Shown: piece after piece, positions 1-33,831 of the stretch
Numbering within the stretch: position 1 is the stretch's first letter
Layout: each line of letters begins with the position of its first letter
Assembly (NCBI GenBank): GCA_038207085.1
Contig: JBBRAE010000030.1
Span: 1-33,831, forward strand
Direction of reading: 5' to 3'
Origin: Armatimonadota bacterium
Lineage (GTDB): Bacteria; Armatimonadota; UBA5829; DTLH01
DNA length: 33,831 bases
Notes under the pieces: model-generated
What the model was told of the DNA's origin: nothing
The model's input: only the letters and a program-made list of their open reading frames with translations
Database searches by the model: none
Position numbers and translations under genes: made by a program

Positions 1-125
1 ACTGAGCCCTTTATTGACAAACGATCCGGCAGATTGTATACTGCTGCCATGCCAAAAGTAGTGAGGTCGGTAGTTGAAGAGGCCGACCGCGAAAGGCTTA
101 ACAAAGGGCTCAGTCCCCTTATTTT
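1..125 (+). mobile_element. Miniature RAYT-derived/REP-bounded element, copy A (left hairpin arm cut by window edge)
   Basis: 120/125 nt identical to 1063-1187 (mismatches at 53, 56, 62, 64, 66). Begins at loop ACTGAG and ends with the inverted hairpin AAAGGG-CTCAGT-CCCCTTATT. Encodes MPKVVRSVV from ATG 49 and RGRPRKA* at 78-101 in another frame. Confidence 0.75.
14..42 (+). promoter_or_regulatory. Sigma70 promoter inside element A; leaderless geometry to ATG 49
   Basis: TTGACA (14-19), 17 nt spacer, TATACT (37-42), then 6 nt to ATG. Confidence 0.8.
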
Positions 126-469
126 GGTGCGACGAGCAGTCGGGCCAGTATGGACCCTGGACCAAAGATGGACCAAGAGAGGGATATGACAAGTTTGATC
201 CTATGATAGGAATGGGCGCGGACAGTGTCTGTAGCAATTTTGACAGACAGTATATGGATGATCCCGCCAGGAAGAAGGCTTACGGTACCAATTGTCGAGC
301 GTTGAGCGACAGCCTGAGTGATTGCATCAAGAGACGGATCAAGAAGGATTCTGGTAAGAAAGCTTTTGGTAAGTATAATCTCTGCACGAACAACTGTCAG
401 GAATACGCAGATGATATCATCCAAGACTGCAAACGGGAGGCAAAGCGTGGGCAGAAGTCTAAGCGATAG
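122..469 (+). pseudogene. 5'-truncated C-terminal fragment of a polymorphic (Rhs-like) toxin, probably a papain-fold/PPPDE-like domain
   Basis: YNLCTNNCQEYAD resembles the Y-x-L-x-x-N-N-C catalytic-Cys motif of permuted papain-like domains. The frame runs into element A with no native start. It overlaps the downstream small membrane gene. Confidence 0.55.
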
Positions 470-827
470 ATCGGTGAGATTCCTGTTAATCTGGCGATAT
501 GTATGTGGTGTTACGCTTGGGATCTTGTCAGTCTTGTTCTTCGTCGTGAAGGGTGAACTAGGCCCGGAGCCTGGTTGGTATTTGTTGCTGCTAGGAGTAG
601 CGCCCACAATCATCGTTGTCATAGTCAGTAGATTGAGGAACAAGTTTTGCGTACTCTGTGCACTTGTACATGACGCTTCGTTGTTCTGTCTTTTGGCGGT
701 GTTGCTTCTTGCTTTGCCCAATTATCTTGCGTTAGTGGCCCTATCGCCACTGGCCGTGTTCCTGATAGAAGGATTGTTTCTCTGGGTGCTCTTGGGCATT
801 AATGGAACGCAAAGGCAGGCAAGATAG
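447..827 (+). CDS. Small multi-pass (about 4 TM) membrane protein, putative immunity protein
   Basis: GGGAGG (435-440) then GTG 447, in frame with ORF 318..827. Several hydrophobic segments; overlaps the toxin-fragment 3' end. Confidence 0.6.
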   Translation: MGRSLSDRSVRFLLIWRYVCGVTLGILSVLFFVVKGELGPEPGWYLLLLGVAPTIIVVIVSRLRNKFCVLCALVHDASLFCLLAVLLLALPNYLALVALSPLAVFLIEGLFLWVLLGINGTQRQAR

Positions 828-888
828 CCCTGTCGCGAACGCGCAAAGTGATGGAGTGTATGGCGTTGGCAGGGCAACCGAAGTGTGC

Positions 889-1045
889 ATGTCGTTAGTC
901 GTGCTGCTTATCGTCGTGGCTTTGCTGCCTGGCTGTGCGGCTAGGCAGGAGGGGAAGTTTACGGACGCAGTGTATGACGGGGATGTGAGGACGGCGCAGG
1001 AACTACTGAGCCAGCATCCTGGCCTGGTCAAACTTACGGGCGACC
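889..1045 (+). pseudogene. 3'-truncated lipoprotein with the start of an ankyrin-like repeat
   Basis: Hydrophobic signal with lipobox LLPG|C, then FTDAVYDGDVRTAQELLSQHPGLV (ankyrin-like), broken at the hairpin of element B. Confidence 0.5.
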
Positions 1046-1187
1046 CGTTTGTCAATAAAGGGACTGAGCCCTTTATTGACAAACGATCCGGCAGATTGTA
1101 TACTGCTGCCATGCTAAGAGTAGCGCGATCGGTAGTTGAAGAGGCCGACCGCGAAAGGCTTAACAAAGGGCTCAGTCCCCTTATTTT
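1046..1187 (+). mobile_element. Miniature RAYT-derived/REP-bounded element, copy B
   Basis: Perfect 17-bp hairpin CGTTTGTCAATAAAGGG-ACTGAG-CCCTTTATTGACAAACG (1046-1085); promoter TTGACA 1076-1081 / TATACT 1099-1104; ATG 1111 MLRVARSVV; RGRPRKA*; inverted hairpin with loop CTCAGT at 1171-1176. Confidence 0.8.
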
Positions 1188-1314
1188 CCCAATAAATCCC
1201 ATATTGCATCGCCACGTCTCTGTTGTATGCTCGGCAGGTTGTAGTTGCACCTATCAGGGTGAGTGCGACGACACAAATTGGTATGACTAGTCTAGAGATC
1301 GCTCGTAGCATCAT
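1188..1314 (-). pseudogene. 3'-truncated secreted protein, possibly the start of an amidase_6-like domain
   Basis: Signal peptide then YNRDVAMQYGIYW (resembles the YNRxxAvxYaxxW start of putative amidase domains), running into element B; GAGG upstream of the ATG. Confidence 0.45.
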
Positions 1315-1327
1315 TTTAATAACCCTC

Positions 1328-2464
1328 TTACTTGCACTCAGATATCTTCTCGATGAATGATTGAGCCAGACTTATATCCATTTGACCTTCTGGACGCGTC
1401 CATAAAGCTCTCCAATTGGAGCCTCTCTTTTCGGGTGGTACGGGATCAATCACATTGGCGCGACTCAGGTCATAAATGGCCTTGAAGCACTGTGGAGTCT
1501 TTATTATGTAGAACATCAAATGCATCGCGAACGTCCGAGCGCGACATAACTGCCCATCTGGATGATTTGCCCCTTTTTCTTCCTTGTCCGACGCTATGTA
1601 CTGCCTAGATAGCAAATCCACGCATATCCCCTCCGCCTGTGCCATATTGCCGGTATCAGCGGCGTACTCGGCACAAACCTCCAGCAGTTCAGGAGACGAT
1701 GTCGGATCATCCAGTATCCTCTTGACCAGAACTGAATTCTCTTGACATTGTACCGGATTTGCTTCACCGGTATCTTTGTCCGTCTCGAACAACAATGCCT
1801 GCAAAAAACTGGGGCTTGGGAAATCTGAGAGGAATTTCTCGATATCTGATCGGTACTGTTTTCGCGAGATTCCCATCGTGTATAGCACCCATCGCGATGA
1901 CCTCCAGACTGATGTGTCGGGTTGCGAGTGGTCTGCTATGTCCTGCAATAGAGGTATCCACTCTTTGGAAACTTGCTTTGGAAAGTGGGAGAGCTTGCGC
2001 ACAATGTCAGATGAGTCGCAAAGCTTCTCATCATAAAGCTGACGAAAGACTTTGGCAGATACATCTGATGATGGTACAAAAACGGCATTCTCTTCTACGT
2101 CTCCATCGAAGGTAAGTTTCTTACCAGGTCGGTGCAGGCTCGCTGCACGTAACTGCTCAAGTGTCTTGGATGCGTCAAGGTCTTTACTTGCTGATTGATT
2201 CAGCGACGCGACTCGCACATTCCAGCTATGTTGCGCAGATTCCCGGTGCTGCTTTTCAAAGCTGTCTGCGTTTGCCAGGTACTTCGTCAGCAGCACCTGG
2301 TATTCAGATTTTGATGCAGTCGCTCTCGACGAATTGCCTGAAGGCGCGTGTGTCTTATCTTGCCTCTTAGGAATAGCCTTCATAGCGCTGGTAACGTTGA
2401 AGGTTACCAGCAATGCAATAATGCTGAGAGATACAACGGCGATGGTCTTAATACGGTTCATCAT
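1328..2464 (-). CDS. Secreted/N-anchored hypothetical protein, 378 aa, probably helical
   Basis: Long ORF with an N-terminal signal-like hydrophobic segment; ATGA overlap with the upstream ORF stop; GGAGG upstream. Confidence 0.7.
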   Translation of the reverse strand: MMNRIKTIAVVSLSIIALLVTFNVTSAMKAIPKRQDKTHAPSGNSSRATASKSEYQVLLTKYLANADSFEKQHRESAQHSWNVRVASLNQSASKDLDASKTLEQLRAASLHRPGKKLTFDGDVEENAVFVPSSDVSAKVFRQLYDEKLCDSSDIVRKLSHFPKQVSKEWIPLLQDIADHSQPDTSVWRSSRWVLYTMGISRKQYRSDIEKFLSDFPSPSFLQALLFETDKDTGEANPVQCQENSVLVKRILDDPTSSPELLEVCAEYAADTGNMAQAEGICVDLLSRQYIASDKEEKGANHPDGQLCRARTFAMHLMFYIIKTPQCFKAIYDLSRANVIDPVPPEKRGSNWRALWTRPEGQMDISLAQSFIEKISECK

Positions 2465-3192
2465 TCGTAAGTCTCCTCCAGGATAGATACGTTCCCATCC
2501 TTATCTATCTTCAGCTTATAATCAACGGTTTTCTCTATCTCAGAAGTGCTTGGATCAGCGTCGTATGGATTCCCTGCATTGTCCAATACTCCATCATCAG
2601 CCACAGTAACCTTTACGTGGAAGTACTGGTCAGAATCGGTCATGGAATAGAATGTACTATTCAGACCAGAGACGGCTGAACCACGCTCATCATAGTATTG
2701 CTTCTGACTCAGATCCTGCCCCCATACATTGAGCCAATCATCATCTGTAATATCCATCGTAGAGACACCATTGTCAATAGACAGTGAGGCAGCGTTTACC
2801 TCGTCCTCGTCCCAGTACCAGACCTTTACAGTGACTTTGGAAGAGCTAACCGTGGTCGCATCTATGCCAGCGCAATAAAGCGCACGCTCTACCGGACCTT
2901 CAGGAGCCATCGGGTCCTCGTCCTCAACATAATCGCCAGGAACATCCATCTGAGCTTGGTCTATCGCAGCCTTCTCCTCATCAGTTAACACATCCTCAAA
3001 CAACCAGACGAGATCCCAGCACTTTACATCGAACTGCATCTCGTAGGTTTTCGTGTTGCTCGAATTCGGCCCGTACGTGAGCCTGGCAATGTATCTTCCT
3101 GGATCGCAGCTAATCTCCGATCCTGAGTAGGTAAACGTGTGACTGCCTGCACTCAAATCGAGAGAAGTCGATGTATAGATTGCACTACCAGG
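2461..3192 (-). pseudogene. 5'-truncated acidic, beta-rich (Ig-like) extracellular protein fragment
   Basis: The frame stays open upstream of TTG 3156 (…PGSAIYTSTSLDL) into the 3193 hairpin with no ATG/RBS; strongly Asp/Glu-rich. Confidence 0.55.
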
Positions 3193-3241
3193 AATAAAGG
3201 GACTGAGCCCTTTATTGGATAAAGGGGAGGGAGCCCTTTTT
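3193..3241 (+). repeat. REP-like hairpin plus a degenerate tandem copy
   Basis: AATAAAGGG-ACTGAG-CCCTTTATT (3193-3216), identical to the core hairpin of element B, followed by ATAAAGGGGAGGGAGCCCTTTTT. Confidence 0.85.
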
Positions 3242-3515
3242 ACTCCAAAAACAATCCAACATCCGCCGTCACTACAGTGTTCGGCAAGTGACCGTTCTTA
3301 TCCTGCTGACCACGAACCCCACGCTCAAAACGACAAAAACCCCAGGGTTGATGTCCCCGGAGCTTGTATGCTGCGTGATTTTGGGGAAGCGGGGGCTGGG
3401 GATTAGCTTCGGGGAGATTGGCGGGTGTCGAGGGTTTGGGTGGAGCGCACGTTTCGAGAACCTCAACGTGATTGGCTTTAGATTTGTCTGTAGTTTATAG
3501 ATTGGTGGTCGCTCG

Positions 3516-3546
3516 TCCTTCGACGGACACTTCACTGCTCAGGATG
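3516..3546. repeat. Possible second-family REP-like element downstream of uvrB
   Basis: TCCTTCGAC…GCTCAGGATG resembles the widespread CCTTCGAC-x-GCTCAGGATG extragenic repeat; single copy here. Confidence 0.35.
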
Positions 3547-3589
3547 GCGTTGCGGCTTGTCGGCACTGATCCCCTACTCGCTCCACTCA

Positions 3590-5581
3590 CTACCATTTTA
3601 CGTTTGGTAGGAGTTTTTTAATTCTGGAGATTTCGTCGCGAAGTTCGGCGGCGTGTTCGAAGTCTAGCGTCTTGGCTGATTGCTTCATTTCTCGTTCCAG
3701 GTCGGCTAGGGTTAGCATTACCTCATCCAAGGGGACGTTCTTGATGTCTTTCTTGGAGAGGCCGTAGTATTCCTTCTGGTCGGAGATGCGTTTGGACTCG
3801 ATTACGTCGCGGACGGCCTTCTTGATGGACTGAGGGGTGATGCCGTGCTCTGTGTTGTAGGCGACCTGGATCGCTCGGCGGCGGTTGGTCTCGTCGAGAG
3901 CGCGGCGCATGGAGTCGGTGACTCGGTCGGCATACATTAGCACCTTGCCTCGCTCGTTTCGGGCGGCGCGGCCGATGGTCTGGATCAGGGACGTTTCAGA
4001 TCGCAAAAACCCCTCTTTGTCGGCGTCCAGGATCGCCACGAGTGAGACCTCGGGGAGGTCCAGGCCCTCGCGGAGAAGGTTGATGCCGATCACTACGTCA
4101 TATACGCCAAGGCGGAGGTCGCGCAGGATCTCAAGGCGCTCCAAGGTCTTGATGTCCGAGTGCAGATAATGGACCTTTAGCTCAAGGTCCAGCAGATACT
4201 CGGACAGGTCCTCGGCCATGCGCTTGGTGAGGGTCGTCACCAGCACGCGCTCGCCCTGGTTGATGCGCAGGCGAATCTCCTCGATCAGGTCGTCTACCTG
4301 GCCCGCCGTCGGGCGAACCTCTACCTCGGGGTCGATCAGGCCCGTCGGGCGGATCAACTGCTCCACAAACTGTGCGCTCTCGCGGGTCTCGAACGGGCCC
4401 GGCGTCGCCGATACGAAGACGACCTGCCCTACCCGCTCGCGGAACTCGTCGAACATAAGCGGGCGGTTGTCCATCGCGCTCGGCAGGCGGAAGCCATACT
4501 CCACAAGCGTCGACTTGCGGGAACGGTCGCCGTTATACATGCCGTTTAGCTGAGGGATCGTCTGGTGCGACTCGTCGATGATGATCAGGAGGTCCTCAGG
4601 GAAGTAGTCGAGCAGAGTGTGAGGCGGGGTGCCGCGCTCACGGCCGTCGAGGAAACGTGAGTAGTTCTCGATGCCTGAGCAGAAGCCGATCTCACGCATC
4701 ATCTCCATATCGTAACGGGTGCGCTGCTCAAGGCGCTGGGCCTCTAGCAGTTTGCCCTGGCGCTTGAAGTATTCGAGCTGGGTGTCTAGCTCCTCCTCGA
4801 TCTCCAAGAGGGCGCGCTCCATCTTGTCCCAGGGGGTGATGAAGTGGCTCGCGGGGTAGATCGTGGTGCGGTCGGTGCTCTGGAGGACCTCGCCGGTGAC
4901 GGGGTTGATAACAGTGATCTTCTCGACCTCATCGCCGAAGAACTCGACGCGGGTGATGATCTCATCGTCGGCGGGCTGAACCTCGAGGATGTCGCCCTTG
5001 ACCCTGAACGTGCCGCGAGAAAGCGCCATGTCGTTGCGGGAGAACTGCATGTCGACCAGTCGGCGCAGAGTGGAGTCGCGGTCGTAGCTCTTGGCCCGCT
5101 CGAAGGTGAGCATCTGCTCAGAGTAGTTCTCAGGGGAACCCAGGCCGTAGATGGACGAGACGCTCGCGACGATTATTGTGTCACGGCGCTCCAGGACGGA
5201 CTGCGTCGCGGCGTGGCGGAGGCGGTCGATCTCATCGTTGATGGATGAGTCCTTCTCGATGAACGTATCGGTCTGAGGAATGTAGGCCTCGGGCTGGTAG
5301 TAGTCGTAGTATGAGACGAAATAGCCTACGGCGTTGTCAGGGAAGAACTCACGGAACTCACTGGCAAGCTGAGCGGCAAGGGTCTTGTTGTGCGCCATCA
5401 CAAGCGTCGGGCGCTGGACGCGCTCGATCACGTTCGCCATCGTGAAGGTCTTGCCCGAACCCGTAACGCCGATCAGAGTCTGGTACTGCTGACCCTCGTA
5501 GAGGCCCGAAACAATCTTTTCGATCGCCTTCGGCTGGTCGCCGGTCGGTTTGAAATCTGACTTAATTCTGAACTCACTCAT
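3590..5581 (-). CDS. uvrB: Excinuclease ABC subunit B
   Basis: [44 protein letters not shown] and a C-terminal UVR domain. Confidence 0.99.
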
Positions 5582-5590
5582 CGCATGTAC

Positions 5591-5619
5591 ATGATACGGG
5601 ATTTGAGATCAAAAGCCAA
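5591..5619 (-). promoter_or_regulatory. Putative uvrB promoter, near-leaderless
   Basis: Minus strand TTGGCT, 17 nt, TATCAT, then 9 nt to ATG; no SD. Confidence 0.55.
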
Positions 5620-5646
5620 GCGGCAGGGCGCGTCGGGGTGCATCCC

Positions 5647-6929
5647 TTAGTTAAGGTAAGCCCTGGCGTATTGTTTCAAGTCGGCCTCAGGATTGCTGAG
5701 TAGTAATGACCGCAGGTGTAGCATTGCCTCCGCGCCTGACTCTGACCAACACATTCCCGATTGCTTAAGTCTCATGCCTACTACCGTCTTGCAGGTGCTT
5801 TCCACCATTCCACTGCCGATGTGATAGGCGTTGGCGGTGAAGGTGGCATAAAGCATTCTGTGTTTGTTTTCGATAAAGTAGTTGAGATTGAGCCGTCGGA
5901 CCTCCTTTGAATCGTCATCGAGAGGCTTCCAAGAGCGAATTGAACGGATCACCGTTTCCACGCAGTCCGACAGCAGGTCCGTCTGACGAGCTTTCACCCA
6001 TCTCTTGGCCTTCTCGGTTCCCTCGCCAAACCATGCTCTGGCGACGGTGCCAAGATGCTCGCTTGCATGGTAGAAGTCCAATATCTGCACTCCTTTAGGA
6101 TAGTGCTGTGAAAATGAACGCCATATCCAAGCTGCACCATCGCCCAGACAAGCTACGTCACTAGCTTTCTCTACGCCTCGGTTGAAAGCTCGTGCATATA
6201 CAGACTCACCAAATGCTTCCACGCGCTCAAGAGTCGCCATATATTCCGTGCCGGTAACTTCCATTTTGCCGAGGCGCTCTCGGGTCTCGTGGATTATTCC
6301 GGTTTTTGACTCCCGAGTGCCTCCGCCACGCATTGGGACTCCCGTTCCGTCTATTCCTATGTAGAGCCGGCTCGGAGCGAGGCTAGGAACTTCGACTCTG
6401 CCAGAAAGTACCTGTGCTTGCATCTGTGTCCTTTCTTCGCCGACAGACTCCGTTATCATCTCCAGAGTGTTCTTCGATAGATGTAGACCACATAGCGCTG
6501 CGAGTTCCTTCGAGAGCCTCTCAAATGGTACCCACCATATGGCAAGACGCGCCACTCTCGTCCTCACGCCGATGCTGGTGCACAAGCTGACGTGGCGTCT
6601 GTTGTAGTAGTTCTTGAACTTGGCTATACCACCGCAACTGCAGGTTACCTCAACGCCGACATAACCCGTCCCGTGCAGTCCCGAACAACCCTCCTGAATG
6701 TCACGCTTTATCTCAGTGCCGATCTCTTCCGTAAGCTTCTCGATCTCCTCAAGCGTTCCGGGATTATCCGGCAATCTCTCCTTAAGCAGCGTCTCAAAGT
6801 GCCTCGTCAGGCGATTGATCATCTCGTCCTTGTTCTCGGGCTTCTTAGCCCGCTTTATTCGTGAAGCGAATAAAGCTCTCGCTAGCAAAGCATTATTCAC
6901 GCTCCTCGTGAATAATGCAGGCTAGGCAT
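5647..6929 (-). pseudogene. ISKra4-family DDE transposase, interrupted in codon 2 by a MITE
   Basis: Motifs IGIDGTGVP, LGDGAAWIW, ILDFYHASEHL, IGSGMVES…RLKQSGMCW. Removing 6848-6924 restores GAGGAG-ATG MPKKPENKDEM. Confidence 0.85.
6848..6922. mobile_element. 75-bp double-hairpin MITE, copy 1, TA target duplication
   Basis: TA[GCCCGCTTTATTC…GAATAATGCAGGC]TA; hairpins GCTTTATTCG-TGAAG-CGAATAAAGC and GCATTATTCACG-CTCCT-CGTGAATAATGC. Confidence 0.85.
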
Positions 6930-6973
6930 TGTATGTCTCCTCATCAGTTACTATAGATGAGGAGGCATACAAT
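6928..6973 (-). promoter_or_regulatory. RBS-sequestering hairpin of the IS transposase
   Basis: 18-bp stem with one mismatch, ATTGTATGTCTCCTCATC / GATGAGGAGGCATACAAT, covering the SD and part of the ATG; TATAGT in the loop on the minus strand. Confidence 0.7.
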
Positions 6974-7060
6974 CCAGAAATTCATTACAAATTCAGATAC
7001 TATTTCAAAAAAACTACCGCTACCATTACTTTGGGATGCACCCTTCCTACAGCAATGGTA

Positions 7061-7089
7061 TTGATTTTATTGCAAAATGGCTATATACT
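7061..7089 (+). promoter_or_regulatory. Sigma70 promoter for the STAS gene
   Basis: TTGATT, 17 nt, TATACT. Confidence 0.65.
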
Positions 7090-7218
7090 GCCAGCAAAGG
7101 AAATGCCCACTTGGTTATTGATCAGTGGCCTACTGGGCCACTCTTACCGGTTCTTTTGGGACGGATTTGCAATCCGGGCCCCTCAATCGTCTTCGACCAG
7201 GTGCTAGGAGGAAAGATT

Positions 7219-7587
7219 TTGGAGGGTATCCGACTGGAAACGAGCACTCGTGAGGTTCTTGACACCCGTGTGCTCGACGTAACTGGAGAAATCGACGTCT
7301 ACACCGCCCCGCAGTTCAAAGAGGCCGTGAACCAGTTGATTAACGCGGGTCAGATCCACATCGTTATCAATATGGAGAACGTCACATACATGGACTCAAG
7401 CGGGTTTGGAACGCTTTTGTCTGCAACCAAGCGTCTGCGACCGGAGGGTGGAAGCGTAAACTTGGTAGCCTGCAACACGGCTATCGACAGGATGCTTCGT
7501 ATCACCCGGCTGAACACCGTGTTTGGCGCGTTTCAGACTGTAGAGGAAGCGATAACAGAGATGCGGAACGCAAAGAAGACCGAGTAG
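7219..7587 (+). CDS. Anti-sigma factor antagonist (STAS domain, RsbV/SpoIIAA family)
   Basis: GEIDVYTAP and YMDSSGFG with the phospho-Ser; AGGAGG then TTG 7219. Confidence 0.92.
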   Translation: MEGIRLETSTREVLDTRVLDVTGEIDVYTAPQFKEAVNQLINAGQIHIVINMENVTYMDSSGFGTLLSATKRLRPEGGSVNLVACNTAIDRMLRITRLNTVFGAFQTVEEAITEMRNAKKTE

Positions 7588-7612
7588 GCTCGTAGATTAT
7601 GGGGAGGGCCGA

Positions 7613-8236
7613 TCAGTAGTTTCTGATTAGGCCGATGACCTTGCCGATGACGCCTGCGTCTTCCCGCTCAATTACGATTGGTTCGTAAGCGGGGTTAGAG
7701 GACACAAGGATGGCTCGGCCCTCTTCCTGATAAACGCGCTTTATGGTCGCCTCGTCGCCGACAAGCACAGCGGCGAGTTCTCCGTTTGCGGCGCGCTTCT
7801 GGGGTCGCACGATCACTATATCACCGGGCAGAACCCCATCCCCGGTCATGCTATCACCCCGCACCCTGAGCGCAAACAGGTCGGTCGACTTGCCGACCAT
7901 CTCCTCTGGCGCAGGGACATAACCCTCGATATTTTCAATGGCTGGGATTGGAATCCCAGCGGCGATTGTGCCGACAATGGGCACATCAACAGAGCCCTGA
8001 CTTTTAGGAGCAACTACCCCGAGCACGTGAATGCCTCTTGAAGTCCGTTCGCGCTCTATCCACCCTTTTCGCTCCAGGGCGTCGAGATGCACCGTCACCC
8101 CGCGCAGGCTCGATATGCCAAGCGCCGCGCCGATCTCCCTGATCGAAGGCGGAAACCCGCGCTCAGCGGAGAAGTTCACTATGAACTCCAGCACCTCTCG
8201 CTGCCTGGCCGTAAGTTTTCGGTTCACTCCTGTCAT
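7613..8236 (-). CDS. lexA: SOS repressor LexA
   Basis: LTARQREVL…PPSIREI wHTH, IAAG cleavage site, GDSM catalytic Ser, ATIKR catalytic Lys; start placed at 8236 from promoter position. Confidence 0.97.
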   Translation of the reverse strand: MTGVNRKLTARQREVLEFIVNFSAERGFPPSIREIGAALGISSLRGVTVHLDALERKGWIERERTSRGIHVLGVVAPKSQGSVDVPIVGTIAAGIPIPAIENIEGYVPAPEEMVGKSTDLFALRVRGDSMTGDGVLPGDIVIVRPQKRAANGELAAVLVGDEATIKRVYQEEGRAILVSSNPAYEPIVIEREDAGVIGKVIGLIRNY

Positions 8237-8242
8237 AGGCCC

Positions 8243-8271
8243 ATTATATACTAGACAATGGTCTACGTCAA
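8243..8271 (-). promoter_or_regulatory. lexA promoter (leaderless) with embedded palindrome TAGAC-N4-GTCTA (8252-8265)
   Basis: TTGACG, 17 nt, TATAAT, 6 nt to ATG; the palindrome occupies the spacer. Confidence 0.8.
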
Positions 8272-8290
8272 CGCCGCGTGTCACGCTTTA

Positions 8291-8365
8291 GCCAGCTTTA
8301 TTCGCTTCACGAATAAAGCTCTCGCTAACAGAGCATTATTCACGCTACTCGTGAATAATGCGGGT
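8291..8365. mobile_element. 75-bp double-hairpin MITE, copy 2, TA-flanked
   Basis: Same length and structure as 6848-6922; TA at 8289-8290 and 8366-8367. Confidence 0.85.
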
Positions 8366-8440
8366 TAGTTTCCTCACGCCGTAAGCAGGGTAACTCGATA
8401 ATATGATGAGTAAAAGACGCCTATGGGTGGAGACTATGAT

Positions 8441-9562
8441 ATGAGAGGAATACGGGTCGGCAAAATAGCAGGATTTGAGATCAGTATAGACTGGAGCTGG
8501 CTTATTGTCCTGTTTCTTGTTATATACAGCCTCGGAGGCTCTGTCTTTCCGAGGTCACATCCCGAACTAAGCGCCACCGCGAACTGGTCCATCAGTGTTA
8601 TCGCCGCTCTGCTCCTGTTCGTTTCGGTGCTTGCCCATGAGTTGATGCACAGCGTGGTAGGACGCCGTTACGGCATCGACATCAAGGGGATTACGCTGTT
8701 TATCTTCGGCGGTGTATCGCAGACCAAAGGCGAGCCGGAAAGCCCCAAGGTGGAGTTCTGGATGGCCATTGCGGGGCCGCTGACGAGCGTCGCCATTGGG
8801 CTCGCGTTCCATGCGCTAACCTTCGCAGGACGAGCCGTTGTATGGCCTCCGGCGATTCTCGCGGTCACTGAATATCTGGCATGGATCAACATAGTGCTCG
8901 CGATATTCAATATGATCCCGGGGTTCCCGCTCGACGGTGGGCGGGTGCTCCGCTCGATCATCTGGGGGGCTACAGGAAACCTTGAGAGATCAACGCGGTA
9001 TGCCTCCTACATTGGGCAGGGGTTTGGGTACCTGCTGATGGGCTTAGGCTTCTTCAGTATATTGGTCGGCGGAATAATTGGAGGTATATGGTTCATATTC
9101 ATAGGCTGGTTCCTCGCTGGCGCGGCTCGACAGAGCTATGAGCAGGTGAGGTTGAAAGAAGCGCTTACGGGCATTGGGGTCGAGACTGTCATGACCGAGG
9201 ATGTCCCGACGGTTTCCCCGGAGCTCTCGCTCGATGATTTCGTGCGTGACTATCTCATGCGATACCAATACGCGAGTTACCCAGTGGTCGAGGACGGACA
9301 GGTGCGCGGAATGGCAGGCATCGACCAGGTGAGAGCGATCCCGCGAGATCAATGGAGAATGATGAGTGTGGCTGACATTACGGAACCCGTCGACGCCGAG
9401 GGCATGGTGAGCAAGGAGGACGACGCCTGGGACGCGCTCGTGAAGCTCTCCAGCGAAGACAAGCGCCGACTGCTCGTGATGCACGACCGAACACTCGACG
9501 GCACCGTCAGCCAGGAAAGCATTCTAAGGCTCGTAAGAATGAGAACCCAGCTCGGAGTCTAA
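8441..9562 (+). CDS. Site-2 protease (M50) with CBS domains
   Basis: HELMH zinc motif, AIAGP, FNMIPGFPLDGGR, C-terminal CBS pair; start 8441 after GGAG (8423 is an alternative). Confidence 0.95.
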   Translation: MRGIRVGKIAGFEISIDWSWLIVLFLVIYSLGGSVFPRSHPELSATANWSISVIAALLLFVSVLAHELMHSVVGRRYGIDIKGITLFIFGGVSQTKGEPESPKVEFWMAIAGPLTSVAIGLAFHALTFAGRAVVWPPAILAVTEYLAWINIVLAIFNMIPGFPLDGGRVLRSIIWGATGNLERSTRYASYIGQGFGYLLMGLGFFSILVGGIIGGIWFIFIGWFLAGAARQSYEQVRLKEALTGIGVETVMTEDVPTVSPELSLDDFVRDYLMRYQYASYPVVEDGQVRGMAGIDQVRAIPRDQWRMMSVADITEPVDAEGMVSKEDDAWDALVKLSSEDKRRLLVMHDRTLDGTVSQESILRLVRMRTQLGV

Positions 9563-12136
9563 CTAAGCAGCTCTCAAGTTGTCGCACTCGATGCTGCCGG
9601 AGCGCAGACTTTCGACGAGCGCCTCGACAATGTCTGCCGAGTAGTGCGTGCTGACGCATCTGCGAAGCTCCGAGATAGCCTCGGAGCCGGACATTTTGCG
9701 TCGGAATGAGCGTTCGCTCGTCATGGCTTCAAAAGCATCGGCGACGGCTATGATGCGGGCGAGGTATGGAATCGCCTCACCCTGCAGCCCATCGGGGTAG
9801 CCCTTGCCGTCGAGACGTTCGTGGTGATGGCGGACGATCGAGGACACGTAGTTCAAGTCGCCGATCGCGCCGACAATTTGGCTCCCCACTGCAGGGTGCC
9901 GCATCATCGCGTTCCATTCGTCTTCCGACAGAGCCCCGGATTTATTGAGCGCTGTGTCAGGCAGCGAGATCTTGCCTATATCGTGCAGCCGCGCGGCAAG
10001 CTCGAGCGTGTAGCGTTCCTCGGAGGGCATCCCAAGCGTGTCTGCGATCGCGAGGCAGATATGGGTTACGCGCGTGGTATGACCGGAGGTCATGTGGTCC
10101 TTGGCGTCGATCGCGGCCACGAGTGCGTCTATTGCCTGGAGCAAGATTCCGGTGCTCTTCTCAAGAAGCATCTGTCGCTCAAGTCGCTTTCGTTCGATGT
10201 TACGCTCGATCACAACCGGCAGCTCGGTTTCGTTGAACGGGGTCACTAGAAGGTCTGTTATGCCGTGGCGCATGGCCTCTCGCGCCGCCCCTGCCATCGA
10301 TGGCTCGGCGGTGAGAACGATCGGCATGGTAGGGTGAATCGCCGTTGCAAGCCCGAGCAGTTCGTTTCCGTCCGCACCAAGAACCAGAGTATCGGAGAGC
10401 ATAATGTCAAACTTGCGGGTGCGAAGCAGATCTACCGCTTGCTGAAGGGAAGATGCCCGGTGCATGTCGTAACCGGCGCGGTGCAGAAACTGCTCCAGCG
10501 CTTGGCGCGCGTCAAGATCGTTTTCGACGATGAGTACGCTTATGCTTCGTCCGTCCGATGAACCTGCCTCCGGCTGAAGCACCTCCGACGTGCCCCAGAG
10601 GCACAAACGGTTTCTACCCGTTAGTTTAGCGTGATAGAGCGCCCGGTCGGCCTTTTCAAGCACTTCACTGGTAATGACGCCGTCACAGGGGCATTCCGCG
10701 ACACCCGCAGACACCGTCAGCTTGCCGTTCGGAAACGAATAGGTGTCGATCGCCTTTCGTATACGTTCCAGAGCTACCCGAGCCTGAGGCTTTGGGGTAT
10801 GAGGGAGAATCAGCGTGAACTCCTCCCCACCGTACCGGGCGGCAAAGTCGCTATCTCGAAGCTCCTTTGAGATGATCTGCGCTATCTTCTGAAGCGCGAA
10901 GTCGCCCTCCTGGTGGCCGTAGGCGTCGTTGTAGGCTTTGAAGTGGTCCACATCGATCATTGCAAGCGAGAACATCTCACCGTAGCGCCCCACCCGATGA
11001 ACGTGCTCGGTCAGGCGTTGCTGAAACGTCCTGTGGTTGGCAAGACCGGTCAATCCGTCCTGCGTCGCCTGCTGGGAAAGCTGTTCGTTAGCCGACGTCA
11101 ACTCCCGGATGTGCTCGCGGGACTCCTCAAGTGCAAGCGAATAGTGAAACGCCGAAGTAAACTCCGCCGCAAGCAACCGACATATCTCTGCACCGACCTG
11201 TTCAGCCGCTCCGGGGGTTCTATAGAGCGCAAGGAGTAGGCCGAAGGGCTCACCGCCACGTCTGAGCTGCAGGCCAAGGACGCTCCTGCTGTTGATGTCG
11301 AGCACTGGCAGGCGAAACTTGCAGTCAGCAGGAACGTTCCCAGTGTCGGACACGACAAGCGGTTCAGTCCATTCCAGAACCTTGCAGAGCACAGCGTGAT
11401 GCTCCGCGCCCTGTGGCGCTAGAGCGGCAGCTGGCAGCCCGTAAGCCCCTGTGCAGATGACGTGGGTACCGCTGGGGTCGAGCGTATACAACGCTGCTGC
11501 GTCCGCGCGAAGTACACCTGAGCTTGACTTAAGAAGCGACAAGATAACTTCATCATGCCCCTGCTCAAGGACGATATCGGCTGAGATGGCAGCGATAGAC
11601 TTCAGCTCCTCCATCTCACTGGTGACATTTGAAAGCTCTTTTGCTCGTTCGTGGCAGGCGGAGGCTATATCGGCAATGAGACGCACGGCCTCACCGGCGT
11701 CGCCTCCATATCGGGATTTTTCTGTTGCAAGCAGCAGCACGCCATCTGGCTCAGAGTCACCTGCAAACGGCACAGCGAGCACCGCACGCAAGCCTTTTCG
11801 CGCCAGGACAGCTCTTGCCTGCGCGGGGAGTTGACCCGGATCACGCCTGGAGCACGGCTGGTGGGTAAATATCGCCCGGCCAAGGAGGTTTTCCATAGAA
11901 ACGGGAGCCGACAACGAGGCGAGACTCTCGGGATCGAAGTTATGTCCGACTGTGGGGACTAGTGTGCTGCCATCGCGGTTCTTGAATAGCACCGCACAGA
12001 CCTGCGAGCCTGTGATCTCGGCGGATTTCTCCGCGAGCGTCTCCAGCACCTCCTCAGGACTTCGCATGGAGGACAAAGCCCTTGCTGTATCGTAGATTTT
12101 GCTTAGTAGGCTCGATTTCATATCTAAACGGCGCAC
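9563..12136 (-). CDS. GAF-GAF-GGDEF-REC-HD-GYP c-di-GMP signalling protein
   Basis: DGLTGLANH, DVDHFKAYND, RDSD…GGEEF; receiver-like segment; HDIGK and HHERLDGKGYP. Confidence 0.93.
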   Translation of the reverse strand: MRRLDMKSSLLSKIYDTARALSSMRSPEEVLETLAEKSAEITGSQVCAVLFKNRDGSTLVPTVGHNFDPESLASLSAPVSMENLLGRAIFTHQPCSRRDPGQLPAQARAVLARKGLRAVLAVPFAGDSEPDGVLLLATEKSRYGGDAGEAVRLIADIASACHERAKELSNVTSEMEELKSIAAISADIVLEQGHDEVILSLLKSSSGVLRADAAALYTLDPSGTHVICTGAYGLPAAALAPQGAEHHAVLCKVLEWTEPLVVSDTGNVPADCKFRLPVLDINSRSVLGLQLRRGGEPFGLLLALYRTPGAAEQVGAEICRLLAAEFTSAFHYSLALEESREHIRELTSANEQLSQQATQDGLTGLANHRTFQQRLTEHVHRVGRYGEMFSLAMIDVDHFKAYNDAYGHQEGDFALQKIAQIISKELRDSDFAARYGGEEFTLILPHTPKPQARVALERIRKAIDTYSFPNGKLTVSAGVAECPCDGVITSEVLEKADRALYHAKLTGRNRLCLWGTSEVLQPEAGSSDGRSISVLIVENDLDARQALEQFLHRAGYDMHRASSLQQAVDLLRTRKFDIMLSDTLVLGADGNELLGLATAIHPTMPIVLTAEPSMAGAAREAMRHGITDLLVTPFNETELPVVIERNIERKRLERQMLLEKSTGILLQAIDALVAAIDAKDHMTSGHTTRVTHICLAIADTLGMPSEERYTLELAARLHDIGKISLPDTALNKSGALSEDEWNAMMRHPAVGSQIVGAIGDLNYVSSIVRHHHERLDGKGYPDGLQGEAIPYLARIIAVADAFEAMTSERSFRRKMSGSEAISELRRCVSTHYSADIVEALVESLRSGSIECDNLRAA

Positions 12137-12236
12137 CCTCTACCCGTAAACTTCCGAGCTGTGTTCATTACCATCCATTATCGGCAGACATGGCCTAATG
12201 TTGTAATGGGTATTACACTCACAGAGGATACAAATC

Positions 12237-13331
12237 ATGCAAAATGACAATCAGGAACTCTTTAACGTAAACGAACCCGAATGGCGGCAGTTGGTGGAAC
12301 AGGGTTCGGCCAGGGAAGCGCTCCTTCAGGAGAAGCTCGACGCCGGCCGCGCGCGCTGCAATATCTGCCAGAGGCGGTGCGTAATCGGCGAGGGCAAGTC
12401 CGGGTACTGTCTAACAAAGATCAACATCGGTGGAATTATCTATACAACCATATACGGCGTAATATCCTCTGCTGCGGCTGACCCTATCGAAAAGAAGCCG
12501 GTCTATCACTTCAGACCTGGAAGCACGGTGTACTCCGTGGGGAGCCTGGGGTGCAATTTCAGGTGCTTGTTTTGCCAGAACTGGCAGATCGCGTTCGCCG
12601 ATGCGGTCCAACCGACGGGTATGTGCCAGTCTAACTTTATGCCGCAGGACATAGTCACATCTGCACAGGAGATGGGCTGCCAGGGCATCGCCTGGACCTA
12701 CAACGAACCCGGAATATGGCTAAACTACACCCTCGACTGCGCCAAGCTCGCAAAAGCCGCGGGGCTCTACACGGTGTACGTGACCAACGGCTACGCGACG
12801 GAAGAACACCTAGATACCATCGGCCCCTATCTTGACGTCTACCGGGTGGACCTAAAGAGCATGTCCGACGACTTCTACAGAAAGCTAATCAAAGTGCCCT
12901 CGGCTGCGGGGATACTCGATGTCGCTAAGCGCGCAAAGGACAAGTGGGACATGCACGTCGAGTGCGTAACAAACGTCATCCCAACATGGAACGACTCCGA
13001 GGAGAACTTGAGGGCAACCGCGAGGTGGATCGTCGACAATCTCGGGGAGCTTACCCCCTGGCACGTGACACGATTCTTTCCTTACGCCAAGATGCAGGAC
13101 GTGCCCCCTACTCCCCCTGAGGCACTGCTGCGCGCTTCGGAAATCGGCAAAGAAGAAGGGCTGAAGTTCGTCTATATCGGGAACCTTGCGACGCAGACCG
13201 GGCAGAACACTTACTGCTACACCGACGGCACGCTCTCGGTCGAAAGAACAGGCTACGGGACTATGGTGCGAGCCGTAACGCCACAGGGACACTGCCCGAA
13301 TGACGGGACCGATCTTAATATCAGGATTTAA
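12237..13331 (+). CDS. amrS: AmmeMemoRadiSam-system radical SAM enzyme
   Basis: CNICQRRC…C N-terminus, DPIEKKP, GCNFRCLFCQNW, AWTYNEP. Confidence 0.9.
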   Translation: MQNDNQELFNVNEPEWRQLVEQGSAREALLQEKLDAGRARCNICQRRCVIGEGKSGYCLTKINIGGIIYTTIYGVISSAAADPIEKKPVYHFRPGSTVYSVGSLGCNFRCLFCQNWQIAFADAVQPTGMCQSNFMPQDIVTSAQEMGCQGIAWTYNEPGIWLNYTLDCAKLAKAAGLYTVYVTNGYATEEHLDTIGPYLDVYRVDLKSMSDDFYRKLIKVPSAAGILDVAKRAKDKWDMHVECVTNVIPTWNDSEENLRATARWIVDNLGELTPWHVTRFFPYAKMQDVPPTPPEALLRASEIGKEEGLKFVYIGNLATQTGQNTYCYTDGTLSVERTGYGTMVRAVTPQGHCPNDGTDLNIRI

Positions 13332-14673
13332 TGGACTTGTCCCAGGGCTTTGGCAGGTCGAGGATATTGGGCACGCGTGGTGCGACGAGGCTTCGCTCCA
13401 TCACTACAATCGTCCCAGTCGGCCCGGTAGAAAGCACCACGTGGTCGGAACCCTCCAGGATGAACGTGTAGCCTAGGCCAAGCGACGGTTTGGTGGAGAA
13501 GCCTTTTCTGAAGACAGCCTGTGTCAGGAGTAGAGTGTCCATACCGGGACCGTCATCTATGACCGCAGCCCAGACGTTTCCGTCCCTTACACCTGCCATA
13601 ACCTGACCTCCGCCGGTGTGCTTCAACGCGTTTGCGGCAGCCTCACCGACCGCAAGCATAAAGCCTTCCATCCGGTCGCCTTTCATCCCCGCTCTGACAA
13701 CCGTATCGCGGATCAGGTAGCGCGTCATGGTGACATGTGAAGGTTCGCTGATGGGGACGTCGATTACTGGATCACTCAGATAGCGCTCGATCATCTCTGG
13801 CTCCATTATTTCGAGTACCCCCTGGGTGACAGCAGTGATGGCTTGCTTGTAGAAATCGGCTTTCTGGCGTTCAAGCTCGCACTCAAAGGCGATCCTTGCT
13901 TCTTCGGCGCGTTTGCGATCGCTTATATCGATAACCGTAGCAAGGATCGCCGGACGGGCGTTGTGCTCGATCATGGTCGACCAGATCTCAACGACCTTCA
14001 ACTGGCCACTCTTGGTTATCATGACATACTCATAGCGATCAGTCACGGGCTCACCCGCGAGTCTTTTAGACATCCGATCAGCAACCAGCGCCCGATAGTC
14101 GGGGTGGACCAGTGTTGTCAGAATACTAAACTCCCAAGTTTCTTCGACAGTGTAACCGGCTATCTCCTCGGCGCGATGGTTGGCGTAGACGAACTTTCCG
14201 TCCTGGACGATGAATATTCCGGCAAGACTGTGGTCGACTAAGGTGCGATATAGATGTTCGGACTTGGCAAGCGCGTCACGAAAACGGCGTGCATCGGTTA
14301 CATCAATTCCACTTGCGACTATGCCTTCAGTCACCCCGTTTTCATTGATGACTCGGCAGCCGCTCCAAAGCATTTCCCGTTCTTCGCCACTTGCAGTGAT
14401 GATCAAGCTCTCGAAATCAAGAGATATCTCACCCTCAAGCACACGCCTGATCTCGTTATGGACCTTTACATGCTCCCTTTCAGGGATGTAGAGAAGCAAG
14501 TTCTGGCCGATCACATCTTGGCGAAGCCGCCCACCAACCTCCTCCGCGAATTTGTTCACATATGTGATCAAGCCATCGGGGGTGAAATATACGATGAATA
14601 CCCTCGCGGTTTCTGCGATCAGTTTACACCTGTCCGCCTCCGCCGCGCCTTCACACTTCCAACAATCTGACAT
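13321..14673 (-). CDS. PAS-PAS protein with an RsbT/RsbW-like ATPase (putative Ser kinase)
   Basis: Two PAS/PAC repeats; EAAANALKHTGGG, DDGPG, SLGLG; no recognisable HisKA H-box; GGTGAGG before ATG 14673. Confidence 0.8.
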   Translation of the reverse strand: MSDCWKCEGAAEADRCKLIAETARVFIVYFTPDGLITYVNKFAEEVGGRLRQDVIGQNLLLYIPEREHVKVHNEIRRVLEGEISLDFESLIITASGEEREMLWSGCRVINENGVTEGIVASGIDVTDARRFRDALAKSEHLYRTLVDHSLAGIFIVQDGKFVYANHRAEEIAGYTVEETWEFSILTTLVHPDYRALVADRMSKRLAGEPVTDRYEYVMITKSGQLKVVEIWSTMIEHNARPAILATVIDISDRKRAEEARIAFECELERQKADFYKQAITAVTQGVLEIMEPEMIERYLSDPVIDVPISEPSHVTMTRYLIRDTVVRAGMKGDRMEGFMLAVGEAAANALKHTGGGQVMAGVRDGNVWAAVIDDGPGMDTLLLTQAVFRKGFSTKPSLGLGYTFILEGSDHVVLSTGPTGTIVVMERSLVAPRVPNILDLPKPWDKSIKS

Positions 14674-14776
14674 CACGCACCTCACCTATATATTCTATTT
14701 ACCCACCACACGCATTCTTGCACACCGGCCGATATCTGGGTTAACATGGCGGCGCATCACAGAGTGTGGAGGTAAC

Positions 14777-15511
14777 ATGAACGAGTTGAAAGATAAGGTG
14801 GTAATCGTCACCGGAGCCGGCCGGGGAATAGGCCGCGCAATAGCCATTGCCTTTGCATCCGAGGGAGCCAAGGTTGCGCTCGCGGCACGCACGGAAGAAG
14901 AGATAGAAAACCTGGCACGCGAGATCAGGGAATCAGGCGCTGAAGCGGTTGCGATCAAGACCGATATGGCATGCGAAGATGATATCAAGAATCTCATAAC
15001 TGAGACTGAGAGATCGCTTGGGCCTGTCGACATTCTGATAAACAACGCCGCTATACTCGAGCTCTCCCCAATCGCCGAAATGGCATCTGACACCTGGGAC
15101 CGCCTGATGTTGGTCAATTTGAGATCTGTCTTTATCGCCTGCAGGGAAGTTCTTCCGGGGATGATGAAACGGCGCGCTGGGAGAATCGTGAACATCGGCT
15201 CGATGGCTGGACGCCGAGGCTACGCGGAGCAGGGAGCATACTGCGCATCAAAACATGGGCTGATCGGGCTTTCCAAGGTGCTTTCGATCGAAACACAGAG
15301 CTACGACATCAGGGTGCACGTGCTTGCGCCGGGCGGGGTGTTGACCGACCTGTCCAAAGACCTGAGGGAGTCCCGCGGTGGGGTCAAGGACGACGAGTGG
15401 ATGACCGTCGAAGAGGTCGCCCGGGCGGCGATGTACCTCTGCACTCAGGACGGGGCAGCGTTCACCGATGAGCTGACGCTTAGGCGCTATGAAAGCGAAC
15501 CCTGGCGCTAA
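14777..15511 (+). CDS. Short-chain dehydrogenase/reductase
   Basis: TGAGRGIG, NNAA, YCASK; GGAGG before ATG 14777. Confidence 0.95.
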   Translation: MNELKDKVVIVTGAGRGIGRAIAIAFASEGAKVALAARTEEEIENLAREIRESGAEAVAIKTDMACEDDIKNLITETERSLGPVDILINNAAILELSPIAEMASDTWDRLMLVNLRSVFIACREVLPGMMKRRAGRIVNIGSMAGRRGYAEQGAYCASKHGLIGLSKVLSIETQSYDIRVHVLAPGGVLTDLSKDLRESRGGVKDDEWMTVEEVARAAMYLCTQDGAAFTDELTLRRYESEPWR

Positions 15512-15987
15512 GGCTTTTTGGCGGCAGGATCCGTGACATAGAACGTGATCTTGCCGCTCTTTAGGTAACGCGGATAGGTGATCGGCATGCTGGCGCGTTT
15601 CGATTTGTGATGGGTGCACTCAAGTATCACCGTGTCATCAGGCGCGTTGCTGCTTACCCGATGATATGTGTAGGAGACGGCGGCGTCTGACTTGTCTGAC
15701 GGACAGTGGAGCCACTTTGCCTGAATATAGTCAGGCACGAGCTTCTCCAACTTCTCGGGGTAGCCATCGTTCTTGATGCCGTAACGCTCGACTGCCGCGC
15801 CGACCTCCCTCATCTGGATCGTACACTCCGCCATCCCACGGTAATAGGGGTTTCTGTAGGCGACCAGCAGGAAGCCTATGAGCGCTATCAACACGAAGAC
15901 GAGAAACACCGCGCAGCCAATCGAAGCAAATCTCCAAGGCCTGCGGGGCGGAATTACAGGTTCTATATTTTGTTGCAGTTCTTCCAA
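15508..15987 (-). CDS. Membrane-anchored pilin/pseudopilin-like protein
   Basis: TM helix then an amphipathic helix, GYPEKLEKLVPDYI and HCPSD; no clear prepilin cleavage motif. Confidence 0.6.
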   Translation of the reverse strand: MEELQQNIEPVIPPRRPWRFASIGCAVFLVFVLIALIGFLLVAYRNPYYRGMAECTIQMREVGAAVERYGIKNDGYPEKLEKLVPDYIQAKWLHCPSDKSDAAVSYTYHRVSSNAPDDTVILECTHHKSKRASMPITYPRYLKSGKITFYVTDPAAKKP

Positions 15988-16123
15988 ATATCAAGTCCTA
16001 CTCAACAAAAAAGCACTACTGTCGGATTAGCTTGATCTGACGCATTCGCCACCCTGTTTATCGAAGCCTCTGCACGCTCCGGTGACATTGCGAGATATCA
16101 GTCAAATCCAGGTTAAGCGTGCA

Positions 16124-17101
16124 CTACATAGAAAGCGGTTCAGAGAGATCCATAATGTCGCTGCGCAGGATCGGCGGAGTAGACAGCGCCTCAGCGATAT
16201 CTACAGCTACTATGTGATCTGCCTGAAGAGCCGTCATCTTGCCGGATTCTCCTGCCAAAAGCATCCGAACGGCGGCGGCTCCGAAACGAGTGCCTATCAG
16301 CCTGTCAAACGCGGTCGGTGAGCCTCCACGCTGGACGTGACCCAGGACCGTTATCCTCGGGTCGACACCAGCTTCGCTGATCGCCCGGGCAATGCTCGTC
16401 ACGCCGCTTTCGTTCTCCTTCATACACGCGCCTTCGGCTACCACGATGATAAAATGCGGTTTGCCGCGCAAGAATGCGCTCTTTACTTCACGCGCCATCG
16501 CCTGCAGGTCCACGCACTGGTTCGGCAGGATGACCATCTCAGCGCCTCCAGCGACCCCGGCCATCAGCGCGAGATACCCGTGACGCCTGCCCATAACTTC
16601 TATCAAAAAGGCTCTCTGGTGGGCGCTTGCGGTGTCTTTGATCTTGTCCATCGAGTCAAGGATGGTATTAAGCGCCGTGTCGACGCCAATCGCCATTTCC
16701 GTGAGCGCGATGTCGTTGTCGATCGACGCCGGAACGCCGATTACGGGCATGCCGAGCCTCTGGAGAACCATCGCACCATTGAGAGACCCGTCTCCGCCCA
16801 CTACGACGACTCCGTCGATGCCCCACGCAGTGAGTGTGTCCATCGCACGCTTCTGACCATCTTCGGTCTTGAACTCAACGGCGCGAGCGCTCATCAGCAT
16901 GGTTCCGCCCTGACGGACGATCCCGCCGACGCTTCGGCTGTCCATCTCAAAGATATCGTTGGTCATCAGCCCAGCGTAAGCCCGCCTGATACCGAGCACG
17001 TCAACCCCGGCAGCGATTCCTGACCGCACTACCGAGCGCACACACGCATTCATCCCGGGAGCATCGCCCCCACTTGTCATAACAGCTATTCTCTTCATCA
17101 T
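16124..17101 (-). CDS. pfkA: 6-phosphofructokinase
   Basis: TSGGDAPGMN, GGDGS, SIDND, EVMGR, GHVQRGG. Confidence 0.97.
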   Translation of the reverse strand: MMKRIAVMTSGGDAPGMNACVRSVVRSGIAAGVDVLGIRRAYAGLMTNDIFEMDSRSVGGIVRQGGTMLMSARAVEFKTEDGQKRAMDTLTAWGIDGVVVVGGDGSLNGAMVLQRLGMPVIGVPASIDNDIALTEMAIGVDTALNTILDSMDKIKDTASAHQRAFLIEVMGRRHGYLALMAGVAGGAEMVILPNQCVDLQAMAREVKSAFLRGKPHFIIVVAEGACMKENESGVTSIARAISEAGVDPRITVLGHVQRGGSPTAFDRLIGTRFGAAAVRMLLAGESGKMTALQADHIVAVDIAEALSTPPILRSDIMDLSEPLSM

Positions 17102-17155
17102 AATTGCTCCGGTATAGAGTTAACCGGCGACGCTTCAAGTTCCTCCCACGAGAAA

Positions 17156-17194
17156 ACCGGGCCGGGGAGAAAAATTATCGCTCCCCGGCCCGGT
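17156..17194 (-). terminator. Intrinsic terminator after 17226..18146
   Basis: Perfect 14-bp stem ACCGGGCCGGGGAG / CTCCCCGGCCCGGT followed by TTTCTC on the minus strand. Confidence 0.7.
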
Positions 17195-17225
17195 CTTGTA
17201 GAACGCGCATATCCCGACTGGTGAT

Positions 17226-18146
17226 TTACCTGCCGGGATCCCCCACTATCTGGATCTGGGTAGCCGCAAATCCACTCGCTAGGTTGCCGATGCCGTAGAC
17301 CTTGACGACCTGTCCGATCCCGAGGTCCATGAAGGCTTTTCGGTCGCTCTGGAAGTGGATGAACGTACCCTCGTCGACCATCACGTTTACATCTCCCTCA
17401 CGTGTATTGATCCTGAGCGTAAACGATGGATAGTCGATGTAGTTGATCTTTCCGACTACGCTGGTGGTCTTCACCGACACAGCCGAATCCTGCGCAGACT
17501 TGCCGCGCAGCAGCTCAATCCTGTCGGCCTTGATTCTGTTTAGCCCGACAATGTCACCCCAGATACGCACCGCATCGCCCTCTGATACCCTCACAAGCGA
17601 TACGCTGTTATTTGATGCAATCACCGTCGCTGTGCTTGCGTCAATAGTAAACGGACCTGATGAGGTCGCGATAGTGATGGTGCGGCTTCCATATTGCACC
17701 GATGTCACGAGACCACGGTTTCTCCACGCGCCAAGCGCGTCGCCGACAGCGGGAATCCGTGTGTCATCGACAGCGCCAGGCCCTGCGCCAAGCGCAGGTG
17801 GCATGGTCGTGGTCTCGCTTACGAACAAGTGAAGCCTCGATGCGGTGATATGTGACAGTGACGTTTCCGTCCCGTATACCTGTACCCTGTCCCCCACCCT
17901 CAGGCTTATACAACCAGCAGGGAGCCGGTCGAGAATTATGACCGCAGCCCCCGCATCAACGGTGTAGAGCTTGCCATCATCCGTTCTCAGAGTCAAGGTA
18001 GAGCCATCTCGCGCAGTGACCGTTCCCGCAAGCACCATCTCCGTCTCCTTTACCGGAGCGGGAGTGGTTCCGTTGCCAAATGCAGCGCCCGCGACTATAA
18101 CGGTCAGAAGCAAGTAAATCCCAATCTGGAACACCTTGCTAGTCAT
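17226..18146 (-). CDS. Secreted protein with three OB-fold-like repeats (DUF5666-like)
   Basis: Signal peptide; three repeats ending GDRVQVYG / GDAVRIWG / GQVVKVYG. Confidence 0.75.
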   Translation of the reverse strand: MTSKVFQIGIYLLLTVIVAGAAFGNGTTPAPVKETEMVLAGTVTARDGSTLTLRTDDGKLYTVDAGAAVIILDRLPAGCISLRVGDRVQVYGTETSLSHITASRLHLFVSETTTMPPALGAGPGAVDDTRIPAVGDALGAWRNRGLVTSVQYGSRTITIATSSGPFTIDASTATVIASNNSVSLVRVSEGDAVRIWGDIVGLNRIKADRIELLRGKSAQDSAVSVKTTSVVGKINYIDYPSFTLRINTREGDVNVMVDEGTFIHFQSDRKAFMDLGIGQVVKVYGIGNLASGFAATQIQIVGDPGR

Positions 18147-18534
18147 TTGTCTCCTGCCTCCTCGAACTATCTGAAAAAGCTACACTACCAGGAGAACCAC
18201 GAAACGCCTCACAAAAGTGAGACATACTCACTATTGGTGTACCCCAGCTCAATTGAGCTTAAACTGTGACAGGCCGACATAGTTTTCCCGCAGAGAAAGA
18301 CAAGCTCATCGGTTTAGTTGGCGGCAATAGGGGTATAACGAGTAGTGACAATCAGTGTGGTAGCACGCTTCAACTGGAGCGCGGATTGTTGAGTGCGAAG
18401 CGTCGGTAGCCCGTATACCTGGCCTCGTTTTTCGCTCCATGCTCCGCGCTCCAGCCGTTTTCACAGGTCCGGTGGCGCATAGCGCTAGCCTTTAAGAGAC
18501 GGCGCGGATAGCGCCGTCGATCAGGAACCCGATT

Positions 18535-19917
18535 ATGAGAATCGAAAAAGATTCCCTTGGCGAGAGAACCGTCCCCGAAGATGTCTACTGGGGAGTACAA
18601 ACCGAACGTGCGATAGAGAACTTCCCCATAAGCGGTCTGACTTTCTCAACCGATATGGCACACGCCATAGGCGCTGTGAAACTCGCCGCTGCAGAGACCA
18701 ACGTGGAACTTGGAACGCTTGACCCTGATACCGGGAAGACAATCGCACAAGCGGCAAGAGAAGTATTTGAAGGCAACCTCGACGATCAGTTCAGGGAAGA
18801 CGTGTTTCAGGCCGGTGCTGGGACATCTTTCAATATGAACGCAAACGAAGTGATCGCCAACCGCGCGCTGGAGCTTATTGGAGAACTCAGGGGCAACTAC
18901 AAAAGAATCGGCCCGAACGATCACGTGAACATGTCGCAATCGACGAACGATGTGTTCCCTACCACGCTTCGTATTGCCGCCATTATGGCGCTTGAGCGAG
19001 AGCTTTATCCATCTGTACAGCGACTCGCTGGCGCGTTTTCAGACAAAGGCAAAGAGTTTGACCATATAGTCAAGGCAGGCCGCACCCATCTTCAGGACGC
19101 GGTGCCGGTGAGGCTCGGGCAAGAGCTTGAAGGCTACGCAGTCGCAATCAGACGCTCAGCTGAGGCTGTAAAGCTCGCTGCTCACGAGCTGATGCGGCTA
19201 AATATTGGGGCCACTGCCATTGGAACGGGGATAAACACCCCGAAGGGATATCGAGCTTCCGTAGTGAAGAAGCTTTCAGAGATAACTGGGCTTAAGCTTC
19301 GGCCCGCCGAGAATATGATCGAGATCACACAAAGCGCGGCGGACTTCTCACGGGTATCGTCTGCATTACGACTGCTGGCACTTGAGCTCGTAAGAATCGC
19401 GAACGACATCAGGCTGCTTGCGTCGGGGCCGATGACCGGTTTTGGTGAGATCACGCTTCCCGCTGTGCAGCCGGGGTCGTCGATTATGCCGGGCAAGGTG
19501 AACCCATCGGTCGCCGAAATGGTCGACATGGTAGGTTTCCAGGTAGTTGGAAGCGACACTACGATAGCTCTTGCGGTGCAGGCGGGGCAGCTTGAGCTTA
19601 ACGTGATGCTTCCCGTCGTCGCGCACAACCTTCTGCAGTCGATCCGTATACTCGGCAGCGCCTGCCGGATATTTGCTGAGAAGTGCATTGAGGGGGTCAT
19701 GGCCAATTCCGATGTCGCGCGGCGGTACGCCGAGACCAGCGGCGCGCTTGTGACGGTGTTAAGCCCCAGAATTGGGTATCTTACGGCAGCGGAAGTTGTG
19801 AAGGAGTCGATCGCGTCGGGTAGAAGTGTAAGAGAAATCGTGCTAGATCGACAACTGGTTCCCGAACAAGATATCGACACGCTGCTTGACCCGTTTGCAA
19901 TGACTGAGAGTGAATGA
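18535..19917 (+). CDS. Class II fumarase / aspartate ammonia-lyase
   Basis: [11 protein letters not shown] signature, [15 protein letters not shown]; context favours fumarase but it cannot be separated from AspA by eye. Confidence 0.93.
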
Positions 19918-20419
19918 TACACAACCCACGGAGGGACACTTGTTAGAGAGAACCGGACACCCAGGGATCGTGCTTGCGAGGCTCGATGATATGGTCAGAT
20001 GGGCGGAGGAGTCTTCGCTTTGGCCGCTGATGATGGGGCTCGCCTGCTGCGCCATCGAGATGATGGCAACCGCCGCGTCACGCTTCGACATCTCCCGCTT
20101 CGGCATGGAGGTCTTTCGGGCCTCACCAAGACAGGCGGATCTGATGATCGTTGCGGGCCGGGCATCGATCAAGATGGTCCCGATAATCCGGCGGCTCTAC
20201 GACCAGATGTCCGACCCCAAGTGGGTGGTATCGATGGGCGCGTGTGCTTCAACGTCGGGGGTTTTCAGCAACTACGCGATTATCAACGGGATAGACAAGA
20301 TCATCCCTGTCGATATCTACGTGCCGGGGTGTCCGCCGAACCCCGAACTGCTGCTTGACGGGCTCATCAAACTTCAGCAAAAGATCAGGCAGGGGGTCCC
20401 TCCCGGACAGAGGCCATGA
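19910..20419 (+). CDS. nuoB: NADH-quinone oxidoreductase subunit B
   Basis: GLACCAIEM (tandem Cys of cluster N2), SPRQAD, VPGCPP. Confidence 0.96.
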
Positions 20420-22191
20420 ACAACGATCTCATCACCAGAGATAACATTTCCCAGGTCACGGACGAACTCGCAGGGCAGATTGCCTCACCGGAGAATCGCG
20501 AGGTAACGCTTTACGCCGCGCCGGACGCGATCTTGCCGCTTTGCCAGGAACTGCGTGACAGGCGCGAGCTTGGCTACAATCTGTTGTCGGATATCACCGC
20601 CGTCGACCACTACGGCAGCGAGCCGAGGTTCGAGCTTGTCTACAGAATGTACGCGATACCCGATAACCGCAGGCTCTGGATCAAGTCCCGAATTGAGATC
20701 GACCAAAACGTCGAGAGCGTTACTCCGATTTGGAAGAATGCCGACTGGCTGGAGCGCGAAGTATTTGATCTTATGGGAGTGAAGTTCGACAACCACCCCA
20801 ACCTTCGTAGACTCCTGATGCCGACGCCGTGGATCGGTCATCCACTCAGAAAAGACCATCCAATCGGCGGCGAAGAGGTTCAGTTCACATTCAACAAAGA
20901 CGATATTATCAGCCAGGGTGACTTTTACAGCGAGCACCTCGAAGGTATGGACCTGCGAGGCTACGTCGAGAACGGCGACGTGATCGAAACCGAAGCCGGG
21001 GCTCGAAGGATGGCACTCTACGCCGGTGACGGCAAGCTTGTGATGAACATGGGCCCGCAGCACCCGAGCACGCACGGGGTACTGCGCGTCATTCTCGCGA
21101 TGGAAGGCGAGACGATCATCGACGCCGACATCGATATAGGCTACGTCCATACCGGCATCGAAAAACAGGCTGAACAGCTGATATATCAGCAGACGCTTAC
21201 GCTCACCGACCGGATGGACTACGTCGTTCCGCTGATGTGCAACCTCGCCTACGTGCTCCCGATCGAGAAGATGCTCGGAGTCGAGATCCCGCCAAAGGCC
21301 AAGTATGTCCGAGTGCTCCTGAACGAGCTCACACGAATATCCAGCCACCTGATCTGGCTCGGCACTCACGGCTTGGAGCTTGGGGCGATGTCGATGCTCC
21401 TATATGGCTTCACCGACAGAGAGAAGATCCTAGACATATTCGAGCTCTGTTCAGGCCAGCGCATGATGACGAGCTACATCAACATCGGCGGCATCCGCGA
21501 CGACATCCCCGAGGGGTTCAGGGCGCTTGTAAAAGACTTTATCGAATACTTCCCTGGGCGGCTCAAGGACTATCACGCGCTTCTGACGAACAACCCGATC
21601 TGGCTCGAACGCACGAAGGGTATAGGATATCTGAGCCTGAAAGATGCGCTCGACTACGGCGTGACGGGGCCGCTACTTCGCGCCGCTGGGATGGAATGGG
21701 ACGTCCGAAAGGCGTGGCCTTACGCGGGCTATGAAGAGTTTGATTTCGATATCCCAACGGGCGAGAACAGTGACGTATATGACCGTTACCTCGTGCGGAT
21801 GGAGGAAATGAGCCAAAGCCTGAGAATCGTCGAGCAGGCGCTGGCCAAGATCACCGACGGGCCGTACCGCATTGAAGACTACAAGATAGTCCTGCCCCCG
21901 AGGCAGAGACTCGATGTGAGTATGGAGTCGCTGATTCATCACTTCCTACTGTCTACCCACGGGTTTAAGGTGCCTGTTGGTGACGCCTACGTGAGCGTCG
22001 AAGGGCCAAGGGGAGAAACCGGCTTCTATATCGCAAGCGACGGCACAGAGAAGCCTTACAGGATGCACATGAGACCGGCGTCGTTCTCGGCGCTTCAGGC
22101 GTTTCCGTTAATGTCGCGCGGACACCTTATCGCCGACATTGTAGCGGTGCTTGGGAGCATCGACATGGTTATGGGGGAAGTCGACAGATAA
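20416..22191 (+). CDS. nuoCD: Fused NADH-quinone oxidoreductase subunit C/D
   Basis: [11 protein letters not shown]…HPNLRR…GHPLRKD (C part); [12 protein letters not shown]…GEVDR (D part); no NiFe CxxC motifs. Confidence 0.95.
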
Positions 22192-22196
22192 CAGAT

Positions 22197-24338
22197 ATGG
22201 CAGAAGAGATCACTCTGACAATCGACGGGCGGCAGGTCACTGTGCCGAAGGGGACGCTTGTTATCGAGGCGGCAAAGAAGCTTGGGATCACGATCCCGGT
22301 GTTCTGCTACCACGACAAGCTCGCCCCGGTCGGCGCGTGCAGGCAGTGCCTGGTGAATATCGAAGGGTTCCCGAAGCCTCAGGTGTCGTGCTCGACTCAG
22401 GTCGCCGAGGGGATGGTCGTCCACGTCGACACCCCTGAGGTGAGAGAGATGTGGCGGAGCGTGATCGAGTTCCTGCTGATCAACCACCCGCTCGACTGCC
22501 CCGTCTGCGACCGAGGAGGCGAGTGCCCGCTTCAGGACAACACCTTCAACTACGGGCCGGTCGACAGCCGCTTCGAGCACGAAAAGCGACACTACGAGAA
22601 ACCAGTGCCTCTCTCGTCGCTTATCGTCCTGGACCGCGAGCGCTGCATCCAGTGCTTCAGGTGCGTTCGGTTCCAGAATGAGGTCCCGGACGAGCCGGAG
22701 ATTCAGATGATGAACCGCGGCTACGGCGACTACATTGACATCTTCCCCGGCAGGCCGTTTGAGTCGAACTTCTCCGGCAACACGATCGAGCTCTGTCCGG
22801 TCGGAGCGCTTCTTTCGAGCGTATTTCGCTTCAGGGCCAGGCCCTGGGAGATCAAGAAGACCGAAAGCATTTGCCCTAACTGTGCTGTCGGCTGTAACAT
22901 GACAATAGACGCGCGAAACTCCCGCAAAGTCGTGCGATATCTCAGCCGCGAGAACAGAGATGTCGACTACGGGTGGCTCTGCGACCGTGGACGCTTCGAT
23001 TCGTCCGTTATTAACGACCCTGAGAGGCTCACGACGCCACTTGTTCGAAAGAACGGTGAGCTTGTCGAGGCGAGCTGGGAAGAGGCTATCAAGACAGCGC
23101 TAGACGGCTTCGGAACGTCCGGTGGAAAGGCTTCTGCGGGGCTTGGGTCAGCACAAAGAACTAACGAGCAGAATTATCTATTCCAGCGTTTCATGCGCCT
23201 TGTGGTCGGGACGAACAACCTCGATTACTGCATCGAGCCAAGGGCCGAAGGCGGGGCCGACGCGCTGGCTTCGGGGCTCACGTCGGGGCTTTTGGGCGGC
23301 TCGATCAGGGACATAACCGATTCAGACGTGATAATCGCCCTGGGTTCGGACCTGACAAATGAGCTTCCGGTGCTTGACCTTTGGGTCCAGAGGGCGATCA
23401 GGCAGCATGGGGCGCGATTTGTGCTCGCCTATCCGTTGAAAGCGCCGCTTGCGAGGCATGCATCGAGCTTTTTGCGTTACAGCCACGGAAGCGAGTCGGA
23501 GTTTGCGCTTGGGCTTGCGTCGGCAGTGAAGGACGGTCGCTTCGTCGACGCAGGTGGTATCAGCTCAACTGACTTCGAGACAGCTTCAAAGACAATTTCT
23601 GATGCAAAGAGAGTCTCAATACTTGTCTCTCAGACGATGATCGAAAGCGCAGAGCGCGGGTCAGAGACACTTGGGGCGATCGGGCTGATCGTTGACTCGA
23701 TCAAGTCGCGCGGCGGCGATGCTCGGGTTGTGCTCCTTACGGAAGGCGCAAACGCTCAAGGAGCGATGGACGTTGGCTTGCTCCCCGGCTACTATCCGGG
23801 GTATCACGGTATCGATCAGACGTCTGCTGAGATGCTGAAAGATGTCTGGGGGAGGGCTCCGTCGCACACACCGGGGCTTTCGGGCTCGGAGATCATCAAG
23901 GCGGCAGGTCTAGGTGAGATCAAGTCGCTTTGGGTGATGGGTCAGGACCCGGCGGCGCACCTGCTCTTGGGCGACGAGGTAAAGTCGGCGCTTGGGAGGC
24001 TCGACACGCTCGTCGTGCAGGACAGTTTTCTGACGGAAACGGCAAAGATGGCGAGTGTAGTGCTGCCGAGTTGCACGTTTGCGGAGACCAAAGGAACGCT
24101 CACCAACACGGAGCGGCGGGTGCAGCGTATCTCCCCCGCTATTGAGCGCGTTGGCGACTGCAAGGCTGACACCGACATTCTGATGATGGCGGCGTTTCTC
24201 TCGGGCACACAGGCGAACTTCGAGTTCGGCCGTATCGAGAAGATATTTGAAGAGATCACCAGGGTCGTCCCGGCTTACTCGGGGATGACCTTCGACCTCG
24301 TCGGGCCGAAGGGACGGCAGTGGGAGGTGCGGGTATGA
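22197..24338 (+). CDS. nuoG: NADH-quinone oxidoreductase subunit G
   Basis: FCYH…GACRQC, NHPLDCPVCDRGGEC, RCIQCFRCVRF, SICPNCAVGC…LCDRGRF, molybdopterin-family C-terminal fold. Confidence 0.95.
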   Translation: MAEEITLTIDGRQVTVPKGTLVIEAAKKLGITIPVFCYHDKLAPVGACRQCLVNIEGFPKPQVSCSTQVAEGMVVHVDTPEVREMWRSVIEFLLINHPLDCPVCDRGGECPLQDNTFNYGPVDSRFEHEKRHYEKPVPLSSLIVLDRERCIQCFRCVRFQNEVPDEPEIQMMNRGYGDYIDIFPGRPFESNFSGNTIELCPVGALLSSVFRFRARPWEIKKTESICPNCAVGCNMTIDARNSRKVVRYLSRENRDVDYGWLCDRGRFDSSVINDPERLTTPLVRKNGELVEASWEEAIKTALDGFGTSGGKASAGLGSAQRTNEQNYLFQRFMRLVVGTNNLDYCIEPRAEGGADALASGLTSGLLGGSIRDITDSDVIIALGSDLTNELPVLDLWVQRAIRQHGARFVLAYPLKAPLARHASSFLRYSHGSESEFALGLASAVKDGRFVDAGGISSTDFETASKTISDAKRVSILVSQTMIESAERGSETLGAIGLIVDSIKSRGGDARVVLLTEGANAQGAMDVGLLPGYYPGYHGIDQTSAEMLKDVWGRAPSHTPGLSGSEIIKAAGLGEIKSLWVMGQDPAAHLLLGDEVKSALGRLDTLVVQDSFLTETAKMASVVLPSCTFAETKGTLTNTERRVQRISPAIERVGDCKADTDILMMAAFLSGTQANFEFGRIEKIFEEITRVVPAYSGMTFDLVGPKGRQWEVRV

Positions 24339-24784
24339 TCGGCGAACTCGTGCGAGGGCTGCTCGTCACTATGAAGCACGTGCTCACGAAGAAGCGCGTG
24401 ACGGTGGAGTATCCCGAGACCCGGCGCAAGCTTCCTCCGCGCGCTAGATGGCGGCACGTGCTGCTGCGCCACGAGGACGGGCTTGAGCGCTGTATCGGTT
24501 GCTCGCTCTGTGCCGGAGCCTGCCCCGCGCACTGCATTCTCGTGGTCGCCGCTGAGAACCGGGAGGGCGCACGATATTCGCCAGGTGAACGCTACGCCCA
24601 GGTCTATGAGATCAACGAGCTCAGGTGCATCTTCTGCGGCTATTGTCAGGACGCCTGCCCTGTCGAGGCGATCGTCCTTCGTGATATAATCGATTTCTCG
24701 ACCTACAGCCGCGAACCGGCGATCTATACAAAGAATGAGCTGCTCGTCCCGTATCCTGGGGAGACTACTAGCGGCGAGCAATGA
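24335..24784 (+). CDS. nuoI: NADH-quinone oxidoreductase subunit I
   Basis: CIGCSLCAGACP and CIFCGYCQDACP; GGAGG then ATG overlapping the nuoG TGA. Confidence 0.95.
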   Translation: MIGELVRGLLVTMKHVLTKKRVTVEYPETRRKLPPRARWRHVLLRHEDGLERCIGCSLCAGACPAHCILVVAAENREGARYSPGERYAQVYEINELRCIFCGYCQDACPVEAIVLRDIIDFSTYSREPAIYTKNELLVPYPGETTSGEQ

Positions 24785-24817
24785 GTTATTGATAGGCAAA
24801 ACACATCAGGAGTTAAC

Positions 24818-25684
24818 TTGGAAAGACACGATAGTGGCCCCAGTCGGCCAGCTTGGATAAAGGCTAAAGCGCCATCGGGTGAGAATTACATACACGTTCG
24901 GGCGCTTATGGATAAGCTCGAGCTTCACACCGTCTGCCAGAGCGCGCACTGCCCGAATATGGGCGAGTGCTGGCACGCAGGTACAGCTACGTTTATGATT
25001 CTCGGCAATACCTGCACTCGCAGCTGCCGATTCTGCGCCATCGACGGCGGATGTCCGGAGCCGGTTGACCCCGAAGAGCCTGAAAGGGTCGCCCGAGCTG
25101 TGCAGACACTCGGGCTGCGACACGCGGTGGTCACATCGGTCACTAGAGACGATCTCGGGGACGGTGGAGCATCGAGCTTTGCCGCGACTATCAGGTCGAT
25201 CAGAAGCCACGTGCCTGCATGCTCGGTTGAGGTGCTGATCCCTGACTTGCAGGGCTCGGACGAGGCGCTTTCGATGGTCGTTCTCGCTCGCCCGGATATT
25301 CTTAACCACAACGTCGAGACGGTGCCCAGAATGTATCCACTGATCCGACCTGAGGCGATTTACGATCGCTCCATAAGGCTCATTGAGCGCGTTAAGCAGA
25401 TGGACTCGTCAATGCTCACCAAGTCCGGGGTGATGGTCGGCGTTGGAGAGTCCATGAACGAAGTTGAGCAGGTTATGCGGGACCTTCGGACAGTCCAGTG
25501 TGACATTTTGACGATCGGACAGTATCTCAGGCCATCGCCCGAGCACGCGCCGATAGATCGCTACTATACGCCCGAGGAGTTTCAGGAACTGAAAGACAAG
25601 GGGCTCGAACTTGGGTTCAAGCACGTCGAGTCCGCGCCGCTCGTTCGTAGTTCGTATCACGCGGCTGACCAGCTTGCGCTCTGA
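24818..25684 (+). CDS. lipA: Lipoyl synthase
   Basis: CQSAHCPNMGEC, CTRSCRFC, RSSY. Confidence 0.97.
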   Translation: MERHDSGPSRPAWIKAKAPSGENYIHVRALMDKLELHTVCQSAHCPNMGECWHAGTATFMILGNTCTRSCRFCAIDGGCPEPVDPEEPERVARAVQTLGLRHAVVTSVTRDDLGDGGASSFAATIRSIRSHVPACSVEVLIPDLQGSDEALSMVVLARPDILNHNVETVPRMYPLIRPEAIYDRSIRLIERVKQMDSSMLTKSGVMVGVGESMNEVEQVMRDLRTVQCDILTIGQYLRPSPEHAPIDRYYTPEEFQELKDKGLELGFKHVESAPLVRSSYHAADQLAL

Positions 25685-25702
25685 GAGGGTTTGGGTAAAG
25701 TA

Positions 25703-26704
25703 ATGAGTCACGAGATCACACTGATTCCCGGAGACGGCATCGGCCCGGAAGTGACCGAGGCTGCGATAGAGATCATCAAAGAGGCCGGGGTGCAGGTCGA
25801 TTGGGTCAGAGGAGAGCTTGGCGCAAGTGCTCTTGAGCAGTTTGGTACCCAGATACCGGACGAAGTGCTGGGTATGGTTCGGCGAACCAAAGTGGCTCTG
25901 AAAGGCCCTGTGACTACCCCGATCGGCAAGGGTTTTCAGAGCGCGAACGTGCTTCTTCGCAGGGCGCTTCAGCTCTACGCAAGCCTTCGGCCGGTGAAGA
26001 ACGTGCCGGGTATAGGAAGCTGCTACACGGGGATCGATCTTATTGTGATTCGTGAGAATACTGAAGGGCTATACTCGGGTATAGAGCACGAGGTTGTTCC
26101 CGGAGTTGTCGAGAGCCTGAAGATCATCACGCGCACCGCGTCGACCCGTATTTCGAAGTTTGCCTTTGATTATGCGCGAAAGAACGGCAGGAAGAAGATC
26201 ACAGCCGTCCACAAAGCGAATATCATGAAGATGAGCGACGGGCTCTTTCTTCAGTGCGCGCGTGAGGTCGCTGAAGCGAACACCGACATAGCTTACGATG
26301 AGTTGATCGTCGACAGCACTTGCATGCAGCTTGTGATGAACCCGTATAAGTTTGATATGCTTTTGATGGAAAACTTATACGGAGATATACTTTCCGAGCT
26401 CTGTTCTGGGCTTGTCGGCGGGGTCGCAGTCGTTCCCGGCGCAAACATCGGGGACGATATGGCCGTCTTTGAAGCGGTCCACGGAAGCGCCCCTGACCTC
26501 GCGGGACAAAACGCCGCCAACCCGACCGGGCTGGTTCTATCATCTGTGATGATGCTTCGCCATATCGGCGAGCAAGAGGCGGGAGACCGGATCGAGCATG
26601 CGCTATTCTCCGTGATGAGCAAAGGCGAGGTTCGAACGCGTGACCTCGGAGGCACAGCCACAACAACCGAAATGACTCAGGCGATTATTCGCGAACTAAC
26701 ATAG
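25703..26704 (+). CDS. Isocitrate dehydrogenase, NAD-type (isocitrate/isopropylmalate DH family)
   Basis: PGDGIGPE, SANVLLRR (S-x-N isocitrate motif), RENTEG, HKANIMK, HGSAPD. Confidence 0.88.
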   Translation: MSHEITLIPGDGIGPEVTEAAIEIIKEAGVQVDWVRGELGASALEQFGTQIPDEVLGMVRRTKVALKGPVTTPIGKGFQSANVLLRRALQLYASLRPVKNVPGIGSCYTGIDLIVIRENTEGLYSGIEHEVVPGVVESLKIITRTASTRISKFAFDYARKNGRKKITAVHKANIMKMSDGLFLQCAREVAEANTDIAYDELIVDSTCMQLVMNPYKFDMLLMENLYGDILSELCSGLVGGVAVVPGANIGDDMAVFEAVHGSAPDLAGQNAANPTGLVLSSVMMLRHIGEQEAGDRIEHALFSVMSKGEVRTRDLGGTATTTEMTQAIIRELT

Positions 26705-26713
26705 AGGGTAACG

Positions 26714-27667
26714 ATGAATAAGGCTGAACTGATAGGGATGTACCGCCAGATGGTCCTGATACGCAAGTTCGAGGACCAGGCAGGAGAAAGCTACAAGCTT
26801 GGAAAAATAGGAGGCTTCTTGCACCTCTACGTCGGGCAGGAGGCCGTCGGCGTCGGCTTTATATCTGCGCTTCGCCCCGATGACTATGTGATCGGGGCCT
26901 ACCGGGAGCATGGGCAGGCTATCGCTCGCGGGGTCTCTCCACGGAGGGTTATGGCTGAGCTTTACGGCAAGAAGACCGGCGTGTCGAGCGGCAAAGGCGG
27001 CTCGATGCATATGTTCGACGTTGAGCGCCACTTCATGGGCGGCCACGGCATAGTCGGCGGCGGGATGCCGCTTGCCGCTGGGATGGGGTTTGCGATCAAC
27101 TACAGAGACGGCGACCAGGTCGTCGTCTGCTTCTTCGGAGACGGCGCAGTAAACGAAGGCGCGTTCCACGAGTCGCTCAACATCGCGTCTCTCTGGGGAC
27201 TTCCCGTGATATACGTCTGCGAAAACAACCTCTACGGTATGGGGACGGCGATTAACCGTGCCTCTGCAGTCCCAGAGGTGTTCAGGCGTGCTCAGTGCTA
27301 CGATATAGACGTAGAGAGCGTCGACGGTATGGACCTTCTCGCTGTTAGAGAAACTGCGGACCGGGCCATTCGAATCGCGCGGAAAGAGCACAGGCCAAGG
27401 TTCGTCGAGGCGACCACATATAGGTTCCGAGGCCACTCTATGGCCGACCCCGGTCAGTATCGCACCAAGGAAGAGATCGCCGACTACGAAAAGCGCGACC
27501 CCATAGTCAAGATGCGCGCGTATCTGATCGAGAATGGCTTCTTTACAGACGCAGACGTAGAAGCAATAGACAAAGAAGTCGACGCCGAAGTCGCGGACGC
27601 TGTGAAGTTCGCAGACGAGTCGCCGGAGCCGTCGCGCGAGGATCTGTTTGCCGATGTTTACGCATAA
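26714..27667 (+). CDS. pdhA: Pyruvate dehydrogenase E1 alpha
   Basis: GFLHLYVGQEA, GKGGSMH, GDGA…ENN TPP motif, YRFRGHSMADP. Confidence 0.96.
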   Translation: MNKAELIGMYRQMVLIRKFEDQAGESYKLGKIGGFLHLYVGQEAVGVGFISALRPDDYVIGAYREHGQAIARGVSPRRVMAELYGKKTGVSSGKGGSMHMFDVERHFMGGHGIVGGGMPLAAGMGFAINYRDGDQVVVCFFGDGAVNEGAFHESLNIASLWGLPVIYVCENNLYGMGTAINRASAVPEVFRRAQCYDIDVESVDGMDLLAVRETADRAIRIARKEHRPRFVEATTYRFRGHSMADPGQYRTKEEIADYEKRDPIVKMRAYLIENGFFTDADVEAIDKEVDAEVADAVKFADESPEPSREDLFADVYA

Positions 27668-27691
27668 AGAGACGTTCAGAGGAGTAGAAAC

Positions 27692-28723
27692 ATGCCAATT
27701 ATGATGTATAGACAGGCCCTGAACCTCGCAATGCGCGAGGAAATGCGCCGCGACCCGAACGTCTATGTGATCGGCGAAGAGGTTGCAGAGTATCAGGGAG
27801 CGTACCGGGTGACCGAGGGACTGCTTCAGGAATTCGGAGAAAAACGAGTCGTCGACACCCCAATCTCAGAAGAAGTGATCGCCGGCATCGGAGTCGGCTC
27901 CGCGATGGTCGGACTGCGTCCCGTCGTTGAGATGATGACCATCAACTTCGCGATCCTTGCGCTCGACCAAATCGTAAACCACGGAGCCAAGCTCAGGTAT
28001 ATGTCCGGCGGCCAGCTTTCGATCCCGATGGTCATTCGCGCTCCACAGGGAGCAGGCATGCAGCTTGGCGCGCAGCACTCGCAAAACCTTGAAAGCTGGT
28101 TTATGCACGTTCCGGGGCTGAAAGTCGTCGCTGCGTCTAACCCGTATGACGCGAAGGGGCTTCTCAAATCGGCGATTCGGGACAATAATCCTGTTATCTT
28201 CCTTGAACACGAGATGCTCTATACGACCAAGGGCGAGGTTCCTGAAGACGACTACACCGTGCCACTCGGCGTCGCTGACGTGAAGCGCGAAGGGCGCGAC
28301 GTTACCATCATCACCTACCTTAGGATGGTTGGGCCTGTGATGGCCGCCGCCGAGGCGCTTGCGGCAGAAGGAATCGAGGTTGAGGTGATCGACCTTAGGA
28401 GCCTCCGGCCACTTGATATAGAGACCATCACAGACTCGGTCAAGAAGACCCACAGGGCGGTAGTTGTCGAGGAAGACTGGCCCACGTGCGGCGCAGGGGC
28501 TGAGATTATGGCCAGGCTTCAGGAAACGGCGTTTGACTACTTCGATGCCCCGATCTATCGGGTGTCCTCCGAGGACGTGCCGATGCCCTACTCCAAGAAC
28601 CTGGAGCGCTCGGCGATTCCTGATGAGGCGAAGATCATCAACGCCGTAAAGTGCACCATTGGGCGAGAGTGCAAACTTCCCATTCGGCGATCGACCGAAG
28701 ACATTATGAAGCTCACCGATTAG
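27692..28723 (+). CDS. pdhB: Pyruvate dehydrogenase E1 beta
   Basis: GEEVAEYQGAY, DTPISE, AQHSQ, DLRSLRPLD. Confidence 0.96.
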   Translation: MPIMMYRQALNLAMREEMRRDPNVYVIGEEVAEYQGAYRVTEGLLQEFGEKRVVDTPISEEVIAGIGVGSAMVGLRPVVEMMTINFAILALDQIVNHGAKLRYMSGGQLSIPMVIRAPQGAGMQLGAQHSQNLESWFMHVPGLKVVAASNPYDAKGLLKSAIRDNNPVIFLEHEMLYTTKGEVPEDDYTVPLGVADVKREGRDVTIITYLRMVGPVMAAAEALAAEGIEVEVIDLRSLRPLDIETITDSVKKTHRAVVVEEDWPTCGAGAEIMARLQETAFDYFDAPIYRVSSEDVPMPYSKNLERSAIPDEAKIINAVKCTIGRECKLPIRRSTEDIMKLTD

Positions 28724-28829
28724 CGATTGTCAGATCCGGGGCGACACTCAGTCGCCCCTCCCAACTCAGACAACTTGTTTCCCCAGTCCGTGCAACGGGT
28801 ACCCTGTGATCGATACAGGAGGTGTCCTA

Positions 28830-30140
28830 ATGCCAGACGTGATCATGCCCAAGATGAGCGACTCGATGGAAGAAGGCAAGGTGCTTCGATGGATCAAGTC
28901 GCAGGGTGACCAGGTAGAAAAAGGCGAGCCGATCGCTGAGATCGAGACCGACAAGGCAAACGTGGAGCTTGAATCCCCCGAAAGCGGCGTTTTGTCTGAG
29001 ATTTCAGCACAGGAAGGCGACACGGTCGACGTCGGATCTGTAATCGCCAGGATCGGCGAGCAGGGAGATATCGCAGGGAGCAAAGGCGGCGCGGCAGCGC
29101 CTGAAGCGCCACCATCTGAAGAACAGGCCGCACCACCACCGCCAATCGCAGATGAACAGCCCGTCGAGCATCCGAGAGCTGAAGCAAAACCCAGCCCACC
29201 CGAGGCTAAAGCTCCTGAGCACGAAGAGCTCCAAGGCATCAAGGCTTCCCCTCTCGCTCGGAGAATTGCGGCTGACGCCGGAATCGACCTACGGGACATA
29301 ACAGGAACCGGCCCTGCAGGACGTATCGTAGAAGCCGACGTGCGTGATCGCTTGGAGAAAGAAACCACGGCGAGGGAACCAGAACGCCCCGCGCCAACCC
29401 CGCAAAAGCAAACAGAGCGCCCAAAGTCCGAAACCGCCATTCCAGAGCCACTCATTGGTCGAGTGCTCGATATCGGAAGCATCTGGCAAGTTGTCGGCAA
29501 GCGCACTCAAGAGAGCAAGCAGCAGGCGCCGCACTTCTATGTGACGATGCAAGCGGATATGGAGGAGGCGCTCAAGATGCGCGAGTGGATAAACGCCTCG
29601 CGTGCGCCGGAGCGTCAGCTGTCCGTAAACGACATCGTCGTCAAAGCCTGTGCAGTAGCGCTTCTTAAGCACCCGACTCTGAATTCCTCGCTGATCGATC
29701 AAGGGCACATCAAGATCCACGACACTATCGACATCGGCATCGCTGTCGCGCTTCCCAATGGTCTTGTTGCGCCCGTCGTGCGAAACTGCGAGAGAAAGAC
29801 GCTTTCGCTTATCTCCGATGAAGCCCGCGAACTCGTCGCAAAGACCCGTTCGGGGAATATCCGGCCCGAGAACTACGAAGGCGGCACATTCACCGTGTCC
29901 AACCTTGGGATGTATGGGGTAGATGAGTTCATAGCGATCATCAACCCACCGCAGTCGGCTATCCTCGCAGTTGGGGCAGCAATGCCGAGGCCCGTTGTCC
30001 ATGACGGAGAGCTTTCGGTTCGTAACACTATGAGATTGACCGTATCTGGCGACCACCGGGCGACCGATGGGGCACGGGTAGCGGAATTCCTGCGCGATTT
30101 AACAAAACTACTTGAACAGCCAATGGCGTTGATCGAATGA
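28830..30140 (+). CDS. pdhC: Dihydrolipoamide acetyltransferase (E2)
   Basis: Lipoyl domain ETDKA, subunit-binding domain ASPLARR…GTGPAGRI, catalytic DHRATDG; AGGAGG before ATG 28830. Confidence 0.95.
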   Translation: MPDVIMPKMSDSMEEGKVLRWIKSQGDQVEKGEPIAEIETDKANVELESPESGVLSEISAQEGDTVDVGSVIARIGEQGDIAGSKGGAAAPEAPPSEEQAAPPPPIADEQPVEHPRAEAKPSPPEAKAPEHEELQGIKASPLARRIAADAGIDLRDITGTGPAGRIVEADVRDRLEKETTAREPERPAPTPQKQTERPKSETAIPEPLIGRVLDIGSIWQVVGKRTQESKQQAPHFYVTMQADMEEALKMREWINASRAPERQLSVNDIVVKACAVALLKHPTLNSSLIDQGHIKIHDTIDIGIAVALPNGLVAPVVRNCERKTLSLISDEARELVAKTRSGNIRPENYEGGTFTVSNLGMYGVDEFIAIINPPQSAILAVGAAMPRPVVHDGELSVRNTMRLTVSGDHRATDGARVAEFLRDLTKLLEQPMALIE

Positions 30141-30290
30141 CAGCTCAAGTGTGTGACTTTATTACATTGAAAAAGTCTCTATATATTGCTTTATTTATGA
30201 ACATAGGTGGGAACTATTACCTTGGCAGAGTCGTATAGTAAGTAGGAAAAGACCGAAACATCTTTTTCTCCTTTCACCTCCTTTCCTCTG

Positions 30291-30332
30291 GCCCTGGTTT
30301 AGGGAGCACGGCCCTGAACCAGGGCATGTTTT
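30291..30332 (+). terminator. Hairpin, possibly a bidirectional terminator
   Basis: GCCCTGGTTTAGGG / CCCTGAACCAGGGC 14-bp stem (one G-U) followed by ATGTTTT, between convergent genes. Confidence 0.6.
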
Positions 30333-30354
30333 CGTACAGTCCCCAAATGACTTG

Positions 30355-30942
30355 CTAACGCACGGGTGCGGACCTGTTTGCAGGACGGCGCAGCAGGGCG
30401 TCGAGATCAAGATATGCCAATCGAACAGGACGCCCTTCAAAACGCTCAGGAGTATAGATTCCAACCGCAACCCGTCCGTTTCTGATCCCGACAAACCTTG
30501 CTACCCGATGACGCCATACCTCACCTCGCAAAGGATCTGTAACGGCCACATGCGGCGCACCAAGACCACCATCGGCCATCGTAACAAGAAGCGGCGATTT
30601 GCCCGACCGTGCACGTGCCTCGACTACTTTCTGGATCGCGAAGACCTCTGTCATAAGCTTGCGACGCATGCCAGTGGTCACATCATAGCGCCAGAGCGAC
30701 TGGCCTTCGTTCTCATACCCACCCGCACCGTCAGTGCCCGAGTAGACAATCACCCGTCCCTGGGCGATGATCCAGGCGTTCCAGGCACACTCAGTTATGG
30801 TCTGTCTGCGTCCATCGATCTGCGCGATGACCCTTCCAAGCCCACTGCCGTCCTTAATTCGATCTACTCGAACGGACGTCGCAACTTGGGCATGAGCAGT
30901 CACCGTCAACAAGACAAACACAGCAACGAAATTGCGTATCAT
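30355..30942 (-). CDS. Secreted hypothetical protein (beta-rich, TolB-like)
   Basis: GGAGG then ATG 30942; signal peptide ending AHA|Q. Confidence 0.7.
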   Translation of the reverse strand: MIRNFVAVFVLLTVTAHAQVATSVRVDRIKDGSGLGRVIAQIDGRRQTITECAWNAWIIAQGRVIVYSGTDGAGGYENEGQSLWRYDVTTGMRRKLMTEVFAIQKVVEARARSGKSPLLVTMADGGLGAPHVAVTDPLRGEVWRHRVARFVGIRNGRVAVGIYTPERFEGRPVRLAYLDLDALLRRPANRSAPVR

Positions 30943-31256
30943 AGGTAAAACCTCCAATAGAGGACAGTCCGAGTAATTGCTGGAGACGCACTGCTTTTGA
31001 TATCGACCTGCGGCTCGTCCACATTCACGAAGGCTATCCTGAGATCGAAACGAAACTCCGGTGGCGTGCGCGTGGCCCAAAGCGATGCGTTCCGGGCTGA
31101 TGGCATGTGATAAAAGCTCGAATCCACTTCGACCACCGGAAACTGGGTCGAATAGAATGATATCATGTCGGCAGGACGGATGTCCTTGGAGTGGAACGAC
31201 CCCACAAGCGACTTCTCAACCCACGAACATGTGCCCACATAGATTTTGGTCGTCAT
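30939..31256 (-). pseudogene. DUF72 (YecE-family) pseudogene with an internal deletion
   Basis: IYVGTCSW…FPVVEVDSSFY…WATRTPPEFRF joins directly to the late motif IAFVNVDEPQ; only 105 aa. Confidence 0.75.
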
Positions 31257-31281
31257 TACAACCTCCCCCTGCTATATTTGC

Positions 31282-32055
31282 CTAAACCGAGGTGCGAGCA
31301 AACACAATCCCGCCGCTTACGATGATGAAACAGCCAAATACGATACCCATCGCTATCGGGCCGAGGTTAACGGCAAGTAGCGCGCCGAGCGTTCCACCTA
31401 TCGCAGCGGCAACTATGTGGAGGTCGAGCCCGCGCTTCTCCACCCGTCCTGACGTGTAATGTCCAAGTGACAGGAGCGCAGACGCGGGGATGATCGCGCC
31501 GAGCGCCGTTCCCTGAGCGAAGTGCTGCGGGACTGCGAAGAATATCACTAGCAGCGGAACGAGTATCTTGCCACCGGCCAGGCCAGAGATGGAGCCGACG
31601 AACCCCGCAACGCCCCCCACCGCAAGGGCAAGCACGAGTGAAAGCGATGAAGCATGCGCGGGGGTAGACCGTGCGGCGATCAGCACAACCTCCACACCAG
31701 CGGCCACTACCGCGAGCGCGACAACTCTTCGCACGAGGGGAACACTCCTCCCTCGAAGTAGAACAGAAACCACAAGCGCACCGGCAAACGACCCCGCCGC
31801 TGCGCACAAAGCCGCCGCCCAGTAGACGTCGCCGTGGTAGTAATAGACAAGTATCGCGGGAATCGCCGAAGCGAGTATGAGGACCGACACAAGCGCCCGT
31901 GCGTTGGTCGCAGATAGGCCAAAGAGAAACAGCAGGCCGATCGCGCCGATAAAGCCCGGTCCGACGCCAACTAGCCCGGTCAACACCCCAAACAGGAACG
32001 CGAACACCGTTATCAGCCCGCTTTTCAGGCCCCCACGCACATCTTCACGAGACAT
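31282..32055 (-). CDS. Sulfite exporter TauE/SafE (TSUP) family membrane protein
   Basis: Two-fold repeated G…GL(V/A)G.G motif, AQGTAL, about 8 TM segments. Confidence 0.85.
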   Translation of the reverse strand: MSREDVRGGLKSGLITVFAFLFGVLTGLVGVGPGFIGAIGLLFLFGLSATNARALVSVLILASAIPAILVYYYHGDVYWAAALCAAAGSFAGALVVSVLLRGRSVPLVRRVVALAVVAAGVEVVLIAARSTPAHASSLSLVLALAVGGVAGFVGSISGLAGGKILVPLLVIFFAVPQHFAQGTALGAIIPASALLSLGHYTSGRVEKRGLDLHIVAAAIGGTLGALLAVNLGPIAMGIVFGCFIIVSGGIVFARTSV

Positions 32056-32078
32056 TTTATCTTCCTCCGTATCGGCGG

Positions 32079-33260
32079 CTACAAGAAATCAGCGGAGACT
32101 TCGTTTGCGATGAGCAGACCGTCCCATGTGAGCTTCATACGCCTCTCGGACAACTCGATGAGCCCCCTGCCGAGCATATCATTGACCTCACTGGCGTATA
32201 CGTCGGTAAGCTCGACGCCATAGCGGTCTTGGAACGCTGCCAGGTCGACCCCGTCCATCATCCTGAGGCCTAGCATCACAGTCTCACCCATAGACTGACG
32301 CCCCGTGACGGTCTCAGACGACTCGACAGCACCGGCACTCACACGCGCGCGCTCGATGTAGCTGTCTACGGCTCGCTGGTTCGTATAGCGGACGCCACCG
32401 ACATAACCACTCGCTCCCGCACCTAACCCGTAGTAGGACTCGTTTCGCCAATAGACCTGGTTGTGGCGGGACCTGTGGCCGGGCAGAGCGAAGTTCGATA
32501 TTTCGTAGTGCTCGTAGCCTGCGGCACGCAGCGACTCTATAGCGGCGGTATACATCTCGATCTGGAGCGACTCGTCGGGCAACTCTAGCTTGCAGCGACG
32601 TTTCAGATTTCCAAACGGAGTCCCCTCCTCCACCGTGAGTTCGTAGAGCGAGATGTGCTCGGGGAGAAGGGCGACGGCGCTGCCCAGCGTCCTCTGCCAG
32701 TTGTCGATATCCTGCGAGGGAAGTCCGTACATCAGGTCGATGCTGATACTCTCAAACCCTGCTCGGCGAGCTGTCCCAAACGCCTCGACAGCCTCTGCCC
32801 CAGTGTGAATCCGACCCAGCCTCACAAGAGTGGCGTCATCAAACGACTGCACCCCGATGCTCAACCGGTTGAACCCTCCCGTGCGCAGTTCTCTTAGCTT
32901 TTCAAAGTCCACTGTGCCGGGGTTTGCCTCGATGGTAACTTCTACGTCGCCCGTGACGCCGAAGCGCTCGACAATCTCACGGAGCACCCGAGCAAGATCA
33001 CCTGCACGAAGAATCGTAGGGGTGCCACCGCCGAAGTATACCGACGAGAGCGGCGCACCAAATACCGGAGCCGAACGGATTTCGGAGATGAGCGCGCTAA
33101 CGTAACCCGGAGCACGGGACTCTTCTCCAGCGACGGAGTTGAAGTCGCAGTAAAAACACTTTGAGCGGCAAAACGGGATGTGGACGTACGCAGCTTGCGG
33201 CGGTCCGAGCTTCGGGGTGATGTCTGGTATCATAGTTTGTATACGAGAAGGGATGACCAC
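32079..33260 (-). CDS. hemW: Radical SAM heme chaperone HemW (HemN-like)
   Basis: YVHIPFC…CFYCDF, GGGTP, YEISNF, HNQVYW; the start may be the second Met (33233). Confidence 0.93.
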   Translation of the reverse strand: MVIPSRIQTMIPDITPKLGPPQAAYVHIPFCRSKCFYCDFNSVAGEESRAPGYVSALISEIRSAPVFGAPLSSVYFGGGTPTILRAGDLARVLREIVERFGVTGDVEVTIEANPGTVDFEKLRELRTGGFNRLSIGVQSFDDATLVRLGRIHTGAEAVEAFGTARRAGFESISIDLMYGLPSQDIDNWQRTLGSAVALLPEHISLYELTVEEGTPFGNLKRRCKLELPDESLQIEMYTAAIESLRAAGYEHYEISNFALPGHRSRHNQVYWRNESYYGLGAGASGYVGGVRYTNQRAVDSYIERARVSAGAVESSETVTGRQSMGETVMLGLRMMDGVDLAAFQDRYGVELTDVYASEVNDMLGRGLIELSERRMKLTWDGLLIANEVSADFL

Positions 33261-33281
33261 ATATTCGCAGTCATCCCTTCT
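33246..33281. promoter_or_regulatory. 12-bp inverted repeat upstream of or overlapping the hemW start
   Basis: AGAAGGGATGAC-N12-GTCATCCCTTCT, adjacent to a minus-strand TTGACA (33281-33286). Confidence 0.5.
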
Positions 33282-33290
33282 GTCAAGCGT

Positions 33291-33831
33291 CTATTGCAGC
33301 CGCTGCGCACACGTCGGCTGATCGAAGTTCGGCGCGTTGATCATCTGTTGGACGATGTCGGCTGGAGGGCCAGCCGTATACACCATGTTAGGCGCATACC
33401 ACTCAATATCCAAGTTCGCGCCGTTGGAGGCGTAGTTCGAGTTAACCTCAAACACCTCTCCGGTGAACTTCATCATTGTGGTGCCATTGGTCCTACCCGC
33501 ATAGTTGTTGACTATCAGATACCGGCTGTTGGGAAGCTCGATCGCTCTGTATGGGCTAAACGGCACATCAACGGTCTCGCTGTCCTTTCCAGTCATTTTT
33601 CTTGCCAGAGTCCTATAATCAGCTGCGGTCAGCTGCCAGGATATCTGGCCGTCTGAGGCCTTGGCGCGATACACCGCCGATGAGTCACAAATCAGCAACT
33701 CTCCAGTATTACCGAGCACTGAGAAGTATCGCGGCCCCGACAGCCGTATCTTTACGCCACCGCTATAGAGCGTAGTCAACTGACTGAGGACCGCGCTGCC
33801 ATTGCTGTAACTCCATGCCCCATCGCTTGAT
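33291..33831 (-). CDS. C-terminal part of a hypothetical (beta-propeller-like) protein, partial
   Basis: The frame is open to the window edge; beta-strand-rich repeats. Confidence 0.6.
   Translation of the reverse strand, partial: SSDGAWSYSNGSAVLSQLTTLYSGGVKIRLSGPRYFSVLGNTGELLICDSSAVYRAKASDGQISWQLTAADYRTLARKMTGKDSETVDVPFSPYRAIELPNSRYLIVNNYAGRTNGTTMMKFTGEVFEVNSNYASNGANLDIEWYAPNMVYTAGPPADIVQQMINAPNFDQPTCAQRLQ

Follow-up and report, generated by a model that had tools for sequence, protein, structure and literature searches.

The first 3,241 bases of the stretch of DNA analysed here (33,831 nucleotides, referred to below as the window) hold two short blocks of genes, segments A and B, which lie between small hairpins at which reading frames break off. 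This arrangement raises the question of whether the hairpins belong to a machinery that collects gene fragments or mark the places where an acquired region has been trimmed. A first-pass annotation had favoured the former, in the shape of a RAYT/REP-driven system that captures and banks fragments. The likeliest answer appears to be the ordinary one, repeat-driven decay of an acquired island, in which case the locus would be neither a new gene-capture machine nor the expression of a new principle. The features on which the argument is built are listed below.

1 to 125, plus strand: element E, copy 1 (E1), 96% identical to 1063-1187, with a promoter-like site at 14-42 and a right (R) hairpin at 100-123 followed by a T-run
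125 to 469, plus strand: 3' fragment of an Rhs-family toxin gene (C-terminal toxin domain, LRAT/H-box-NC-like), named from its relatives and from a weak fold and Pfam similarity to the PLAAT/LRAT family
447 to 827, plus strand: unbroken open reading frame of 126 aa with four hydrophobic stretches, preceded by GGGAGG
889 to 1045, plus strand: 5' fragment of a lipoprotein gene with an LLPGC lipobox, possibly of ankyrin-repeat type
1046 to 1187, plus strand: element E, copy 2 (E2), 142 bp, or 134 bp with a start at 1054
1188 to 1314, minus strand: 5' fragment (42 codons) of the gene for an Amidase_6-type secreted protein, cut at E2
1328 to 2464, minus strand: intact gene for a 378-aa protein, with homologs P0001-P0003 and at 1083-2234 of contig L001
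2461 to 3192, minus strand: 3' fragment (243 codons) of a secreted-protein gene, cut exactly at the foot of hairpin L3
3193 to 3241, plus strand: mini copy of element E, 49 bp, two hairpins
3337 to 3365, minus strand: terminator-like hairpin with 11 pairs and a T-run, downstream of uvrB

The repeated element E

The 15-mer AAAGGGACTGAGCCC, with up to two mismatches allowed, was found four times in the window, at 106-120 (minus), 1057-1071 (plus), 1168-1182 (minus) and 3196-3210 (plus), against 0.14 occurrences expected by chance, and none of 100 shuffles reached four; the hairpins described earlier as bounding both segments are therefore real. The related motif AAGGG-N5-8-CCCTT is present five times in 33.8 kb, in every case within 104-3238. 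All four hairpins belong to the ends of a single repeat, which we term element E (134-142 bp, REPIN/MITE-like), and they themselves form its inverted termini (24 nt, 92% complementary). Two copies are seen on the 33.8-kb contig, E2 and an E1 that is cut by the contig start, together with one mini copy; the five differences between bases 1-125 and 1063-1187 all fall within 53-66, and the three copies are in direct orientation. It follows that the CTCAGT loop to the left and the ACTGAG loop to the right of each segment are the consequence of directly oriented copies of one element, and this origin of the flanking hairpin pairs counts against a capture system.

In E2, the left (L) hairpin at 1046-1085 has a 17-bp stem and an ACTGAG loop, the R hairpin at 1162-1185 has a CTCAGT loop followed by TTATTTT, and a central stem-loop is present as well. 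E1 is without its left hairpin arm, the contig beginning with the first loop base of that hairpin, as a contig break is expected at a multi-copy repeat, and it contains a terminator-like site at 104-120. The mini copy consists of an exact 25-nt L hairpin (3193-3217) adjoining a diverged second hairpin, AAAGGG-GAGGGAG-CCCTTT, and is devoid of the promoter and the middle part. When the whole element is folded, L is predicted to pair with R into one long hairpin, and folding is better on the minus strand (−64.3 kcal/mol, z −7.9) than on the plus strand (−54.5 kcal/mol, z −5.3). MITEs of DDE transposons have terminal inverted repeats and a target-site duplication; in E, inverted termini are present, and the flanks are unrelated at each copy, the left flank of E1 lying off the contig. 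The hairpins had been linked to REP sequences, and this holds in so far as E is made of two inverted palindromic units that can be paired into one hairpin; they are not free-standing, being the termini of E.

A sigma-70-like promoter-like site (TTGACA-17-TATACT, 11 of 12 positions) lies at 1076-1104 in E2 and has its counterpart at the equivalent place in E1. That score was attained by 21 of 20,000 shuffles of E, and only three sites in the window share it, two of them in E. The predicted promoter would read sense into segment A and antisense into segment B, which does not make a consistent promoter for cassettes; the strong promoter-like site in E1 probably transcribes, incidentally, the candidate orphan immunity gene of segment A.

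Gene fragments in segments A and B

The toxin fragment that opens segment A shares homology with the toxin domain found at the C-terminus of Rhs/YD-repeat proteins. In five of its eight relatives the domain forms the C-terminal end of a longer protein; RHS repeats score above the Pfam cut-off in two of these five, with sub-threshold RHS matches in two others, and one of the two RHS-repeat relatives also contains Rhs_assc_core (49.8 bits, against an NCBIfam cut-off of 32.5). Compared with these relatives, the DPxG...CxRCWR...H part is absent from the window copy, which begins at 'WCD' and misses about 30 residues of the domain, the conserved His among them. No in-frame start is present other than a TTG at 74, which lies inside E, and the 131-aa 'protein' called over E1 and the toxin stump is a chimera, a point of use to annotation. 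In addition, the Cys of the CFG motif, kept in all eight relatives, is replaced by Ala in the window, which fits decay. The end of the toxin fragment is overlapped by 23 bp by the reading frame at 447-827, which matched no Pfam or NCBIfam family and which, from its position, is a likely candidate for an orphan immunity gene. At the other end of segment A, the lipoprotein frame continues into E and on, antisense, into segment B as far as a stop at 1288-1290; an Atlas lead points to Ank families (0.87-0.90), and no match was obtained in Pfam or PDB. Only the gene start, the first ~50 codons, is present, and this edge is probably a mid-gene cut.

Segment B is a piece, inverted, from the interior of a three-gene cluster that encodes a large secreted protein, a 378-aa helical-repeat protein and an Amidase_6 protein. 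The same order (large protein, 383-aa homolog, 389-aa Amidase_6) is kept in L001, a contig from an Armatimonadetes MAG, and the two cuts fall at about residue 340 of gene 1 and at residue 42 of gene 3. The amidase fragment (42 aa) displays 41% identity to residues 10-41 of the 389-aa protein of L001. The 243-codon fragment has full-length relatives of 574-998 aa, and P0015 (584 aa, 76%), P0016, P0017 and P0018 each cover 100% of it; homology starts at the hairpin foot, the frame is open through the hairpin, and there is no start before the TTG at 3156. At both ends of segment B, homology reaches the last codon before E. The longest contig reported is 10,104 bp for both P0015 and P0002, which fits one shared contig. 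The product of the gene between the two stumps has a membrane anchor at its N-terminus and, after it, an alpha-helical repeat (armadillo/HEAT-like), and its model (pLDDT 80) gave structural matches only of a generic helical-repeat kind.

All four segment edges had been proposed to cut genes. Full-length relatives bear this out for the toxin, the amidase and the 243-codon fragment, then described as an acidic protein, whereas the lipoprotein edge remains at the level of probable. Similarly, of the two central genes taken to be intact, the 378-aa gene is full length in comparison with relatives of 362-388 aa, and the frame at 447-827 may be intact as well. The opposite gene orientation of the two segments was confirmed, and a cargo of conflict or cell-envelope type is supported.

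The segments are AT-richer, as the first-pass annotation had stated, with a GC content of 0.512 in segment A and 0.481 in segment B against 0.566 in the rest of the window; segment B lies below the minimum of all windows of its size in the rest, and segment A below their 5th percentile. Beyond them, uvrB occupies 3590-5581 on the minus strand. The terminator-like hairpin at 3337-3365 marks where the core DNA ends, and the hairpins of E do not act as the terminator of uvrB.

Decay, mobility or misassembly

We give about an even chance to a history in which an AT-richer accessory island beside uvrB was acquired horizontally and 1-3241 is its decayed edge, shaped by insertions of E and then by deletions between its copies. 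The island would comprise remnants of two unrelated loci, namely segment A, of Rhs type, with a displaced ('orphan') toxin 3' end, an overlapping membrane-protein gene and the first ~50 lipoprotein codons, and segment B, from the three-gene cluster. Copies of E would have inserted into dispensable genes, where selection against insertion is absent, the intervening DNA would have been removed via recombination of direct E copies or via breakage at the hairpins, and gene stumps ending exactly at E would have remained. Since such DNA is ~90% coding and dispensable, random insertion would cut genes anyway, and a single deletion between two direct copies, one in the lipoprotein gene and one in the amidase gene, would account for the E2 junction, at which two gene starts face each other. 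Several observations count against this history. It calls for at least four insertions into genes and at least two deletions within a few kb, more events than two acts of 'capture'. At the 3192/3193 junction the gene stump meets only the inner 25 nt of the hairpin, and the 8-nt outer stem present at E2 is lacking, so that the element does not end cleanly there. The other halves of the cut genes were found nowhere, the promoter of E2 is antisense to segment B, and no more than two copies of E and one mini copy are visible.

Composite transposons, ISCR/IS91 elements and Helitrons move DNA via outer ends or by read-through, and the E-bounded chunks might be mobile in the same way, with a transposase supplied in trans that acts on the outer ends of a pair of E copies or runs through a single E end. 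Such mobility would take fewer events than insertion plus deletion and would yield mid-gene cuts by construction, a chunk being whatever lay between two E insertions. It is in keeping with the finding that both segments are contiguous native pieces cut at both ends exactly at E, that all three E copies are direct, that A and B come from unrelated loci with their genes oppositely oriented, and that the folding of E is strand-biased, a trait of the substrates of single-strand transposases. We nevertheless regard it as unlikely: no Y1/HUH transposase (Y1_Tnp) or integrase was detected among the 34 window ORFs scanned for families (25 large ORFs at E ≤ 1e-5 and 9 further ORFs at E ≤ 1), the sole transposase in the window being of ISLre2 type (5647-6900); the hairpin gave 0 matches in 185,579 species genomes and 0 in plasmid and phage collections; the third E copy is a mere 49-bp mini element; and the arrangement is seen at one locus in one genome. 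The lack of such an enzyme in the window and of hairpin matches in the species genomes also speaks against the RAYT/REP-driven capture and banking first proposed. REP/RAYT systems have a cognate Y1/HUH gene that is usually flanked by REPs, and another hallmark is the GTAG/CTAC tetranucleotide conserved where the REP hairpin has its foot; none is found in the flanks of three of the four E hairpins, one CTAC being located 8 nt to the left of L3. That a hairpin-recognising, single-strand (HUH-type) enzyme encoded elsewhere in the genome moves the E-bounded chunks, and has deposited pieces of foreign conflict loci serially beside uvrB, is quite improbable; were it true, bacteria would have in this locus a counterpart to the capture of gene fragments by Helitrons, in which orphan immunity genes are kept expressed by an element-borne promoter. 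To our knowledge, hairpin-directed capture of arbitrary gene fragments is known for eukaryotic Helitrons and not as a bacterial way of building arrays.

The contig ends inside E, and E2 shares 66 and 57 nt with E1 on either side of the five differences, so short k-mers cannot link its flanks; one could thus imagine an assembly chimera, in which E is a multi-copy repeat inserted in several genes and the wrong flanks were joined across E2. This is distinctly unlikely, as the five copy-specific differences in the middle of E2 allow resolution by long k-mers or read pairs and a hairpin of 25 nt, such as that at 3193, is not long enough to lead an assembler astray; gene 1 is cut at 3193 with none of its 5' part beyond, which implies at least one real rearrangement, and each junction between a gene stump and E would be real even so. 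Very unlikely, too, is ordinary Rhs-type C-terminal displacement by homology-facilitated illegitimate recombination, with E as a passive spacer. The mechanism is described in PMC5361080, and segment A has the classic orphan layout of a toxin 3' end and an intact downstream gene. However, the two 5' stumps (lipoprotein and amidase) and the position of four breaks at E hairpin feet are left unexplained, segment B is not an Rhs module, and the cut lies inside the toxin domain, whereas such recombination uses the conserved Rhs core. An integron-like cassette array, with attC-type sites and no nearby integrase, or a rAID-like immunity array is hardly tenable. Similar, imperfectly palindromic sites of 134-142 bp with a strand-biased fold do lie between the cargo, and orphan-immunity arrays with repetitive intergenic sequences and a tyrosine recombinase have been described (10.1101/471110), but no RYYYAAC...GTTRRRY pair brackets E on either strand, the window has no integrase, genes are broken at both segment ends so that there is no whole-gene cargo, and each segment comprises 2-3 genes or stumps.

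If the ordinary reading, insertion of E followed by deletion, is correct, the locus is an example of a small palindromic repeat that fragments and trims acquired toxin/immunity and cell-envelope loci, and E may also keep a candidate orphan immunity gene transcribed. The locus would matter more if the E-bounded chunks prove mobile.

Comparison with known repeats and arrays

The Correia elements of Neisseria are promoter-bearing MITEs of ~100-150 bp with inverted ends that can provide an outward promoter and a hairpin for neighbouring genes. E is like them in size, in its inverted ends and in its outward promoter, which in E is predicted only, but its termini are self-palindromic, unlike those of Correia elements. 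REPINs, which are mobilised by RAYT transposases (PMC3116915), share with E two inverted palindromic units, a spacer and one predicted long hairpin, and both are short, non-coding and repeated. According to the same source, REPINs are overwhelmingly extragenic and present in tens to hundreds of copies, and only 14 of 1,067 16-mers overlap genes in SBW25. By contrast, each of the three copies of E seen on this contig adjoins gene stumps, E has AT-rich stems and a long spacer (~76-84 nt) in which a promoter-like site lies, and the window contains no RAYT. Palindrome-associated elements derived from IS200/IS605 bear similar subterminal hairpins that point the same way at both ends and are cleaved at a fixed offset; this kind of element was also considered and rejected, because the L and R loops are reverse complements (ACTGAG, CTCAGT), that is, inverted and not direct ends.

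Helitrons, read-through by ISCR/IS91 elements and composite units flanked by MITEs would give rise to pieces of host DNA whose ends fall anywhere within genes and are bounded by hairpin-bearing element ends. The E-bounded chunks are like these products in their mid-gene ends; one copy of each chunk is seen here. Integron attC sites carry the core sites R'' (RYYYAAC) and R' (GTTRRRY). In 1-3300, RYYYAAC occurs on the plus strand at 96 and 1158 and the sole plus-strand GTTRRRY is at 301, and no core pair spaced 50-140 nt apart was found in both E copies. The locus is similar to integron and rAID-1 arrays in having cargo of conflict type and skewed GC between repetitive structured sites, but their cassettes are whole genes and are linked to a tyrosine recombinase (10.1101/471110), whereas here the genes are cut and the window has no recombinase. 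Orphaned 3' regions of rhs genes are also on record in strings, as are arrays of orphan immunity genes (PMC5361080, citing Jackson 2009 and Koskiniemi 2014). Segment A differs from such orphan rhs ends in that its break falls within the toxin domain at a hairpin repeat and that the neighbouring segment B holds no toxin module, and resembles them in its start-less toxin end, its intact small gene and its AT-richer acquired DNA.

Direct copies of a hairpin-ended repeat

The left end of the window is built of two cargo segments lying between copies of a small non-coding repeat, E, that has a hairpin at each end, L on the left with an ACTGAG loop and R on the right with a CTCAGT loop:

1-125, copy E1 of the repeat
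126-1045, plus strand, segment A, with the toxin stump (a stump being a cut-off gene fragment), a small ORF and the lipoprotein stump
1046-1187, copy E2 of the repeat
1188-3192, minus strand, segment B, with a full-length gene between two stumps
3193-3241, mini copy of the repeat

A repeat search matched 1-125 to 1063-1187 at 96% identity, and the five differences between E1 and E2 all lie within 53-66 (1115-1128 in E2), a span of 14 nt. L (1054-1077) and R (1162-1185) are the inverted ends of E, 24 nt long and 92%-complementary; at E2 the stem of L is longer, with 17 bp (1046-1085), and the size of E is 142 bp, or 134 bp with a start at 1054. The third copy consists of an exact 25-nt L hairpin at 3193-3217 followed directly by a diverged second hairpin ending at 3241, and all three copies have the same orientation. 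The hairpin 15-mer of the first-pass annotation occurs four times against 0.14 expected (none of 100 shuffles reached four), and the stem motif occurs five times in the window, all in 104-3238. The hairpins reported there are real, but since L and R are the two inverted ends of one element, the four are not independent. The CTCAGT/ACTGAG pair that had been described around each segment is the consequence of inverted ends in an element that stands there three times in direct orientation. The window has the length, 33,831 bp, reported for the contig of its own protein P0013 and is apparently a whole contig. It starts at the first base of the loop of L in E1, which suggests an assembly break at a palindrome or repeat, or structural polymorphism at this point.

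As a single strand, the whole of E folds into one long hairpin in which L pairs with R, with −64.3 kcal/mol (z −7.9) for the minus strand and a weaker −54.5 kcal/mol (z −5.3) for the plus strand. A small RNA derived from E (49-128 and 1111-1190) was rejected, as it folds no better than shuffles (z −1.2 and −0.4). To the right of the array are a terminator-like hairpin of uvrB (3337-3365, 11 pairs), uvrB itself and then core genes, and with this separate hairpin present the E hairpins were rejected as the uvrB terminator. E also contains a rightward TTGACA-17-TATACT, matching the sigma-70 consensus at 11 of 12 positions, a score reached by 21 of 20,000 shuffles of E and by only three sites in the 33.8-kb window, two of them inside E. 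The third, TTGACG-17-TATAAT at 8271 (minus strand), lies where lexA has been called to begin (8284, minus strand), and the real lexA start may therefore lie further inside the gene. Among the E1/E2 differences, those of E1 create a GAGG, absent from E2, 7 nt ahead of TTG 74, the start of the chimeric toxin ORF. In the frame of an ATG that follows the −10 box at a distance of 6 nt, two of the differences amount to AGG to CGA, both encoding Arg.

A hairpin 22-mer had no match in 185,579 species genomes, blastn of 1-3300 found nothing in plasmid or phage collections, and a known RNA family was rejected after an Rfam search of 1-9000 (E≤1) returned only a chance snoRNA match (E 0.32) outside E. 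The E repeat family is thus undescribed in these libraries. A hairpin 18-mer, with up to 3 mismatches, was absent from L001, an Armatimonadetes contig that carries a gene cluster like segment B, and 12-mers in literature text matched, among the papers listed, only human, animal, HIV and Pseudomonas endophyte topics that titles and abstracts indicate to be unrelated.

Genes cut at the segment ends

In a protein search, the frame at 125-469 had eight relatives besides its own record, and in five of these the matching ~90 residues form the C-terminus of a longer protein. RHS repeats pass the Pfam cut-off in two of these five, P0007 and P0008, and in P0007 an Rhs_assc_core domain ends at residue 388, just ahead of the match; P0005 and P0012 have sub-threshold RHS hits only and P0009 has none. 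The alignment extends upstream in the relatives through DPxG...CxRCWR...H-x-F-x-WCD, and the window copy opens at (F)WCD, exactly where E1 ends, so that ~30 residues of the toxin domain, including a conserved His, are missing. It has Ala where all eight relatives have Cys (CFG). The sole in-frame start is a TTG inside E1, and the 131-aa protein called there (P0004) is thus a chimera. Pfam gave only sub-threshold LRAT and PPPDE hits for the stump. In a fold search with a model of the complete natural domain from P0010 (pLDDT 80.9), the top matches were PLAAT3, H-REV107, Aichivirus 2A and the T6SS effector TseH at TM 0.40-0.55, but none of the 180 matches reached E≤0.001, which leaves the reading as an H-box/NC papain-like toxin a consistent lead only.

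The small ORF at 447-827 overlaps the end of the toxin stump, has a GGGAGG ribosome site and encodes four hydrophobic stretches; it has no family match in Pfam or NCBIfam, and its position makes it a candidate immunity gene. The ORF at 889-1045 has a lipobox at its start and continues through E2 into segment B, which it reads in antisense until a stop. This probable lipoprotein stump has no match by sequence in Pfam or PDB, and its relation to ankyrin in the Atlas (0.87-0.90) is only a lead.

In segment B, a 243-codon open frame ending at the L hairpin of the mini copy is covered over 100% of its length by four proteins of 574-998 aa, with identities of 76% for P0015 and 47-53% for P0016-P0018. 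Against P0015, the window residues '...PGSAIYTSTSLDL' align with '...PTGSPIYTSTSLDL' at about residue 340, and it is the hairpin that encodes the window residues ahead of the alignment. At 378 aa, the middle gene has the full length of its relatives (362-388 aa), with a 99% relative, P0001, on a 3,542-bp contig and a 49% relative, P0002; the same figure of 10,104 bp is reported as the longest contig for P0002 and P0015, which fits a single shared contig. The model of the 378-aa protein is that of a membrane-anchored helical-repeat protein without specific matches, none of 500 fold-search matches reaching E≤0.001 and all being generic helical repeats.

Of 26 pattern matches, one locus was confirmed: L001, 4,076 bp long, from an uncultured Armatimonadetes MAG. 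This contig has the order large-protein C-terminus, 383-aa homolog of the middle gene (32% identity) and 389-aa Amidase_6 protein (domain E 5.7e-16). The 42-codon stump at 1314-1188, without a match in the Atlas, aligns with residues 10-41 of this 389-aa protein (41%, E 4e-5 pairwise), and the alignment stops at the last codon before E2. Based on the stump alignments and the gene order in L001, segment B is one uninterrupted stretch of a conserved cluster of three genes, with its two cuts falling within genes 1 and 3. In L001, a decayed IS200-like Y1 transposase ORF (3500-3727, 75 aa, Y1_Tnp E 2e-19) follows the cluster, and the final bases (4050-4076) encode MTSKLR, matching residues 19-24 of P0018, so that a further large-protein gene is probable beyond the contig end.

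Circular permutation, in which each segment would be an opened circle and its 5' and 3' stumps the two parts of one gene, was rejected for both segments: the toxin relatives have upstream Rhs repeats and no lipoprotein signal, and the N-termini of P0015-P0018 are unlike the amidase stump, whose match is instead to the beginning of an Amidase_6 gene in its own right.

Origin of the array

The GC content is 0.512 in segment A, 0.481 in segment B and 0.566 in the remainder of the window, and no same-size window elsewhere is as low as segment B. No tRNA gene, and no tRNA integration site, occurs in the window. A single mobile-element gene, for an ISLre2-type (UPF0236) transposase at 5647-6900 (minus strand), is present among 25 large ORFs, and neither an integrase nor a Y1 transposase is encoded in these or the further ORFs scanned. 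The ISLre2-type ORF adjoins uvrB, and at its called start it overlaps copy one of another family of palindromic repeats (6845-6925 and 8288-8368, 81 nt, 86% identical). Each copy of this family comprises two hairpins with AT-rich stems, the loop of the first being reverse-complemented between copies (TGAAG/CTTCA), and both copies are intergenic, flanking the STAS and lexA genes and, unlike E, respecting gene boundaries. Further along, 20416-22191 is a fused NuoC-NuoD (30-kDa and 49-kDa) subunit gene in an NADH dehydrogenase cluster, directly followed by a NuoG-like gene with no NuoE/F in between.

At E2, the start of the lipoprotein gene on the left faces the start of the amidase gene on the right. 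Two different genes thus begin on its two sides, a layout that a simple insertion into one gene cannot give, and this reading was rejected. In the history that we favour, with confidence evenly balanced, E copies would have inserted into genes of a decaying acquired island and inter-copy recombination would have followed; the E2 junction is what would remain if one deletion had joined an E copy in the lipoprotein gene to a direct copy in the amidase gene. That all ends cut genes is expected, because the insertions would fall in dispensable DNA that is ~90% coding. The hairpin-directed capture of mid-gene-cut chunks by a RAYT/REP system, proposed in the first-pass annotation, is unneeded, and it is unsupported, with no Y1 or integrase gene in the window. 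However, the favoured history needs at least four insertions and at least two deletions within a few kb, at 3192/3193 the cut gene adjoins no more of the hairpin than its inner 25 nt, and none of the missing gene halves is seen. As a side effect, the predicted promoter in E1 would likely transcribe the candidate orphan immunity gene of segment A.

Fewer events would be required if an enzyme acting in trans moved each E-bounded chunk as a whole, and this would fit both the native gene order inside the chunks and the better folding of E on one strand, but it is without a supporting enzyme, second site or other genome and we consider it unlikely. Slightly less probable still is an assembly chimera at E2, plausible in that E forms the contig end and sequence of 57-66 nt is shared, but unable to explain the gene cut at the 25-nt hairpin at 3193. 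Also improbable is plain Rhs C-terminal displacement, which accounts for the toxin stump but for nothing else. Integron cassettes are bracketed by the attC core sites RYYYAAC and GTTRRRY; E is not bracketed by such a pair, genes are cut and an integrase is absent from the window, so that an integron-like array is very improbable.

Comparison with known systems

Helitron- or ISCR-type fragment capture and MITE composites offer analogies to the E-bounded chunks, as do Correia elements to E itself. REP hairpins have a GTAG motif at the foot, and E differs from REPINs in that this motif is absent at three of its four hairpins and no RAYT gene lies within the window. E nevertheless resembles a REPIN in build and in how it works: a REPIN is an inverted REP doublet forming a hairpin (PMC3116915), and E likewise is an inverted hairpin doublet that folds into one hairpin. 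From the three copies in this 33.8-kb window, membership of E in the REPIN family is unproven. Segment A matches the orphaned 3' regions of rhs loci and the orphan immunity arrays described in PMC5361080, but differs in having its break within the toxin domain, where a repeat stands. In Bacteroidales, immunity arrays have repetitive intergenic sequences and a recombinase and carry whole genes (10.1101/471110), unlike the cut genes between the copies of E.
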